Below, in pieces: positions 1 through 64,000 of a DNA stretch of 64,000 nucleotides. Source of the DNA: Cytophagales bacterium. Its GTDB lineage: Bacteria > Bacteroidota > Bacteroidia > Cytophagales > Cyclobacteriaceae. Positions within the stretch are counted from its first letter, which is position 1; the number at the start of each line of letters is the position of its first letter. The stretch is from the NCBI GenBank assembly GCA_038205685.1, contig JBBRBQ010000002.1, positions 108,548 through 172,547 of the forward strand, written 5' to 3'. Made by a program: the position numbers and the translations under genes. Below the pieces are notes generated by a model. That model did no database searches, was not told the DNA's origin, and saw only the letters and a list, made by a program, of their open reading frames with translations.

Positions 1-28
1 ATGGAAGTCGGTTAATGCTTAAGAATTC

Positions 29-805
29 TTAAATCTTCTCTTTCAACTCTTCTATTTTTGCTTTGGCTTCTTTCTTGCCGGCTTTTAGGGCTTTCTCATA
101 AAGATCAAGTGCTTCTTGAAACGTTTGTTTGCGTTTATGAGGTGCCAATTTGGTTCGCTTAGCCGCTTCTTCAATGGCGGCAGCTTGAGCAAAGTAACTG
201 TCGGCTTCTGAGATATTGAGTGTGCGCACCAACTCTTTTATTCGTAGCTCCAACGATTTCAATTCGTTCTTTTTGGATTCTAGCTTTTCCTCTATTTCAG
301 TTAAATGTTCATTGTCTAAATCTTCCTCTGTTCGTGAAGATGGTTTTTCTAGAGTACCCGCTTCTTCTTGCCGAAACTTGAGTTCTTCCTTTAGCGCATC
401 AATCATCATCATATACGATTCTTTGTTCACGTCAGTATCAACAACGGATGATTCCAGCTCCTTGATTTTCTCTTCAGTTCTTTTAATGTAGTCTTTCAAA
501 TCGATCATCCGATCGCTATAATCAGTTTTGTCGCCACCTGAAACTGAATGAATAGAATTGCGCGCCATATCAATTGAATCCAATAATACATTTACTGTCT
601 TTAGCATAGCAATCACTTGGTTACTTGCCTTTAGTTGGTTGCGTAATGAATCGTTTTCTAACTTTAGCTTGGAGGATGAGTTATCGCATGAAAATAAAGA
701 TGTTGTGATCAAAACGAGTAGCAAAAAGAGAAAGCCATAGGAAGCAAAAGGTGATTTATTACTTCTATTTGCTCTGATTGTTAAGAAATAAGGAATAGTT
801 GGCAT
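29..805 (-). CDS. Coiled-coil putative lipoprotein, function unknown
   Basis: 258-aa ORF; hydrophobic stretch ending in lipobox-like LFS-C; long E/K-rich heptad region; helical TPR-like C-terminus. Confidence 0.7.
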   Translation of the reverse strand: MPTIPYFLTIRANRSNKSPFASYGFLFLLLVLITTSLFSCDNSSSKLKLENDSLRNQLKASNQVIAMLKTVNVLLDSIDMARNSIHSVSGGDKTDYSDRMIDLKDYIKRTEEKIKELESSVVDTDVNKESYMMMIDALKEELKFRQEEAGTLEKPSSRTEEDLDNEHLTEIEEKLESKKNELKSLELRIKELVRTLNISEADSYFAQAAAIEEAAKRTKLAPHKRKQTFQEALDLYEKALKAGKKEAKAKIEELKEKI

Positions 806-982
806 CGTAGTATAATTTTATGTTTGAAAGTAGTGTGAATATTTTAATTCCTTACTCAATATCGTTCAAGTGAATTAAGTTGCGCTAAAACGAATATTGG
901 TTAGATGAACTTTAATATTGTCAAATTTGAAATGATTTACTGACACTATGAAATTTACCACTTTACCATATCATTATAATTT

Positions 983-1744
983 ATGAGACCGTACATTCTT
1001 GCCGAAAGCAATTGGAAAACAATTAAAGATTCATCTTTTGAACTAGCCGTGCTGCCCTGGGGCGCAACGGAAGCCCATAATTACCACTTGCCCTACGCTA
1101 CCGATATTATTGAAGCTGATCTGATTGCGGGAGAAAGCGCGAAGCTTGCTTGGGAGCAAGGCGCGAAAGTAATTGTGTTGCCGTCTATTCCTTTTGGTGT
1201 TAATACAGGCCAATTTGATGTATTGTTGGATATCAACATGAACCCAAGCACCCAGTTCATGATTTTAAAAGATGTGATTGAAGTGCTCGATCGTCAAGGC
1301 ATTCACAAGCTTGTGATATTGAACAGCCATGGTGGCAATGATTTTAAAACCATGATTCGAGAATTGGGATTAAAATTTCCGAAGATGTTTCTCAGCTCAT
1401 GCAACTGGTTTCAATCTATCGATCAAAAATTGTTTTTTGAAAACAAAGATGACCATGCTGGCGAGATGGAAACGAGCTTGCTTTTATATCTTCGACCCGA
1501 TTTGGTTTTACCACTTTCGGAAGCAGGAGATGGTGCATCCAAAAAATTTAAATTCAAAGCCATGCAAGAAGGATGGGCTTGGGCAGAGCGTAAATGGATG
1601 CAAGTAACAAAAGACACAGGTGTTGGCGATCCGCGCCAAGCAACTGCAGAAAAAGGCGAGCGATATTTTAAGGCGGTAACCAAAAAGCTGGCCGAGTTCT
1701 TACTTCACCTTTCAAAGACAGATAACAATGATGTATATCAATAA
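983..1744 (+). CDS. Creatininase/creatinine amidohydrolase family protein
   Basis: Motifs GATEAH..LP..TD, NSHGGN, DHAGEMETS. Confidence 0.9.
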   Translation: MRPYILAESNWKTIKDSSFELAVLPWGATEAHNYHLPYATDIIEADLIAGESAKLAWEQGAKVIVLPSIPFGVNTGQFDVLLDINMNPSTQFMILKDVIEVLDRQGIHKLVILNSHGGNDFKTMIRELGLKFPKMFLSSCNWFQSIDQKLFFENKDDHAGEMETSLLLYLRPDLVLPLSEAGDGASKKFKFKAMQEGWAWAERKWMQVTKDTGVGDPRQATAEKGERYFKAVTKKLAEFLLHLSKTDNNDVYQ

Positions 1745-1837
1745 GGTGATACAACATGTCGCTTTAACGACCACCGAAAGGCAACTCGAAAAACTATTTT
1801 TGTGTTGTAACTTCATCTAAACAAACTTACAATTGCT

Positions 1838-2284
1838 ATGAAAAAAATTAAGTTGCTCACGGTTGTGTTGCTAATAGCTTCATCTTCTGCATTAATGGCT
1901 CAAAGTAGCGAAGTGTTTACCACGAAGGAGGGAGCCATTGATGGCTATGACCCCGTTGCATTTTTCAAACAGCAGAAACCAGTGAAAGGCAAAAAAGAAA
2001 TTGCCTACTCTTGGAATGGAGCCACTTGGCATTTCGCCTCCCAAGAAAACGCAAAAGAGTTTAAAGATCAACCCGAAAAATATTCGCCACAATATGGTGG
2101 CTATTGCGCATATGGCACAGCCGATGGGCATAAAGCACCTACAAAGTCTGACACTTGGACGGTGCTAGGCAGCAAACTTTACTTTAATTACAATGGGGAT
2201 GTGAAAAAAGAATGGCTAAAGAATCAAAAGGAATTGATTGAGAAGGCCGATAAAAATTGGCCTGAAGTAAGTAAGCAGAAATAG
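1838..2284 (+). CDS. Secreted YHS-domain protein
   Basis: Signal peptide (LMA-Q); AIDGYDPVAFF, WHFASQEN, PQYGGYCAYG motifs. Confidence 0.85.
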   Translation: MKKIKLLTVVLLIASSSALMAQSSEVFTTKEGAIDGYDPVAFFKQQKPVKGKKEIAYSWNGATWHFASQENAKEFKDQPEKYSPQYGGYCAYGTADGHKAPTKSDTWTVLGSKLYFNYNGDVKKEWLKNQKELIEKADKNWPEVSKQK

Positions 2285-2300
2285 GTTTCTATATACTTTT

Positions 2301-2333
2301 AAAAAAGAGCCAAGTAGTTTACTTGGCTCTTTT
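2301..2333. terminator. Bidirectional intrinsic terminator
   Basis: Perfect 14-bp stem aaaagagccaagta/tacttggctctttt with 3-nt loop, between convergent genes, with A and T tracts at the ends. Confidence 0.85.
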
Positions 2334-2335
2334 AT

Positions 2336-2899
2336 TTATCCTTCACTAAATCCGCTTACGCCTCCCGAAATAATAAACTTCATCGCGGCTGGGCCAGATA
2401 CATTCAATGGTTTTACGCTATCGCGGGGTACTAAAAAATGATCGCCCGCTACTGCATAACTCTGCGGAAAATAAACTACTACCATATCATTTAAACCCAA
2501 TTCACTTAAATCGGATTGCGTGATAAAGCCAACACGATGTAACTCATTCTCTTTATTAATGCACACAATCACAGGCTTATTAAATTTCTTTTTCTCGCCT
2601 ACAAAAGCGGCCAATAAATCTTTAACAGAAGAATAAATAATCTTCACCAACGGTATTTTGTTTACAATATGATCGAACCAATTGGCAAAAGTTTTGAAAG
2701 CGAAATTGGAAGTGAGGTAACCAAATACTGTAATAGCACTAAGAATAATAGCAAAGCCAATGCCCGGGTAGGGCAATTGTAACAAACCATCTAACCAACG
2801 AAAGCTCATTACAATAAAGTAAACCGTAGCCACTAATGGAACAATGAATAACGTGCCACTAAAAAAGTATCGAATTATTTTTCTAAAAAAGTTTTGCAC
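2336..2899 (-). CDS. DUF502 family membrane protein
   Basis: Two N-terminal TM segments; KIPLVKIIYSSVKDL and F.KPV motifs; ends MKFIISGG. Confidence 0.85.
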   Translation of the reverse strand: MQNFFRKIIRYFFSGTLFIVPLVATVYFIVMSFRWLDGLLQLPYPGIGFAIILSAITVFGYLTSNFAFKTFANWFDHIVNKIPLVKIIYSSVKDLLAAFVGEKKKFNKPVIVCINKENELHRVGFITQSDLSELGLNDMVVVYFPQSYAVAGDHFLVPRDSVKPLNVSGPAAMKFIISGGVSGFSEG

Positions 2900-2980
2900 A
2901 AAGGGTAAGTTTAAAAATTCATTGTCATTATAAGTTTAAAAATATAAGATCGCAGAAGAGATAGACACTCTTTTAATAAC

Positions 2981-3670
2981 TCACCTGTAGGTGCCAATCA
3001 GCTTCGTAAAAGCCAGTCGAAGCAGTTCATCTACTTGTTCTTCAATAGTTACGTGTGTGGTATCCAGTTCAATAGCTTCATCGGCCTTCACCAGTGGGCT
3101 CTCCGCACGGGTGCTATCAATTTCATCGCGCTTTTTTAAGTTGGCAACAATAGCATCCAACTCAATCATCTCATCCTTCTCCAAAAGTTCTTGTTGTCTT
3201 CGCCAAGCACGCACCAAAATATCAGCTGTTAAAAATAATTTTAATTCGGCATCAGGAAAAACTACCGTGCCAATATCTCGGCCATCCATCACAATGCCCC
3301 TATCTCTGCCCAGCTTGCGCTGTTGCTCCACCATTGCCACACGCACTTCTTTTATAGCACTCACTTGGCTCACATTTTCAGAGATTCGCATCTTGCGGAT
3401 TTTCTTCTCCACATTCAACCCATTCAAAAAAGTTTCTGATACACCCTTCGGGCTAACGTGAAATTCTATCTTGATTTCGCCCAATGCTTTAGACACTTCC
3501 CTCGGGTTGGTTAACGCCACGTGATGTTCCAAAAAATAATATGTTACCGCTCTGTACATAGCACCCGAATCGATATAGCGATAGCCCAGCGACTTCGCAG
3601 CTTCTTTGGCGGTAGTGCTTTTGCCGCAGGCCGAAAATCCATCAATGGCGATAATGATCTTACGCATCAT
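2981..3670 (-). CDS. cmk: Cytidylate kinase
   Basis: IAIDGFSACGKST P-loop, DSGAMYRA, VMDGRDIGTVVFPDA; start moved to the ATG at 3670. Confidence 0.97.
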   Translation of the reverse strand: MMRKIIIAIDGFSACGKSTTAKEAAKSLGYRYIDSGAMYRAVTYYFLEHHVALTNPREVSKALGEIKIEFHVSPKGVSETFLNGLNVEKKIRKMRISENVSQVSAIKEVRVAMVEQQRKLGRDRGIVMDGRDIGTVVFPDAELKLFLTADILVRAWRRQQELLEKDEMIELDAIVANLKKRDEIDSTRAESPLVKADEAIELDTTHVTIEEQVDELLRLAFTKLIGTYR

Positions 3671-3807
3671 TAGCAATCTTTATGAGGACAAGGAATAGGT
3701 TGACCAGGTTTTAATTTTGTAGTGTTGCGATACGGTTTTTTTTTGTGTGACGCACACCCAACAGAAAGTATCGCGATGAAAATAAATAGTAAAAGCTTTT
3801 TAGTCAC
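3670..3807 (-). CDS. Small 45-aa lipoprotein (not in ORF track)
   Basis: GTG start; MTKKLLLFIFIAILSVG-CASHKKKPYRNTTKLKPGQPIPCPHKDC; basic n-region, h-region and lipobox; its TAA overlaps the cmk ATG (TAATG). Confidence 0.8.
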   Translation of the reverse strand: MTKKLLLFIFIAILSVGCASHKKKPYRNTTKLKPGQPIPCPHKDC

Positions 3808-3851
3808 GAGTTATAAGTTTATAGTACGCATTGTCAATTCATCTCTTATAA

Positions 3852-3987
3852 TTGATAATTAATTGGCGGCATCCCTCGTTCCTCGGGTCGGGCTATTCGT
3901 TGCAAGTCCGTCCCCGCACACATCCGGCACACTTCGGGCTTTCCACTGCTATCCCTTGCCGAAGCACTTCGCCAAGTAATTTATCAA
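3852..3987. repeat. GC-rich REP/MITE-like repeat, copy 1
   Basis: Arms cgggctattcgttgcaagtccg and cttcgggctttccactgctatccct are shared with 26703-26806; imperfect flanking inverted repeat ttgataattaattggcg / cgccaagtaatttatcaa. Confidence 0.75.
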
Positions 3988-3991
3988 CATC

Positions 3992-3999
3992 CAAAGTTA
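3992..3999 (-). promoter_or_regulatory. Bacteroidota -7 promoter element for the lipoprotein-cmk-DUF502 run
   Basis: Reverse complement taactttg matches TAnnTTTG. Confidence 0.55.
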
Positions 4000-4011
4000 C
4001 TATTTTAGCCT

Positions 4012-4019
4012 TAACTTTG
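4012..4019 (+). promoter_or_regulatory. Bacteroidota -7 promoter element
   Basis: taactttg, about 40 nt upstream of the ORF at 4062. Confidence 0.6.
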
Positions 4020-4061
4020 AATTAATTCAAAATTCAACTTTAAACTAAACGCTTAAAATAT

Positions 4062-4325
4062 ATGGAACCAACTGAAGAAGGCACAGCCGAAAAATTCTTT
4101 AAAGACTTTGGTAAAAAAGTAGATTCTTTTTTGGTAGAAGCCAAAGAAGCTGGCACGCGAGTAGAAGCCGACTTGAAAAAGAAATATGAAGAGCTAAAAG
4201 TCTCTGCTGAAAAACTCAAGAACGAAGCCGAAAACAAAGAACGCTGGAAAGAAGTAGAAGCCAGTTTGAAAAAGGCGGGAGAAGAATTGGAGAAGGCAGT
4301 GAAGACTGCATTTAAGAAACAATGA
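4062..4325 (+). CDS. Small charged helical hypothetical protein
   Basis: 87-aa E/K/A-rich amphipathic sequence with a promoter motif upstream. Confidence 0.75.
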   Translation: MEPTEEGTAEKFFKDFGKKVDSFLVEAKEAGTRVEADLKKKYEELKVSAEKLKNEAENKERWKEVEASLKKAGEELEKAVKTAFKKQ

Positions 4326-4347
4326 TTGCTTATCAGACAGTGTTCAA

Positions 4348-5250
4348 TTAGTCTGATTCTTTCAATTGCCTTGTTAATTTCATTCTAATCAAAGGGTAAC
4401 TCAATACAGCACCCAGTATAACCAACGTGCCAATATAGAAATTTAGGTTCATCACTTCTTGTTGTCCAAAAATCAAGAGTGCTAAAATAATTCCATAAAC
4501 CGGTTCAAGGTTTAGCGTAAGTTGAATAAAGAAAACGGATATGCGCCTTGATAAATCAATACTCACCGTGTAGGCGTACACTGAGCAAGCAAAGGCCATG
4601 AGTGAAATATAAAACCAATCGGATAAAGAAGGAGCTTGTTGAAAAGGTGTTTCTCCGCCAAAGGTTGTGAACAAAGGAAAAAACAAAAGCACACCAAGGC
4701 TTGCACCCAACATTTCATAAAAGGTAATAGTGTATTCATGCACTCGGCTCACCAATTTTGAATTGATAACACTGAATAGAGCAGCTGTAAATCCTGAAAG
4801 TATAGCAAGCAACAAACCAAGTTTATATTGAAAGTTGAAACTGAAAATAATTACAAGCCCACTAATTACAACAAGGCCTAACCCTACCTCAACAACGCTA
4901 ATTTTTTTCCGCTTGGCAATTGGTTCAATCAGTGCTGCCCAAAGGGAACAGGTGGCAAAACCAACAAGGCTAGTAGATGGGTTTGAAATGCGGCCTGCAC
5001 CAAAGAAGCTAAGCCAATGAAGGGCAACAATAAATCCTGTAATGAGCACTTTGCCCAAATCGAGTGTGGAGATTTTTAATGAGGTTTTTGAAAAAATTAT
5101 TAACACCCCAATACCTAAGAATGCCAGTACACATCGGTAGAAAACCATTTCAACTGATGAGATTAAAACTAGTTTGCCCAACACGGCTGTGAAGCCCCAC
5201 AAAAAAACAATGAAGTGGAGCTTTAAATAATCACGATTGCTCGGCATCAA
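4348..5250 (-). CDS. DMT/EamA family transporter
   Basis: About 10 TM helices in two repeats; LHFIVFLWGFTAVLGK and NLEPVYGI motifs. Confidence 0.9.
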   Translation of the reverse strand: MMPSNRDYLKLHFIVFLWGFTAVLGKLVLISSVEMVFYRCVLAFLGIGVLIIFSKTSLKISTLDLGKVLITGFIVALHWLSFFGAGRISNPSTSLVGFATCSLWAALIEPIAKRKKISVVEVGLGLVVISGLVIIFSFNFQYKLGLLLAILSGFTAALFSVINSKLVSRVHEYTITFYEMLGASLGVLLFFPLFTTFGGETPFQQAPSLSDWFYISLMAFACSVYAYTVSIDLSRRISVFFIQLTLNLEPVYGIILALLIFGQQEVMNLNFYIGTLVILGAVLSYPLIRMKLTRQLKESD

Positions 5251-6347
5251 CGCGGCACATATTTATACATGAATGCAGCAATGGCAGTAAAGACAATATT
5301 GGGTATCCAGGCCGCCAATACAGGAGAAAGTGAACCTGTTTCAGCAAACGTACGCGACATCATAAAGAATAAAATAAAAACGAAACTTAACATAAAGCCC
5401 AACGCAATTTGAAAGCCCGTGCCGCCTCTACTTTTGCGCGATGACACTATTACTCCCATAAACACTAACACAAATATTGTGAAGGGTGCAGAGTATCGTA
5501 TTTGTTTCTCTACTTCATATTGCTCCACACCTGTTGAGCCACGAAATTTTAATTTCGCAATGTGTTGATCTAATTCAGGAATGGTCATGCCATCGTATTG
5601 GCGATTGTCGTTTTCAAAATCCTTCGGTGAAAGCGCCAGCGTGGTATCCATCGTTTCACCTTCGCGCGCCAAATGTATTTTCTCCGCCTTACTTGTTACA
5701 CGAAAAATACTGTCTATCTTTTTTATCTTCCAATATTTTAAAATCCACTTGTGTTTTGCTGAGTCCCACGCAATGTTATCAGCAGTAAGCTTTTCAATAA
5801 GCTTGTTATCATTAAACCGCTCCAAAGTAAATTGATAGCCTGTGTTAGATTGGTTGTTATAATTCTGTAGATACAAGTACACATTGGGTTCTATTTGCAT
5901 GTGCACATTTCGCTTGTCGAAATAATAAACATTGTCGAAGTACTTGGCTTGAAATGCCAAGCGAGAAAGGTTTGATTGTGGTATCACCCAGCCATTCAGA
6001 AAAAAACTTAGCACGCCAATTACAGCCGAGGCCAGAAAGTACGGAAACAGAAATCTGCGAAAGCTTACACCACTGCTCAGTATGGCAATTATCTCAGTGC
6101 GCCCTGCCATTTGCGAAGTAACAAACACAACGGAAATGAACACGGTAATGGGAGTTAACAACCCCGCGATCCATGGAACAAAGTCTTGATAGTAGCCCAT
6201 GATGGTAAGTGTATCTAAATTATTTTTAGAAAACTTATCTACCTTTTCGGTGATGTCGATGGCCACAATAACAGCCGACAGCATTACTACCACAAAGAAA
6301 AAAGTGGAAAGTATTTTTTTGATAATGTATTTGTCGATGATCTTCAT
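5247..6347 (-). CDS. LptF/LptG family LPS export permease
   Basis: MKIIDKYI start, EIIAILSSGVS, WIPN motifs; start trimmed from 6407 because the extension is repeat-derived. Confidence 0.9.
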   Translation of the reverse strand: MKIIDKYIIKKILSTFFFVVVMLSAVIVAIDITEKVDKFSKNNLDTLTIMGYYQDFVPWIAGLLTPITVFISVVFVTSQMAGRTEIIAILSSGVSFRRFLFPYFLASAVIGVLSFFLNGWVIPQSNLSRLAFQAKYFDNVYYFDKRNVHMQIEPNVYLYLQNYNNQSNTGYQFTLERFNDNKLIEKLTADNIAWDSAKHKWILKYWKIKKIDSIFRVTSKAEKIHLAREGETMDTTLALSPKDFENDNRQYDGMTIPELDQHIAKLKFRGSTGVEQYEVEKQIRYSAPFTIFVLVFMGVIVSSRKSRGGTGFQIALGFMLSFVFILFFMMSRTFAETGSLSPVLAAWIPNIVFTAIAAFMYKYVPR

Positions 6348-6350
6348 TGG

Positions 6351-6432
6351 AGTAGTTAGTTGTTGGTTGGTAGTTGTTGGTTGGTAGTTGTTGGTAGTCA
6401 CTAGCAACTAGCAACTAAAATCTAACAACTAG
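6351..6432. repeat. Short-period (7/14-nt) intergenic repeat hairpin
   Basis: (tagttgttggttgg)x2 plus a partial unit, followed by complementary ctagcaa/ctaacaa modules. Confidence 0.7.
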
Positions 6433-6436
6433 TTTT

Positions 6437-7567
6437 TTAAAGCCGTTGCATTACCATTTTCACCATTTTATTTTTCCATTCCACGAAAGTGCCCTCTATT
6501 ATTTTCTCTCGCGCTTGCCTTACCAACCATAAATAGAAAGTAAGATTGTGAATAGAAGCAATTTGCGCGCCTAAAATTTCTTTGTTGATAATTAAGTGGC
6601 GAAGATACGCCTTCGAATGAAACCCACTTGCATAGCCACCGAGCATTTCGTCTATGGCTGAAAGGTCATCTTTCCATTTTTCGTTGCGTATATTAATGAT
6701 GCCTTGTGTGGTAAACAACATGCCATTGCGTGCATTGCGCGTGGGCATTACACAATCAAACATATCAATACCTAATGCAATGCACTCCAAAATATTTTCA
6801 GGTGTGCCAACACCCATAAGGTAGCGTGGCTTATCGGCAGGAAGAATGTTGCAGACTAGGTCCGTCATCTCATACATAAGCTCATGCGGTTCGCCAACAG
6901 AAAGGCCACCAATGGCATTGCCTTCCTGCTCTTGCGAGGCGATAAACTCTGCCGACTGTTGACGCAGATCTTTGAACGTGCTTCCTTGCACAATCGGAAA
7001 AAGCGTTTGATTATAATTGTATTTAGGCTGAGTCTCATTAACACGAGCCACACAGCGCTTGAGCCAATCATGAGTAAGGTGCATTGACTTTCTAGCATAC
7101 TCATATTCGCAAGGATAGGGTGTACACTCATCAAAGGCCATGATAATATCCGCACCAATAGATCGCTCAATATCCATTACCAATTCGGGGCTAAAAAAAT
7201 GCTTCGAGCCATCTATGTGCGATTTGAATGTAACGCCCTCATGGGTAATCTTTCTGTTCGCGGCAAGCGAGTACACTTGGTAGCCGCCACTATCGGTAAG
7301 CAGTGGGCGGCTCCAACCATTGAACTTATGTAGGCCACCCGCTTTTTCAAGTAGCTCTATGCCTGGCCTAAGATAAAGATGGTAAGTATTGCCCAATATT
7401 ATTTTGGCATCAATATCGGTTTCAAGTTCGCGCTGATGCACCGCCTTAACCGAGCCAGCGGTGCCCACAGGCATAAATATTGGCGTGGGTATTTCGCCAT
7501 GATCGGTGGTGAGTATACCAGCTCGTGCTTTAGAATGCGGATCTTTGGCCGTAAGGTTAAACTTCAT
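6437..7567 (-). CDS. tgt: tRNA-guanine transglycosylase
   Basis: TPIFMPVGT, LTDSGGYQ, PRYLMGVG, DMFDCVMPTRNARNG. Confidence 0.98.
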   Translation of the reverse strand: MKFNLTAKDPHSKARAGILTTDHGEIPTPIFMPVGTAGSVKAVHQRELETDIDAKIILGNTYHLYLRPGIELLEKAGGLHKFNGWSRPLLTDSGGYQVYSLAANRKITHEGVTFKSHIDGSKHFFSPELVMDIERSIGADIIMAFDECTPYPCEYEYARKSMHLTHDWLKRCVARVNETQPKYNYNQTLFPIVQGSTFKDLRQQSAEFIASQEQEGNAIGGLSVGEPHELMYEMTDLVCNILPADKPRYLMGVGTPENILECIALGIDMFDCVMPTRNARNGMLFTTQGIINIRNEKWKDDLSAIDEMLGGYASGFHSKAYLRHLIINKEILGAQIASIHNLTFYLWLVRQAREKIIEGTFVEWKNKMVKMVMQRL

Positions 7568-7574
7568 TTGGGGG

Positions 7575-7582
7575 CAAAGATA
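7575..7582 (-). promoter_or_regulatory. -7 promoter element for tgt
   Basis: Reverse complement tatctttg matches TAnnTTTG just upstream of the ATG. Confidence 0.55.
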
Positions 7583-7792
7583 AATGGTAGTTGGGATTTT
7601 ATGAGAATACTCCCGAACTTAATAAAAGTCGCAAAAAATTCTATGCTGATAAAAAACACTCGATGGTTTTTTCAAATAACCTTATACATAACTCGCCTCC
7701 ATTTCATTCTTCGCCATTTAATTTGATTTCGCCTTTAGCTAGTTAACTAGTGTGTCACCATTTTGAGTAATGGCACGACTGAATATATTTCC

Positions 7793-7800
7793 TATTTTTG
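7793..7800 (+). promoter_or_regulatory. -7 promoter element for the MFS gene
   Basis: tatttttg, 19 nt before the ATG. Confidence 0.5.
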
Positions 7801-7819
7801 AAAAATCATCATTCAATAA

Positions 7820-9046
7820 ATGGAAGACAAAAGCCTCAAGCCTCTTTTTAGCATACCTGTAATAGTTGCAGCTCTCGGTTACTTTGTAGACATCTACGAT
7901 TTGTTGCTGTTTGGCATTGTGCGTGTGTCTAGCCTTCGGTCGTTAGGTATAGATGAAGCCAACATGCTAGAGCAAGGCGAGTCTCTCATTCGCTGGCAGA
8001 TGGCGGGCTTGCTTATTGGCGGATTTATCTGGGGCATTATGGGCGATAAAAAAGGAAGGCTCTCCGTGCTGTTTGGTTCTATCTTACTGTATTCGCTGGC
8101 CAACATTGCCAATGGTTTTGTTACCAACGTGCATGAATATGCAGCTCTCCGTTTTATTGCAGGCATAGGCTTGGCGGGCGAACTTGGTGCTGGCATTACT
8201 CTGGTTTCAGAAATATTGCCCACACGCTTGCGCGGATATGGCACTACCCTGGTGGCTGCGGTAGGCTTAATGGGCGCGGTGCTTGCCAATTATGTTGCTA
8301 GTTATTTTGATTGGCGAACCGCTTATTTTATCGGGGGCGGATTGGGATTGCTTTTGTTGCTTGCTCGTGTAAGCATCTTCGAATCGGGCATCTTCTTAAA
8401 AATGAAAGACAAAAAAGTGCAGCGGGGCAACTTCTTGCAATTGATAAACAATAGAAAACGACTCACTAAGTTTTTAGGCTGCATCTTTATTGGGTTACCC
8501 ATTTGGTTTGTCATCGGCATACTGGTAACATTTTCACCGGAGTTTGCTAAAACCTTGGGCATTCAAGACACCATCAAAGCAGGCAACGCCATTATGTATG
8601 CATACCTCGGCCTTGCCTTGGGCGATATCCTTACGGGATTCATCAGCAATGCTTTTCGATCGCGCAAAAAAGTAGTGTTGCTGTTTATCAGCATGACAAC
8701 AGTATTTATGATACTCTATCTATTTATGCCTATCCTTACCCAGCAATTTTTTTATATAACCTGCTTTGTAATGGGTGTAGGCATTGGCTATTGGGCCATG
8801 TTTGTAACAATCGCTGCCGAGCAATTTGGCACCAACCTCCGCTCAACTGTGGCTACCACAGTGCCCAACTTTATTAGGTTCACCGTGGTGCCGCTTACTT
8901 TCTTATTCAAGTTTATGCGCGATCAAGTTGGCGTAATTTATGGAGCTTTGGCTGTGGGTTTGTTAACCATTGTAATTGCATTGATTGCCTTCCAATTCAT
9001 TGATGAAACCTTTGATCGCGATTTGAACTTTACAGAAGAAGATTAA
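7820..9046 (+). CDS. MFS transporter
   Basis: About 12 TM helices; GIMGDKKGR motif A; EQFGTNLRST. Confidence 0.92.
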   Translation: MEDKSLKPLFSIPVIVAALGYFVDIYDLLLFGIVRVSSLRSLGIDEANMLEQGESLIRWQMAGLLIGGFIWGIMGDKKGRLSVLFGSILLYSLANIANGFVTNVHEYAALRFIAGIGLAGELGAGITLVSEILPTRLRGYGTTLVAAVGLMGAVLANYVASYFDWRTAYFIGGGLGLLLLLARVSIFESGIFLKMKDKKVQRGNFLQLINNRKRLTKFLGCIFIGLPIWFVIGILVTFSPEFAKTLGIQDTIKAGNAIMYAYLGLALGDILTGFISNAFRSRKKVVLLFISMTTVFMILYLFMPILTQQFFYITCFVMGVGIGYWAMFVTIAAEQFGTNLRSTVATTVPNFIRFTVVPLTFLFKFMRDQVGVIYGALAVGLLTIVIALIAFQFIDETFDRDLNFTEED

Positions 9047-9096
9047 ATTTTCGTTTTCAAATCAAGCAGCAAATTATTTCGGTTAGATTTGTTGTC

Positions 9097-11181
9097 ATGG
9101 GGATTGGCTTGATGAACAAAATGAGAATTGGCGGAACAATTTTGTTTTACATACTAGTATGTTCCCCGCTGTTTGCGCAAAACATTACCCTTATTGATAG
9201 CTTGCGCAAAACGCTTGACAAACAAACTCCAGCCAAGCAGTTTGATGTACTTTGCACCATTGGTTTCGAGTATAGAATATCGCTGCAAGACAGCACCTTT
9301 CTCTATTGCAACCGTGCGTTTGATCTAGGCAAGAAGATAAAAATAAAAACAGGACTTGCCAAGCCGCTCAATTTTATTGGGCTGGCCTACACCAATAAAG
9401 GCGATTATAAAAAAGCCTTGGATTATTATTACCAATCCATTGAAGTTTCGAGCGAGCAAAACGACTCATTGCAATTGGCACATGCGTACAATAACTTGGG
9501 CCGAGCATTTTATGATTTGGGCGATTTGGCGAGGGCTTACGAAAACTTTAATCTATCGCGCACTCTGTTTGAAACCATTCATGATAATCCAGGCTTAGCC
9601 TACGTATACAGAAGTTTGGCCAATGTTTACCGATCGCAAGGTAATGATAGTGAAGCATTGGAAATGTCTTCACGTGCCTTGGAGTTGAGAAAACAAATTG
9701 GAGACAAGCGTACACTGGCTTCTGCTTATATGGAGCTAGGCCTATTGTACCAAGGCATAAAAGATTATACAACGTCACTTCAAAAACTAAAACAGGCAGA
9801 TTCTGTTTCAGGTCAAGTAAAGGATAAACTTACAAAGGCTGAGATAAAACTAGGCATAGCCGAAAATTTGTTTGAGTTGCACCAGCCGGATAGCGCATTT
9901 CAAATTGCTTTGCAAGTGTTGCAACTCATTAAGAATGGAAAAAACTATAAATTATTTTTAAGGTCTTCCATGTTAAGTGCGCGCTATTATATTTTAAAAA
10001 ATAATCAAGATAAAGCCATTTCGATATTGAGCGAGATACAATCTGATACCTCAGGGTTTGGGTTAGCTTCCTACCAGCGCGATGCAGCTTTTCGCCTATT
10101 GTCAATTTATAAGAAGCGGAATGATAAAGTCAATATAGAAAAATTCACTAATCGTTATGAATTTCTTGACCAGAAGTTGGAGAACACCGATTTGAAAAGA
10201 GAAGTTGATCAACTAAAATTCAAAGTTGAGTTAGAAAAAAAAGAGCGCGAAAATAAAGTGCTAAAAATTACCCAAGAGCAGAACACAATCTTAATCTCCA
10301 AACAGCGCACTCAAAATTTACTGCTGCTGCTCATCGCCATGTTCATAGGCCTTTTGGCATTTTTATCATGGCTCTACAGTCGCAAAAAAAAGAGAGACAA
10401 CTTTAAACTTGAACTTCAAAATAAAGAGATACTTCGTCAAGATAAAGAGATTACCCTGCAACTCGAAAATCTATCAGCTGCCAATGATGAGCTGTCCACC
10501 CTCAATCATGAAAAGAATATATTGATGAGTATTGTTGCACACGATTTAAAATCGCCCATCAACCGAATTTTTGCGCTTGCGCGGATACTGGAAATGGAGG
10601 GTAACTTGAATGAAAATCAATTGAACTATCTTCGATTGATAAAAGACACAACTAACTCCGGCAATAGTTTGATTACCGATCTTCTTGATGTTACCTCACT
10701 TGAAGAAAATCAATTTGAACCTACACTTTCATTGGTAAATATTCAAGAGTTGATCCAATCAAAAATTGATGTTCTTAGTATATCTGCGGAAGCAAAAAAG
10801 ATACAGATAGTGGTTGAGAACGAAGTGAATATTCCTATCACGACAGACACAGATTATATTAGCCGAATAGTGGATAACCTAGTTTCTAACGCTTTGAAAT
10901 TTTCTGCTTCTGGCACGCAGGTTCTGGTTAAGTTATTCCTGTCAGATTCTTTCTTGGTAATATCTGTTAAAGATCAAGGCCCTGGTTTCTCAGAAGGCGA
11001 TAAGAAAAATCTCTATCTAAAGTTCAAGAAGCTTACTGCTAGGCCAACAGCAGGAGAGAGCTCTAACGGTCTTGGGCTAGCCATTGTTAAAATCCTAGTC
11101 GACCGATTGAAAGGCGAAATCAATTTGATTACTGAACCCGGCAAGGGAAGTGAATTTATAGTAAAGCTGATGGTTCAATAA
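9097..11181 (+). CDS. TPR-sensor histidine kinase
   Basis: Signal peptide, TPR repeats, one TM, H-box AHDLKSP, N-box NLVSNALKFS, DQGPG, GLGL; -7 motif tagatttg at 9084-9091. Confidence 0.92.
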   Translation: MGIGLMNKMRIGGTILFYILVCSPLFAQNITLIDSLRKTLDKQTPAKQFDVLCTIGFEYRISLQDSTFLYCNRAFDLGKKIKIKTGLAKPLNFIGLAYTNKGDYKKALDYYYQSIEVSSEQNDSLQLAHAYNNLGRAFYDLGDLARAYENFNLSRTLFETIHDNPGLAYVYRSLANVYRSQGNDSEALEMSSRALELRKQIGDKRTLASAYMELGLLYQGIKDYTTSLQKLKQADSVSGQVKDKLTKAEIKLGIAENLFELHQPDSAFQIALQVLQLIKNGKNYKLFLRSSMLSARYYILKNNQDKAISILSEIQSDTSGFGLASYQRDAAFRLLSIYKKRNDKVNIEKFTNRYEFLDQKLENTDLKREVDQLKFKVELEKKERENKVLKITQEQNTILISKQRTQNLLLLLIAMFIGLLAFLSWLYSRKKKRDNFKLELQNKEILRQDKEITLQLENLSAANDELSTLNHEKNILMSIVAHDLKSPINRIFALARILEMEGNLNENQLNYLRLIKDTTNSGNSLITDLLDVTSLEENQFEPTLSLVNIQELIQSKIDVLSISAEAKKIQIVVENEVNIPITTDTDYISRIVDNLVSNALKFSASGTQVLVKLFLSDSFLVISVKDQGPGFSEGDKKNLYLKFKKLTARPTAGESSNGLGLAIVKILVDRLKGEINLITEPGKGSEFIVKLMVQ

Positions 11182-11263
11182 TTAACAAGACTATAAACGT
11201 TACTATTCTGTGAGAAGAGGCCACCTTATAGTAGTCAAAAAATAAGGTTTAAATTATAATCTT

Positions 11264-12655
11264 CTACAAAATATATTCACTCAAATCTTTATTCTTAATA
11301 AACCCATCAAGTTTGGCTTTCACCATTTCTTTGGTAATTCTTATAGTTGAGTTCTCAGCAATCTTATCAGGCACATCAAATAAAAATTCGTTCAGCAGCT
11401 TACTCATTACAGTTTGCAATCTACGAGCTCCAATATTTTCAATTTCCGCGTTGATGGTAAATGCCAGTTGAGCTAATTCATCAATGGCTTCATCATCAAA
11501 CGTGATGGCAACACCCTCCGCTTCAAACAGTGCTTTGTATTGCTTGGTAAGTGCACCTTTGGGTTCTTTTAAAATGCGTATAAAATCATCCTTGGTTAAA
11601 TTATCCAACTCCACACGAATGGGGAAGCGGCCTTGCAACTCGGGTATTAAATCAGAAGGTTTTGAAATATGGAACGCTCCGGCAGCTATAAAGAGTACGT
11701 GATCTGTTTTTATAACGCCATGCTTAGTGTTCACAGTGCTGCCTTCTACAATGGGCAATAGATCGCGCTGTACACCTTCGCGGCTTACATCAGGCCCACC
11801 GCCCTTCTTGCTTGCGCCCGAGGCTATCTTATCAATCTCATCAATAAAAATAATGCCTGCCTCTTCTGCTTTGCGAATTGCTTCTTCCTTCACCTCATCC
11901 ATATCAATGAGTTTAGCAGCTTCTTCATCGAACAATAATTTACGCGCTTCAGCAACCGTTACCTTTCGCTTCTTTGCTTTCTTGGGCATCATGCCACCGA
12001 TCATCTCCTGCAAATTCATCATCGATACCTCATCCATCATACCAGCACCAATCATACCTACATTACCTCCTCCGCCTTGTTTTACATCAATTTCAATCTT
12101 ACGCTGATCCATCTCTCCACTTTTAATCTTCTCTCGAAAGAGATTGCGTGTTTTTTCATTCAACTCAACATCACTGCTTATCGATTCATCATTATCAGCA
12201 TTGCTTGATACAAAGCCAGGCTTTGCTTTCATGGGAGGAATCAGCGCATCCAAAATAATCTCCTCAACAATAGAAGCAGCCTTTTCTTTTACTTCTTCTT
12301 TCTTACGGCTCTTTACTAAGTTCACTGATTGCTCAACAAGATCGCGCACCATACTTTCAACATCACGACCAACGTAGCCAACCTCAGTAAATTTCGAAGC
12401 TTCGACTTTTACAAAAGGAGCATCAGCAATTTTCGCAAGCCTTCTAGCAATCTCCGTTTTACCTACACCTGTTGCGCCAATCATTAAAATATTGTTGGGC
12501 ACAATTTCACTTTGCAAATCAGCGGGCACACTCATACGCCTCCAGCGATTACGCAAGGCAATAGCCACATTGCGCTTGGCTTCATTTTGCCCAATAATGT
12601 ATTTGTCGAGTTCTTGTACGATCTGCTGGGGTGTTAAAAATTTCGGATTTAGCAT
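11264..12655 (-). CDS. hslU: ATP-dependent protease ATPase subunit HslU
   Basis: IIGQNEAKR, GATGVGKT, TKF-like ASKFTEVGYVGRDVES, FIDEIDK, GRFPIRVEL. Confidence 0.98.
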   Translation of the reverse strand: MLNPKFLTPQQIVQELDKYIIGQNEAKRNVAIALRNRWRRMSVPADLQSEIVPNNILMIGATGVGKTEIARRLAKIADAPFVKVEASKFTEVGYVGRDVESMVRDLVEQSVNLVKSRKKEEVKEKAASIVEEIILDALIPPMKAKPGFVSSNADNDESISSDVELNEKTRNLFREKIKSGEMDQRKIEIDVKQGGGGNVGMIGAGMMDEVSMMNLQEMIGGMMPKKAKKRKVTVAEARKLLFDEEAAKLIDMDEVKEEAIRKAEEAGIIFIDEIDKIASGASKKGGGPDVSREGVQRDLLPIVEGSTVNTKHGVIKTDHVLFIAAGAFHISKPSDLIPELQGRFPIRVELDNLTKDDFIRILKEPKGALTKQYKALFEAEGVAITFDDEAIDELAQLAFTINAEIENIGARRLQTVMSKLLNEFLFDVPDKIAENSTIRITKEMVKAKLDGFIKNKDLSEYIL

Positions 12656-12765
12656 GGTATTTATTTTGGCTGTACGCTTATAGCTACAAACTATTCAATG
12701 CGAGTTGTAAGATTATTCTTTGATAGCAGTAGAGATTCTTATCTAATATTCAAAACTGTCTGAAG

Positions 12766-15234
12766 CTAGAAGCTTGCAACTTGAGGCTGTTTCTCAATAA
12801 CAAACTGAATTGGCTTGGCCACTTTTTCATTAAGCAAAGCAATATCCAACACTTCACTCACAGATTCCACATAATGAAATTTCAACCCTTTTACATAATG
12901 TTTTTCAATGTCTTGGATATCGCGCTGGTTGCGTTTGCACATAATAATTTCTTTAATGCCACTGCGCTTGGCTGCCAATACTTTTTCTTTGATGCCACCA
13001 ACAGGTAATACCTTTCCACGCAAAGTGATCTCCCCAGTCATCGCTAAGTTAGCTTTCACTTTTCGTTGTGTGAATATGGAGGCAAGTGAAGTAAGCATAG
13101 TAATACCAGCTGAAGGGCCATCTTTTGGCACGGCTCCCGCGGGTACGTGAATATGAAGATCGTAATGTTGAAATATTCTATGATCGATGCCTAAACTTTC
13201 AGCGTTTGATTTCAGATAAGATAAAGCGGCTACGGCCGATTCTTTCATCACATCACCAAGTTGGCCAGAGATAGTGAGGGCACCTTTGCCCCTGCTCAAA
13301 CTAGATTCTACAAATAAAATATCGCCTCCTACTTGTGTCCAGGCCAAGCCAGTAACAACACCCGCCACATCATTGCCTTGATACAATTCTTCATCGAAAA
13401 TTTCTGCCCCTAATATTTTTATGGCGTAAGCTGGCGTAATTTCTTTTTCAAATGCCTCTTCCATTGCCACGGCTTTCGCTAAACTTCTTATCACCGAGCC
13501 GATTTTGCGCTCAAGACTTCGCACACCAGACTCGCGTGTGTAAGATTCTATCACTTTCAACAATGCTTCTTTACCAAATTTAACTTGACTAGCTTTTAAG
13601 CCATGCTCTTTCAATTGTTTTGGAACTAAATGCTTAACCGCGATTTGCAATTTCTCTTCTACCGTATAGCCCGTTAATTCAATAATCTCCATACGATCGC
13701 GCAACGCAGGTTGAATGGAGTCTAATGAATTCGCGGTAGCAATGAATAGCACTTTTGATAAATCGTATTCTACTTCTAAATAATTATCGCCAAAAGCATT
13801 GTTTTGTTCTGGATCTAATACTTCTAGCAAAGCAGAAGAGGGATCACCCCTAAACTCTGATCGTACCTTGTCAATCTCATCTAATACAAATACAGGGTTA
13901 GATGATTTTGCTTTCTTTACGTTCGCCAGAATTTTTCCTGGCATGGCGCCAATATAAGTTTTACGATGGCCACGAATCTCCGCTTCATCGTGCACTCCAC
14001 CTAACGACATACGAACATAGTTTCTTCCTAAAGCTTTAGCTATAGATTTGCCCAAGGAAGTTTTGCCTACACCTGGCGGGCCATATAAACAAAGTATCGG
14101 GCCTTTCATATCTTGCTTTAGCTTCAATACAGCCAAGTATTCGATAATTCGATTCTTAACTTTCTCCAACCCAAAGTGATCTTTATCCAACACTTTCTTG
14201 GCATTGTTTAGATCAAAATTATCTGATGTAAATTCATCCCATGGTAAATCGAGCATGAACTCTGCATAGTTCATAGCGATAGGAAAATCGGGGGCTTGCG
14301 GATTGGTGCGCTGTAGTTTATCCAACTCTTTGCTAAAATGAACTGCTGCTTGTGGCGACCATCTTTTTTCTGCACCCCGTTTACGAAGTTTCTCTACTTC
14401 TTTATCGGGGCCATCATAACCCAACTCATCTTGAAGCACTTTTATTTGTTGGCGCAAAAAATAATCACGCTGTTGCTGATCAATATCTGTGTGTACTTTT
14501 TTATGGATCTCACTTTTAATTTCCAACATCTGAATTTCTTTCAGCATGTATTGCAACAGCAAAGTGCCACGATCAGAAATATTATTGATCTCTAAAATCT
14601 TTTGCTTATCAGCTACATCTACATTTAAGTTCGATGCGAGGAAGTGAATCAAAAAAGCTACGCTTTGAATATTATCCAACGCCACTTGTGCTTCTTGCGG
14701 AATCTCTGGGTTTAAGCGCAACATTTTAAGTGCCGCGTCTTTCAACGACTGCACAAGTGCCTTCATCTCCTTGCTGTTAATATCTACAAGTATATCGGGT
14801 TGCAGATCGAACTTGGCCGTAAGAAAAGGCTCCTCGTTAGTAAACTCCTTTATGGAATATCGATTTTTACCTTGAATAATAATGGTGGTGTTTCCATCGG
14901 GCAGCACCAGCATTTTTATAATCCTGGCAACAGTACCAAAGCGATAGAGATCATCGGGCACAGGCTCTTCCGCAGTTTTATTTTTTTGTGCTACTACGCC
15001 AATTAATTTAAGTCCAGAATTAGCTTGCTTTATTAAGCGAATAGATTTTTGGCGTGTTACCGTGATGGGAATAACAACTCCAGGAAAAAGAACGGTGTTC
15101 TTAATGGGGAGTATACTTAACTCGATTGGTAAATCGTCCGCCTTTAAATCCGATTCTTGATCTGGATTAATTAACTGGATCAACTCTTCTTGATCTTCTT
15201 GCACGAGGGGTGTAATTTCTAAAGTTTTAAACAT
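12766..15234 (-). CDS. lon: Lon protease
   Basis: LON N-domain, GPPGVGKT, catalytic DGPSAG and GGIKEK; start trimmed to MFKTLE at 15234. Confidence 0.97.
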   Translation of the reverse strand: MFKTLEITPLVQEDQEELIQLINPDQESDLKADDLPIELSILPIKNTVLFPGVVIPITVTRQKSIRLIKQANSGLKLIGVVAQKNKTAEEPVPDDLYRFGTVARIIKMLVLPDGNTTIIIQGKNRYSIKEFTNEEPFLTAKFDLQPDILVDINSKEMKALVQSLKDAALKMLRLNPEIPQEAQVALDNIQSVAFLIHFLASNLNVDVADKQKILEINNISDRGTLLLQYMLKEIQMLEIKSEIHKKVHTDIDQQQRDYFLRQQIKVLQDELGYDGPDKEVEKLRKRGAEKRWSPQAAVHFSKELDKLQRTNPQAPDFPIAMNYAEFMLDLPWDEFTSDNFDLNNAKKVLDKDHFGLEKVKNRIIEYLAVLKLKQDMKGPILCLYGPPGVGKTSLGKSIAKALGRNYVRMSLGGVHDEAEIRGHRKTYIGAMPGKILANVKKAKSSNPVFVLDEIDKVRSEFRGDPSSALLEVLDPEQNNAFGDNYLEVEYDLSKVLFIATANSLDSIQPALRDRMEIIELTGYTVEEKLQIAVKHLVPKQLKEHGLKASQVKFGKEALLKVIESYTRESGVRSLERKIGSVIRSLAKAVAMEEAFEKEITPAYAIKILGAEIFDEELYQGNDVAGVVTGLAWTQVGGDILFVESSLSRGKGALTISGQLGDVMKESAVAALSYLKSNAESLGIDHRIFQHYDLHIHVPAGAVPKDGPSAGITMLTSLASIFTQRKVKANLAMTGEITLRGKVLPVGGIKEKVLAAKRSGIKEIIMCKRNQRDIQDIEKHYVKGLKFHYVESVSEVLDIALLNEKVAKPIQFVIEKQPQVASF

Positions 15235-15384
15235 GATTGGATGCCAATTTGACACAAATAATTTGCGTCTACAACAAAATTTATTTAAGACCCAGTAACT
15301 CAATTGCAGTGCCAACAGCGTTGTAAATGCAATAAAAAAGTTTCAACTTTCGTACATTGGATAAAAACGTATTAAGTAGACTGC

Positions 15385-17352
15385 GTGAAAAACTCTCGTT
15401 TAATTCTAATTCCCCTGCTTTTGGTAGGATTCTCAGTTACCACGAAAGCTCAATTCGGAAAGAAAAAATTTAAAGCTTCGGCAGTAAACTTGCGCGATTC
15501 GCTTGTAACATACAGTCAGTCTGACATATTCACTTTCCCAAATGTAAATGTTGAATCGTATTATCAAGATGATAAAGCCCTGAAGGAAATACGAAAACTT
15601 GACAAAGAAAAGAAGGACGAGGAGTTGTACCCTAAGTTGAGAGCCTATGTAAAAAACTTTGGCATCGATAACTTTAGAAAGAATGTTGACGCATTGGCCA
15701 GGCTCGCAAAACTTTCGTTGAAATATGGTCCCAAAGGCGAAGCTATTTTATTATATAAACTGATTTTAAAACATCACAAGCCAAGTGCTGACATTACTAC
15801 TATTCAACAGCAATATGATTCAGTTGAAAGAGACAAGAAAAAATATTATGCGCCTATTGATTACTACTACAATCTGATCAACTACAGAAAAGAAATTGAT
15901 ACACTAAAGCCCATTCAAGGCGTGCTGCTAAATATGGGTAGTGAGATCAATTCCAGTAAAGAAGATTATGGGCCTGTGGTGGGTAATTCAGATTCAATAT
16001 TGCTCTTTACTTCAAAAAGAAATAAACATAAAGACAGAAAATCGGCCGATGAAGACTTGTTTCTAAGCAGACAAAAAGATGGAAGATGGACTGCTGCTGT
16101 TGAGCTAAAGAGCATTAATACAATTTATAATGAAGGCTCTGCTTGCTTGAGTAGCGATGGAAAGAAGATGTATTTTTCGCGTTGCAACGCACCCAAAGGT
16201 ATTGGGGATTGCGATTTATATGTTGCCGTGCTAAAAAAAGATAGCACTTGGGGTGATATAAAAAACTTAGGCTCAAAAGTAAATAGCATTGGTTGGGATT
16301 CTCAGCCTTCTATTTCTCACACAGGCGATACGCTTTATTTTGCATCGAATCGATTGGATGGCTTCGGGCAATCCGATATTTATTATACTGTAAAAGATAA
16401 AAAAGGTCTTTGGCAAAAGGCAAAAAATTTGGGGCCAATCATCAATACACGAGGTGATGATGTGAGCCCATTCTTTCATCATCGGTACAACATTTTATAC
16501 TTTAGTTCGAATGCAGAGCCATTAAATTTTGGTCAGTTTGATATTTATAAATCTACTTACACAAAAAAGAAAAATTGGACAGAGCCAAAGAACATTGGTC
16601 CACTAGTGAACGGTGCTGGTAGCGAATATTATTTTACGATTGATGCGCGATCTAACAATTTATATTATGCCAAATCGGAAGAAGATGATTTTAAGAATTT
16701 AGATTTATATTCTTTCCCACTGCCAATGGAAGCTCAGCCATTGGCTACCGCTAAACTAACGGGCGTGTTAAAGAATTCTGTTACAGGCAACCCTGAAACA
16801 GGCATTGCTTCTGTAATAGATCTAGATAAAGGCGTAGAAGTTGCACCTAAGTTTTTGCGTGAAGATGGCTCGTTCGATTTCAGTTTAATCAACAAACGTA
16901 ATTATCTACTCATTATTCAAGGAGATGATTTTTTTAGAATAGAAGAAAGGTTTTTTCTGGATGGAGATACTACTGTAAATAAAGTAACCGACCCAATTAA
17001 TCAGCGCATTGAATTTAAAACCATTGAGTTTGAAAATGGTAAGGCAGATATTTTGCCATCCATGCATCACGATCTTGATAAACTTGCTACCTTCCTTATC
17101 GATCATCCCAAAGTGAAATTGAATATCATTGGCCATACAGATTCGCAAGGAAAAGAAGTAGACAATGTTAAGCTTTCACAAGATAGATCGGTAGCTATAA
17201 AAGCCTATCTATTGCAAGAGTTTAAAATTGCCAATGAACGGATTAACGCACTAGGCGTTGGCAGTTCAAGGCCACTTATTGCAGATGAAAAAACAGAAGC
17301 CGACCGGCAAATCAACAGACGCGTGGAGTTTAATATCGTTTCGGAGAAGTGA
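15385..17352 (+). CDS. PD40 beta-propeller + OmpA C-terminal domain protein
   Basis: Signal peptide (TKA-Q); repeated LGSKVNS/LGPIINT..D..P..S PD40 units; IIGHTDSQG, LSQDRS and NRRVEF peptidoglycan-binding motifs. Confidence 0.9.
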   Translation: MKNSRLILIPLLLVGFSVTTKAQFGKKKFKASAVNLRDSLVTYSQSDIFTFPNVNVESYYQDDKALKEIRKLDKEKKDEELYPKLRAYVKNFGIDNFRKNVDALARLAKLSLKYGPKGEAILLYKLILKHHKPSADITTIQQQYDSVERDKKKYYAPIDYYYNLINYRKEIDTLKPIQGVLLNMGSEINSSKEDYGPVVGNSDSILLFTSKRNKHKDRKSADEDLFLSRQKDGRWTAAVELKSINTIYNEGSACLSSDGKKMYFSRCNAPKGIGDCDLYVAVLKKDSTWGDIKNLGSKVNSIGWDSQPSISHTGDTLYFASNRLDGFGQSDIYYTVKDKKGLWQKAKNLGPIINTRGDDVSPFFHHRYNILYFSSNAEPLNFGQFDIYKSTYTKKKNWTEPKNIGPLVNGAGSEYYFTIDARSNNLYYAKSEEDDFKNLDLYSFPLPMEAQPLATAKLTGVLKNSVTGNPETGIASVIDLDKGVEVAPKFLREDGSFDFSLINKRNYLLIIQGDDFFRIEERFFLDGDTTVNKVTDPINQRIEFKTIEFENGKADILPSMHHDLDKLATFLIDHPKVKLNIIGHTDSQGKEVDNVKLSQDRSVAIKAYLLQEFKIANERINALGVGSSRPLIADEKTEADRQINRRVEFNIVSEK

Positions 17353-17408
17353 GGTAACCTCATTTTTTTGATACAATTAAGAATAATGCAAATCAAAAAT
17401 ATAAGATT

Positions 17409-18094
17409 ATGAAGAGGTTTACTATAATATTTACATTCATTACAGTCTTTGCCTTTGGTCAACAAGGTGAGCAAAGGTTTATTGAAATAAGCGGACGAGC
17501 TGAGAAGAAAGTTGAACCAAACTTAATCTACTTGACAATTGAACTAAAAGAATATCAAAAGAATAAGGAAATAATTCAGATTGAAAAATTAGAGAGCGAT
17601 CTACTTTTGGCATTGACTGATATTGGGATAGATAAAACTAACCTTACTGTTTTTGGAACAAAGGGTAATCTTACGAAAGTGAAAAGGCTTGATCCCAATC
17701 TCTTGATAACAAAGAGATATATTTTAAAAATAAATGACTTTAAACTCTTTGGACAACTCCTAGATAGATTTAGTGATTTAAGCATTAATTCTGTATATGT
17801 AAAGGAAGTTACTCACACCGATATTGAGACTTACAAGTTGGAAACTCAAGTTCAAGCAATCAAGAATGCGGAAATAAAGGCAAAAGAATTATTAAGAGGA
17901 TTAAATAAAAATCTTGGTGATGCATTTCTGTAAGAGAAACAATTAACGAATATCTGTCTCCAGCCGAGAAACGTTCATTATCAGCGTCAGTGGCAAGTAT
18001 TCGGTCAGGTGAAAAGGTCTTATCAACGACTGATTTGGCGTTTGAACCGTTGACATTGACCTATCAAATTTACGTAAAATTTGAAATCAAGTAA
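17409..18094 (+). pseudogene. SIMPL (DUF541) family protein, frameshifted near 17925
   Basis: IEISGRAEKKVEPN N-terminus; after TAA 17931 a shifted frame reads RETINEY...FEPLTLTYQIYVKFEIK*, a typical SIMPL C-terminus; one extra T restores 228 aa. Confidence 0.8.
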
Positions 18095-18184
18095 TATTAA
18101 AATCTTTATAGCATATCGCTAAATTCGATGCCTTCAAAATGGTAAGCAATCGGTATTTTTGCTGCCCAAGTTTAAAAATAAACT

Positions 18185-21184
18185 ATGAATCAACTTTGGT
18201 TTTGGAAAAACTGGCAAGCCAACTACAGGCATTTGCTGTTTATAATTTCTTTGTTGGGTATTGGTTCATTAGGTCTGTTCTGGTTTACATCCTTTATTTC
18301 GCCAGCGCCAGCCATTTCCACCGAGCAATACCAGCAACTTGAAACGCAAGAGGTAGCCCTTCACACCTTTTCAATCGCAGGCATTTCACTAACTACTACT
18401 GGCGATAGCTTTCTCATCTTCGAGCAATTAAAAGGCGGGCCTTTCAAACTGAATCAGCTTACAGGTTACATTTATGTTGGTGTGCTTGCTTGCGCCATGA
18501 TTGTGTTGCTTAGCATTATTACAACACTGAGTCGCTTCTGGTATTTTGCTGGCATGGGTTTGTTCATTCTGTTTATTGTTGGGTTTAGATTAGAGGCTGT
18601 TGCGTTGTTTAATCAATCTAATAAAATTCCAACCATGGCAGTCTTGGTTTTATATGGTGGGTTGAGTTACTACTTTGCATCTTTTAATCGCACTACGAAT
18701 TTTCAAATCAGGTTAATTTCATTTGCTTTATTAACTGCGGCCTTTCTACTCTGTTTAATTTTCTTCTCTCCAGTTAAAGATCCCTTTCAACCCCTTGCTG
18801 CAAATGGTATGATTGCCGGTGTTGTGCTGAGTATCGCATTTATTTTTACAGTTGCACATGAAATACTGGCTCTGTTTGTCAACGTAATTTCTAGAGGAGT
18901 AAAACAAACCAACAGCTTAAGGCACTTTATTATTATCAGCGTAATCTACATGATCAACCTTTCGCTTACCTATGCCGAGCGCAAAGGGTTTATTCATTGG
19001 AATTTTCTTACCGTGAATTTATTCTTGCTATTAACAGTCTCAGCCATTCTCGGTGTATGGGGCTTTCGCCAACGTGAGCGTTTATATTCAAACATTTTAT
19101 CAATTGCTCCACTAGCCAGTTATTTTTTTATTGCGCTTGCTGCCGTTTGCTTTGCCACTATCTCTTTCTTTTTAGCGACTGCTAATGATCCGCCTCTTCA
19201 ATTGATGAAGGATACCATTATGTATGCGCACCTTGGCTACGGATTGATTTTTATCTGTTATGTGTTTGCCAACTTTGCGTCCATGCTTGCTGACAATCTT
19301 CAAGTTTACAAAGTACTGTACAACCCTAACACCATGCCGTACTTTACTTTTAGGCTTGCGGGGTTGATAGCAACCTTTGCCTTCTTTGCTTACTCTACTT
19401 ATTCTATCTCTGTGCATCAATTATTTGCAGGCTATTACAATGCCAATGCCGATGTTTATTCTTTTGAAGGAGATGCACAAGCTGCAGAAAGTTATTATGG
19501 TCTATCGTTAAACTATTCTAACAGAAATCACCATGCACATTATGCCCTTGCCAGCATGCAAGCACAGCAGCTTCAATTGAGCAAAGAGAAAAAGCATTAT
19601 GAATTAGCAGAAGACACAAGGCCAACTGAACTATCTTATCTCAATTTAAGTGCATCACAAGATAGAGATGGAGAAGAATTACAAGCGAACAACACATTAC
19701 TGAAAGGCCTTAGCGATTTTCCTGAAAGTGGTAAATTATTAAATGCACTTGGCTTGAGTTATGCTAAGCTTGATTTGCAAGACTCTGCATTACTCTCGAT
19801 GGATAAGGCCAAGCAGAGTTCTTCAACAAGATCGTTGGCTGAAACTAATCTTGTTGGGCTAATGGCAAAGTTCAAATTTGCTTTTCCAGCAGATTCGCTT
19901 ACTCGATTAGTTGGTCTAAATGAAAAAGGCGCGAAGACAAATGCACTAGCGTTAGCCAGTCAACAAAAAATCGAATTGGCAATTGATCTTCCGCAAGCAA
20001 AAGATTCAGTGCTTACTGTATATGAAGCCACGCTGCTCAACAACTATATTTTAAATCGGCATGAAAAAATTGACACTGCATTTCTTCATTCCATCATTAC
20101 GCTAGCAAGAAAACCTTCCAATAAATATTATAAAGCCTCTTTGCTAGAAGCGGTATCGCAAGCCTACTATGCTGTAGGTGAAGTTCAAAAAGCATTTAAC
20201 TTATTGAGCGAAAACGCATTCATCGATAAAAGCGGAAAAATGTATAATACCCTTGGTTTGTGGGCGCTTGAACAAGGCAATGCTGAAATAGCATTAGCCG
20301 AATTTAAGTATGCCTTAGATCAAAAATTTGAGGCAGGTCAATTCGGTAAAGCCCTTTCTTTATCAACACTTGCCGATGAAAAAGGTGCTACCTCTGCCTG
20401 GCAAGAACTGTTGACTTCAAGCGACACAACCTTTCGATCAATCGCTAAATCATTCCTAAAAATATATTCTACTTCAGCTAAAGAAGTAGCATCACTTAAC
20501 GATCTGCAAAAATATCAATACACTTATTTTAGAATTCCAGTGTTGGATACAATCACCTTCAATAAAGTAATTGCCACTATTGTTGATACCGATTTCAAAG
20601 CAAAAGCAATTCTTGATAGAAGTAAAAAATTATGGAGGGTAGATGAGCCTCAAGCTGCGGCCAATATGATTTCAAAGCTGCAAGACATTAACTTACAAAA
20701 TAAGATAACATACAATGACGTACTTCATTTCAATTTGCAACTGCTGGCGGCTTTGCCTGACTTGCCCACGCTAAAACAACAATTGGAAGGCGGAATCTAT
20801 TTTAAGGACTTTGAAAAAACTAATAAGGTGTATTATGAAGCTTTGCTTACAGTCTTATCAGGCAACAAAGAAGAAGCAAAAAATAAGTATGAATGGCTAT
20901 CACAGAATAATCCTTTCAATGAAGATGCAACGTTGGCAGGCATCAAGTATGTAAAACAAAACTCACCTGATAAACTAAAAGCTTTTAATAGATTAGTGAA
21001 TGCTATCTCTATCAATCCAGGTTCACCAAAAATATTAAAAGCATACATTGTGGAGGCGGCCAGTCTTGGTTTTGATGATTATGCTCAAGAATCTCTTGAC
21101 AAACTTAAAGAGATGATTAGCCCCTCGTCCTTTTCAAAGTTTATCCGGGAAAACCCAACTATTTTTCAAGTCATCCCAAATTAG
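18185..21184 (+). CDS. Large multi-pass membrane protein with C-terminal TPR-like region
   Basis: 999-aa ORF; roughly a dozen hydrophobic segments in the first ~410 aa, then helical repeats; -7 motif tatttttg at 18154-18161. Confidence 0.8.
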   Translation: MNQLWFWKNWQANYRHLLFIISLLGIGSLGLFWFTSFISPAPAISTEQYQQLETQEVALHTFSIAGISLTTTGDSFLIFEQLKGGPFKLNQLTGYIYVGVLACAMIVLLSIITTLSRFWYFAGMGLFILFIVGFRLEAVALFNQSNKIPTMAVLVLYGGLSYYFASFNRTTNFQIRLISFALLTAAFLLCLIFFSPVKDPFQPLAANGMIAGVVLSIAFIFTVAHEILALFVNVISRGVKQTNSLRHFIIISVIYMINLSLTYAERKGFIHWNFLTVNLFLLLTVSAILGVWGFRQRERLYSNILSIAPLASYFFIALAAVCFATISFFLATANDPPLQLMKDTIMYAHLGYGLIFICYVFANFASMLADNLQVYKVLYNPNTMPYFTFRLAGLIATFAFFAYSTYSISVHQLFAGYYNANADVYSFEGDAQAAESYYGLSLNYSNRNHHAHYALASMQAQQLQLSKEKKHYELAEDTRPTELSYLNLSASQDRDGEELQANNTLLKGLSDFPESGKLLNALGLSYAKLDLQDSALLSMDKAKQSSSTRSLAETNLVGLMAKFKFAFPADSLTRLVGLNEKGAKTNALALASQQKIELAIDLPQAKDSVLTVYEATLLNNYILNRHEKIDTAFLHSIITLARKPSNKYYKASLLEAVSQAYYAVGEVQKAFNLLSENAFIDKSGKMYNTLGLWALEQGNAEIALAEFKYALDQKFEAGQFGKALSLSTLADEKGATSAWQELLTSSDTTFRSIAKSFLKIYSTSAKEVASLNDLQKYQYTYFRIPVLDTITFNKVIATIVDTDFKAKAILDRSKKLWRVDEPQAAANMISKLQDINLQNKITYNDVLHFNLQLLAALPDLPTLKQQLEGGIYFKDFEKTNKVYYEALLTVLSGNKEEAKNKYEWLSQNNPFNEDATLAGIKYVKQNSPDKLKAFNRLVNAISINPGSPKILKAYIVEAASLGFDDYAQESLDKLKEMISPSSFSKFIRENPTIFQVIPN

Positions 21185-21204
21185 GCGCAACCTAAATCTC
21201 TTCT

Positions 21205-21212
21205 TACTTTTG
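21205..21212 (+). promoter_or_regulatory. -7 promoter element for gcvT
   Basis: tacttttg, 16 nt before the ATG. Confidence 0.55.
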
Positions 21213-21228
21213 CAAACATTCTTAAATC

Positions 21229-22314
21229 ATGGAAATAAAAAAAGTACCTCTCAATAATTTACATGAATCGCTTGGCGCTAAGATGGTGCCCTTTGCAGGA
21301 TATAACATGCCAGTGCGTTATTCATCTGATATTGAAGAACACAATACTGTGAGAAACGGTGTGGGTGTTTTTGATGTGAGCCACATGGGCGAGTTTACAT
21401 TGAAGGGTGCCGAAGCTCTTGATTTAATTCAGCGTGTAACTAGCAACGATGCAAGTAAATTGATAGATGGCCAAGCTCAGTATTCATGCTTGCCTAATGA
21501 GACGGGTGGAATTGTAGATGATCTTATTGTTTATAAAATTAAAGACAATGATTATCTCTTAGTTGTGAACGCATCTAACATTGAAAAAGATTGGAATTGG
21601 ATTTCTAAGTTCAACATCAAGAATGTTGAGATGAAAAATATTTCCGATTCATTATGCTTGTTTGCTGTGCAAGGGCCAAAGGCTGTTGGCGTTCTTCAAA
21701 AATTAACTTCCATTGATTTATCAACCATTAAATATTATCATTTTGCGATTGGCCCGTTTGCTGGAATCGATAATGTAATTCTCTCCAACACAGGTTATAC
21801 AGGTTCAGGTGGCTTTGAAATTTATGTACCCAACGAAGTGGCTGAGAAAATATGGAATGCGATTTTCGAAGCTGGAGCTGATGTAGGTATTAAGCCAATT
21901 GGTTTGGGCGCGCGCGATACTCTTCGCTTAGAAATGGGATTCTGTTTATATGGCAATGATATTGACGACACTACCTCACCGATAGAAGGCGGACTTGGGT
22001 GGATCACGAAATTCACTAAGGAGTTTACCAACTCAGCTGCCATTAAAAAACAAAAAGAAGAAGGCGTAACAAGAAAACTTGTTGGCTTCAAAATGATTGA
22101 TAAAGGAATACCTCGGCATGACTATCAACTCAAGAGTGCTTTGGGTGAAGTGATTGGAAAAGTAACTTCGGGCACAATGTCGCCAGTGTTAGGCATAGGC
22201 ATTGGGCTAGGATATGTTACTACTCAGTTCGCCACTCCTGGTTCAGAGATATTTGTAGATATAAGAGGCAAGGCTTTGAAAGCGGAGGTAAGTAAGATGC
22301 CGTTACTTAGTTGA
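21229..22314 (+). CDS. gcvT: Glycine cleavage system aminomethyltransferase T
   Basis: [44 protein letters not shown]. Confidence 0.98.
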
Positions 22315-22382
22315 TTCTGTAGTTCGCTAAATGAACACATCATCAACGAATTACCGAATTATCAAATCATCAAATTAATAAA

Positions 22383-23087
22383 ATGAAAACAATAGACGTT
22401 TGCCTTTCGCCAGAACTCATGCACTTATACGATGTGCGCGAAAGAACTGTTGTTGTGGTTGATATTCTACGGGCTACTTCGTGCATGGTCACAGCTTTTG
22501 CCAATGGCGTGGAGAGCATCACTCCGTTTGCCGATCTGGATCAATGTTTAAAGATGCGAACTCGCGGCTACATCACTTCTGGCGAGCGGGATGGAAAAAA
22601 AGTGGAAGGCTTTGATAAAGGCAACTCTCCTTTTGAATATTTGGACAATCAAGTGCTTGGAATGAAGCTGGCATTCACTACCACGAATGGTACACAAGCC
22701 ATCGAAAAATCGAAAGAGGCGAAAGAAGTCATTATCGGTTCATTTCTAAATCTTAATTCAGTAATAAAATACTTGTTGCTTGGAGAAAACTCCGCCTTGA
22801 TTGTTTGCGCTGGCTGGAAAGGCAGAGTGAATTTAGAAGATACACTTTTTGCAGGAGCTGTAGTTGAAAAATTGAAAGATCATTTGGGTCAAGATTGTGA
22901 TGCACCGCTTGCTGCTCAACACTTATGGAATATTGCTAAACATGATATGGCAAAATTTCTGAGCGAATCATCACACGTAAAGCGATTGAATAAACTTAAC
23001 ATCTACAAAGATTTTGAGTTTTGTTTGACAGTAGATAAATACAAAGTTTTACCTAGACTTAGTAATGGAGTATTAGTTGCTAATTGA
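22383..23087 (+). CDS. comB: 2-phosphosulfolactate phosphatase family protein
   Basis: VVVVDILRATS, GERDG, GNSP, TTTNGT, LEDTLFAG. Confidence 0.9.
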   Translation: MKTIDVCLSPELMHLYDVRERTVVVVDILRATSCMVTAFANGVESITPFADLDQCLKMRTRGYITSGERDGKKVEGFDKGNSPFEYLDNQVLGMKLAFTTTNGTQAIEKSKEAKEVIIGSFLNLNSVIKYLLLGENSALIVCAGWKGRVNLEDTLFAGAVVEKLKDHLGQDCDAPLAAQHLWNIAKHDMAKFLSESSHVKRLNKLNIYKDFEFCLTVDKYKVLPRLSNGVLVAN

Positions 23088-23088
23088 T

Positions 23089-23415
23089 TTATTTGAGTTT
23101 TGGATTTTGATGATGCCTTTCTTTATCTCTTGTATTTTTCTTTTCTAAATTTTTTTCAAAGGCTTTTGTAAGATCAACTCCAGTTTGATTCGCCAGACAA
23201 ATAACTACCCAAAGCACATCAGCCAACTCGTCACCTAAGTCGTTATTCTTATCTGATTCTTTTTCTGATTGCTCGCCATAACGCCTTGCCATGATGCGCG
23301 CCACTTCACCCACTTCTTCAGTGAGTATAGCAGTGTTGGTTAATTCATTGAAGTATCTAACGCCAGTAGTTTTGATCCATTGATCTACTTGTAGTTGGGC
23401 TTCTTTTAAAGTCAT
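23089..23415 (-). CDS. MazG-like nucleotide pyrophosphohydrolase
   Basis: LTEEVGEVAR and LGDELADVLWV motifs; 108 aa. Confidence 0.9.
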   Translation of the reverse strand: MTLKEAQLQVDQWIKTTGVRYFNELTNTAILTEEVGEVARIMARRYGEQSEKESDKNNDLGDELADVLWVVICLANQTGVDLTKAFEKNLEKKNTRDKERHHQNPKLK

Positions 23416-23702
23416 TAAGAATTAATTAACTGTTTTGCAGAGTGATGAATTCTGATTATTCCAACACTTTCTGAATTTACTTGGTAAACAACTCTATAGT
23501 TTCCAATTATTAATTCGCGGGTAGTTTCAATATTGAATTCTGGAACAACTCTTCCTAAATTAGGAAAGCTTTGAAGAATCTCTACACGTTCAACTACTTT
23601 AGAAATAAACTTATCAGCGTATACCTTTGAGTCTTTTGAAATATTCTCATAAATGCATCTCAAATCTTCTAAAGCAATTTCCGTCCAGATTATTTTTGCC
23701 AT
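23415..23702 (-). CDS. RelE/ParE family toxin
   Basis: IIWTEIALEDL, FPNLGRVVPE, RELIIGNYRVVY, IRIHH. Confidence 0.9.
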   Translation of the reverse strand: MAKIIWTEIALEDLRCIYENISKDSKVYADKFISKVVERVEILQSFPNLGRVVPEFNIETTRELIIGNYRVVYQVNSESVGIIRIHHSAKQLINS

Positions 23703-23869
23703 TCCTTTATCAACTCTTTAACGGCATCATGAGAAATAGTCCTTCCTTTATGTAAAGAATCAAGACCTCTTTCAACCTTTTCAATAAAAACTAATCGCTC
23801 CATCAATTCTTCAAGATCAAATTCTTGAGGAAGCTCTCTGACAGTTTCCATTAATTTTTCCAGCTTCAT
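23690..23869 (-). CDS. Putative antitoxin, 59 aa (not in ORF track)
   Basis: MKLEKLMETVRELPQEFDLEELMERLVFIEKVERGLDSLHKGRTISHDAVKELIKEWQK; overlaps the toxin start by 13 nt; pattern typical of RelE/ParE partners. Confidence 0.85.
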   Translation of the reverse strand: MKLEKLMETVRELPQEFDLEELMERLVFIEKVERGLDSLHKGRTISHDAVKELIKEWQK

Positions 23870-23887
23870 ATTTTTTCTGATTAAAAT

Positions 23888-26863
23888 TTACATTCCCGTC
23901 ATCACAAAAGCTCCCCAATAATAAGGCTCTTTAAACTTCAGCATTAATTGAAGTTGGGCTTGTTTGAAGGCCTGTGTTTTATTGCCTGTTTTTATCCAGT
24001 TGTTATAAAAGTTAGTCATCAAGGCTTGAGTTGCTGCATCATCTACTTTCCATAAGCTCATCAACAAAGCTTTTGCACCAGCCACTTGAAAGGCGCGTTG
24101 CAAGCCATACACACCTTCGCCCGAGCGTACATCACCTAAGCCAGTTTCGCAAGCGCTTAGCACAATCAAATCTGTTCCATCTAAATTTAAGTTCATGGCT
24201 TCATAGGCCGTAAGTACTCCGTTATCATTGCTGGCTAAGTTGGGCAGTATCTCTCCCGACAAAGTCTTAGAAGCCCCCGCCAACAATAGCCCCGATCGCA
24301 AAAGCGGATTATCTTTTGCGCTTTCTTTATTAACGCCAACGCCACTACCTTCGGTATCTTTCATAAAATATCCATGTGTGGCAATGTGAACTAATGCAGG
24401 AGCAGCAATACCTTTAAGCCTCGCTTCCGTTGCTTCCTTCTGTTCATAACGATTAATTTGATAACCCGAAGTTTTAAGAATGGCATCGATACCATTTATC
24501 TCAATTTTTGTTCCCGGTAAAGCTGCCACGGCTGTGCCTCCATAATCAGGGAAGCCCAAAAGAAAAGCTTGCTTCTTCGAGGCGCTTACTTTTCTATTTT
24601 TAAGAGCAATTAAATCTTTCGAGTTGCCAATGTTGACTAGGTCGTATTGCTTGATCACAAAATCACCATCTGTTTTTTTCAACGTGTTGGGATTGATTTC
24701 ATTATACACGCCATCCGATGAAAGGTAAATTATCTTTTTCCCTTTTATGCTTGCATCAATCTTAGCCCAATATTGATCGTACGAATATTGATCGGCTACT
24801 TTTTGTTGAATGGCGTTTCTATAAAATTTTAAATACCGTGTCTCCAATTGATTGCCATTATCAAGCACAACCAACTTCGGTACAACCGCATTTTTAGTAA
24901 GCACCAATGCCGCATATTTTGAATCGGTGGTAAAGTTTTTATCGAATGTTCGTATGCGTATTAATTCCACCAATGCTTCCGTATCACCCAACAAAGAAGC
25001 CACTTGAGAAAAACTTGTTTTCTCTGCCGAGTAGCCTTGCGAAAACTCTGCTGACCGCTGTGATAGTGAACGCTCCAATGCATTTGCCTCCTGCTCTAAG
25101 GTAGCCAAGTCGATCTTTTGTTCTTTCAATTCATCTTTTGAAAGCGAATACAATCGCGCGAGTGTTTCTTTCTTATCAAGCCAAGCTGAGTAATCCTTTA
25201 TCAATTCAACATTGCCACTTTTAAAAATAGCTTGCTTCACCTTGTTGGTGTTACTTAGCAACAAGCCTTTGGTTGCCATTTGGTAATCATAGAGTTCTTT
25301 TACTATCTCAGGATTTGTAGCCACGGCCTCCAACCCGAAATTATAAAACCGTTGGAAGCGCGGCTGCAACACATCCCAATAGCTTGTCTTCTCAGCTTCA
25401 CTCATCGGTGGAAAATAGCGATTGATAAAGTCGATTGATTTATCCATAGCAGGTTGCAAATACGTTAACGCTTTCGCGAGATCGCCTTTTTTCCAATATA
25501 AAATACCCATGTCTTCTTGTCCTTTCACAAAGTCTGGATGATTTGCATCCAACGCATTGCTGCGAATGGTGAGCGATTCACTGAGGGTTTTCTCAGCTTC
25601 ATCAAAGCGGCCTTGCATGCGATAGAAATTCCCTAAGTCGTTGAGTACTTTTGCATAGTTAGGGTTTTGGTTACCAAACTTATCGCTATACACTTTGGCT
25701 GCTTGCTTAAAATACATTTCAACTTTATCGAGCTTATTCATTTGAATGTAGAGCAACGCCAAGTTATCAAGCACACCAGCATAATAAGGATTTTTAGTTC
25801 CTAATGCTTTTTCCAATTTCAAATAAATATTTTCCGCTTCTGTATATTTCGATCCAGCTTGATATAGCAACGCTAAGTTTGATTGCAGTGCAATCTGATT
25901 TTTTATTCCCTTGTTATTTCCTTTTTCAAGATAGTCGATCGCGGTTTGTATTTTTTGAATGGCTGGTTCAATTCTTCCAATCTTAAAAAATAAAATCGCT
26001 TCGTTGTTCAACACTACCGAATGTTCTTGACTGCCTTCGCCATATTGGCTTTTGATTAAATCACTTGCTTCTTTGAAGGCCATCTCAGCTTCGTTGTAGC
26101 GGGCAGTTTCTTGATACAACACGGCCAAGTTATTCAGCGAAGAAGAATATGCTTTGCTATTTTTACCCAATGATTGCTCCCGCAACCCAAGGCCTTCTTT
26201 CGTATATAATTCAGCAGTTGAGTAACGCCCCATGGTAGCATACAACAAACCCAAGTCGGCATTGGCTTTACTGTAGTTTATGTTTTCTTTTATGTTGTTC
26301 ACTTCAAAGCCAAGCTTGGCTTCCATTAGAATAACCTCAGCCTGTTTGTAGAAACGCTTCTGATAAAGTCCTTCACCCAGATCAATGGTGTTGCGCATCT
26401 TCTGCGCAGAGGTAACTTGGTTATCGTCTTTAAGATTATTGGAAAGTAAGTCAGCTCCTTTGGTAAAATTCTCGCCAGCATCTTGAATATTCATCATACC
26501 CGAGTTATCAATCACCGAAATGGCAAAGATAAAATCAGTTGAGTCCAGCTTATCACGGGCTTTATCCGATTTGTTTTCAAAAGCTTTCTTGCCTTTGTCT
26601 TGCGCTTTTTTGAGCAAGCGATCAAACTGTGCGTATGATTGAGTTGATAGGAACCAACAACAAATAAATAAAATCCAACTACACTTTATACATAGATTTC
26701 TTTTGGCGGCCGGGCGGGCTATTCGCTCCAAGTCCGCCCACGCGCTAACCCCACCCGCTTCGGGCTTTCCGCTTCTATCCCTGGCCGAGTGCGTGGCCAC
26801 TTCCAATCTATCCACCTGTTGTAAAGTATTCACTTTGTTATAGCTCATCGTCAATTCTATCAT
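23888..26863 (-). CDS. TPR + CHAT (caspase-like) protease, paralog 1
   Basis: TPR array, then VHIATHG and VLSACETG (His/Cys dyad); start codon overlaps the upstream stop (TAATG). Confidence 0.9.
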   Translation of the reverse strand: MIELTMSYNKVNTLQQVDRLEVATHSARDRSGKPEAGGVSAWADLERIARPAAKRNLCIKCSWILFICCWFLSTQSYAQFDRLLKKAQDKGKKAFENKSDKARDKLDSTDFIFAISVIDNSGMMNIQDAGENFTKGADLLSNNLKDDNQVTSAQKMRNTIDLGEGLYQKRFYKQAEVILMEAKLGFEVNNIKENINYSKANADLGLLYATMGRYSTAELYTKEGLGLREQSLGKNSKAYSSSLNNLAVLYQETARYNEAEMAFKEASDLIKSQYGEGSQEHSVVLNNEAILFFKIGRIEPAIQKIQTAIDYLEKGNNKGIKNQIALQSNLALLYQAGSKYTEAENIYLKLEKALGTKNPYYAGVLDNLALLYIQMNKLDKVEMYFKQAAKVYSDKFGNQNPNYAKVLNDLGNFYRMQGRFDEAEKTLSESLTIRSNALDANHPDFVKGQEDMGILYWKKGDLAKALTYLQPAMDKSIDFINRYFPPMSEAEKTSYWDVLQPRFQRFYNFGLEAVATNPEIVKELYDYQMATKGLLLSNTNKVKQAIFKSGNVELIKDYSAWLDKKETLARLYSLSKDELKEQKIDLATLEQEANALERSLSQRSAEFSQGYSAEKTSFSQVASLLGDTEALVELIRIRTFDKNFTTDSKYAALVLTKNAVVPKLVVLDNGNQLETRYLKFYRNAIQQKVADQYSYDQYWAKIDASIKGKKIIYLSSDGVYNEINPNTLKKTDGDFVIKQYDLVNIGNSKDLIALKNRKVSASKKQAFLLGFPDYGGTAVAALPGTKIEINGIDAILKTSGYQINRYEQKEATEARLKGIAAPALVHIATHGYFMKDTEGSGVGVNKESAKDNPLLRSGLLLAGASKTLSGEILPNLASNDNGVLTAYEAMNLNLDGTDLIVLSACETGLGDVRSGEGVYGLQRAFQVAGAKALLMSLWKVDDAATQALMTNFYNNWIKTGNKTQAFKQAQLQLMLKFKEPYYWGAFVMTGM
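26703..26806. repeat. GC-rich REP/MITE-like repeat, copy 2, inside the CHAT ORF 5' end
   Basis: ttggcggc, cgggctattcgctccaagtccg, cttcgggctttccgcttctatccct.gccga and cacttc-caa match the element at 3863-3975. Confidence 0.8.
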
Positions 26864-27774
26864 TAAAAATTATCACTTTCTCTATACGCGGCAATCACAG
26901 CCAATTCACCTTCTTTATCTTTTTTAGAATTGCCATGCTCCATTCCATACACTCCGTTATATCCTCTGCCTGAAATGTATTTGAAAATATTTTTATAATT
27001 GATCTCGCCAGTGCCAGGTTCATTGCGGCCAGGATTATCTCCTATTTGAAAATAAGAAATCTCATCCCAGCAACGTTCAATTGTTTTTATCAAATTACCA
27101 TCGTTGCGCTGCATGTGATAGATGTCGTACAAAATTTTACAAGCCGGACTTTTCACAGCTTTACAAATCATAAACGATTGGTCAGCTCCACGCAAAAATA
27201 ATTCAGGTGTATCGCTCAAAGGTTCAAGCACCATCACCAATCCATGTGGCTCAAATACTTCAGCACCTCTTCTCAATGCTTCAATCACATTAGCAGTTTG
27301 AATATCCATCGGCAGGTTTCTATCATAGAAGCCCGGCACAATAGTCATCCATTTTGCGTTTACTCGTTTGGCGGTATCAACACACGTCTTGCACGTCTTC
27401 ACAAAATTATCAATGAATTCCTTCTTTCCAGTGGTGAGCGATGTCTTCCAGTTTTCGCCACCATCTACCACAAACACGCCCATCGTCATGCCCAATGAAG
27501 AAAGCAACTTGCCAATTTTTTCTTGATCGGCCACGCTGCGCCCCAGCATTCCATTATCTTCAATGGCCTTAAAGCCTTGATCGTTCATCCATTTAATCTG
27601 ATCAGTAAAATCCGCACCGCCATGATTTTTAAACATGCCATCGTGTGGCGCAAAGTTGAGTTTAAAAGGCTTGGCCGCTGGCAAAGCTGCTGCTTGGGAT
27701 GTGAATGTAGACGATAGCGCAGCTACCGAAGCCGCACTGGCAAAAGCATTTTTAATAAAGTTTCTTCGTTGCAT
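26863..27774 (-). CDS. Tat-exported hydroxypyruvate isomerase-like TIM-barrel protein
   Basis: MQRRNFIK twin-arginine signal; MVLEPL, LYDIYHMQ, FQIGDNPGRNEPGTGEINY. Confidence 0.88.
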   Translation of the reverse strand: MQRRNFIKNAFASAASVAALSSTFTSQAAALPAAKPFKLNFAPHDGMFKNHGGADFTDQIKWMNDQGFKAIEDNGMLGRSVADQEKIGKLLSSLGMTMGVFVVDGGENWKTSLTTGKKEFIDNFVKTCKTCVDTAKRVNAKWMTIVPGFYDRNLPMDIQTANVIEALRRGAEVFEPHGLVMVLEPLSDTPELFLRGADQSFMICKAVKSPACKILYDIYHMQRNDGNLIKTIERCWDEISYFQIGDNPGRNEPGTGEINYKNIFKYISGRGYNGVYGMEHGNSKKDKEGELAVIAAYRESDNF

Positions 27775-27839
27775 GGAATAAAGTTTTTTTGGGTGAATAA
27801 AAATTCGTGATTAATCTGGTCTAAATTACAGCAAAATTC

Positions 27840-27913
27840 TGAATAGTTGATGGTGAATAGTTGATAGTAATTAGCTGACATTGCCACAACTACCCACTAA
27901 CAACTAGCAACCA
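27840..27913. repeat. Short-period (7/14-nt) intergenic repeat hairpin
   Basis: tgaatagttgat x2 at period 14, then caactac/ccactaa/caactag modules. Confidence 0.55.
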
Positions 27914-29158
27914 ATGAATCGAAAGCCCTTCACACAAGAAACTCCAATCCGCAAAGGCAATCCAAAAGAACTGCACAGAAACTTATGCGAAGCAGTGATT
28001 AACGGATTGGATTCCATTTTCGTAGAAGGCCGCTATGCTGATAAAGTGATTGAGAAAATATTAAAACAAAATCCAAAATGGGGTGCGCGTGACAGGCGAT
28101 TTATTGCAGAAACTACCTATGATATTGTGCGTTGGTACAGATTGTTTCGCGTGCTTACCAAAACAGATGAAAAAGATTTTTGGAGCTTGCTCGGTGCGTG
28201 GTGCATCTGGAACAAAGTGGAACTTCCGGTGTGGGAAGAGTTTGAACATCTTAGCAAAAAACATTTTTGGGAAAATTATGACAAAGCAGAAAACACTCGC
28301 AAGCTAAGAGAGTCGCTACCCGATTGGCTGGATGAATTGGGCGAAGCGGAACTTGGCAAGCAGTGGGACAAAGAAGCCACTGCCTTGAATGAGCAAGCGA
28401 AAGTTGTATTGCGCGTGAACACGTTAAAAGTTTCTCGAGCAGCCCTTCAGCATCAACTAGAAGTTGAAGAAGGCATTCAAACAGAAGCCCCTAAAGAATT
28501 TAAAGACGCATTGATATTGGCCGAGCGACAAAACATTTTTACCCGCCCACAATTTAAAGATGGCTTGTTTGAAGTACAGGATGGAGGCTCGCAATTGATA
28601 GCACCCTACTTACAAGTTCTGCCAGGTATGCGAGTAGTAGATGCCTGCGCGGGTGCTGGCGGCAAAACGCTGCACATTGCTTCGCTGCTAGAAAACAAAG
28701 GACGCATTATTGCATTAGATACCGAGCAGTGGAAGTTGGATGAACTAAAAAAACGGGCGCGCAGAGCAGGCGCTGGTAATATTGAAACACGTTTGATCGA
28801 TTCATCGAAAGTAATAAAGCGATTGGAGAACTCGGCAGATCGTGTATTGTTAGATGTGCCTTGTTCAGGTTTGGGTGTACTGAAGCGTAACCCGGATGCC
28901 AAGTGGAAACTTTCGTTGGAATCCATCAACGAAGTGAAGTTGCTTCAACAAAAAATATTAGCTGATTATAGTGTAATGGTGAAGCCGGGCGGCATGATGG
29001 TGTATGCTACCTGCAGTCTGTTGCCTTCCGAAAACAAGGAGCAAGTACAAAAGTTTCTCACCACACATGGCGACCGTTTTGAATTTATAAAGGAAGAGAT
29101 GGTCTATCCATCGCAAGGCTTTGATGGATTTTATATGGCGTTGTTGAAGAGGAAATAA
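27914..29158 (+). CDS. RsmB/NOP2 family RNA m5C methyltransferase
   Basis: EVQDGGSQL, DACAGAGGKT, DVPCSG and YATCS (both catalytic cysteines). Confidence 0.92.
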   Translation: MNRKPFTQETPIRKGNPKELHRNLCEAVINGLDSIFVEGRYADKVIEKILKQNPKWGARDRRFIAETTYDIVRWYRLFRVLTKTDEKDFWSLLGAWCIWNKVELPVWEEFEHLSKKHFWENYDKAENTRKLRESLPDWLDELGEAELGKQWDKEATALNEQAKVVLRVNTLKVSRAALQHQLEVEEGIQTEAPKEFKDALILAERQNIFTRPQFKDGLFEVQDGGSQLIAPYLQVLPGMRVVDACAGAGGKTLHIASLLENKGRIIALDTEQWKLDELKKRARRAGAGNIETRLIDSSKVIKRLENSADRVLLDVPCSGLGVLKRNPDAKWKLSLESINEVKLLQQKILADYSVMVKPGGMMVYATCSLLPSENKEQVQKFLTTHGDRFEFIKEEMVYPSQGFDGFYMALLKRK

Positions 29159-29195
29159 GATTAAGTCGCCAATGGAGGAATTTTATTTTCCCTTG

Positions 29196-29390
29196 CTACG
29201 ACTCATCTTTTGTGGTTCTCACTAAACTCATGCCTGCGATAAAGAAAATGATTCCAAGAACGCCAAAGATAATCATGCCCCGAATATCTCTGTTGGCCCC
29301 AACGGTATTCATAAAAAGTATGGCCGTGTAAATTAGCCCGCCAATGCCAAGCATAGTAAGAAGGCCACCAAAAATTCTTTTTAAATTCAT
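29196..29390 (-). CDS. Small 2-TM membrane protein
   Basis: 64 aa, two hydrophobic helices, AT-rich translation initiation region. Confidence 0.75.
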   Translation of the reverse strand: MNLKRIFGGLLTMLGIGGLIYTAILFMNTVGANRDIRGMIIFGVLGIIFFIAGMSLVRTTKDES

Positions 29391-29657
29391 TTGTTAAAAT
29401 TTAATTTCACGAAGGTTGATCAATTGGCAGAGCAATTAATTATACAGAACAGTTTAAGAGTTACAGAACTTACAGTAACCCCAAATATTCAAATGAAAGC
29501 GGATTTTAGGTGATTTGGTATAAATCTTTTGCTTAAATTAATGGCTATGTCGGGGACTATTGCACCTGTTAGTGAGTTTTTATAAGGAATGATTAAACAT
29601 TGTAATGGTAGCAATAAAGAATATTTTTACTTTTATAAAAATTAAAAATCTATACCG

Positions 29658-30371
29658 ATGAAAACTATTAATCGTATAATAATAGCCGTATTTGCAATTC
29701 TCACTTGGGCTTGCTCATCGGACAAAAAAACTCAAGAAGATAATTCATCTCACGAAGAACAAAACCAAGAATGGGTGTCTTTGCTCAAGGATAATTCCCT
29801 CGATCAGTGGCAAATGTTCAATGGTGGCGAAATGATTGGCTGGAAGGTAATTGACAACGAGTTGCAGGCATCGGGAGCAGGCTGGGACGCCAATCAAGAC
29901 ATCATCACAAAAAATGAGTACGATAATTTCGAACTCTACTTGGAGTGGAAAATCGAACCAGCAAACAGTTCGGGGATCTTTTATCATGTAAAGAATGATA
30001 GTTTGAGTGGGCCGATATATGAATCTGCACCTGAGTACCAAGTCATGGACGATGCCGGTTGGCCTGAAAAGATGAAACCCAACCAATACACAAGCGCCAC
30101 CTATGCCATGTATGCCCCGGAAGGTGCGCAGTTAAAACCGACAGGTGAATGGAATGCCACCAAAATTATAGTTAACAATGCACACGTAGAACATTGGCTA
30201 AACAATGTAAAAGTGGTTGAATACGAATTGTGGAGCGATGATTGGCGCACCCGCAAGTCGGAAGGAAAATGGGCTAAGGTTCCGAATTACGGGATGGCTA
30301 AATCAGGACATATTGGTCTACAGAATGCGGGCAAGGTCGTTTATCGCAATATCAAAGTGAGGCAACTTTAA
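29658..30371 (+). CDS. DUF1080 (3-keto-disaccharide hydrolase-like) lipoprotein
   Basis: Lipobox TWA-C; YDNFELYLEWK, NSGIFY, EYQVMD, GEWN, GHIGLQ. Confidence 0.9.
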   Translation: MKTINRIIIAVFAILTWACSSDKKTQEDNSSHEEQNQEWVSLLKDNSLDQWQMFNGGEMIGWKVIDNELQASGAGWDANQDIITKNEYDNFELYLEWKIEPANSSGIFYHVKNDSLSGPIYESAPEYQVMDDAGWPEKMKPNQYTSATYAMYAPEGAQLKPTGEWNATKIIVNNAHVEHWLNNVKVVEYELWSDDWRTRKSEGKWAKVPNYGMAKSGHIGLQNAGKVVYRNIKVRQL

Positions 30372-30442
30372 GCAAAGCAATTTTTGATTTATGGAATTGA
30401 TTTCATCTTAACTATTCTATTGAGATGCCATAGACCATCAAC

Positions 30443-31849
30443 TTAAATCTTAACCTCCTTCCATTTACCTCTTCTAAAAATAAGAATCCCCGTAACGGCC
30501 ATAATGGATTCTGCTATTGCAATGGCCAAAAACACCCCAAGTGGACCGAGCTTCAACAGTATTGCCAAGCTATAAGCCAATGGAATTTGAAAGCCCCAAA
30601 ATCCTATAAGGTTTAAAATGGTGGGAGTCTTTGTATCGCCAGCTCCATTAAAAGATTGGGTTACAACCATACCGTATCCATACAGTATATATCCAAAGGC
30701 AACTACTTGAAGGCAAAGCGTTCCATTGTCAATAACCAATTGCTCTTGGGCAAAAAATCGCATGATAGGTTCGGAGATAAAGAAGAAGAACAGCGATACA
30801 CATCCTAAAAAGATCATGTTCATTCGGCCTGCAATCCACACTGATTTCTCTGCGCGTTCGGGTTGTTTGGCTCCCAAATTTTGGCCTACCAAGGTTGCGG
30901 CAGCGTTGGCCAATCCCCATGAGGGAAGTATTGTAAAGATAATTACCCGTATGGCGATAGTGTAACCAGCAACAGCGCTGCTTCCAAATGTTGCCATTAT
31001 TCTGGTAAGAAAAACCCAACTGGCAGAGGAAATTAAAAATTGCCCTATGCCACCCAGTGATAGAGTTAACAATTTTACGATGATGTTCCACTCAACGTGC
31101 AAAGTTTGAAGGTGAATCTTAATTACACTCTTGCCACCAGCAAGGTGATACAATTGATACAGCACACCAACACTCCGGCCAATGTTAGTGGCAATGGCAG
31201 CACCTTCCACTCCAAATGCTGGAATAAAGCCAAATCCAAAAATAAAGATTGGATCAAGCACCATGTTGAAAATATTGCCTATCCACAGCGAACGCATAGC
31301 AATTGCTGCATTGCCTGCGCCACGAAATATCGCGTTGATTATAAAGAGAAACATGATGGAGAAATTTCCTATCATCATCCAATGAGTATAGCCAGAGCCA
31401 ACTTGAATAACTTCTGTTGATGCGCCCATCATGGCGAGTAAATCAGTGTGAAAGAAAATTCCTGTAAAGCTTATCAATAAGGATGCGGCCAAGCCAATAT
31501 AGATGGACTGAACGGCTGCAGTACCTGCACCACTTGGATCTTTCTCACCTACACGTCTAGCTACCATGGCAGTGGCGCCCATGCCCAAGCCCATCGCAAT
31601 GGAGTAAACGATGGCCAATAGTGATTCGGTTAAGCCAACAGCCGCCACGACATTGCTATCATTAAGGCGGCTCACGAAAAATATATCAACCACGGCAAAA
31701 AGTGACTCCATTGCCATTTCTAAAATCATAGGTATGGAAAGAAGAAATATAGCACGGTTGATGCTGCCCTCTGTAAAGTTTTGCTCATCGCCTTTTATGG
31801 CTTGTTTAAATAATGTGAATAGTAATCGTATGTTTTTTATGAAATTCAT
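30443..31849 (-). CDS. MATE family efflux transporter
   Basis: 12 TM helices; LSIPMILE, NMVLDPIFIFG, GAAIAT, VGQNLGA. Confidence 0.95.
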   Translation of the reverse strand: MNFIKNIRLLFTLFKQAIKGDEQNFTEGSINRAIFLLSIPMILEMAMESLFAVVDIFFVSRLNDSNVVAAVGLTESLLAIVYSIAMGLGMGATAMVARRVGEKDPSGAGTAAVQSIYIGLAASLLISFTGIFFHTDLLAMMGASTEVIQVGSGYTHWMMIGNFSIMFLFIINAIFRGAGNAAIAMRSLWIGNIFNMVLDPIFIFGFGFIPAFGVEGAAIATNIGRSVGVLYQLYHLAGGKSVIKIHLQTLHVEWNIIVKLLTLSLGGIGQFLISSASWVFLTRIMATFGSSAVAGYTIAIRVIIFTILPSWGLANAAATLVGQNLGAKQPERAEKSVWIAGRMNMIFLGCVSLFFFFISEPIMRFFAQEQLVIDNGTLCLQVVAFGYILYGYGMVVTQSFNGAGDTKTPTILNLIGFWGFQIPLAYSLAILLKLGPLGVFLAIAIAESIMAVTGILIFRRGKWKEVKI

Positions 31850-31933
31850 TGATGGAAATGATTAAGATTGAATATCGATTTTTGATAGTAATGGTGGAAG
31901 CATACTTCTGAATGAAGTGTGTTTCGACAAAAG

Positions 31934-31958
31934 ATATCTTCTTATGAAAAGAAGATAT
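31934..31958 (-). terminator. Possible terminator or operator hairpin
   Basis: Perfect 10-bp inverted repeat atatcttctt/aagaagatat with 5-nt loop; short U-run on the minus strand. Confidence 0.4.
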
Positions 31959-32049
31959 TACGATAAGGTGATCATAGGCTTAACTGTGTTGCATGAGCAA
32001 TCACATTATCAAAGATGATAAAAAATAATATAAGTAAAAGTAAATTCTT

Positions 32050-35000
32050 TCAATCCAACCCAATCATCATAAACGATCCCCAATAGATCGGCTCTGGATA
32101 CTCCACCCGAAGCTCCTTCTTAGCTTCAATAAAACTAGCTCTAAGGTTGCCTGTGGTAAGCCATTTTTTATAAAAATTAAGTATCAGTTTTTGAGTGGCC
32201 TCGTCATCCACTTTAAACATACTCATGATAAGTGTTTTTGCACCAGCTACCAAAAATGCACGCTGCAAACCATACACACCTTCACCATTGCTAACTTCTC
32301 CCAAACCTGTTTCGCAAGCACTTAGTACCACTAAATCGGTTCTATCTAGATTCAAGCTCATGGCCTCATAGGCAGTGAGAATCCCACTTTCTATATTGTA
32401 ATTATATTTCGTTTTATTTAGTAAATCACCCGCACCTTTCAACAATAATCCCGTCTTCAATAGTGGGTTATTTGCAAGCTCAGCCTCTGTTTCTGATAGC
32501 TCACTTATTTCCTTTTTGGCTTCTGTTTCGGGTGTAAACCCATGGGTGGCTATGTGAAATATTTTAGGACTTTCTTGTTCTTTTGCCCGCTCTTCAGTAG
32601 CTGAAGTCTCCACATACTGATTTGTCTTCCAGCCTTTTTGTTTAAGCAATTCTTCTAATTCATTGGCTTCTTTTTCAGTACCAGGTAAAGCCGCTATTTT
32701 CTCATCTGAGGAAGCGGTAAGGTAAAATTTAGGATTGCCAAAAATAGTAGCTTGATTAATGCTTGCAACACTTTTCGATTTTACTTTTCTAAGATAAAGA
32801 TCTTTGGTATTACTTACCATTACGATATTGGAATTATCAATTACGTACTTGCCATCAGGCGTGGGTATCGATTCAAGGATAACCAAATTATAAACACCAT
32901 CGGGCGATAGATAAATAGTAGAGTATTGACCAATGCCCTTCTGGATAGGTTCCCAGAAAGCATTGTAAGAATATTCATCTACCGTTTTGTTGACTATACT
33001 ATTTCTATAATATTTATAAAACCTGCTTTCGAGCCTATACCCTTCAGGTAATTTTATAGCCTTTGGCCTAGCGTTATCATTTTTAACATATAAGCATACA
33101 TACACAATAGAGTCAGTGAATTTATGGTCGAAGTGACGATAGCGCACCATTTCAATAGCCACATCATTTGGTGCAAGCGATTTTTGAACGTTTTCATATG
33201 TAATCTTTTTGTTCTCAAAACTTTGCCCAAACAACTCCGATTTTTCGCTCAATTCTTTTTCTAATTTTTCTACTTCATTACTTAAAACACTTGGGTCGAT
33301 ACTATTTGATGCCAATTGTTGAGGACTCATAGAAAGAGCATTGGTCAACAATTCTTTTTTGGCTAGCCATTCAGTGTATGTTGTCTTCAATGTTTCATCG
33401 GCACTGTTGAGGATCCGCTCTTTTATTTTAATGGATGAGCTTAACAGCAATGCTTTAGTAAGCAACTGATAATTATAAACTTTGGATGTTACATCTCTAA
33501 AATCCTCAATCTTGCTGAATGCAAGCGTATTGTAAAATTCGAAATCGCCTTTTATAGTATTCCAATACTTTGCTTTCTCTCTTTCGCTCAAGGTCGGGAA
33601 ATATTTTTTGATGAAGGCCTCATAATTGGTAAGTGCCTCTTCAATATTTCGTTTGGCTTGCTTGTAGTCTTTGCTCATGTAGTAAACACGAGCTTGCTTG
33701 GAGAGTATCTTCACATATTCTGGATGGGTTTTGCTAAAGAAGGTCTCATACAGATCGCGTGCTTTGAAATAAAATTCTTCAGCCCTTTTATAATTTTTGA
33801 TTTGATAATAGACATCAGCAGTAAGTGTATAGATAGCAGCCGTGTTGATATTATTTTTTGCGCCTGTCTTACTTTTCCAAATAGCCTCGGCTTGTGTGAG
33901 CGAACTGAATGCTTGAGTATAATTTTTATTAGCAATGTAAATAACAGCAACATTCTTGAGCACCTCGGCATACTGTGGATTGTTGGTTCCCAGTTTTTTA
34001 CCTATAATGTCGCGGGCCTCTAGCATTAGCTTTTCTACATCTTGATTATCGCCCTTATTAAATTTTATCAACGCCAGTTGAGCTATTGACTTTGCCACTT
34101 CAATATGGTTACGTCCAAATTGTTTTTCTTGACTGGCCAATGCTTTAAGGATGTTGCTTTGTGCACGATCATAATCACCAATAGTAAAATCAATTTCACT
34201 CAACAACTTTTGTGTGGGTGATGTTTTAGTGGATATCTCGCCATATACACTTACTGCCAATTGATTGGCTCGTATGGCAATTTTTTCTGCTTCCGTATAA
34301 TCACCTTTCAACAATTGAATCCTTCCCATGTTTACAAGAGGTTCAATTAAGCGCAATGTTGTAGTGCCATAAAGCTTTTCATATTCTTTTATCAGTTTTT
34401 TCAACAGGTCTTCAGTATCAGAGTACTCTCCAAGTTGAATGTATAAACTGGAAAGCTCTTTCGCAGTTGTTAATTCATCAATGCCAGCAAGCTTATCTGA
34501 TTTTATAATAATACGAGCAGAGCGGTCGAGCGCATCTTCTGCTTCGTCAAACATACCTTTAATACCAAAAAGCACCGCTTGTGTTTCTATGGCATTGATC
34601 AAAAATATTTTTCTGTCATAATCCGTTCTATATTCTTTTAATATTTTCAATGCTTGGTCAAGGTTTTCTTCAGCTTTTTCATACTGACCTAGTTTGATCT
34701 GTAGCTTTGCAATGTTGGTAAGCTCTATGCCATATTGAAAATCAGTATCACTGTATTTCGATCGGGCTACGTCCAATGCGTTGTCAAGCGTGGCAGTAGC
34801 TTCCTTGAACCTATCTGTAAGCTCAAAAAGAGTAGCCATTTGGTTGAGTATATCTAAATGATCCTTATGCCAAGCCCCGATTTCATTGGCCACAATGGGG
34901 TAGCTTTCTTCATAAATTTTTGCAGCGTCTGTTATCTTATTTGTGAAGTTGACATAAAAATTCGCTAAGCGAAGTTTGGACAAATGCACTTCGGGAGCAT

Positions 35001-36276
35001 CTTCACCATATAAATTTGTTTTGATGGTGATGACGCTTTTAATGTAACTCTCCGCATTCACATAATTCTTTTTTATAATGGCGAGAGTTGTAAGAAAATC
35101 AATTACTTCAGCTCGAGTAATATTATCCTTAGGCAGAGATGTAGTTTGACTGATCAAGACATTGGCATCATTTTCTAAATTTCGAGTTCTGTCTCTATCT
35201 AACTTCGAGTCAAATTCAACAGCTTTTAATCGCACCTTATAAATGCTCTCTTTGCCATAGTTGCCTGTAATCATTTTTTCATACTCTGCTTTCAGATTAA
35301 AATAAGGTGCACCACCCACTTCTATAAGTTGCGACAAGTAATCTTCATATAACCTAATTCCAAGCACATGAGAAGGTTGGTGACTGGCCTTAAGGAATCC
35401 TAATAATCTAATGTAGCTAAGATCGCGTGGGAGGTTTTCATTTCCATTTTCAACTAACACTTCCGCATTGTATACTTGGTTCTTTACATACGCTAAACTT
35501 GTTCTTCCTAAATTTTTATCAATCCAATTGGCGGCATAAGCAAATACGGAATCTGCACTTTTCAAATTTCCTTGGTGTCCAAAGGTTTCGGCTAATTGAG
35601 TTAATAATTTTGCGTATTCGTTGTTGCGTTGAATTAGCTCTTTGGGCGTTAGCTTTCGGCTAGTAAGGTTACCCTTATCATCCACAAAGCTCTCTTGTTT
35701 TACGGCCCGTTTTATATAATAAGGTTCATTCTGTTTTATCAACTCTATTGCTTCTCTAAAAAAGCCTTGCCCTGTTTGGCTTTCGGCACGAGCCAATTCC
35801 CATCGAGCCTTTACACCATCTTTAAAAAATTGACCACTTTCCAATGAGTTGTTGGCTGTAAACAAGTTTTCTTTAGCCAAACGATAACTTCCATTTTGGT
35901 TATAAATTTCACCCACTTGCAGTAACACTAGGCCGTGATTCAGCTTGTTATCTTTGTTAATAGTAGCGCTTGACTGAATGGCATTATCTAAGATTGATTC
36001 TAGCCCAATCACTATCCCTGCAGCGAGTTTGAGTTTAGCCTGGTAGAGATAGTAGGTTGGCGTGTATTGATTGTTGGCTCCCAATTTTTTTTCTGTGGCC
36101 ACCTTAAATTTATCCAAAGCCTTTAAGGCTTTGTTATAACTGCCCTGCTCGTAGCTAGCCTCAATAGTCTCCAGCGTCTTATCAAATTTGGCAAGTGCTT
36201 TATTTGGCTTTTGTGCTAGTAGCGATGGAGTGTAAATGAGAAGTGAGAGAGTTAAAAATGCTATAGAAAGTTTCAT
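32050..36276 (-). CDS. TPR + CHAT (caspase-like) protease, paralog 2
   Basis: 1408 aa; signal peptide (LLA-Q); long TPR array; FHIATHG and VLSACETG dyad. Confidence 0.92.
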   Translation of the reverse strand: MKLSIAFLTLSLLIYTPSLLAQKPNKALAKFDKTLETIEASYEQGSYNKALKALDKFKVATEKKLGANNQYTPTYYLYQAKLKLAAGIVIGLESILDNAIQSSATINKDNKLNHGLVLLQVGEIYNQNGSYRLAKENLFTANNSLESGQFFKDGVKARWELARAESQTGQGFFREAIELIKQNEPYYIKRAVKQESFVDDKGNLTSRKLTPKELIQRNNEYAKLLTQLAETFGHQGNLKSADSVFAYAANWIDKNLGRTSLAYVKNQVYNAEVLVENGNENLPRDLSYIRLLGFLKASHQPSHVLGIRLYEDYLSQLIEVGGAPYFNLKAEYEKMITGNYGKESIYKVRLKAVEFDSKLDRDRTRNLENDANVLISQTTSLPKDNITRAEVIDFLTTLAIIKKNYVNAESYIKSVITIKTNLYGEDAPEVHLSKLRLANFYVNFTNKITDAAKIYEESYPIVANEIGAWHKDHLDILNQMATLFELTDRFKEATATLDNALDVARSKYSDTDFQYGIELTNIAKLQIKLGQYEKAEENLDQALKILKEYRTDYDRKIFLINAIETQAVLFGIKGMFDEAEDALDRSARIIIKSDKLAGIDELTTAKELSSLYIQLGEYSDTEDLLKKLIKEYEKLYGTTTLRLIEPLVNMGRIQLLKGDYTEAEKIAIRANQLAVSVYGEISTKTSPTQKLLSEIDFTIGDYDRAQSNILKALASQEKQFGRNHIEVAKSIAQLALIKFNKGDNQDVEKLMLEARDIIGKKLGTNNPQYAEVLKNVAVIYIANKNYTQAFSSLTQAEAIWKSKTGAKNNINTAAIYTLTADVYYQIKNYKRAEEFYFKARDLYETFFSKTHPEYVKILSKQARVYYMSKDYKQAKRNIEEALTNYEAFIKKYFPTLSEREKAKYWNTIKGDFEFYNTLAFSKIEDFRDVTSKVYNYQLLTKALLLSSSIKIKERILNSADETLKTTYTEWLAKKELLTNALSMSPQQLASNSIDPSVLSNEVEKLEKELSEKSELFGQSFENKKITYENVQKSLAPNDVAIEMVRYRHFDHKFTDSIVYVCLYVKNDNARPKAIKLPEGYRLESRFYKYYRNSIVNKTVDEYSYNAFWEPIQKGIGQYSTIYLSPDGVYNLVILESIPTPDGKYVIDNSNIVMVSNTKDLYLRKVKSKSVASINQATIFGNPKFYLTASSDEKIAALPGTEKEANELEELLKQKGWKTNQYVETSATEERAKEQESPKIFHIATHGFTPETEAKKEISELSETEAELANNPLLKTGLLLKGAGDLLNKTKYNYNIESGILTAYEAMSLNLDRTDLVVLSACETGLGEVSNGEGVYGLQRAFLVAGAKTLIMSMFKVDDEATQKLILNFYKKWLTTGNLRASFIEAKKELRVEYPEPIYWGSFMMIGLD

Positions 36277-36410
36277 TTTGACTGGATTTTATCTACTAAA
36301 ATTTCTTTCAGGTTGTACTAATCTTCTCGGTTATGAAGAAGCTTAGAAATTACAGATGTTAAAGTTACTAAGAAAAAAAGACTTACAACTTTACTTATCG
36401 TGGAATGGTA

Positions 36411-39400
36411 TTAGCCTTCGGTGGAGTGCCTATCCATAAGCTTTTGTAGGATTGATTTTGCTGCTTCTGTTATTGGCGTGCCTGGTCCGAAAATTCCAAC
36501 AACGCCTTGAGAAGCTAGATATTCATAGTCCTTTTCAGGGATTACACCACCAACCACAACCATAATGTCGGGTCTACCAATTTTCTTGAGTGAATTTATA
36601 AGGGAAGGTATCAACGTTTTGTGTGCGCCTGCTAAACTTGAAGCCCCAATCACATGCACATCATTTTCGGCAGCTTGCATCGCCACTTCTTCTGGTGTTT
36701 GGAATAGAGGCCCGATATCAACATCAAAACCAAGATCAGCAAAGCTCGTGGCAATTACCTTCGCCCCACGGTCGTGTCCATCTTGGCCCATCTTAGCAAC
36801 AAGAATGCGCGGCCTTCGTCCATCCAATTTAGCAAACTGATCGGATAGTAGTTGTGCTTCGGTAAAATCTTTTCTATTTTTCATCTCGCCTAAATATACA
36901 CCTGAAATAGATTTGATGATTGCTTTATAGCGACCAAAAACTTTTTCCATTGCCATGGATATTTCGCCCAGCGTGGCTCGGTTGCGAGCAGCCTCTATTG
37001 ATAGCGTTAATAGATTTCCGTTTCCGGTTTCCGCGCAAGCGGTAATCGCATTTAGAGATGCTTCAACATCACTGTTATTTCTTTCAGACTTTAATAAATC
37101 TAATCGTGCGATCTGTTCATTTCTCACAGAAGTATTATCAACTTCCAATGTGTCAAAGTCGGGCTTCTCATCAGTTTGATATTTATTCATCCCAACAATG
37201 GTTTCTTTGCCAGCCTCAATCCTAGCTTGCTTTAGTGCCGATGCTTCTTCAATGCGCATTTTAGGTAAACCACTTTCAATTGCCTTTGTCATCCCGCCAA
37301 GGGCTTCTACTTCTTCTATTAATTTCCATGCTTGCTCAATCAATTCTTTTGTCAATTTTTCGACATAAAAAGATCCACCCAACGGATCGACCACATCAGT
37401 CACACCTGTTTCATTTTGCAGATACAGTTGTGTGTTGCGAGCAATGCGTGCTGAGAAATCGGTAGGCAATGCAATGGCTTCGTCAAGCGAATTGGTATGG
37501 AGTGATTGTGTTCCACCAAGCACTGCAGCTAGTGCCTCGATACACGTGCGCGTAACGTTGTTGTATGGATCTTGCTCCGTTAAACTCCAGCCCGAAGTTT
37601 GGCAATGCGTTCGTAACGCCATTGACTTAGAGTTAGTAGGATTAAACTCTTTTACAATCTTCGCCCACAGGAATCTTCCCGCTCTCATCTTGGCAATCTC
37701 TGTAAAGAAATTCATACCAATGCCCCAAAAGAACGATAGGCGTGGGGCAAAATCATCGATGGCAATGCCCGCTTTCAAGCCTGCTCGTATGTACTCTAAT
37801 CCATCTGCCAGCGTGTAGGCTAACTCAATGTGTGCAGGCGCACCAGCCTCATGCATGTGGTAGCCACTAATGCTGATGCTGTTGAACTTGGGCATGTACT
37901 TGGAACAGTAATCAAATATATCAGCCACAATGTGCATAGAAGGCGCAGGCGGATAGATGTATGTATTTCGCACCATAAACTCTTTCAAAATATCGTTTTG
38001 AATAGTGCCAATTAATTGATCTGGTCTAACTCCTTGTTCCTCCGCAGCCACAATATAAAAAGCAAGTATTGGAAGCACCGCACCATTCATTGTCATGGAT
38101 ACACTCATTTTATCGAGGGGTATTTGATCGAATAGAATTTTCATATCCAATACCGAATCGATGGCAACACCTGCTTTGCCAACATCGCCTGTTACTCGCG
38201 GATGATCGGAATCATAGCCACGATGTGTAGCCAAATCAAATGCAACGGATAAACCTTTTTGCCCAGCGGCTAAATTTTTTCTATAAAACTCATTTGAATC
38301 TTTAGCTGTTGAAAATCCCGCATATTGCCGGATCGTCCATGGGCGGATGGCATACATAGTGGCATACGGCCCACGTGTATATGGAGGCAAGCCTGCCGCA
38401 CCAATTGCTTTTGAACTCTGTTTTACTTGGGTTGCAAAATGATTGTAAGCTATTTTGGAGAAGTTGGGTTTATTTGTTTTAACAGTAAACTCTTCCCATG
38501 CATCTTTACACAATTGTTCAATCAAATTATCCAAATAGTAAGAACCCGCAGTAGGATCAGCTTCCCTTGATAGCATTGCTTCTTCACGCAAAATGGACGA
38601 TACATTGCGAGCCACTCTTGCCTGCATTGAATTGGCCGAATCATGAGGAAGAATGGTCATACTATCGCAACCCCCTAACACTGCTATCAAACCTGAGTAG
38701 GTATTGCTAAGCATCGCGCTATGCGGCTCATAAGCTGTATCTTTTTGTGCTATTGTAGCTCCATTGATCCTACCTGCACAATTAGGAACATCATAAGCGT
38801 GAGCGAGATTGCTCCATAACAATCGCAAGGCTTTTAACTTGGCAATCTCAACAAAAATAGTTGAGCCAATCGGAACTTGAAAGGCAATTGAATTTAATCC
38901 AACGGAAGTTTCTTTGATCTGATCAAATAAGCCTACTGATCGAACAAGCAAATTTGCTATTTCAGCTTGCGCTGATTCTTGTTTGGTACAAATCAAACCC
39001 AGTGGACGAAAATTTTTCCAAGCCAGAAATTGATTTGCTAATTCATTTGGATTGGCAATAGCATCTTTCCAAAATAATTCTCCTACAATTTTTTCTGAAT
39101 CATATTTTTTCTGTTGGAGATATTTTTGAAAGCTATCAACCGTATTTACTTGTTCACTGCTTAAAACAAAAGAAACTGAACAATACTCTAATTCCATCGA
39201 ATCAAGCAAAAGCGAAACATCGCAATTCTCGACCAACTCAAAAATAATTCCATCAGCACCTGATTGTAGATGTTGAAGTGCCAGAGAGTTGGCTTGTTTG
39301 GTATCACTCACTGCTACCAATGGAGTATTAAGCCACTTTCTATTGCCTAAGTATGGATCATTGGAAGAAGTAATTGAAGGAAAAATTTGCTGTCGATCGC

Positions 39401-39554
39401 TTTCATCGTAATAAGGTTTGATCACTAATCCTGCGATTTTTTTGGTAAGCGTTTCAATTGAATTTTTTCCACCCAATTCAATGGTAGCAGCCCTTAGCCA
39501 GTCTTCTTTATTGGTTATAGGGAATTCAAAATCAGGAGAAGCTAGATCACTCAT
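36411..39554 (-). CDS. scpA: Methylmalonyl-CoA mutase: degenerate small-subunit-like N-terminus fused to catalytic large subunit
   Basis: C-terminal ~660 aa contain [33 protein letters not shown] and B12 motif DGHDRG; N-terminal ~355 aa show MutA-like [31 protein letters not shown]. Confidence 0.9.
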
Positions 39555-39753
39555 TACGTGGTTCAGAATGTTTTTTCAAGTTTATATTAAGTTCTCAGTA
39601 AAGCAATTTTTTTGTTGAAAACAAGTCGTAACACAAGAAATAAATCTTAATTTTTGAGAGGCATTTTTTGTTTTTTTGTTGGTTATATTTTTTACACCTT
39701 TGTCTCCCCTCAAAAATAAAAAGTTAATTTTTCACCACAACCTGCAAGTATAA

Positions 39754-41187
39754 ATGGAAGTAAACGCTACAACTGTCTGGAACGATTGTCTTCATCTCAT
39801 TCGCCAAAGCGTTGACGAGCAAAACTTCAATACCTGGTTTAAGCCTATAATTCCTCTGCGTGCCGAAGGTGAGGCTTTAACTATTCAAGTGCCTTCACAA
39901 TTTTTTTACGAATGGTTGGAGGAGCATTATGTACCTGTGTTGAAAGAAGCCATTCATTCGGTACTGGGCGCATCTGCCCGATTAGAATATTCTGTGGTGG
40001 TTGATAGCGGCAATTTGCGTAACCCTCAATTATCGGTTAATTATCCCAATGGTGCTGGCATGAAACGCAGCAATGCGCAAGTACAAAATGGCAATGGCAA
40101 CATCGAAGAATATTCGCCTTTCAGTTTTAAGGCATTAAATCCTCAAACAGTAAATTCACGGCTCAATCCAAATTACTCATTCGAGAATTTTGTTGAGGGC
40201 GATTGCAACCGCTTGGCGCGATCTGCGGGTATTGCAGTAGCAAAAAAGCCTGGCGTTACCTCGTTTAATCCGTTGATGTTGTATGGAGGTGTTGGTGTTG
40301 GTAAAACACACTTGGTGCAAGCTATCGGTAATGAGATCAAGAAAAATCTTCCTTCTAAGATTGTTTTGTATGTAGATCAAAATGATTTTACAACCCAATT
40401 TTTGAATGCGCTTCAAAATCATAAGATGCAGGAGTTTCAAAATTTCTACCTGCAAGTAGATTTATTGATTTTAGATGATGTTCAGTTTTTAGCAGGTCGC
40501 GAAAAAACGCAAGAAATTTTCTTCCATATATTCAATCAACTTCACCAATCGGGCAAACAAGTTATTATGACCAGCGATTGCCCGCCTCGTGATTTGAAAG
40601 GCTTCCAAGAAAGGCTGCTTTCGCGATTCAAATGGGGGTTGACCGCTGACTTGCAAGAGCCTGATTTCGAAACTAAACTTGCCATCATTCATAATAAAAT
40701 GGAATCGGATGGAATTGATATTCAGTCCGAAGTTGCCGAGTACCTTGCCTTTAGTGTAGATACCAACCTTCGCGATATGGAAGGCGTGCTGAATTCATTG
40801 ATCTTCCACGCTACTTTACTCAAAAAGAAAATAGATCTTGACTTGGCCAAAGAAGTATTGCGTAACATCGTAAAAGAAATTCAAGCCGATGTAAGCGTTG
40901 ACTTTATCCAAAAGATGGTGGCCGAATATTTTAAAGTGGATATCGAATCTCTCAAGGCGAAAATCAAAAAGCGGGAGATAGTAATTCCACGCCAGTTGGC
41001 CATGTATTTCTGCAAACGATACACACAACTTACGCTGGCGCTAATCGGTGAAAACTTTGGTGGCCGCGATCACAGCACTGTAATCCATGCATTAGAATCT
41101 GTTGAAGACATGATGAAAACAGATGCCAACTTCAAAAACTCTGTTGATGAATTGAGCAAGCGGTTAAAGCTAAGAGTGGCTTCTTAA
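39754..41187 (+). CDS. dnaA: Chromosomal replication initiator DnaA
   Basis: FNTWFKPI, YSFENFVEG, GGVGVGKT, LDDVQFL, GGRDHSTVIHA. Confidence 0.98.
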   Translation: MEVNATTVWNDCLHLIRQSVDEQNFNTWFKPIIPLRAEGEALTIQVPSQFFYEWLEEHYVPVLKEAIHSVLGASARLEYSVVVDSGNLRNPQLSVNYPNGAGMKRSNAQVQNGNGNIEEYSPFSFKALNPQTVNSRLNPNYSFENFVEGDCNRLARSAGIAVAKKPGVTSFNPLMLYGGVGVGKTHLVQAIGNEIKKNLPSKIVLYVDQNDFTTQFLNALQNHKMQEFQNFYLQVDLLILDDVQFLAGREKTQEIFFHIFNQLHQSGKQVIMTSDCPPRDLKGFQERLLSRFKWGLTADLQEPDFETKLAIIHNKMESDGIDIQSEVAEYLAFSVDTNLRDMEGVLNSLIFHATLLKKKIDLDLAKEVLRNIVKEIQADVSVDFIQKMVAEYFKVDIESLKAKIKKREIVIPRQLAMYFCKRYTQLTLALIGENFGGRDHSTVIHALESVEDMMKTDANFKNSVDELSKRLKLRVAS

Positions 41188-41246
41188 ATTCACAAAATTT
41201 ATCGTATCGTTTATCTGGCTTCTAGTCAGCTACTTTTCAATTAAAA

Positions 41247-42215
41247 TTAGTTGAACGCTTTTATACCAACCGATTTTACCTTTTTGACATTTTCATACGA
41301 ATCAATTTGCAAAGAATCCAAGCACAATTGGCGCAAAACAATATCTTTCTTTTGCGGAAAGATTTTATGATAGAGAATATAAAGCTGATCTCTTTCTTGG
41401 AATATAGTATGATGGCCTGGGCCAATGATCGTGCTATCGGCAGAGGTAGATAATATGGGGCTGTTGAGCCCTTCCTTCCACGGGCCGAAAGGACTGCTGC
41501 TTACAGAATATCGAATGTTATATGTAGCATCAATTGCCTTTCCATTCGAATACATTAAGTAGTAGTTACCTTTGTACTTGAGCATGTGAGGTGCTTCAAA
41601 ATAATTGGGAGGTGTGATGTCACGTGGTATTCCATTAAACGTAATCATATCCGGTTTTAATTTCACCGCAAGGCAATGACCATTTACCCAATTCAAGCCA
41701 GAGCCCCAATACAAATAGGGTTGGCCATCGGTATCAATAAAACAATCGGCATCAATGGCGTGAACTCCAGGATTTGCATTGGCTGTTATTAGAGGTGTAT
41801 TATCCACTTTAGCATTTCTCCACGGCCCCAGAGGGTGCTCACTTATACCAGCCCAAACTTCGCTACCCACCGATACATACATATAAAATTTTCCATTGGG
41901 TGCTTTTACAACACTGGGTGCCCAAACCATAGCGCCACCTGATGTTGAGCTTGTACACAGTTTCTTAGTTGGCCATGTTAAGTGATGGCGTTTAAATTTT
42001 TTAAAGTCGACCGTTTCAAAAACGGCAAGCTCATCTCCTCCCCATGGATCGATAGTAGCATAAATATAAAACGACTTGCCTTGTTTGATAATGGTGGGGT
42101 CAGCAAAGTATCCCTCCATAATTGGATTGCTAATACGCTCAGAAGTTACCTGGCTTTTGCAATGCGTGGAGAATACCAAAATCAAACAAAATACTGTAAG
42201 TGAGTTTTTGTTCAT
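41247..42215 (-). CDS. Glycoside hydrolase family 43
   Basis: Signal peptide; FADP, WAPSV, AIDAD and FEAP carry the three catalytic acids; GPGHH; start at 42215 overlaps the upstream stop (ATGA). Confidence 0.9.
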   Translation of the reverse strand: MNKNSLTVFCLILVFSTHCKSQVTSERISNPIMEGYFADPTIIKQGKSFYIYATIDPWGGDELAVFETVDFKKFKRHHLTWPTKKLCTSSTSGGAMVWAPSVVKAPNGKFYMYVSVGSEVWAGISEHPLGPWRNAKVDNTPLITANANPGVHAIDADCFIDTDGQPYLYWGSGLNWVNGHCLAVKLKPDMITFNGIPRDITPPNYFEAPHMLKYKGNYYLMYSNGKAIDATYNIRYSVSSSPFGPWKEGLNSPILSTSADSTIIGPGHHTIFQERDQLYILYHKIFPQKKDIVLRQLCLDSLQIDSYENVKKVKSVGIKAFN

Positions 42216-43390
42216 AGTAAGAATTTTATCACGGTTTGTATGCTCATTACACTTATTAATAAAACAACTAACCAGCCAATTATTTGCATCCACACAGGGT
42301 GCTTATACTCTTTCACAATTTTTCGATTATTAGCTGCCAATAAAATAATACCTAATGCAATGGGCAATGCGAAGCCATTTACTGCACCCGCCATCAACAA
42401 TAACTTTACAGGATTGCCAACCAAAATAAATATACCTGCTGAAAACAAAATGAAACCAGAGATAATATGCCGTTGATATTTCTGAAAGCTTGAATGGAAA
42501 CTTGTTATAAATGAAACGGAAGTATAGGCACAACCCACAACGGAAGTAATGGCTGCGCTCCATATTACCAGTCCAAAAAATTTATAACCAATTATTCCTG
42601 CAGCTGCCCGAAAGACAGATGCTGCAGGGTTACCTGTTGCCAAAACAACTCCGCTGGTTACAATACCTAGCGCACCTAAAAATAAAATAATGCGCATAAC
42701 ACCTGTAATCACAATTCCACTTACTGCACTTCTGTTGACTTGAGGCAAACTAGCGATGCCAGTAACACCGGCATCCAACAAGCGATGCGCACCTGCAAAG
42801 CTGATGTAACCGCCAACTGTACCACCTACAAGCGTTACTATTGTCAACGGATCAATTCGTTCTGGAATAAAACTTCGATGCGCTGCTTCCATAAGCGGAG
42901 GATTAGAACTTATCGCGATATAAAGCGTGAGCAAGATCATTACTAAGCCAAGCGATTTGGCAAACGTATCTATGGCATTACCAAATTCTTTCATCCAAAA
43001 AAGTAGAAGTGCAACTATGCAACTGATGGCTGCTCCTACCTCAGGTGATATTCCAAAAAGTACTTCAGTGCCAAGTCCGCAACCAGCGAGGTTGCCGATG
43101 TTAAAAGCCAATCCCCCCAATACAATAATAGCTGCTAAAAAATAACCTAAGCCTGGAACAATTTTGTTGGCGACATCCTGCGCACGCATATTGCTCACCG
43201 TTAAAATTCTCCAGATGTTTAATTGTGCACCAATGTCTAATAGAATGCTGATAACAATTACAAACCCAAAACTGGATAGAAGCTGTTGCGTGAATACCGT
43301 TGTCTGGATTAGAAACCCAGGGCCAATAGCAGAAGTCGCCATTAAAAAAGCTGCACCTAAAATAGCCGATTTGTTTTTAGTGGTTGTCAC
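42212..43390 (-). CDS. NRAMP-family YcsG-like transporter (probable 5-oxoproline uptake)
   Basis: GAAFLMATSAIGPGF, AFNIGN, GGTVGGY; follows pxpA. Confidence 0.88.
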   Translation of the reverse strand: MTTTKNKSAILGAAFLMATSAIGPGFLIQTTVFTQQLLSSFGFVIVISILLDIGAQLNIWRILTVSNMRAQDVANKIVPGLGYFLAAIIVLGGLAFNIGNLAGCGLGTEVLFGISPEVGAAISCIVALLLFWMKEFGNAIDTFAKSLGLVMILLTLYIAISSNPPLMEAAHRSFIPERIDPLTIVTLVGGTVGGYISFAGAHRLLDAGVTGIASLPQVNRSAVSGIVITGVMRIILFLGALGIVTSGVVLATGNPAASVFRAAAGIIGYKFFGLVIWSAAITSVVGCAYTSVSFITSFHSSFQKYQRHIISGFILFSAGIFILVGNPVKLLLMAGAVNGFALPIALGIILLAANNRKIVKEYKHPVWMQIIGWLVVLLISVMSIQTVIKFLL

Positions 43391-44142
43391 TATTTATCGA
43401 TTGACATTATGCTAACATTTTCACTTTTCAACTTAGCATAAATTGCTTTCGCGATTTGAACAGCATACTCACCATCACCATGCAAACAAATTGTATCCGC
43501 TTTGATCGGAATAATTTCTTTATTCAATGTTGTTACTGTTTTGTTCAAAATCATTTGCATCACTTGATTAAGCGATTCTTCTTCCGATGCTATCAAGGCA
43601 TTCTTTTGCGAACGTGGGGTTAGTGTGCCATCGAGTTGATAGGTTCGATCAGCAAAAACTTCGTTGGCTGTTTTTAGTCCAACTGCATTCGCTTGTGTTA
43701 TCATTTCACTGCCACTCAATCCATAATAAATCATGGAGGGATTGAAATCCTTTACAGCTTGCGCGATAGTAAGACTCATGGATTTATTGACAGCGGCCAT
43801 ATTGTACATAGCGCCATGCACTTTTACATGATGTAAAGCAGCGGACTGCTTTCTACAAGCTGAATCGATTACAAAAAGTTGGATCGTGATTAAATCATAC
43901 AATTCACTTTCGGAAAGTTGAATCGCAGTTCTGCCAAAGTTGAGTTTATCATCAAACCCAGGATGTGCACCAATTGCAACGTTATGCTTCAGGCAAAGTG
44001 AAATGGTTTCTTTGATCGTGGCTTCGCTACCAGCATGATACCCACACGCAATGTTGGCACTGCTTATCCATGGCATAATGGCTGCATCATTGCCAATGCC
44101 TTCGCCCATATCACAATTCAAATCAACGCTTATACTTTTCAC
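43390..44142 (-). CDS. pxpA: 5-oxoprolinase subunit A (LamB/YcsF)
   Basis: DLNCDMGEG, SSANIACGYHAG, GAHPG, HVKVHGAMYN, EVFADR, DTICLHGD. Confidence 0.95.
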   Translation of the reverse strand: MKSISVDLNCDMGEGIGNDAAIMPWISSANIACGYHAGSEATIKETISLCLKHNVAIGAHPGFDDKLNFGRTAIQLSESELYDLITIQLFVIDSACRKQSAALHHVKVHGAMYNMAAVNKSMSLTIAQAVKDFNPSMIYYGLSGSEMITQANAVGLKTANEVFADRTYQLDGTLTPRSQKNALIASEEESLNQVMQMILNKTVTTLNKEIIPIKADTICLHGDGEYAVQIAKAIYAKLKSENVSIMSIDK

Positions 44143-45106
44143 TTACAAATTGATTGAGACGTAATTTACAAGAAGTTTGAATTTGTTGTAATTGTTGATG
44201 TTGGTTAATCAATCGGTCTTCAGCTGCTTGTAAGCTTATTAATCTAAACGATATGGACTCGTTCGATCTGCGTTGGGCAAGTTTTGGCAAATCCGATTGA
44301 GCAACTTGAAGAACCCTTGGGTACCCACCTGTGGTTTGATGATCAGCCATTAAACAAATCAGTTGACCAGATGGCAACAATTGAATTGTACCAAACTGAA
44401 CTGCTGTTGAAAGTAATTCTTCATTGATAGATTTCCTTAAAGACTCCGATTGAAAACGATAACCCATTCTATCGCTCAAGGTTGTGATAGTAAATGGATT
44501 GGTAATTAATTTTTCTTGCGATGATTTATTTAGCCAATCAAACTCACCGCCCTTAATACAATGTATTAGCGTTGGTTCCTTATAAAAAGAAGTTGAAACA
44601 CTCCACGGAAAAACAAGAAGTTCGGAAGCAATAAAATCTGTCTTCCGAAAAGAAAGCACATCGCCCTTCTTTAAAGCCCTGCCTTTCTCTCCACCAACTT
44701 TTGCTTTAAGATTAGTGCTTGCGCTACTCATCCAATGCCGAATTTCAATGCCGCCTTGTATTGCCATGTAGCAAAATGAACCCGAATTATTCTTTGCGAA
44801 TTTTAATTCTGATTCTCGCGGTATTGCAATGGGATGATTGATTTGTATTGGTTTCCCATTAACGGTTGCTCCAAAATCAGCACCGCTCAAGGCGATTAGA
44901 CATTCTTTGTTAAACACAAATGTTGCAGCAGGAAAACACATCTCTATGACTGCTTCATTGTGAACATTGCCAACTAAAGCATTTGCAAAATGCATAGCAG
45001 TTTTATCCATTGCTCCGCTTGGATTAATACCAAGATGTTGATGTCCATATCTTCCAACATCCTGAATGGTATCTAACAAGCCCGATCGAATAACTTCTAG
45101 GCTCAT
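44123..45106 (-). CDS. pxpC: 5-oxoprolinase subunit C
   Basis: TIQDVGRYG, GAMD, SDRMGYR, GTIQL, ADHQTTGGYP. Confidence 0.93.
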   Translation of the reverse strand: MSLEVIRSGLLDTIQDVGRYGHQHLGINPSGAMDKTAMHFANALVGNVHNEAVIEMCFPAATFVFNKECLIALSGADFGATVNGKPIQINHPIAIPRESELKFAKNNSGSFCYMAIQGGIEIRHWMSSASTNLKAKVGGEKGRALKKGDVLSFRKTDFIASELLVFPWSVSTSFYKEPTLIHCIKGGEFDWLNKSSQEKLITNPFTITTLSDRMGYRFQSESLRKSINEELLSTAVQFGTIQLLPSGQLICLMADHQTTGGYPRVLQVAQSDLPKLAQRRSNESISFRLISLQAAEDRLINQHQQLQQIQTSCKLRLNQFVSEKYKR

Positions 45107-45834
45107 AGATTAAAGACGTTAAATGAATTTTTATCAAAGCTCATAAATTCATCCATTGAAATCGACTTGAACTTAATCTGATCGCCCGGTTGCAACAGCA
45201 CAGGTGCTTTGCGATCAGCATCGAATAAGGTTAACGGGGTTTGGCCGATAATATTCCAACCACCTGGTGAATCAAGCGGATAGATACCCGTTTGTTCTCC
45301 GGCAATTCCAACGCTTCCCGCCTTTACAGTCGTTCGGGGTTTTTCCAGTCGAGGTGTTATCAATTTTTTATCAATAGTACCCATGTAGGCAAACCCCGGT
45401 AGAAAGCCAATCATAAACACAAGGTAAGTTGGAGTGGTGTGAAGCCAAATCAATTGTTCAATACTAATCTTCTTTTCTTTTGATAGCCTGACTAAATCAG
45501 GAGCAACATTTGGGTGATAACAAACAGGAATAGTTACCAATCGCGCAATACCCTTTTTATTCCAATCGCAAGAAGCAATTGCCTTTTCAATCTCCTGTTT
45601 AACAACTTCATAAGCTGATGAACAATGCTTCCTAAGTTCTATAGCATTATAAATAATTGTAACCGATGTGTAGGCAGGAATAATATCGATCCATTGAGTG
45701 GCTGAACTCTTTTTTAGATGATGGCAAAAAGCATGAACACGATCGTTGATTAAAGCATCAATTGAGTTGCCAAAGTTTATGCAAACTGCGGATTCGCTAA
45801 CTGACTGAATGGAATACTTAAGTGGATAATTCAT
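45103..45834 (-). CDS. pxpB: 5-oxoprolinase subunit B
   Basis: IIPAYTS, IPVCY, GFLPGFAY, GSVGIAGEQTGIYP..SPGGWNIIG. Confidence 0.95.
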   Translation of the reverse strand: MNYPLKYSIQSVSESAVCINFGNSIDALINDRVHAFCHHLKKSSATQWIDIIPAYTSVTIIYNAIELRKHCSSAYEVVKQEIEKAIASCDWNKKGIARLVTIPVCYHPNVAPDLVRLSKEKKISIEQLIWLHTTPTYLVFMIGFLPGFAYMGTIDKKLITPRLEKPRTTVKAGSVGIAGEQTGIYPLDSPGGWNIIGQTPLTLFDADRKAPVLLQPGDQIKFKSISMDEFMSFDKNSFNVFNL

Positions 45835-45932
45835 TTCGCGAACTCATGATTAAAGATCAATATAGAAGATGAATTTTTAAACCAAAAGAAATTGTTATTC
45901 TTAGTTCTCACTTTCCTACTTTTACTCTTTCT

Positions 45933-47171
45933 ATGATACCTTATCAAGCCTTTACTTTAGAAAACGGTCTGCGCGTGTTAGTGCATGAAGACCCTACCGT
46001 GCAGATTGCCGTGATGAACATTTTGTACGATGTTGGTTCGCGTGATGAACACCCCGAAAAGACTGGCTTTGCTCATCTTTTTGAACATTTAATGTTTGGT
46101 GGCTCTGCCAATATTCCAAGTTATGATGAACCCTTGCAATTAGTGGGTGGCGAGAACAATGCTTTCACCAGCACCGACATTACCAACTACTATTTAACTG
46201 TGCCTGCCGCCAATCTTGAAACAGCTTTTTGGCTGGAGAGTGATCGTATGTTGAGCTTATCGTTCGATCCTAATGTGCTAGAAGTGCAGCGCAAAGTGGT
46301 GATTGAAGAATTTAAGCAGCGCTATTTAAATCAACCTTACGGTGATGTGTGGCTCAAGCTAAGACCACTTGCTTATAAAGTTCATCCATACACATGGGCT
46401 ACGATTGGGAAGGAGATAAGCCACATTGAAAACGCTACCATGCAAGATGTGAAAGATTTCTTCTTTGAACATTATGTGCCCAGCAATGCCATTATGGTGG
46501 TGGCTGGTAAAGTTACTGTAGATCAAGTAAAAGAGCTTTCCGAAAAATGGTTTTCTCCAATCCCAAAAAGAAAAAAAAGAGAAAGGCAACTTTTAGCTGA
46601 ACCTCGACAAACAGAGAAGCGAACATTAACTATTAAAGCTAACGTGCCTGCCAACGCGTTGTACAAATCATATCACATGGCAGGTCGTTTCCATAAAGAT
46701 TATTATGCTTCCGATTTAATGAGCGATGTTTTGAGCCGTGGGCAATCGAGTAGACTTTATCAAACGCTTGTTAAAGAAAAAGAAATATTCACTTCCATTT
46801 CATCCTTTGTTATGGGTACTATTGACCCTGGCATGTTGGTAATAAGCGGACGAATAAATGAAGGCGTTACGTTCGATCAGGCAGAGGCCGCGCTGGAAGA
46901 AGTACTCACAAATTTTAAACGTGATGGCGTGTTAAATAGCGAACTTGAAAAAGTAAAAAATCAGACACTTGCCACTATGGAGTTCGACCAAGTGGAAGTG
47001 ATGAACCGTGCCATGAACTTGGCCTTCGCTTCCCTTTCGGGAGATGCTGAGTTGGTTAATAAAGAAGCAGACTTAATAAAAAACATATCTGCAAGCGACA
47101 TTAACAGAATGGCAAAAGAGATTTTGGTGGAGACAAATGCAAGTGTGATGTATTATCAAGCAATTCATTAA
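45933..47171 (+). CDS. M16 family zinc peptidase
   Basis: TGFAHLFEHLMF (HxxEH), NNAFTS, ESDRM. Confidence 0.93.
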   Translation: MIPYQAFTLENGLRVLVHEDPTVQIAVMNILYDVGSRDEHPEKTGFAHLFEHLMFGGSANIPSYDEPLQLVGGENNAFTSTDITNYYLTVPAANLETAFWLESDRMLSLSFDPNVLEVQRKVVIEEFKQRYLNQPYGDVWLKLRPLAYKVHPYTWATIGKEISHIENATMQDVKDFFFEHYVPSNAIMVVAGKVTVDQVKELSEKWFSPIPKRKKRERQLLAEPRQTEKRTLTIKANVPANALYKSYHMAGRFHKDYYASDLMSDVLSRGQSSRLYQTLVKEKEIFTSISSFVMGTIDPGMLVISGRINEGVTFDQAEAALEEVLTNFKRDGVLNSELEKVKNQTLATMEFDQVEVMNRAMNLAFASLSGDAELVNKEADLIKNISASDINRMAKEILVETNASVMYYQAIH

Positions 47172-47180
47172 ATTTGATGT

Positions 47181-47477
47181 ATGGCCAAAGAGATAATATT
47201 AGCGATACTAAAATCTGAGAAATCAAACTTAGAAAGAATCTATTCTATTGATCAATTGGGTCTATTTGGAAGTTTCGTTTTAGATACAGCCACAGAAAAA
47301 AGCGACATTGATATAGCTTATGAAATGAAGAGTGGTCACTATCTAAAATTGGACGAAAAAATAAAGCTAGAAAAATCACTCCAAAATAAACTTAACAGAA
47401 AAATTGATTTGGTCCGACTAAAGTATATGAACCCTGCCATTCGCGTAAAAGCAGAACCAAACATTATTTATGTTTAG
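47181..47477 (+). CDS. Minimal nucleotidyltransferase (MNT antitoxin)
   Basis: GLFGS-x-SDIDI motif, 98 aa, KIDLV; directly upstream of a HEPN gene. Confidence 0.88.
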   Translation: MAKEIILAILKSEKSNLERIYSIDQLGLFGSFVLDTATEKSDIDIAYEMKSGHYLKLDEKIKLEKSLQNKLNRKIDLVRLKYMNPAIRVKAEPNIIYV

Positions 47478-47894
47478 CGATAAGAACTTGGCATATGTAC
47501 TAACTATCTTAGAAGCAATAGAAAAGATAGTTCTTTATACCAAGTCATTTGAAAGTCCTGAAGAATTTTATGAGGCAAATGATCAATTAAATTTTAATGC
47601 AACCTATAATCTTTTGATTGTTATAGGAGAGGAGTCAAAAAAAATCGATCCTGCTCTAAAGAAGTCTTTTCCTGAAACTCCGTGGGTAAAAATAAAGGAT
47701 TCAGAAATTATTTAGTCCACGAATACCGAGGTATAGACCCTTCCATTCTTTTTGATATAGTGCAAACCTATCTTTCAAATCTTAAAGCTACGCTAATCAA
47801 AATGTTGAACCATATCGATTACAATTCTGAACAATTTATCAAAATAATTCAAACACATCATTATCGGCATCTAGCTTATCTATTATTAAAATGA
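47470..47894 (+). pseudogene. HEPN/DUF86 ribonuclease toxin, frameshifted near 47695
   Basis: Frame A ...LIVIGEESKKI..PWVKIK continues in frame B as GFRNYLVHEYRGID (RxxxxH motif); one extra base restores 141 aa. Confidence 0.85.
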
Positions 47895-48370
47895 AAATAC
47901 GAGTAGGCTTGGGGTTTGATGTTCATCAACTGGAAACAGGAAAAGATTTATGGCTGGGTGGCATTCACCTTCCTGCCGATAAAGGAGCTGTTGGCCATTC
48001 TGATGCCGATGTATTGATACATGCCATTTGTGATGCCTTGCTTGGCGCGGCCAACATGCACGACATTGGATTTCACTACTCTAACAACGATGATCGATGG
48101 AAAGGAATGGACAGTAAATTCTTTTTGAAAGATGTTACACGAATGCTTACAGAAAAAGGCTGGAGCATTGGCAATGTTGATTGTACGATTACACTGGAGC
48201 AACCTAAGATCAGTCCACATATTCCTGAAATGAAAAAAACTTTGGCTCCGTTAATGAATATTAGCGAAGACGATATTTCTATTAAAGCCACCACCAACGA
48301 AACCATTGGCTATGTTGGAAGAAGAGAAGGCTTGAATGCGTATGCAGTGGTTTTAATAACAAAAGATTAA
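47891..48370 (+). CDS. ispF: 2-C-methyl-D-erythritol 2,4-cyclodiphosphate synthase
   Basis: RVGLGFDVH, GHSDADVLIHAICDALLGA, DIGFHY, KATT.E. Confidence 0.97.
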   Translation: MKIRVGLGFDVHQLETGKDLWLGGIHLPADKGAVGHSDADVLIHAICDALLGAANMHDIGFHYSNNDDRWKGMDSKFFLKDVTRMLTEKGWSIGNVDCTITLEQPKISPHIPEMKKTLAPLMNISEDDISIKATTNETIGYVGRREGLNAYAVVLITKD

Positions 48371-48426
48371 AAACAATTGAGTTTAGAACTGAGGTAATAT
48401 TAAGAATCAATAAATCTTGTTGATCC

Positions 48427-49104
48427 ATGCCGCTTCAACTCATCACTACATCCGATGGCTCTCATTCATTGCTAAATACAGAGTTAAATGAAACCTACCA
48501 TTCCGTTCATGGAGCTGTGCGAGAGTCGCTTCATGTATTTATTCAAAATGGATTGCAGTTTCTGATTGACAAACAAAATCCTACTAAAATAAAGTTGCTT
48601 GAAGTAGGTTTTGGCACTGGCCTTAATGCCTTTCTCACACTCCATCATATTTTTAAATCAACGTTAGAAATTCATTACGTTTCGCTAGAGGCTTTTCCTA
48701 TCAGTAAAGAAATGGCTGATCAACTCAATTATCCAAATGATATTGATTTTGCTGAGGCCAAAGAATTATTTGCATTAATTCACTCTTCAACATGGAATCA
48801 ACCCATACGAATAACCTCTAACTTTATACTAGAGAAGAGGGAAACAACTTTACAGGAAATCAATTTAGGCGTTAAAGAGTTTGATCTCATCTACTTTGAT
48901 GCCTTTGCTCCTAACAAACAACCCGAAATGTGGGAATTACCCATGCTAAACAAAGTAGCTCAAGCAATGAAACCAGATGGCATCTTTGTTACCTATTGTG
49001 CCAAAGGTCAACTAAAACGAGATTTGAAATTCACTGGTCTTTCTGTTGAGGCATTATCAGGACCACCGGGTAAGAGAGAGATGATTAGAGCAATCAAAAG
49101 TTAA
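48427..49104 (+). CDS. mnmD: tRNA mnm5s2U34 methyltransferase, stand-alone MnmD-type
   Basis: DGSHSL..ETYHS.HGA, LEVGFGTGLN, YFDAFAP, TYCAKG, GPPGKREM. Confidence 0.85.
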   Translation: MPLQLITTSDGSHSLLNTELNETYHSVHGAVRESLHVFIQNGLQFLIDKQNPTKIKLLEVGFGTGLNAFLTLHHIFKSTLEIHYVSLEAFPISKEMADQLNYPNDIDFAEAKELFALIHSSTWNQPIRITSNFILEKRETTLQEINLGVKEFDLIYFDAFAPNKQPEMWELPMLNKVAQAMKPDGIFVTYCAKGQLKRDLKFTGLSVEALSGPPGKREMIRAIKS

Positions 49105-49117
49105 AACAAAACCAACT

Positions 49118-49956
49118 GTGAAATTAAATACAATAATTTTCTTCTTACTCGCGATAGCTTACTCAACACATGGTCAGCAAAAATTAGCACTAAAAAATAA
49201 AAGTTTATCAGAAGAGCAGATCATCACAAAGTATTTAGAAAACGGAGCGTGGCGTTTCAGGTATTTTGCTCCTGAGTATCAACTGTACATTGATTCGGCA
49301 ATAGCCCTTAATCCAACCATAGCATATCTTTATCAACAAAAATCAATGCCATTATATAAACAAGGCAAATATTCCGTTGGTCTTCAATACTTGAACAAAG
49401 CAGTTGAACTAGCTCCTGTAAAATATATTGATTATAGGGCTTTTATGAAATGTATTTTTGCGAAGAATTATACCGAAGCACTTGATGATTTTATCCTGTC
49501 AAAAAAACTTAAAAGCGAGAATGGTTATGTGATGGATCATTCCTATAATTTTTACATCGGCCTGTGCTATATCCAGCTTAATGAGTACCAAAAGGCTTTT
49601 GATTATCTCAATAAAAGTATTAGGCAAGTGGAAGCGACTAGTGGAGAAAAATGGTGCACTATCTTGATTTGTTTTATGCTGGCATTGCTTTGCAAGAAAT
49701 GCGACAGCACAAAGAAGCTCTTGCTTATTTCAATAGAGCCCTGATCGATTATACAAACTTTTCGGATGCGAAATATTACAAAGCCATATCACTGTTCAAC
49801 ACAAACCAATCCGCACAAGCGCAGCTACTACTTACCGAATGTGAGGCTGATTTCAAGAGAGGATTTACAATTAATGAAGATAACGCTCTCTATGAAAAAT
49901 ATCCTTATCAGATCAAACAATTTCATATCGAGCAATTAAAGATGACGAAGAAATAA
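49118..49956 (+). pseudogene. Secreted TPR protein, frameshifted near 49650
   Basis: Two overlapping ORFs (49118-49744 and 49651-49956) join as ...SGEK(W/M)VHYLDLFYAGIA...; one extra base restores 279 aa of continuous TPR-like sequence. Confidence 0.75.
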
Positions 49957-50055
49957 TCTATTGAATTCTCCAAACTTCATAGACTCATACATTCGTCATA
50001 CAAGAATATTGTCTCAATTGCTTTTTTGATGTAGTTTTAAATTTCAAATACTACT

Positions 50056-51948
50056 ATGTCACCCATCACCACCTTCGAAGAGTATCAACAACAATATCAA
50101 TTAAGCATTAACGAACCTGAAAAATTTTGGTCGGCCATTGCAGACACTTTCACCTGGAAGAAAAAATACGATTCTGTTTTAGAATGGGATTTTAATAAGC
50201 CAGAAGTGAAATGGTTCTCTGGTGGAAAATTAAACATCGTTGAAAATTGTATCGACAGACATTTACCCAAACTTGCCAATCAAACTGCCATCATTTGGGA
50301 ATCTAATTCTGTTGATGAGCCTTCCAAAAATATCACTTATCAGCAGCTTCATGAATCGGTAAACAAAGTTGCTAACATGCTGCGCGAACTGGGCGTAAAG
50401 AAAGGCGATCGCGTTTGTATTTATTTACCAATGGTGCCCGAACTTGCTTATGCTGTGTTGGCTTGCGCCAGAATAGGTGCAGTGCATTCAGTAGTGTTTG
50501 CGGGCTTTTCCGCTGGTTCATTGGCTGATCGTATCAATGATTCAGGTTGCAAATTAATTCTAACTTCTGATGGCGCTTACCGTGGCGACAAAACATTAGA
50601 TCTTAAAAGTATTGTTGATGAAGCTTTGATCAAATGTCCTTCCATCGAAAAAGCAATTGTACTTCAGCGAACAAAAGGCAAGGTAATTATCAAATCAGGT
50701 CGTGATTTTTGGTGGCATGATGTAGTTGATAATCAATCCACTCAGTGTGAAGCAGAAGTGATGGATGCGGAAGATATGCTCTTCATACTTTATACCTCTG
50801 GCTCTACTGGCAAACCCAAGGGTATGGTGCATACCTGTGGCGGATACATGGTTTATTCCAGTTATACATTTCAAACAGTTTTTCAATATCAACCCAATCA
50901 AATTTATTGGTGTACGGCCGACATTGGCTGGATCACGGGGCATTCGTATATCCTATACGGTCCGTTATCTAATGGAGCAACTACAATCATATTTGAAGGC
51001 GTGCCTTCGTGGCCAGACATGGGCAGGTTTTGGCAAGTGATCGAAAAACACAAAGTCAATATATTCTACACGGCTCCTACTGCCATCCGCTCTTTGCAAC
51101 AAGCACCCCTTAGCTTTATTACCGATCATGATTTGTCCTCATTGCAGCTTCTAGGTTCCGTTGGCGAACCCATTAACGAAGAGGCATGGCACTGGTATCA
51201 TGAAAATATCGGTAAGAATAATTGTCCAATCGTGGATACGTGGTGGCAAACAGAAACTGGGGGGATTATGATATCTCCTATTGCTGGTGTTACCCCATTA
51301 AAACCAGCCTTTGCCACATTGCCGCTACCAGGCATGCAACCTGCTGTGATGAGTGAAAAAGGTGAAGAGCTAATGGAAAATAATGTCGAAGGAAGGCTCA
51401 CTATAAAATTTCCTTGGCCTTCCATTGCACGAACAATTTATGGAGATCATCAACGCTTTCGCGAAACTTATTTTTCCACCTTTGCGGGAAAATATTTTAC
51501 AGGTGATGGCTGCAAGCGCGATCAAGATGGATATTACAGAATCACAGGAAGAGTAGATGATATTATTATTGTATCAGGCCATAATTTAGGAACAGCAGAA
51601 ATTGAAAGTGCTATTGATGAGCATTCGGCTGTGTGCGAAACCGCAGTGGTTGGCTATCCTCACGATATAAAAGGCCAAGGTGTTTACGCCTTCGTAATTT
51701 GTTATGAAAAACCGCAGGAAGAAGAAAAGCTACGAAAAGAAATTAAAGATATTGTTTCGAAGATAATTGGCCCTATTGCCAAGCCCGATAAAATTCAATT
51801 TGTAAGTGGCCTACCCAAAACACGTTCGGGCAAAATAATGCGAAGAATTTTGCGCAAAGTAGCAGAGGGCGATATGGCTAACCTGGGGGATACTACTACT
51901 CTGCTTGACCCAACTGTTGTAGAAGCGATCAAAACGGGGGCATTATAA
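50056..51948 (+). CDS. acs: Acetyl-CoA synthetase
   Basis: YTSGSTGKPKG, WCTADIGWITGHSY, DTWWQTETG, PKTRSGKIMRR. Confidence 0.97.
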   Translation: MSPITTFEEYQQQYQLSINEPEKFWSAIADTFTWKKKYDSVLEWDFNKPEVKWFSGGKLNIVENCIDRHLPKLANQTAIIWESNSVDEPSKNITYQQLHESVNKVANMLRELGVKKGDRVCIYLPMVPELAYAVLACARIGAVHSVVFAGFSAGSLADRINDSGCKLILTSDGAYRGDKTLDLKSIVDEALIKCPSIEKAIVLQRTKGKVIIKSGRDFWWHDVVDNQSTQCEAEVMDAEDMLFILYTSGSTGKPKGMVHTCGGYMVYSSYTFQTVFQYQPNQIYWCTADIGWITGHSYILYGPLSNGATTIIFEGVPSWPDMGRFWQVIEKHKVNIFYTAPTAIRSLQQAPLSFITDHDLSSLQLLGSVGEPINEEAWHWYHENIGKNNCPIVDTWWQTETGGIMISPIAGVTPLKPAFATLPLPGMQPAVMSEKGEELMENNVEGRLTIKFPWPSIARTIYGDHQRFRETYFSTFAGKYFTGDGCKRDQDGYYRITGRVDDIIIVSGHNLGTAEIESAIDEHSAVCETAVVGYPHDIKGQGVYAFVICYEKPQEEEKLRKEIKDIVSKIIGPIAKPDKIQFVSGLPKTRSGKIMRRILRKVAEGDMANLGDTTTLLDPTVVEAIKTGAL

Positions 51949-52078
51949 GCAAGCGCGGTAGGTTTTAGATATGCAACACAATTTTCGTGTTGGCTAAGGG
52001 TTACTTTCAGTTATTATTTAGATATTTAAGACTCTAAAGGCCAGCTTAAAGTAGTTGTGCTAGACCCAAACCCCGCCT

Positions 52079-53701
52079 ATGAAACGAGATAAGCCTGCTT
52101 ATTTTTTCTGGTTTACTAAACTAATTGTAGCCACTGGCATTCAGACAAAATGCATTTGCCTTTTATTATTTGTTCTGCTTTTTTCTTGCGTTGATGAAAA
52201 AGACTATAAACTTTCATCCGTTGATATTAATCCATCTGTAACAATACCGCTTACGTATGGTAGCGTTTCCATAAAGGATTTTCTAAGCGACAAAGATTCT
52301 GCCTACATAAAAACTGATAAGGACGGTTTGCTCAGTTTAGTGTATTCCCAGAACTTGTTATCGCAAGATATTCGTGATAAATTTAAAATTCCCAACACAA
52401 CATCTACAAGCTCTATTGTCCTTGCAGCTGTTAATCTCCCCCAAGTGCCACAAGATGCAGTTTTAAATAATCTTTCTACCCTTGTCGATTTAAACTTAAC
52501 GCCTGAACAATTAAGTGAAATAAGTTTTAAATCTGGTCAGTTGACCGTATCTACATCATTGACTCCCAACTCAAATGTGAATTATGAGATGACGGTTTCT
52601 CTCCCCGATTTCACATCAAAAACTACTAACCTGCCTTTAACGCTTACGGGCAAAGGAACGCTGCCCACCATACAACTTTCTAATTATATTGTAAAACTGA
52701 ACAAGAATAAATTTACTGCTAATATTTCATTTGTATTGAAAAAAACATCCGGCCAGGTAAACATTGTTGCTGGTACAAAAGCTAATGTTCAATTATCTTT
52801 AACTGGGATGGACTTCAGCTACATCAAAGGTTTTTTTGGCGAACAAAGTGTGGCCATACCTTCAAGCTCAATAGACATAGGGGCTTATGGAAACTCTCTC
52901 AACAAGGCAACGCTTTCATTGGCGCAGCCGACTATAGGGCTGATTGTTTCCAATGATTATGGAGTGCCCGTAACCGTAGATTATAAAACCTTTGAAGCTC
53001 GCAAATCAAATGCAAGCCCGATCACGCTTACCCTAAATCCCGCCAATCCTGTGCTAATCAATGCACCTACAGTGCTCGGTTCATCAGCTATTACCAACAT
53101 TGCTATTACCAATACCAATCAGATAATAAACTATGCCCCAACACAACTTTATTATCAGGCCACTGCCACGGTTAATAAAGGAGTTACCTCAGGTGCTAAT
53201 TTCTTAGCAGATACCAGTAAGGTGCGGGTGAAGTTAAATGTAAACATTCCATTGTATGGCAAAGCCTCTGGTATATTGTTGGGCGATACGGTAGCCATTG
53301 ATCTCAGTAGCGTTAATCAATCGCAGATTAGTGAGGCTACATTGAAAATAAAAATCACCAACGAGATGCCTTTGGATGGCAGCGTTCAGTTTTATTTAAC
53401 GGATAGCAATTATGTAATCCAAGATCAACTTCTTGACACTTCACAAACATCATTTATTAAGGGCAGTACTGTAACTGCTTCAGGCGATTTACAAAAGGCT
53501 ACTCTTTCTGAACAAACCATACCGATACTCAAAGAGAAGGTTAATAAAATATTTACTGCCAAGTATATTATCATTGCAGCCATTATGAGTACATCGAAAG
53601 ATGCTAGTGGCAATGCAATAGATGTAAAATTTAGATCGCAATACAAAATGACTGTAGAGACAGGCATAGCAGCTAAACTTAACTTCAACATAAAACTATG
53701 A
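52079..53701 (+). CDS. Beta-rich lipoprotein, function unknown
   Basis: Lipobox LFS-C; S/T/N/V-rich beta-strand pattern; ATGA overlap with the next gene. Confidence 0.75.
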   Translation: MKRDKPAYFFWFTKLIVATGIQTKCICLLLFVLLFSCVDEKDYKLSSVDINPSVTIPLTYGSVSIKDFLSDKDSAYIKTDKDGLLSLVYSQNLLSQDIRDKFKIPNTTSTSSIVLAAVNLPQVPQDAVLNNLSTLVDLNLTPEQLSEISFKSGQLTVSTSLTPNSNVNYEMTVSLPDFTSKTTNLPLTLTGKGTLPTIQLSNYIVKLNKNKFTANISFVLKKTSGQVNIVAGTKANVQLSLTGMDFSYIKGFFGEQSVAIPSSSIDIGAYGNSLNKATLSLAQPTIGLIVSNDYGVPVTVDYKTFEARKSNASPITLTLNPANPVLINAPTVLGSSAITNIAITNTNQIINYAPTQLYYQATATVNKGVTSGANFLADTSKVRVKLNVNIPLYGKASGILLGDTVAIDLSSVNQSQISEATLKIKITNEMPLDGSVQFYLTDSNYVIQDQLLDTSQTSFIKGSTVTASGDLQKATLSEQTIPILKEKVNKIFTAKYIIIAAIMSTSKDASGNAIDVKFRSQYKMTVETGIAAKLNFNIKL

Positions 53702-55152
53702 AGCTGCTACAAAAATCAATCGCCTGGTTAGTGGTTTCTCTTGCCACTCTTCCCGTGTACGCACAAATGGAAGGCACACTATATAGTATGAATAGTTTGC
53801 CTCAAGTGGTCATCAATAATCCAGCCTTTGTGCCTCGCTATAAAGTTACCGTAGGGTTTGCATCATCATTTGTTTTGGGTTATACCAATAACGGATTTTC
53901 CTACAATGATTTGATCACTAAAAAAAATGATAGTGTTAAAGTTGATTTATCAAAATTCGGCAATGCACTAACGGACAAGAACTACATTACTCAAACCACC
54001 CAAGTTGAGTTATTTAGATTGGGTATTAAAATAAAAGCATTGTACATCACGGCTAGTGTCACTGGTAAAGCCTATAACCGATCAATGCTTCCTAAAGATT
54101 TTTTATCATTAGTCATTAATGGGAACACACAGTTTGTTGGCACAACAGTAACTTTCTCTCCGCAAGTTGAGAGCCTATCCTATATTGAATCTGCATTGGG
54201 CGCCTCATATAAAGTAATGGATAAACTAACTGTGGGTGCTCGTTTCAAATACTTGAAAGGAATTAGCAACGTCACTACAGAAACTTCAAGTATATCTATC
54301 ACAGTCGATGAAACTCAAATAACTGCCTCCGCAGATGCTTTAGCAAATACCTCTGGCATTTATGCGGCCACTCAAAGTGGTTTTGATTTTAATAAATCGT
54401 ACAGCAATTACTTAAAGAACAATGGAGTAGCATTTGATATCGGTGCTAACTTAAAACTGACCGATAAGCTTTCTGTTGCAGCGAGTATTATTGACATTGG
54501 ACAAATTTCATGGACAAACGATGTGTATCAATACTCATTGGACAAGACTAAAGCCACTTATACATTTCAGGGCATTGATGCGCAAAAATTGATAAAGGGT
54601 AATACCGATTTCACCGGAGGCATAGGTGACACACTTAAAAACCGGTTTAAATTTAAGGAGACGCAGGGTAGCTCGTACTCCACAATGCTACCTTCTAAAA
54701 TCTATTTGAGCGGTAATTATGAATTGATTAAGAATTTAAATGTGGCGGCTGTTCTATACACCGAAACCTTCCGTGGCCGTGTAAATACTGGATGGACAGG
54801 TTCTATCAACAAACATTTTGGAAGTATCGCCAGTATGTCTCTTAGTTACACGATTGCGGAGCGGTCAGCCAATAATTTAGGAGCAGGCTTATCATTAAAC
54901 TTTTCGCCATTTCAATTTTATCTAGTGGGTGATAATCTATTAAATGCACCTATATCGCTTATCTCATCCCAGAATCTGAACAACTATATCAATAACACAA
55001 AAACCTTCAGTTTGCGTGCAGGGTTAAATTTTGTTTTTGGTCGTGATAAAGGGGAGGTTGCCAGCACGGGTGGTCCAAAAGGGAAAAGCGGTAAGAAATA
55101 TAACGAGTACAGAAAGCAAAATCAACGGAAGGCTCCTCCTAAAAAGAAATGA
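53698..55152 (+). CDS. DUF5723-like outer-membrane beta-barrel protein
   Basis: Signal peptide (VYA-Q); NNPAFVP; alternating amphipathic strands; G.AFDIGA, SIIDIGQISW, RAGLNFVFG. Confidence 0.7.
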   Translation: MKLLQKSIAWLVVSLATLPVYAQMEGTLYSMNSLPQVVINNPAFVPRYKVTVGFASSFVLGYTNNGFSYNDLITKKNDSVKVDLSKFGNALTDKNYITQTTQVELFRLGIKIKALYITASVTGKAYNRSMLPKDFLSLVINGNTQFVGTTVTFSPQVESLSYIESALGASYKVMDKLTVGARFKYLKGISNVTTETSSISITVDETQITASADALANTSGIYAATQSGFDFNKSYSNYLKNNGVAFDIGANLKLTDKLSVAASIIDIGQISWTNDVYQYSLDKTKATYTFQGIDAQKLIKGNTDFTGGIGDTLKNRFKFKETQGSSYSTMLPSKIYLSGNYELIKNLNVAAVLYTETFRGRVNTGWTGSINKHFGSIASMSLSYTIAERSANNLGAGLSLNFSPFQFYLVGDNLLNAPISLISSQNLNNYINNTKTFSLRAGLNFVFGRDKGEVASTGGPKGKSGKKYNEYRKQNQRKAPPKKK

Positions 55153-55165
55153 TGTCATCAAAGAG

Positions 55166-56473
55166 TTATTCTTTCTTTGCATGAACGGTCTCCACAGCGG
55201 AAAACACATTCTGCTTAGCCATCAATTTTCTAATCATATTTAATGTGATCGTCTTCACGTCTTGATTACTGATGCCTTGTGAAGAGCACCAGTCGGTGGT
55301 AGCAGTATTGATAATGATCCCAGAAGTTTTTGATCGTTTGAAAACAACCCAGGTTGCATAACCTTCTTTCTCCAATCGAAAAACTTTATCGTAGCCAACA
55401 ATCTCCATCTTATCAAAACCTAGCGCTTTGATATTCGCCATGGGATGGCCATCATGTGTAAAGCCAAGCACAGGAACTCCATCGGTTTCATCGCTTGGGA
55501 GCGGAAGTACATCCCCAATTTTTAATGCTGTTCCTTCAAGCAGAGGTGAGTGCGTTAGTATCTTAAATCCATCCCACCCTTTATCAGTCTTTCGGCCATA
55601 GCCTGCATTAGGAAACTCCACACCAATTGATTTGGTGATTGGGTAGTTTAACTTCGGTTCGTTCCAATTAATGGTCTTTAATTTTTTATTTACGATTGGA
55701 TCATCGTCTTTTGATTTATAACAAATCATCTGAGTTTTCTCTTTGTTGTATCGCGCTTGCCACCACATAGTATTACCTGAAAGTACAATTACGTTTTTGC
55801 CTTCGTTCACAAACCGATCAAAATTCTTTCTGGCTTGCAATGTCCAGTACTCACTATGGCCAGTTATTATAAGCAACTCTGCATTGCCCCATGCGTTATA
55901 GTTATCCAAGTCAACATCTGCAATATAACCTACATCCTTGAAGGGTTGCGTTTCAAACCAACGAAGAAAAAGTTCGGCATGTTTGGGCAATCGCATAGGC
56001 CGAAGGAACGAGACTTTTTTAGCTGGCTTAAACTCCGATGAGTTGAAAGAATAGAGACTCTTTCCGCCACCATTGCAGTAGGCGTTTTCACGATTGGAGT
56101 TATACACTACAACAATATTAGGCTTGGCCATTTTTATGATGAGTGGAATTCTATCTTCCCATTGATAAACGCCACTCTTTAAATTAGGCACTTTAATTTT
56201 TAAAGATGGCTTGTACCCAAAGCCATTTTCCCAAGGTTTTTCATGCTGGGGTTCTTGTGAAAAAACATTGGCTTTGTAAGTAGCTACTTGCTTTCCTTGC
56301 AAATCAAAAAGTTTAAGATCATAATTATCCCGCTTCTCGCCTGCGTTTACAAAGAGAGTAAGAGAATCACCAGTGCTTACCGAAACTTTGCTGCAATAAC
56401 CTTCTATGATTAGGTTTTCTTGATGTATGAAAGCGAATTGGAAAAGAAAAAGAAATACAGTGATATTCATCAA
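55166..56473 (-). CDS. N,N-dimethylformamidase beta-subunit-like (DUF6605) protein
   Basis: IEGY..K.SV..GD.L, ENAY..GGGKSLY, VSFLRP, GHSEYWT, LSGNT.WWQ. Confidence 0.75.
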   Translation of the reverse strand: MMNITVFLFLFQFAFIHQENLIIEGYCSKVSVSTGDSLTLFVNAGEKRDNYDLKLFDLQGKQVATYKANVFSQEPQHEKPWENGFGYKPSLKIKVPNLKSGVYQWEDRIPLIIKMAKPNIVVVYNSNRENAYCNGGGKSLYSFNSSEFKPAKKVSFLRPMRLPKHAELFLRWFETQPFKDVGYIADVDLDNYNAWGNAELLIITGHSEYWTLQARKNFDRFVNEGKNVIVLSGNTMWWQARYNKEKTQMICYKSKDDDPIVNKKLKTINWNEPKLNYPITKSIGVEFPNAGYGRKTDKGWDGFKILTHSPLLEGTALKIGDVLPLPSDETDGVPVLGFTHDGHPMANIKALGFDKMEIVGYDKVFRLEKEGYATWVVFKRSKTSGIIINTATTDWCSSQGISNQDVKTITLNMIRKLMAKQNVFSAVETVHAKKE

Positions 56474-56498
56474 GTAAACAGAGACAAAAATATTTGTA

Positions 56499-57734
56499 CT
56501 ATTTTTTGAAATTTAAAATCACACGATCTATGATGTCGCAGCATTCATGAATCTGCTCTTCCGTAATTACTAAAGGTGGCGCAAGTCTTATTATATTTCC
56601 ATGGGTAGGCTTGGCAAGCAAACCATTCTCGGCAAACTTCAAACAGATATTCCAAGCTGTTTCGCTTTCAGGCGAATCGTTAATTATAATGGCATTTAAT
56701 AAACCTTTGCCTCTTACTAATTTTACAAGATTGGTTTTAGAGATCAAATTTTGCATCCGCTCACGAAAAATTATTCCAAGTCGATAGGCTTCTTCCGCTA
56801 ACTTTTCATCCTTCACCACTTGCAAAGCAGCTATCACTACTGCCGCTGCCAAAGGATTTCCGCCAAACGTAGAACCATGTTCACCGGGCTTAATCACCAA
56901 CATGATCTCGTCATCTGCCAGGACTAATGATATTGGCAGAACGCCACCAGACAAGGCTTTGCCAAGTATTAATAAATCAGGGCGAACATCTTCATAATCA
57001 CTTGCCAGCATTTTTCCGGTACGTGCAATACCCGTTTGTATTTCGTCCATCATTAGCAACACCTTGTGTTGGCGACACAATTTCTCGGCTGCTTTCAAAT
57101 AGCCATCCGCAGGCACATATACACCCGCTTCTCCTTGAATGGGCTCAATCCAGAGTGCACATACATTGGGATTTGCCAACGCCTTTTCAAGTGCTGGTAC
57201 ATTATCATACTCTACAATTTCAAAGCCTGGCATAAATGGCCCAAAACCATCTTGTGAAGAAGGATCAGTAGAGGCAGAAATAATGGTAGTAGTTCTTCCA
57301 TGAAAATTCTTTTTAACGGCAACAATAACTGCTTGATTGGTTGGAATACCTTTCTTGGTGTAACCCCACTTGCGCGCAAGTTTTATAGCTGTTTCGTTAG
57401 CCTCAGCTCCACTGTTCATAAACAAAGCCTTCTCATAGCCAAAGAGTTCGCACACATATTTCTCAGCAACTCCCAGTTTATCATTATAAAAAGCGCGCGA
57501 AGTTAGCGTGAGCTCTTTTGCTTGCGTAATTAAAGCTTGGATTATCTGCGGATGACAATGGCCTTGGTTTACGGCACTATAAGCAGAAAGAAAATCGAAG
57601 TAACGTTTACCTTCAACATCCCATAAAAAAACACCTTCGCCTTTGTTCAACACAACAGGAAGCGGATGATAGTTATGTGCGCCAAATTTTTCTTCTAGTT
57701 CAATTGCTTGCAAGCTTGGAAGTATTTCCACCAT
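56499..57734 (-). CDS. rocD: Ornithine aminotransferase
   Basis: [49 protein letters not shown]. Confidence 0.97.
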
Positions 57735-57927
57735 AAAAATTCCATTAATAATTAGCTAACAAAGCTAGTGGAGTAATGGCAGGATTGAAAGGCTTTGAGT
57801 AGATAAAAATAAATTATGCCCCTATCTATTCTATTCCCATAAATTAAGATGACAAATGTTCTTACAAAAGGAATTTTATTAACTTCGACAATCTATTTCT
57901 CCTCAGTCCAAATAAATCGCAATAGCT

Positions 57928-59088
57928 ATGTTTTATCATCGCCTTGGCAACATTCCGCATAAGCGCCACACACAATTTCGGCAGCCTGATGGAAGCCTAT
58001 ACAAAGAAGAGTTGGTAAGTTCTGAAGGTTTTTCAGGCATCTATTCCAACCTCTATCATATCAATGCACCAACACGCATCAAGGAAGTAAAAAGCCCAGT
58101 GCCGTATGGCCCAAAGAGAATTGAAAATTATGCATTGAGACAAACACATCTCAATACATCTAAAGTTGAAAGTACAGGCATTGATTATTTGAGCGCACGA
58201 AAAGTGTTGTTGATGAACAATGATTGCGCAATTTCTATTTGTTCTCCCTCGCAGCGCAAGATGGACTATTTCTATAAAAATGCTGAAGGCGATGAAGTAA
58301 TTTATGTGCACGATGGCGCAGGGAAATTAATTTCTCAATTTGGCGCAATTGATATTAAGCAAGGTGACTATGTTGTAATACCTCGAACTGTAATTTATAA
58401 GTTAGAATTTGAAGAAGGCCCACTACGATTATTAATTATTGAAGGTAGCTCACCAGTTGAGACCGTTAAACGATACAGAAGTCAACTTGGACAATTGTTA
58501 GAACACTCGCCTTATTGTGAGCGCGATATTCGTCCTCCTCATGAATTAATAACAGATATAAGCAAGGGTGAGTTTTTAGTGAAGATTAAAAAGCAAGGCT
58601 TTCTGCATCAATACGTGTATGACTATTCACCTTTAGATCTTGTAGGGTGGGATGGCTTTTTATGGCCTTATGCATTTTCAATTCACGACTTTGAGCCGAT
58701 TACGGGTCGCATTCATCAGCCACCGCCTGTGCATCAAACATTTCAGGCTCATAATTTTGTAATCTGTTCTTTTGTGCCACGTCTGTTCGATTACCATCCC
58801 CTATCAATTCCTGCTCCTTACAACCACAGTAATATTGATAGCGATGAAGTGCTCTATTATGCTGAAGGAAATTTTATGAGCCGCAAAGGTATCGATCGTG
58901 GGTCATTCACGTTGCACCCTGGTGGGCTGCCTCATGGGCCTCACCCTGGAACGGTTGAAAAAAGTATTGGTGCTAAGGAAACACATGAGCTCGCGGTGAT
59001 GATTGATACCTTTCATCCACTCTGGCTTACAACGGATTCGTTGGAATTTATTGATTCTAATTACCCCATGAGTTGGACTGAGAACTAA
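57928..59088 (+). CDS. hmgA: Homogentisate 1,2-dioxygenase
   Basis: NAEGDE, HQPPPVH, PYNHSNIDSDE and PHGPHPG (Fe ligands). Confidence 0.93.
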   Translation: MFYHRLGNIPHKRHTQFRQPDGSLYKEELVSSEGFSGIYSNLYHINAPTRIKEVKSPVPYGPKRIENYALRQTHLNTSKVESTGIDYLSARKVLLMNNDCAISICSPSQRKMDYFYKNAEGDEVIYVHDGAGKLISQFGAIDIKQGDYVVIPRTVIYKLEFEEGPLRLLIIEGSSPVETVKRYRSQLGQLLEHSPYCERDIRPPHELITDISKGEFLVKIKKQGFLHQYVYDYSPLDLVGWDGFLWPYAFSIHDFEPITGRIHQPPPVHQTFQAHNFVICSFVPRLFDYHPLSIPAPYNHSNIDSDEVLYYAEGNFMSRKGIDRGSFTLHPGGLPHGPHPGTVEKSIGAKETHELAVMIDTFHPLWLTTDSLEFIDSNYPMSWTEN

Positions 59089-59178
59089 ACTAAATAAAGA
59101 TTACAACCTAGGCATCCATGTTTTTCAATTACATATAACTTGCAACCGACAACTTTTATACATTACTAAACAAATCAG

Positions 59179-59628
59179 ATGCAACACTTCAAACGATCCA
59201 TGCAAGTCCGTTGGTCGGATATGGATGCTAACAGACACTTACGGCATTCTGCTTATTACGATTATGGTGCCGCTATGCGCATGATGGTGCTGAGCGAAGG
59301 TGGTCTTACCTTGGGCAAGCTTGAGGAATTAGAGATTGGCCCCATTCTCTTCCGCGAAGAAGCTATCTTTAAAAGAGAAATCAGGCTGGATGATGCTCTT
59401 ACGTTAGATGTTGTTATGGTAAAATCAACTGCAGATTTTTCGCGTTGGAGTTTACGGCATCATTTTAATAAAGAAGACGGAACGCTAGCTGCTATTCTAA
59501 ACATTGATGGAGCTTGGATGGATCTTGTAAAAAGAAAATTAGCAGTACCAAATGAACTTGTTCAGAATATATTTTCTGCGTTTCCTAAATCGGAAGATTA
59601 CGAATTGATAGTAAAATCTAAATCATGA
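59179..59628 (+). CDS. Acyl-CoA thioesterase (4HBT/hotdog family)
   Basis: VRWSDMDANRHLRHSAYYD, GPILFREE..F.RE. Confidence 0.88.
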   Translation: MQHFKRSMQVRWSDMDANRHLRHSAYYDYGAAMRMMVLSEGGLTLGKLEELEIGPILFREEAIFKREIRLDDALTLDVVMVKSTADFSRWSLRHHFNKEDGTLAAILNIDGAWMDLVKRKLAVPNELVQNIFSAFPKSEDYELIVKSKS

Positions 59629-59667
59629 TTTCATGAAAATTAGATTTGCGAGATGGCGTGACAAAGT

Positions 59668-60243
59668 CTAACTCAGTATCCAATTTTCAATTTGCTTGGG
59701 ATAAAATTCATGTTCAAGTTGATGAACTTTAGCCGCTATATCTTCGGCAGTATCTGCTTGATCAATGCTACAAATCTTTTGTAACAACACTTTTCCATCA
59801 TCATATTTTTCGTTTACGAGATGTATCGTAATACCTGTTTGCTTTTCATTGTTAGCTTTCACTGCTTCATGTACATTCATTCCATACATTCCTTTTCCCC
59901 CATACGATGGCAGCAAGGCAGGATGAATATTGATTATTCTATTTGGATATGCTGCCACCAAATACTTTGGTACCAACCACATAAAGCCCGCTAATACTAT
60001 ATGAGTTATATGATGTTCCTTCAGTCTATTTACAATGAAGGATGAATCTTTAAATTCTTCTTTAGTAAAGAATAGCGAAGACACATTGTGCTTTATAGCT
60101 CTTTCTAAAACATAAGCTTGTTGATTGTTGGAGGCAATAAAAGCGACCTTAATGCTAGCGTGGCTTTTGAAATGGTTTAGTATAGCTTCTGCATTAGTTC
60201 CATTCCCTGAAGCGAATATCGCGATACGAAAAACCTTACTCAT
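59668..60243 (-). CDS. purN: Phosphoribosylglycinamide formyltransferase
   Basis: IFASGNGTN, VLAGFM, NIHPALLP, GITIHLV..YDDG. Confidence 0.96.
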   Translation of the reverse strand: MSKVFRIAIFASGNGTNAEAILNHFKSHASIKVAFIASNNQQAYVLERAIKHNVSSLFFTKEEFKDSSFIVNRLKEHHITHIVLAGFMWLVPKYLVAAYPNRIINIHPALLPSYGGKGMYGMNVHEAVKANNEKQTGITIHLVNEKYDDGKVLLQKICSIDQADTAEDIAAKVHQLEHEFYPKQIENWILS

Positions 60244-60255
60244 AAATCTAACTAT

Positions 60256-61107
60256 TTATTGATTAACAAAAACCATACTGAGTATGCCCAGCAATAAAAT
60301 CACTTTACACAGCCTACTCAATAGTTTAAAATCTTTTACCATATCTGCACGAATCAATAGTATCAGCAATATTCCCAATGGTATAAACAGAAATGCTATA
60401 AAATAATAAAGTGGTAGTTTAATAAAGAAATGATTTAATACTATTACTAAAATACCGAAGACAATCGTCAAGAAGTAAATGAAGAATTTTGTTTTTCGTA
60501 AACCCCAAACTATTGGCAAAGTTTGGCAACCAAAAGAACTGTCACCTTTCAAATCTTCCATGTCCTTTATAATCTCACGTAAGAGTGTCATGAAAAAAGA
60601 AAACAGTGAATATACTGTCACGAGATAACTTTCTACACCGTACAAAACATTGACAAGTTCAATAGAAAGTCCAATCAAAAGTGCCACAGCAAAGTTGCCG
60701 ATAAAGGGTTGGCGTTTCAGACTGTTAGAATACCACCATAATAAAAATGACGTAGAAAAAATGATAGCTCCTACTTTCCAATTCAATAAAAAGGCAATGA
60801 ACACGCCCGACATGGATAAAAGTGTATGCAAAAATAACGCTACCCTTCGTGGTATTTTCTTTCCGATTACTACGCGCTCGGGTTTGTTGATCAGATCAAT
60901 TTTTATGTCGTAATAATCGTTGATAATATAACCTGCAGCAGCAATAAGTAGCGTAGCCATTACAAGAAGAAACAGATGCCAATCAAAAAAATTGTTTCTG
61001 TCCAGCAGGAAGCATGCCGTAAAGTACTGCGCAAGCCCAATGATTATGAGGTTGCCAAACCTAGTTAGGCGCAACAATGCTGAGAACGATGCATACTGTA
61101 AAGCCAT
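60256..61107 (-). CDS. UbiA-family prenyltransferase (DGGGP-synthase-like)
   Basis: AGYIINDYYDIKIDLINKP.R and REIIKDMEDLKGD Asp-rich motifs; multiple TM helices; start may be at 61140. Confidence 0.85.
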   Translation of the reverse strand: MALQYASFSALLRLTRFGNLIIIGLAQYFTACFLLDRNNFFDWHLFLLVMATLLIAAAGYIINDYYDIKIDLINKPERVVIGKKIPRRVALFLHTLLSMSGVFIAFLLNWKVGAIIFSTSFLLWWYSNSLKRQPFIGNFAVALLIGLSIELVNVLYGVESYLVTVYSLFSFFMTLLREIIKDMEDLKGDSSFGCQTLPIVWGLRKTKFFIYFLTIVFGILVIVLNHFFIKLPLYYFIAFLFIPLGILLILLIRADMVKDFKLLSRLCKVILLLGILSMVFVNQ

Positions 61108-61200
61108 ACCCAAAGGTAAGGCTTCGTGGTAAAGCCACAAGTTATAAACTCCCCAAAAGATTTTTAGCTGTTACAATACTTTTGGGGAATTCAACAATTT

Positions 61201-63642
61201 TTAAAATCTAAATGCAACCATACCCAAATAATTTCTACCCGCTTGAGGATAGTAATAGTTTTGGCGAGTTTCTGCTCCCCCACCTAAATAACCGTACGTG
61301 TAGCCATTCGATGAATATTTTACATCCAACACATTGTTCAACAAAAATGAGAAAGAAATTTCGCGCATATGCTTTGGATGAATTGAATAAATAAGACGAA
61401 AGTCATTAATAAAATAGCCGTCAATCTTGCGCGTTTCATTGGAGCTATTATCTAAATATTGTTGACCAACATATTTTGAAAGCCATGTGGCATCCAATCC
61501 TTTCACAATAGTGTAAGTCAATGAAGAGCCGCTAATTAGGTTAGGTGAAAAAGAAATATCGGTATTCTGATAGCTCCGCTCCACAGCATTATACTCGTCA
61601 TAGTTTACACCATAATCATAAACCACTTCAGTAAAGTTCTTAATCTTGTTAGCACTGAAAGTAGCATTAGCACCCCAAGTTAGTTTTTTAAAAAGCCTTG
61701 TCGCTCCTTCCAATTCAATACCCTCGCGATAGCTATTGTCCACGTTAGTGCGGATAGAAGCTCCAACATCATTGAGTTTTCCAGTAAGCACTAGCTGATT
61801 GGTATAATCCATCAAGTAGTAATTAACATTAAACATCGAAGTACTATTTTTCCATTTCCATCCTACCTCAATGTTATGCAATGATTCCGGTTTGGCAAGC
61901 TGACCAGCAGGTGCGCTTACAAAATCATCTCGTGATGGCTCGCGATTGGCAACACTGTAGGAAGCATAGAAAAAATCATTAGATGAACGAGTATAGTTCA
62001 ATCCAAATTTTGGATTGAAGAAATTATAGTTGGATCCCACATTGAAATCACCAGTTTCTTTTCCATTGGCATGAAACGAGACAGCACGATACTGAAGATC
62101 CAAAAATCCATTCAATTTTTCCGTGAGTTGATAATTCGTTTTCCAAAAGACATTGAAGTCATTTTTCTTCCCTGTATTAAAATAATATTGATATGGGTTG
62201 ATAATGCCTGTGCCCGAAATTACTTCACCAAAGTGATCGCCAATATAATTGTTCCAACCTCCACCAAGAAGCGATGAAACTTTCTCCTCTTCATACTTTA
62301 CAGAATAGGTAATACCGTAGAAATCGTTTTTCAACCACAGCCTTCTCACCAAATCGCTAGAAGTAACTTGTTGTCCGTTTACCACCACGTTATTTAATCC
62401 ATACTTGTCATACGATTGATCATATTTGAATTCCTCATAATATCCTTGGCCATGCGTATAATGCAATGCAGCATTTGCAGAAAAGGAAGAATTGAATTGA
62501 TGCGAGTAATGCAACTGATAATGATTTTGACTATAATTATCAACTTGATTTTTATAAGTGTAAGTATTAAACGTTCGGCTATTAGAATTCAATAAATTAT
62601 TTGTTTGATCCTGATTCCATCCTTCGGCAGCAGCCGTTTCTAGCATTGCATTCGTATCATTATTCAAGCGCGATTGAGGTACACCATACCAGCTTTGATA
62701 GGTAACTTCATTGCCACCAAACACAATTGCCTTTAGAATAGATTTCTTTCCATAGTAGCTGGCAGCAGTGTAGTAGGACTTTAAATTGGAAGTTGCACGA
62801 TCAATAAATCCATCGGACTGAATCAAAGACAGGCGGCCATCGAAAGTGAATTTATTATTGATAAGGCCCGAACCAAAGCCCAGCGTATGCCTATGCGTGT
62901 TGAAAGAGCCATAGGTATTAATAACATCAGCATACGCTTTGTCATTGCGTGAAGCTGTTTGCAAATTGATGGAAGCACCGAATGCACCAGCGCCATTGGT
63001 TGAAGTGCCAGCCCCTCGTTGAATCTGAATACTTTGTGTAGACGATGAAACATCTGGAATATCTACCCAATAAGTTCCCTGCGATTCGCTATCGTTGTAA
63101 GGAATTCCATTAATGGTAACGTTAATGCGAGTGGCATCGCTTCCGCGGATACGTACGCCTGTGTACCCAACGCCTGCGCCAGCATCAGAAGTAGTAACAA
63201 CAGAAGGTGTCCAGTTCAACAGCATCGGCAAGTCTTGGCCAAAGTTTTGTTTTTGGATTGCTGATTTATCTAATGTTGTAAAAGTTGTAGGGCTCTTTTC
63301 CGTTGCACGAGTGGCTGTTACCACCACCTCATCCGTTATCTGTGCGGTTTCTTCTAGCTGTATGTCAATCGCTGTCGATCCATTAACATTAACTACTACT
63401 TTCTTTTCTGAATAACCAATAAAAGATGCACGAAGTGTTATTAAACTAGAAGGCAAATCCTTCAGTTCATAATAACCATCTGCACTACTTGATGCAATTT
63501 TTTGTGTTCCATCAATTTTGATGTACGCACCTACCAATGCTTCGTTTGTCTTTGCATCACGCACCTTACCAGAAAGCGTGAACTGCGCGCGCGCGCACAG
63601 CGACATCGTGACCAACGCCACAATCATTTTTACATTTAACAT
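61201..63642 (-). CDS. TonB-dependent receptor, probable thiamine uptake
   Basis: Signal peptide, carboxypeptidase-like N-domain, DEVVVTATRA, plug IRGSDATRINVTINGIP, C-terminal F; TPP riboswitch upstream; start trimmed to 63642. Confidence 0.92.
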   Translation of the reverse strand: MLNVKMIVALVTMSLCARAQFTLSGKVRDAKTNEALVGAYIKIDGTQKIASSSADGYYELKDLPSSLITLRASFIGYSEKKVVVNVNGSTAIDIQLEETAQITDEVVVTATRATEKSPTTFTTLDKSAIQKQNFGQDLPMLLNWTPSVVTTSDAGAGVGYTGVRIRGSDATRINVTINGIPYNDSESQGTYWVDIPDVSSSTQSIQIQRGAGTSTNGAGAFGASINLQTASRNDKAYADVINTYGSFNTHRHTLGFGSGLINNKFTFDGRLSLIQSDGFIDRATSNLKSYYTAASYYGKKSILKAIVFGGNEVTYQSWYGVPQSRLNNDTNAMLETAAAEGWNQDQTNNLLNSNSRTFNTYTYKNQVDNYSQNHYQLHYSHQFNSSFSANAALHYTHGQGYYEEFKYDQSYDKYGLNNVVVNGQQVTSSDLVRRLWLKNDFYGITYSVKYEEEKVSSLLGGGWNNYIGDHFGEVISGTGIINPYQYYFNTGKKNDFNVFWKTNYQLTEKLNGFLDLQYRAVSFHANGKETGDFNVGSNYNFFNPKFGLNYTRSSNDFFYASYSVANREPSRDDFVSAPAGQLAKPESLHNIEVGWKWKNSTSMFNVNYYLMDYTNQLVLTGKLNDVGASIRTNVDNSYREGIELEGATRLFKKLTWGANATFSANKIKNFTEVVYDYGVNYDEYNAVERSYQNTDISFSPNLISGSSLTYTIVKGLDATWLSKYVGQQYLDNSSNETRKIDGYFINDFRLIYSIHPKHMREISFSFLLNNVLDVKYSSNGYTYGYLGGGAETRQNYYYPQAGRNYLGMVAFRF

Positions 63643-63705
63643 TTTTTTAAAATAATTTAAACCCGCTGGCACATCGGGGAACGTACCATGCTTACAGTTT
63701 AATTT

Positions 63706-63790
63706 TTGCCTCCCTTCGTCCGCATTACCGGCATCAGGTTCTATGGGTATAATCTCAGCCCGTGTTTTTGGCACCCCTGCCCTAGACTTT
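63706..63790 (-). ncRNA. TPP riboswitch
   Basis: Minus strand reads GGGGUGCC...GGCUGAGAUUAUACCCAUAGAACCUGAUGCCGGUAAUGCGGACGAAGGGA, containing the canonical GCUGAGA, ACCC, ACCUGAU, GUAAU and CGnAGG elements. Confidence 0.95.
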
Positions 63791-63802
63791 TCTAGTGCGT
63801 TG

Positions 63803-63810
63803 CAAATGTA
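63803..63810 (-). promoter_or_regulatory. -7 promoter element for the riboswitch leader
   Basis: Reverse complement tacatttg, immediately upstream of the aptamer. Confidence 0.65.
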
Positions 63811-63875
63811 AGAGAATTAATTTAAAATGGGCATTTATAAGAAAGTGGCATCTAACTAATTACTATTTTTACTTT

Positions 63876-64000
63876 ATGCAAAAAGCAACTGTAAGTGGAA
63901 AGGAGTTTGAGATAATCTCCAACGATCAAGGTTTTGTTGTGAATGGAAAATCTATTGAGTGGGATCTGGTGAAAATCTCTGATGGCTACTTTCATATTCT
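63876..64000 (+). CDS. Partial CDS, probably a biotin-carboxyl-carrier/biotin-lipoyl domain protein N-terminus
   Basis: MQKATVSGKEFEIISNDQGFVVNGKSIEWDLVKISDGYFHI, open to the window edge; family call is from recalled similarity only. Confidence 0.55.
   Translation, partial: MQKATVSGKEFEIISNDQGFVVNGKSIEWDLVKISDGYFHI

Follow-up and report, generated by a model that had tools for sequence, protein, structure and literature searches.

This Cytophagales-type genome comes from a sediment metagenome assembly, and the GC-rich repeat at the 5' end of one of its genes, which encodes a TPR-CHAT protease, is a copy of Flavo-1 (Rfam RF01705), a known non-coding, structured, multi-copy motif. The insertion at the start of the CHAT gene is lineage-specific, no canonical start codon lies downstream of the element, and the frame running through it is unlikely to be open by chance. 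We regard it as an even call that translation starts at one of two ATG codons ahead of the element (26848 or 26863) and reads through Flavo-1, giving a signal peptide of 73-78 aa. Translation of Flavo-1 is probably an accident, tolerated in a disposable segment of the protein, and not a property of the repeat family. All positions refer to the window, the whole 64-kb stretch of DNA analysed, and the features on which the argument turns are as follows.

23888..26863, reverse strand: TPR-CHAT protease gene, longest ORF, 991 aa (Pfam and ORF translation)
26863..27774, reverse strand: upstream gene, xylose-isomerase-like TIM-barrel protein, 303 aa (Pfam PF01261, 1.5e-30)
26701..26787, reverse strand: complete Flavo-1 element, 87 nt (Rfam RF01705, covariation, closing helix, BLAST, length difference from relative G010)
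26630..26680, reverse strand: signal-peptide hydrophobic core and c-region, SWILFICCWFLSTQSYA (translation, orthologue comparison)
3882..3965, reverse strand: repeat copy 1, an intergenic Flavo-1 about 200 nt upstream of the next same-strand gene (RF01705, 32.7 bits, E 2.9e-5)

The gene product carries a CHAT domain at residues 696-990 (Pfam PF12770, 1.1e-57) and TPR repeats at approximately residues 240-475 (TPR_12, 9.8e-36, with further TPR families matched). Together with the retained catalytic-type motifs HIATHG and LSACETG, these assign it to the CHAT proteases with a TPR array. Past the start region, approximately 930 codons are intact, the catalytic-type motifs included. The TIM-barrel and CHAT genes are syntenic in two relatives, L031 and G010, and homologues of the flanking gene carry the names Cyclobacteriaceae, Cytophagales or Bacteroidota, which places the host in the Bacteroidota. 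The CHAT ORF begins at an ATG that overlaps the upstream TAA by one base (TAATG), as the original prediction had it, and the repeat-encoded peptide it described, ARDRSGKPEAGGVSAWADLERIARP, does occupy residues 27-51.

Identification of the repeat as Flavo-1 rests on several lines of evidence. The Rfam model matches the CHAT copy at 26708-26790 over its full length (model positions 1-76) with 30.6 bits, a score below the curated gathering threshold of 42 bits (E 8.6e-5 in a local search, 2.8e-4 genome-wide). Both window copies cover all 76 positions of the covariance model, and a 23-mer searched with up to three mismatches finds exactly these two copies in the 64-kb window against 0 expected. 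The model consensus aligns with both conserved flanking blocks, GGGATAGAAGCGGAAAGCC and ACTTGGAGCGAATAGCCCG. In an alignment of 29 sequences that includes the CHAT copy, compensatory changes occur in 7 of 12 predicted base pairs and almost none are broken (for example, UA replaces GC in 11 sequences and CG in 9), as expected of nested helices. An additional closing helix is found in 32 of 36 copies versus 3-4 in controls. Neither window copy is unusually stable on either strand (minimum free energy z-scores of -1.2 to +0.5); the structure is supported by covariation, not by folding energy.

Within the CHAT copy, the closing helix contributes its 5' strand first (CGGCC, 26787-26783), followed by the core, GGGATAGAAGCGGAAAGCCCG...CGGACTTGGAGCGAATAGCCCG, the 3' strand (GGCCG, 26711-26707) and a CCAAAA tail, with element boundaries at 26701 and 26787 that are uncertain by approximately 2 nt. 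BLAST homology to other copies spans 26789 to 26715; the stretch of 73 nt that separates the element from the upstream stop is therefore unique sequence outside the repeat. A target-site duplication was considered and rejected, as the similarity of the flanking ATGAGCTATAACAAAGTG and ATGTATAAAGTG is not significant (shuffle p 0.70).

Flavo-1 is dispersed in this genome and its genus. The covariance model gives 8 matches in the same genome and BLAST adds at least 2 more. Of 31 genomes in the genus, 21 have matches, and in 8 of these some copies exceed the gathering threshold, reaching 61 bits. Scores within the genus run continuously between 25 and 61 bits, and each genome has 0-55 copies. Approximately 21 of the 36 copies examined precede a gene on the same strand; apart from the CHAT copy, these have a canonical ATG ~70-160 nt downstream. 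No insertion into a gene body was seen among the other copies in this set of 36. Four further copies are enclosed, at the extreme 5' end, by upstream frames that are open by chance, each with a canonical ATG 70-105 nt downstream. Since these four are also swallowed by ORFs, open frames through Flavo-1 are not rare in themselves; what sets the CHAT copy apart is that it alone (1 of 36) has no alternative start.

These data bear directly on the original prediction of a coding-compatible Bacteroidota repeat family, akin to the Rickettsia palindromic elements (RPEs) and recurrently inserted in frame into genes. In its favor, both window copies are open in the same frame, copy 1 reading ASARDSSGKPEVCRMCAGTDLQRIARPE as described, and their arms are equal in length. 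The variable core of identical length is a trait of some copies: anchor spacing is 39 nt in these two and in eight others, but ranges from 20 to 59 nt across the family. Of 36 copies, 17 keep the frame in question open and 19 have stops in it, and arm spacing modulo 3 is distributed 10/15/11. Variation among copies tracks RNA pairing and not codons. A protein search returned 0 matches for the 35-aa repeat peptide among 1.84 billion representative proteins, although such a search has low power for so short a query. A coding-compatible family is thus already contradicted, and we hold it to be barely credible. Because the repeat is a known motif with frequent stops, variable spacing, intergenic copies and no peptide matches, the RPE analogy fails as a family property and fits a single accident at the CHAT locus.

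Given a non-coding family, the question at this locus is where translation begins. Five candidate start sites were scored for context against the confident starts of the genome.

26861..26863, reverse strand: first in-frame ATG, overlapping the TAA of the upstream gene (context score -0.56, 13th percentile of the genome's confident starts)
26846..26848, reverse strand: second in-frame ATG (MSYNKV...), 14 nt after the upstream stop (context score -0.78, 12th percentile)
26729..26731, reverse strand: in-frame TTG within the element, in the conserved GGACTTG block (context score -9.68, 0th percentile)
26679..26693, reverse strand: out-of-frame ATG at 26693 with the mini-ORF ATG TAT AAA GTG TAG (MYKV, stop) (context score -3.65, 0th-3rd percentile)
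26687..26689, reverse strand: in-frame ATA, a possible non-canonical start giving (M)KCSWILFICCWFLSTQSYA, 20 aa (context score -2.67, 3rd percentile)

The two upstream ATG codons lie in A/T-rich, usable contexts, and the position of ATG 26848 corresponds to orthologue starts, which are 13 nt past the stop in L031 and 8 nt past it in G010. TTG 26731 is the only canonical start codon 3' of the element's 5' end, and it sits in a conserved paired block. From the 3' end of the repeat (26701) to the hydrophobic core there is no in-frame ATG, GTG or TTG, in agreement with the original prediction. ATG 26693 is located where orthologous signal peptides begin; ATA 26689, 4 nt further on, falls exactly at the orthologue start position. 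The CHAT frame is open over 26862-26680, an outcome with a chance of ~0.016, and the other two frames contain 7 and 4 stops. Inspection ruled out a programmed +1 frameshift at GTG TAG T, since UGU does not allow tRNA-Val to re-pair.

The hydrophobic core of the signal peptide is followed by a small-x-small motif with a predicted signal peptidase I site at SYA↓Q (SWILFICCWFLSTQSYA↓QFD), which would make Q79 (26627-26629) the first residue of the mature protein; the orthologues examined share the ...AQ↓F/L junction. The long form places 57-62 residues ahead of the core, with a net charge of approximately +3 and four K/R among the last 9 residues; residues 1-57 include the peptide SGKPEAGGVSAWADLER. 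It therefore has no short, positively charged n-region, and a short signal peptide could be made only from a non-canonical or frameshifted start. Comparison of orthologous N-termini, a check that the original prediction proposed, shows that 19 other related loci have a CHAT 5' end free of Flavo-1, and 120 homologues of 927-960 aa all have signal peptides of 19-24 aa, with n-regions of ~3-8 aa in orthologues. An n-region of 57-62 aa is consequently without precedent in the CHAT family. The claim that the repeat lengthens this region is supported at the CHAT locus, where read-through is the most economical account and would give 57-62 residues, but not as a trait of the repeat family.

Length comparison with the closest relative, G010 (82% identical; the protein search found no closer homologue), gives 233 nt from the upstream stop to the cleavage site here versus 146 nt there, a difference of 87 nt that equals the length of the element. 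G010 has only two canonical starts, the ATG at 8 nt and a GTG at 65 nt past the stop, and both are, by position, upstream of the insertion point at 76 nt past the stop. Collinearity across this diverged 146-nt stretch is weakly supported (34% ungapped identity, shuffle p 0.027), and the N-terminal extension has no strong homology to that of G010 (protein-level p 0.28, local DNA p 0.11). The same junction, searched as the pattern ATGTATAAAGTG-N(0-3)-AGTTGG..., had no match in the genome contigs that were searched.

These observations are consistent with a simple sequence of events. One Flavo-1 copy would have inserted near the beginning of the gene for an exported TPR-CHAT protease, between the start region abutting the TIM-barrel stop and the hydrophobic core of the signal peptide. 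The ORF stays intact because the element length is a multiple of three and the landing frame has no stop. Translation from ATG 26848 or from the TAATG-overlapping ATG 26863 would then read through the element and yield a pre-protein whose signal peptide includes 29 element-derived residues. Signal peptidase I would cut off the whole presequence at SYA↓Q, thus leaving the mature protease unchanged. From the sequence, we infer that the long form is translated and exported.

Other readings of the same locus were weighed. In one, ATG 26693 was the ancestral start of a 21-aa signal peptide (MYKV-SWILF...), Flavo-1 inserted 11 nt upstream of it in an intergenic spacer, and a later, real 1-nt insertion broke the frame; the gene would be a young pseudogene or poorly expressed, and the long open frame would be coincidental. 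The cleavage codon lies 64 nt from ATG 26693, compared with 63 nt in L031, which amounts to one real extra nucleotide; the 21-aa signal peptide of L031 ends in the same SLQSYAQFDRLLKKAQ motif, and the Flavo-1 family is normally intergenic. Nonetheless, two independent events would be required in addition to the improbable open frame, an out-of-frame ATG is expected in this position by chance in ~20-25% of cases (estimated from base composition), and the remaining 930 codons show no decay. We consider this history rather unlikely. The extra nucleotide would equally fit an assembly or sequencing indel near 26681, with ATG 26693 truly in frame and Flavo-1 simply intergenic, the alternative offered by the original prediction. 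An independent Logan contig of run X1, built from the reads that also gave the genome, spans 26300-27100 and agrees with it throughout (0 differences, 0 gaps, word depth 26.6). The contig has no indel variant on record and the site is not a homopolymer, leaving such an error very improbable. A chimeric assembly at the repeat was likewise rejected, since both flanks are syntenic with relatives; other contigs share only 32-36 nt with 2-3 mismatches.

Alternatively, Flavo-1 may lie in the 5' UTR, with initiation at ATA 26689, giving (M)KCSWILF..., or at TTG 26731, giving MERIARPAAKRNLCIKCSWILF..., and the upstream open frame untranslated. Initiation at the ATA would produce a 20-aa signal peptide of orthologous length, and the many copies upstream of same-strand genes are leader-like in position. 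Yet those copies precede the gene ATG by 70-160 nt and not by 11 nt, the contexts of the ATA and the TTG rank at or below the 3rd percentile of true starts, and the TTG is within the paired block. Additionally, ATG 26693 would compete from 4 nt upstream of the ATA by opening a 4-codon ORF, and an unused frame would have to be open at a chance of ~0.016. Non-canonical initiation is, in our view, quite unlikely. Read-through from ATG 26848 or 26863 remains the reading we favor.

For annotation, ORF calls can swallow Flavo-1, as in the four further copies of the genus, where the extension is simply due to chance. At the CHAT locus the long call may be real, and automatic start trimming would then be wrong. 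The long form, if produced, would be a naturally occurring Bacteroidota signal peptide that tolerates a 29-residue GC-rich insert in its n-region; knowledge of CHAT proteases is unchanged by the insertion. Flavo-1 has been catalogued as an sRNA since 2010 and is an orphan motif. The range of 0-55 copies per genome, the covarying closing helix beyond the Rfam model, and an apparently clean 87-nt insertion in a conserved junction point toward a mobile repeat rather than a fixed sRNA gene. Tentatively, and with more doubt than confidence, we propose that Flavo-1 may be a mobile REP/MITE-like structured element running from closing helix to CCAA tail, 87 nt in its short form. The CHAT locus would be a filled site, with an orthologue 87 nt shorter, in which a clean insertion into coding DNA is translated as part of a signal peptide of ~75 aa.

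The Flavo-1 RNA motif (RF01705) was described by Weinberg et al. 2010 (PMC2864571). In the transcriptome of Flavobacterium psychrophilum, Flavo-1 matches are sense or antisense to transcripts and many are outside transcripts (PMC9723704). The CHAT copy resembles the described motif in its blocks GAUnGnAGnGGAAA ... UUGnAnCGnAnAGC, covarying nested helices, Bacteroidota host, multiple copies and lack of a consistent gene association. It differs in scoring 30.6 bits against a gathering threshold of 42, and in being of a GGAAAGCCCG/CGGACUUG subtype whose apical hairpin is longer. Copies in the genus have a closing helix and CCAA tail, which the Rfam model, with its 76 positions, fails to match as a pair. 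Unlike the other copies examined, the CHAT copy is inside the only canonical ORF of a gene.

Like REP elements mobilised by RAYT (Y1) transposases, Flavo-1 is short, structured, GC-rich, multi-copy and mostly intergenic, with a copy number that differs between congeners; it is longer and branched in structure. No link to Y1 transposases emerged. Y1_Tnp (PF01797) occurs in four congeners with no relation to their Flavo-1 copy numbers: genome G000 has Flavo-1 but lacks any PF01797 match, and genome G022 has six Y1_Tnp matches and no Flavo-1. Bacteroidota Sec/SPI signal peptides expose an N-terminal Gln after cleavage, the 'Q-rule', which presumably applies to the SYA↓Q site of this protease; the hydrophobic core followed by SYA↓Q and the conserved AQ↓F/L junction match such peptides, whereas the long-form n-region of ~57-62 aa departs from the ~3-8 aa of orthologous signal peptides. 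RPEs recur in frame in many genes. Unlike them, Flavo-1 has no conserved frame, no recurrent presence in proteins and no detectable protein module; what the CHAT copy shares with RPEs is a short, structured, multi-copy repeat lying in frame, an unbroken ORF, and a position in an insertion-tolerant part of the protein.

The CHAT gene encodes a TPR array with a C-terminal CHAT domain (PF12770, 1.1e-57), and its HIATHG and LSACETG motifs are undamaged in translation. Its first ATG overlaps the TAA of the upstream TIM-barrel gene by one base (TAATG).

CHAT ORF: ATG 26863 to 23888, minus strand, 991 aa
Xylose-isomerase-like TIM-barrel protein gene: directly upstream of the CHAT ORF, 303 aa
Flavo-1 element (copy 2): CGGCC closing-helix strand (26787) to CCAAAA tail (26701), minus strand, 87 nt

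Residues 27-51 of the ORF are repeat-encoded (ARDRSGKPEAGGVSAWADLERIARP) and are followed by a hydrophobic core at residues 62-78 (SWILFICCWFLSTQSYA), with no in-frame ATG, GTG or TTG found from the repeat to the core. TTG 26731 (within the repeat) and ATA 26689, neither of them named in the original prediction, lie in the CHAT frame; ATG 26693 is off frame and encodes MYKV, then a stop. ORF and codon inspection thus confirmed the original prediction's description of a repeat inside the CHAT start region, the TAATG overlap and the empty start gap before the core. Adjoining the CHAT 3′ end, window 23089-23702 (minus strand) encodes a ParE-family toxin (PF05016) and a MazG-like pyrophosphohydrolase (PF03819), at a place where the orthologous locus L031 has a DUF433/DUF5615 pair, then MazG.

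The repeat is a divergent new member of the known Flavo-1 family (RF01705). In a local Rfam scan, copy 2 matched at 26708-26790 (minus strand) with 30.6 bits (E 8.6e-5, 76/76 model positions), and copy 1, at 3882-3965 (minus strand) and ~200 nt upstream of the next same-strand gene, with 32.7 bits. The curated gathering score is 42, higher than either match, and for this reason a default Rfam scan returned only a TPP riboswitch (RF00059, 63694-63788, minus strand, 59.2 bits, above its gathering cut-off). In a 29-sequence alignment including copy 2, 7 of the 12 predicted pairs had two-sided changes and nearly none was broken; GGAAAGCCCG/CGGACUUG in copy 2, for example, is replaced by GGAAAUCCUUUUUG/CAAAAAGAUUG in other copies. 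The folding energy of the repeat was unremarkable taken alone. Comparative genomics described Flavo-1 in 2010 as a motif of Bacteroidetes and classed it as not cis-regulatory (PMC2864571). A transcriptome study of Flavobacterium psychrophilum placed its hits in either sense or antisense orientation to transcripts, with many falling outside transcripts, and obtained no functional clue (PMC9723704).

The covariance model finds 8 matches in the whole genome of this organism, to which BLAST adds at least 2 partial ones. Across the genus, matches occur in 21 of 31 genomes (0 to 55 copies per genome); 8 genomes have copies that exceed the cut-off, to a maximum of 61 bits. A mobile or rapidly turning-over repeat, and not a fixed sRNA gene, would be expected to vary in this way within one genus; copy number showed no association or correlation with Y1 transposase genes. 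Genus copies also carry a closing helix that the 76-position Rfam model does not match as a pair. In 32/36 of the copies examined (L003-L010 and L032-L059), the 5 nt preceding AGGGAU are matched by their exact reverse complement within the 3′ tail; three controls gave 3-4. The helix covaries among seven 5-mer types (CGGCC, CGGCA, GCGGC, GCGTG, GCGTT, GGGCA and GGGGC), and in copy 2 of the window 26783-26787 pairs with 26707-26711. A conserved CC(A/C)A almost always follows the 3′ strand of this helix, and in about two-thirds of copies an optional small hairpin lies between the core and that strand.

In relatives the genes for the RsmB-like methyltransferase, the TIM-barrel protein and the CHAT protein keep this order, and tblastn matches there to the CHAT ORF start at query residues ~62-70. 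All 120 CHAT homologues listed are 927-960 aa long with signal peptides of 19-24 aa of the form MKxK...AQ↓F, and Flavo-1 is absent from the CHAT 5′ end of 19/19 other related loci; the comparison of orthologous N-termini that had been proposed came out in favor of an insert. The CHAT ATG of L031 (78% identical) follows the upstream stop by 13 nt. Measured from that stop, the first mature codon (Q79) is at 233 nt in the window, at 76 nt in L031 and at 146 nt in genome G010, which has the closest orthologue (82% identical), and the window excess over G010, 87 nt, equals the independently delimited element length (29 codons). G010 has just two canonical in-frame CHAT starts, an ATG at 8 nt and a GTG at 65 nt past the stop, and the window insertion point, 76 nt past the stop, is positionally downstream of both. 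The stretch in between is so diverged as to be nearly random (ungapped identity 34%, p 0.027), which leaves this positional argument for insertion downstream of the start codons suggestive, not proven.

The TIM-barrel/CHAT junction of the G010 lineage also seems prone to length change. Its CHAT 5′ extension (L012:266-340) contains an in-frame 17-nt direct repeat, ACTTCTAATACAATAAA/ACATCTAATACCCTAAA, 69 nt apart (shuffle p ~0.05), as well as CCACAAG/CTACAAG mini-repeats. In genome G011 (L020, ~1341-1530) the spacer is ~145 nt with a 15-nt inverted repeat, gttgaacttgtcgaa ... ttcgacaagttcagc, which is not Flavo-1 and is therefore a different insertion at the same junction.

Candidate starts were scored with a matrix derived from 447 starts that are unambiguous in this genome, which follow the Bacteroidota pattern (no Shine-Dalgarno, A enriched and G depleted from -20 to -1) and have A at +4 in 60% of cases.

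Start-context scores of candidate CHAT starts, with percentile among true starts
ATG 26863: -0.56, 13th
ATG 26848: -0.78, 12th
GTG 26833: +1.34, 31st
GTG 26800: -5.5, 0th
TTG 26731: -9.7, 0th
ATG 26693: -3.65, 2nd
ATA 26689: -2.67, 3rd

From these sequence data, we consider it an even prospect that translation from ATG 26863 or 26848 reads through the element into the signal peptide. The CHAT frame is open over 26862 to 26680, where the other two frames contain 7 and 4 stops; the probability of this by chance is ~0.016, which combines shuffled flanks (0.134, 0.37) with a term for copy 2, where one frame in three is open. A single in-frame insertion into n-region coding sequence, kept since the gene is unbroken, accounts for these features with no further event. 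Against read-through stand an n-region of 57-62 aa, unprecedented among homologues, and the position of ATG 26693 exactly at the orthologous start (64 nt versus 63 nt in L031, one nucleotide more). The latter fits loss of the original start, which we regard as unlikely; initiation at a non-canonical codon or within the element is slightly less likely again. These alternatives to read-through require a second event (frameshift or lost start) plus the open-frame coincidence.

The 1-nt insertion error once offered as an alternative finds no counterpart in contigs of X1, the sediment metagenome run that contains the region and is probably the source of the genome. A Logan contig assembled independently from X1, although resting on the same reads as the genome assembly, has 0 differences and 0 gaps over 26300-27100 (word depth 26.6), with no indel variants listed, and the suspected site is not a homopolymer. 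Other contigs overlap the repeat by just 32-36 nt, with 2-3 mismatches, which makes a chimeric assembly there unlikely. A sequence error at the CHAT 5′ end is accordingly very improbable.

Under read-through, initiation would occur in the A/T-rich stretch adjoining the upstream stop and may be coupled to termination at TAATG; ribosomes would melt and translate the 87-nt element as they make a presequence with four K/R among its last nine residues before the core. The internal hydrophobic core would direct Sec targeting, with signal peptidase I predicted to cleave at SYA↓Q; N-terminal Gln is a typical signal peptidase product in Bacteroidota. The 29 element-derived residues would then be lost together with the signal peptide. 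Speculatively, the structured element might also slow CHAT gene translation.

The Flavo-1 family is not coding-compatible. Of the 36 copies, 17 are open in the frame on which that claim was built (codon GGA of GGAAA), and 11 and 3 in the remaining frames; for GC-rich stretches of such length, base composition gives an estimated expectation of ~44%. Conserved arms are spaced 20 to 59 nt apart, with modulo 3 residues of 10, 15 and 11 among the 36 copies, and because of this variation the 3′ arm reads as DLxRIARP, GLxTDSP or RTCSG-stop depending on the copy. The identical core length described for the repeat holds for both window copies and fails for the family: the shared 39-nt spacing, found in eight more copies, reflects a shared subtype. 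About 21/36 copies lie upstream of a same-strand gene, typically 70-160 nt before a canonical ATG, and some others between convergent genes. Four further copies lie within chance-open 5′ extensions, each with a normal ATG 70-105 nt downstream. The 35-aa repeat peptide had 0 matches among 1.84 billion representative proteins, a search of low sensitivity for so short a query. A coding-compatible repeat family is thus the least credible reading, with almost no probability left to it.

What is new here is one in-frame instance for Flavo-1, together with side observations on its closing helix and copy number; the main value lies in the corrected identification of the repeat and in a locus that is concrete and testable. 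In-frame carriage of short repeats is itself already known in other bacteria, the classic case being the RPEs, with which the CHAT locus has an in-frame short repeat in common, for Flavo-1 as a single instance.

Follow-up and report, generated by a model that had tools for sequence, protein, structure and literature searches.

Is the heterodimer of methylmalonyl-CoA mutase (MCM) encoded here as a single chain, and, if so, how did the two subunits come to be joined? To our knowledge, no clear explanation exists for the presence of an inactive beta subunit in heterodimeric MCMs. The enzymes of Propionibacterium shermanii (1REQ family) and Mycobacterium tuberculosis (6OXC/6OXD) consist of two polypeptides, non-catalytic MutA (beta) and catalytic MutB (alpha), whereas the gene examined here, which lies in a 64 000-nt stretch of Cytophagales DNA (the window), specifies one. 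Its ATG-started frame has zero internal stops, and the ORF list and translation bear out an earlier note, made from the sequence alone, that had described a single uninterrupted ORF. Pfam and NCBIfam mapping resolved the chain into a MutA-like dead barrel followed by a complete catalytic MutB, again as first described (Table 1). The truncated MutA (MutA') and MutB share one open frame, and MutA' is not a separate polypeptide here. A homolog survey and alignment found the same MutA'-MutB architecture in conserved homologs. In the AF2 model of the whole chain (pTM 0.91, pLDDT 86.6), disorder is confined to the linker, where pLDDT is 59-69 and falls below 50 at residues 378-381; the linker had been placed at about 38400-38490, close to its mapped position. 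The view of the 1047-aa protein as a covalent pseudo-heterodimer is supported indirectly.

Table 1. Features of the fused gene, in window coordinates
Feature	Coordinates	Strand	Basis
Whole fused gene, MutA'-linker-MutB, 1047 aa (P0001)	36411..39554	(-)	ORF list and translation
Non-catalytic MutA-like (beta/alpha)8 barrel, aa 1-357	38484..39554	(-)	TIGR00642, 1e1c_B, AF2, Foldseek
Linker, aa 358-387, 30 aa, predicted flexible	38394..38483	(-)	AF2 pLDDT and junction alignment
Relic of the mutB start, 13 residues from Asn362	38433..38471	(-)	Alignment with split relatives
Catalytic MutB substrate-binding TIM barrel, aa 382-874	36933..38411	(-)	Pfam MM_CoA_mutase
Cobalamin-binding Rossmann domain, aa 916-1031	36462..36809	(-)	Pfam PF02310, TIGR00640
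DxHxxG motif, D925-G-H927-D-R-G930 (DGHDRG)	36765..36782	(-)	Sequence; base-off/His-on cobalamin ligand motif

The N-terminal domain is closest to MutA in both sequence and fold. TIGR00642 (MutA) matched it with 106 bits (E 1e-30), below the cut-off of 617 and limited to profile positions 257-413 of 620, and the best PDB sequence match was the MutA chain 1e1c_B (residues 274-441 of 637, E 5e-16). The AF2 model of the domain (pLDDT 93.4) has eight strand-helix repeats, and its top Foldseek matches were the MutA chains 1req_B, 7req_B and 6oxd_B (TMq about 0.80). The domain also has its own N-terminal arm (aa ~16-50). The earlier estimate of about 355 aa resembling MutA without its C-terminal domain agrees with the mapped barrel. 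We found no C-terminal Rossmann-like domain in the MutA' part: the 1e1c_B match reaches no further than residue 441 of 637, and the linker and MutB come next. Compared with MutA of P. shermanii and M. tuberculosis, whose barrel this domain most resembles, MutA' lacks that entire domain, and its barrel region is also shorter by ~80 aa. Equivalents of the catalytic Tyr, Arg and Tyr-His were absent from the N-terminal barrel when it was aligned by hhalign with the protein's own MutB barrel: Leu79 stands at the catalytic Tyr position, and Arg529 and Tyr565/His566 lie opposite gaps.

An alternative is that the barrel is not a passive scaffold but binds an acyl-CoA, nucleotide, metal or chaperone, or is regulatory, with the fusion coupling this function to the mutase. 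R72/W74/N76, G99-A-D-G102, C125, H264, G294-G-C296 and R313-N317 are at least 90% conserved across 84-85 homologs and stand out in a domain that is only ~37% identical overall. Moreover, the family of stand-alone short forms is large and diverse; among the best 150 representative clusters, nearly all are 340-390 aa long. Against this, the domain has no cobalamin domain and none of the catalytic Tyr, Arg and Tyr-His residues, the segments RIARN..ILREE and DP.AGSYY occur in the barrels of both MutA and MutB and may thus be structural, and in the canonical enzyme, too, MutA is a partner without catalytic function (PMC10481361). We consider a separate function unlikely. Nonetheless, near-invariant residues that are specific to the family (GADG 99-102, C125, H264 and GGC 294-296) leave room for a dead barrel that may do more than act as a scaffold.

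The search of representative proteins with the N-domain profile returned almost only stand-alone short forms and is not a count of fusions; fused proteins probably cluster with MutB through the conserved C-terminal half at 50% identity and hide from such a search. In annotation, the stand-alone short subunit is sometimes a 'hypothetical protein' and the fusion is simply 'methylmalonyl-CoA mutase'.

The comparisons identify the catalytic half as a MutB. The MCM equivalog model NF006944 scored 1325.4 bits against a cut-off of 876 (1265.6 bits with the C-terminal half alone), aligning aa 373-1044 with profile positions 48-719 of 721, so that ~50-60 residues at the start of a typical MutB are left unmatched. 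Pfam MM_CoA_mutase (PF01642) matched the barrel with E 1.5e-260; in the cobalamin domain, PF02310 gave E 7.8e-22 and TIGR00640 204.8 bits. Residues 387-1040 align with residues 64-722 of PDB 1req_A, and Foldseek superposition on 1req_A and 2xiq gave TMt 0.87-0.90 with 64-67% identity and an rmsd of about 2 A. The barrel residues Tyr411, Gln519, Arg529 and Tyr565-His566 are invariant in 85 homologs, as are the motifs RQYAGF (409-414), MVRNTY (527-532), YH (565-566) and DGHDRG (925-930), so that the Tyr, the Arg and the DxHxxG motif singled out in the earlier note are indeed intact. The positions of the MCM-type substrate residues Y411, R529 and Y565-H566, the last pair lying in a GYH motif, agree with the 1req_A alignment; in the P. 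shermanii enzyme we take them to be Tyr89, Arg207 and Tyr243-His244.

Acyl-CoA mutases share homology and are frequently mislabelled, and the protein has weaker matches to IcmF and HCM, which could be taken to mean that the catalytic half is an isobutyryl-, ethylmalonyl- or 2-hydroxyisobutyryl-CoA mutase rather than an MCM. ICM-type enzymes carry Phe and Gln at the MCM Tyr/Arg marker positions. Here, in contrast, the Tyr in RQYAGF and the Arg in MVRNTY are the MCM marks, the MCM equivalog score is well over its cut-off while the IcmF model (NF045497), whose cut-off is 1500, reaches 304 bits, and identity is 64-67% to the P. shermanii, human and M. tuberculosis MCMs but 41% to HCM. The genome also encodes a separate, true IcmF on another contig. 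A different mutase activity is thus very improbable.

IcmF (PDB 4XC6) is likewise a large single-chain B12 acyl-CoA mutase, but its order is B12 domain, G-protein, barrel and it has no dead barrel. Pfam found no MeaB domain in the 1047-aa protein, and a fusion of the IcmF-like/chaperone type was rejected on this ground; the different domain order and missing MeaB-like GTPase had already been pointed out and are borne out by both Pfam and NF045497. Close counterparts are the MutA/MutB heterodimers of P. shermanii and M. tuberculosis, whose MutB has the same barrel, B12 domain and catalytic motifs as our C-terminal half and is 66-67% identical to it, although the arm of the window protein lacks an internal ~25-28 aa. 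Homodimeric MCMs (human MMUT, E. coli Sbm, Sinorhizobium BhbA) share the catalytic core, with human MMUT 64% identical, but there the catalytic chain pairs with another active chain and not with a dead barrel. The 'heterotetrameric' split MCM also has the same core, but its catalytic chain is itself divided into one polypeptide for the barrel and another for the B12 domain. The only MCM forms named in a 2019 survey are the homodimer, the heterodimer and the heterotetramer (PMC6759758). We found no description of a MutA-MutB fusion in full-text literature drawn largely from outside the subscription journals, which is weak evidence of absence; prior characterisation, which would have counted against the earlier reading, did not come to light.

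The junction itself indicates where the two halves were joined. MutB of the split relatives begins M(K/R)PDFSKIxYNQF. In the protein alignment, Asn362 of the window's linker occupies the Met1 position and the segment there corresponds to M-KPDFSKIxYNQF; at the DNA level the relic reads AAT AAA CCC AAC TTC TCC AAA against ATG AAA CCT GAC TTC TCT AAA in the relatives. The former MutB N-terminus is kept directly after the MutA' tail, and the join was therefore at the natural gene boundary. At that boundary, the mutA' stop and mutB start overlap as ATGA in 20 of the 26 split relatives. From the sequences, the simplest origin would be loss of the stop or a one-base frame change at the gene boundary, and it is the anatomy of the junction, not a rooted tree, that argues for fusion rather than fission as the direction.

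The absence of the usual N-terminal arm from the large subunit, as claimed in the earlier note, needs qualifying. Some ~25-28 aa are missing, but from the interior: the end was not removed, and the first ~12 residues of the arm survive in the linker. Only this internal deletion is particular to the window's clade; in other fused clades the MutB N-terminus is almost complete, with the profile match starting at position 24 of 721. Its having come after the fusion event, or combined with it, is the simplest account. The proposal that reciprocal trimming of the two halves argues against a lost stop codon is not supported. About 33 related species carry the truncated mutA' as a separate gene, which makes the MutA truncation older than the fusion, and the ATGA gene overlap, the mutB-start relic at the junction and the near-complete MutB arm in other fusions all oppose the argument.

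Related loci were found with a 9-sequence N-domain alignment. Roughly half of the related species of Cytophagales have a separate barrel-only mutA' (~350-390 aa), and in the ~33 species it adjoins a full mutB. Relatives with two full-length separate genes had been named as a finding that would weaken the case; some relatives are indeed split, but their small gene is already truncated. The pairs of Fulvivirga kasyanovii, F. imtechensis AK7 and Chryseosolibacter indicus (L049, L073 and L041) have the same ~350-390-aa MutA', the same MutB and gene order, and the same MutB start motif that survives in the window's linker; they differ in being two genes, mostly with the ATGA overlap, and in having a full 52-55-aa MutB N-terminal arm. 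Comparable fusions are present in further families of Bacteroidia as well as among Acidobacteriota. The long-linker fusions of Chryseotalea sanaruensis (L057) and Roseivirga pacifica (L077) and the ~1170-aa fusions of Vicinamibacterales (Acidobacteriota) have the same MutA-barrel/MutB order and likewise no MutA C-terminal domain. Unlike the window protein, both groups still have the W.SPE.I.IKP.Y segment in the MutB arm, and both sit apart from the window's clade on the MutB tree. In the Vicinamibacterales fusion the MutA barrel is far better preserved (TIGR00642 positions 2-470 of 620, about 600 bits).

The window's clade comprises six short-linker fused sequences with 100% SH-aLRT support. 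Across the MutB tree, which came from a 'quick' search and has some long branches, parsimony required 8 fused/split changes, and strongly supported branches force no fewer than 4 of these. A single fused clade was rejected by the AU test (delta lnL 245, p-AU 4.5e-63), and with it a single origin of all fusions.

Although we are dealing with a MAG, assembled from sediment metagenome data, and although in many close relatives the two genes are separate and share 4 nt, where one false indel would fuse their frames, such an artefact is very improbable and was ruled out, since an independent Logan contig of the source run spans 36300-39700 with 0 differences (word depth 26.6; it comes from the same sample and tests the assembly, not the biology), the former start codon reads AAT and not ATG, the internal 25-28-aa deletion is in frame, and P0002-P0004, L015 and L016 from other samples carry the same short-linker fusion within the 100%-supported clade. 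The two assemblies are identical across the whole gene, including the junction, whose integrity the earlier note had wanted checked.

We are fairly confident that the gene encodes an active, single-chain alpha-beta heterodimer-type AdoCbl-dependent methylmalonyl-CoA mutase (EC 5.4.99.2), fused at a coupled mutA'/mutB boundary. In this protein, the N-terminal 357 aa are a catalytically dead, barrel-only descendant of MutA, presumably a structural partner packed against the catalytic half, and the C-terminal 660 aa are a complete MutB that would perform the chemistry. The fusion probably arose where mutA' and mutB were translationally coupled through the ATGA overlap, via stop-loss or a one-base frame change. 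The further loss of ~25-28 aa from the MutB arm in the window's clade plausibly reflects a covalent tether making the inter-subunit clamp dispensable. We found no separate MutA in the genome with the TIGR00642 and PF01642 profiles, the sole other match being IcmF. A stand-alone MeaB, a methylmalonyl-CoA epimerase and two acyl-CoA carboxyltransferases are encoded elsewhere in the genome, and the most likely role of the fused protein would be the conversion of propionyl-CoA to succinyl-CoA together with these proteins. Separately, a DnaA-box scan beside the neighbouring dnaA gave 15 matches against 18 expected, i.e. no enrichment.

The chemistry itself is ordinary; the interest lies in the beta subunit. 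In this lineage beta has been cut down to its barrel and joined to alpha at least 4 separate times, and the partner-clasping arm has been shortened in the window's clade, so that the lineage amounts to a set of natural deletion and tethering experiments on the beta-subunit question. Both states exist in cultured species, split in Fulvivirga and Chryseosolibacter and fused in Chryseotalea sanaruensis and Roseivirga pacifica, which permits direct comparison. A barrel-only beta and its repeated fusion to alpha may represent a naturally minimised, possibly monomeric MCM, a proposal to which we give an even chance. If true, beta's cobalamin-like domain and part of the N-terminal clamp of alpha would be dispensable, and beta would be under selection solely to offer the catalytic chain one barrel surface. 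It would also supply a ready-made, single-gene heterodimer-type MCM, convenient for expression, structural work and pathway engineering.

P0001, the product of the mutase gene, is a conserved single chain in which a complete methylmalonyl-CoA mutase (MCM) catalytic unit follows a dead MutA-type barrel, the two having been joined at a gene boundary. As the earlier note had read it, the gene is one uninterrupted 1047-aa ORF, with an ATG start and no stops in frame. The genome assembly (4.15 Mb, 40 contigs) is 99.6% complete, and the only public run with the sequence is a sediment metagenome. A Logan contig, assembled independently from that run, spans 36300-39700 unbroken with 0 differences at a word depth of 26.6 and, being from the same sample, tests the assembly only. 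Stronger support for a real fused frame comes from relatives in other samples. Both the fusion and the short linker recur in the homologous proteins P0002, P0003 and P0004 and at the related loci L015 and L016, and all of these form one clade with the window protein (SH-aLRT 100%); along its full length, P0002 is 84% identical to P0001.

Features of the mutase gene, its product and its surroundings in the window
Feature	Window position	Strand	P0001 residues	Basis or remark
Mutase gene	36411-39554	-	1-1047	
N-domain			1-357	MutA-like barrel
Family-specific N-domain residues	~38667-39341	-	R72/W74/N76, GADG 99-102, C125, H264, GGC 294-296	at least 90% conserved
Linker	38394-38483		358-387	
NF006944 match			373-1044	profile positions 48-719 of 721
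MM_CoA_mutase			382-874	Pfam, E 1.5e-260
RQYAGF			409-414	
MVRNTY			527-532	
YH			565-566	
B12-binding domain			916-1031	Pfam
DGHDRG			925-930	
TPR/CHAT gene	32050-36276	-		1408 aa, Pfam
Intergenic region	39555-39753			
dnaA	39754-41187	+		DnaA_N, Bac_DnaA, Bac_DnaA_C
GH43 glycosidase	41247-42293			
Transporter/LamB-YcsF/CT_A_B run	42212-45834	-		

The division into MutA-like half, linker and MutB was borne out by Pfam, NCBIfam and PDB sequence matches. Judged by its sequence, the C-terminal part is a complete MCM catalytic subunit. NF006944, the NCBIfam MCM equivalog, scores 1325 bits against a cut-off of 876; the top PDB sequence matches are MCM alpha chains (P. shermanii, human and M. tuberculosis) from about residue 64-81 onward, and superposing the model of this half on MCM alpha chains of known structure gives TMt 0.87-0.90 and rmsd ~2 A at 64-67% identity. 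The substrate and cobalamin motifs are intact, and RQYAGF, MVRNTY, YH and DGHDRG do not vary across an alignment of 85 homologs. On every testable count P0001 belongs to the MCM catalytic family, with activity predicted; its chemistry is ordinary.

The small-subunit model TIGR00642 matches the first 375 aa alone only partially (positions 257-413 of 620, E 1e-30), and among PDB sequences this part comes closest to MutA chain 1e1c_B, over residues 274-441 of 637. Modelled alone, the N-domain has eight strand-helix repeats (pLDDT 93.4); Foldseek ranks MutA chains first (1req_B, 7req_B and 6oxd_B; TMq ~0.80, identity 20-21%), with alpha-chain barrels close behind. Aligning the N-domain family with P0001's own MutB barrel by hhalign (probability 99.8%) puts Leu79 at the position of the catalytic Tyr411, places deletions over Arg529 and Tyr565-His566, and leaves out a 24-residue substrate-loop segment. 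With catalytic residues replaced or deleted and that segment gone, the N-domain is a dead mutase barrel without a cobalamin domain. It falls outside MutA on three counts (score, C-terminal domain and separate chain). Its family-specific conserved residues differ from the mutase catalytic set; the near-invariant GADG, C125, H264 and GGC would fit either core packing or a ligand site, and leave room for a less likely reading in which the dead barrel binds something. For the N-domain as a whole, we infer a role like that of MutA.

In a protein search, about a hundred of the best matches listed were fused chains with lengths of ~1005-1115 aa; those with a named source belong to Cytophagales, for instance Cyclobacteriaceae and Ohtaekwangia. 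We also retrieved 69 species-representative loci with the N-domain, all Cytophagales-like, with wrongly classed contig-end cases put right by hand. The frame is fused in 28; in ~33, a short frame of ~360-410 aa encoding only the barrel (mutA′) is followed directly by a mutB frame of ~705-770 aa (split); two carry a full-length (~620-aa) mutA, and the remainder are cut by contig ends or ambiguous. Since a barrel-only mutA′ is already a separate gene in ~33 loci, the MutA C-terminal domain was lost before the fusion, not through it. In a metagenome-assembled genome of a related Cyclobacteriaceae (L071, ~3812-7015), the fused frame ends at 512 aa and the MutB match runs on downstream, perhaps because of a frameshift or a sequencing error, or because the gene is a pseudogene.

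The mutB ATG and the mutA′ stop overlap as ATGA in 20 of the 26 split loci that were examined, and the remainder lie within a few bases. Split MutB proteins start with M(K/R)PDFSKIxYNQF...W.SPEKIEIKP.Y..D...F.A-GLPPYLRGPY, 52-55 aa ahead of the GLPPY motif. The linker of P0001, ~30 aa as the earlier note had it, carries this former MutB N-terminus directly after the MutA′ tail, with Asn362 (AAT) replacing Met1 (ATG), which points to the natural gene boundary as the fusion point. Given the ATGA overlap and the MutB N-terminus kept at the junction, a one-base frame change or a stop loss there would suffice. The argument that reciprocal trimming speaks against a lost stop codon was thus wrong, as the truncated mutA′ predates the fusion and the join lies at the ATGA boundary; the accompanying reading of P0001 as a single-chain pseudo-heterodimer remains plausible. 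The window's clade has, in addition, an in-frame internal deletion of ~25-28 aa, through which the MutB arm has lost its W.SPE.I.IKP.Y hairpin. The hairpin segment is still present in other fused clades, and their distance from DP.AGSY to GLPPY (58-82 aa, mostly 66-82) is near the ~82 aa expected if a split relative's MutA′ tail and MutB arm were joined; in fused P0005 the MutB profile match starts at position 24 of 721.

On a maximum-likelihood tree built from the MutB part without the linker (62 rows, 655 columns), parsimony counts eight changes between fused and split, at least four of them forced by starred branches. A single fused clade is ruled out by the AU test: a tree constrained to have every fused row on the same side of one branch is worse by 245 log-likelihood units (p-AU 4.5e-63). 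Because distant split clades share the start motif and the ATGA overlap, while fused linkers diverge, we infer from these sequences that split is the ancestral state and that fusion was repeated.

In a sample of 121 Bacteroidia genomes with a completeness of 90% or more (among them the unpublished G128, which no count or claim uses), we took matches spanning the whole N-domain profile, with frame lengths as stop-to-stop upper bounds. Frames of at least 1054 aa (fused) occur in nine genomes of five GTDB families, short stand-alone frames (355-510 aa) in ~23 and long ones (550-640 aa) in ~13. Many sample genomes have only barrel-only mutase frames of ~520-550 aa (split-type large subunits). With three MutA-like length groups and these barrel-only frames, MCM subunit organisation in Bacteroidia is far more varied than the textbook forms. 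When 1.84 billion cluster representatives were searched with the N-domain profile, the best 150 were mostly stand-alone proteins of ~340-390 aa, some annotated ‘hypothetical protein’. In a separate class of ~1165-1173 aa (P0098-P0120, e.g. P0112 and P0119), a full MutB follows a much better preserved MutA barrel (TIGR00642 positions 2-470 of 620). Those members that are named belong to Vicinamibacterales (Acidobacteriota), so that a second phylum has fusions of this kind.

The mutase gene looks monocistronic. The divergent dnaA lies 200 bp upstream of it; a scan of the window for TTATCCACA with one mismatch found 15 sites against 18 expected, so these were not enriched and no origin could be called. 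Directly downstream is a gene whose product combines numerous TPR repeats with a CHAT (caspase-like) domain at the C terminus, with a local GC of 0.36-0.38 against 0.42-0.44 in the mutase gene. Beyond dnaA lie a GH43 glycosidase gene and a same-strand run encoding an Nramp-like transporter, LamB/YcsF (PxpA-like) and a subunit of the CT_A_B carboxyltransferase type; the run resembles a pxpABC-like cluster for 5-oxoprolinase, accompanied by a metal transporter. No second MutA-like gene was found in the genome. On its contig 8 (~127700-131100; L002, L004 and L006), a 1150-aa frame in which a MeaB domain precedes a mutase barrel encodes a fused isobutyryl-CoA mutase of the IcmF type. MeaB as a separate protein (contig 13), methylmalonyl-CoA epimerase and two acyl-CoA carboxyltransferases are also encoded, and the gene set would fit the ordinary route from propionyl-CoA to succinyl-CoA.

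In the papers searched, without most subscription journals, MCM appears as homodimer, heterodimer or heterotetramer (PMC6759758), the inactive subunit is taken to consist of two domains, substrate-like and Cbl-like (PMC10481361), and the fusions discussed are those with MeaB, IcmF/McmC (PMC4017328). Neither a MutA-MutB fusion nor a barrel-only MutA was found described there, which is weak evidence of absence. The N-domain would pack against the catalytic barrel like the MutA subunit of the heterodimer. An AlphaFold2 model of the whole chain from the 85-sequence alignment (mean pLDDT 86.6) falls below pLDDT 50 only at residues 1-8, 378-381 and 657-659, and its high pTM (0.91) fits domains that keep a fixed position relative to each other. 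In 1REQ, the N-terminal arms of both chains wrap round each other's barrels. A tether would secure 1:1 stoichiometry and co-folding, and may relax selection on the alpha arm, permitting the arm deletion of the window's clade. The lineage is a tidy natural experiment on the purpose of the inactive subunit.
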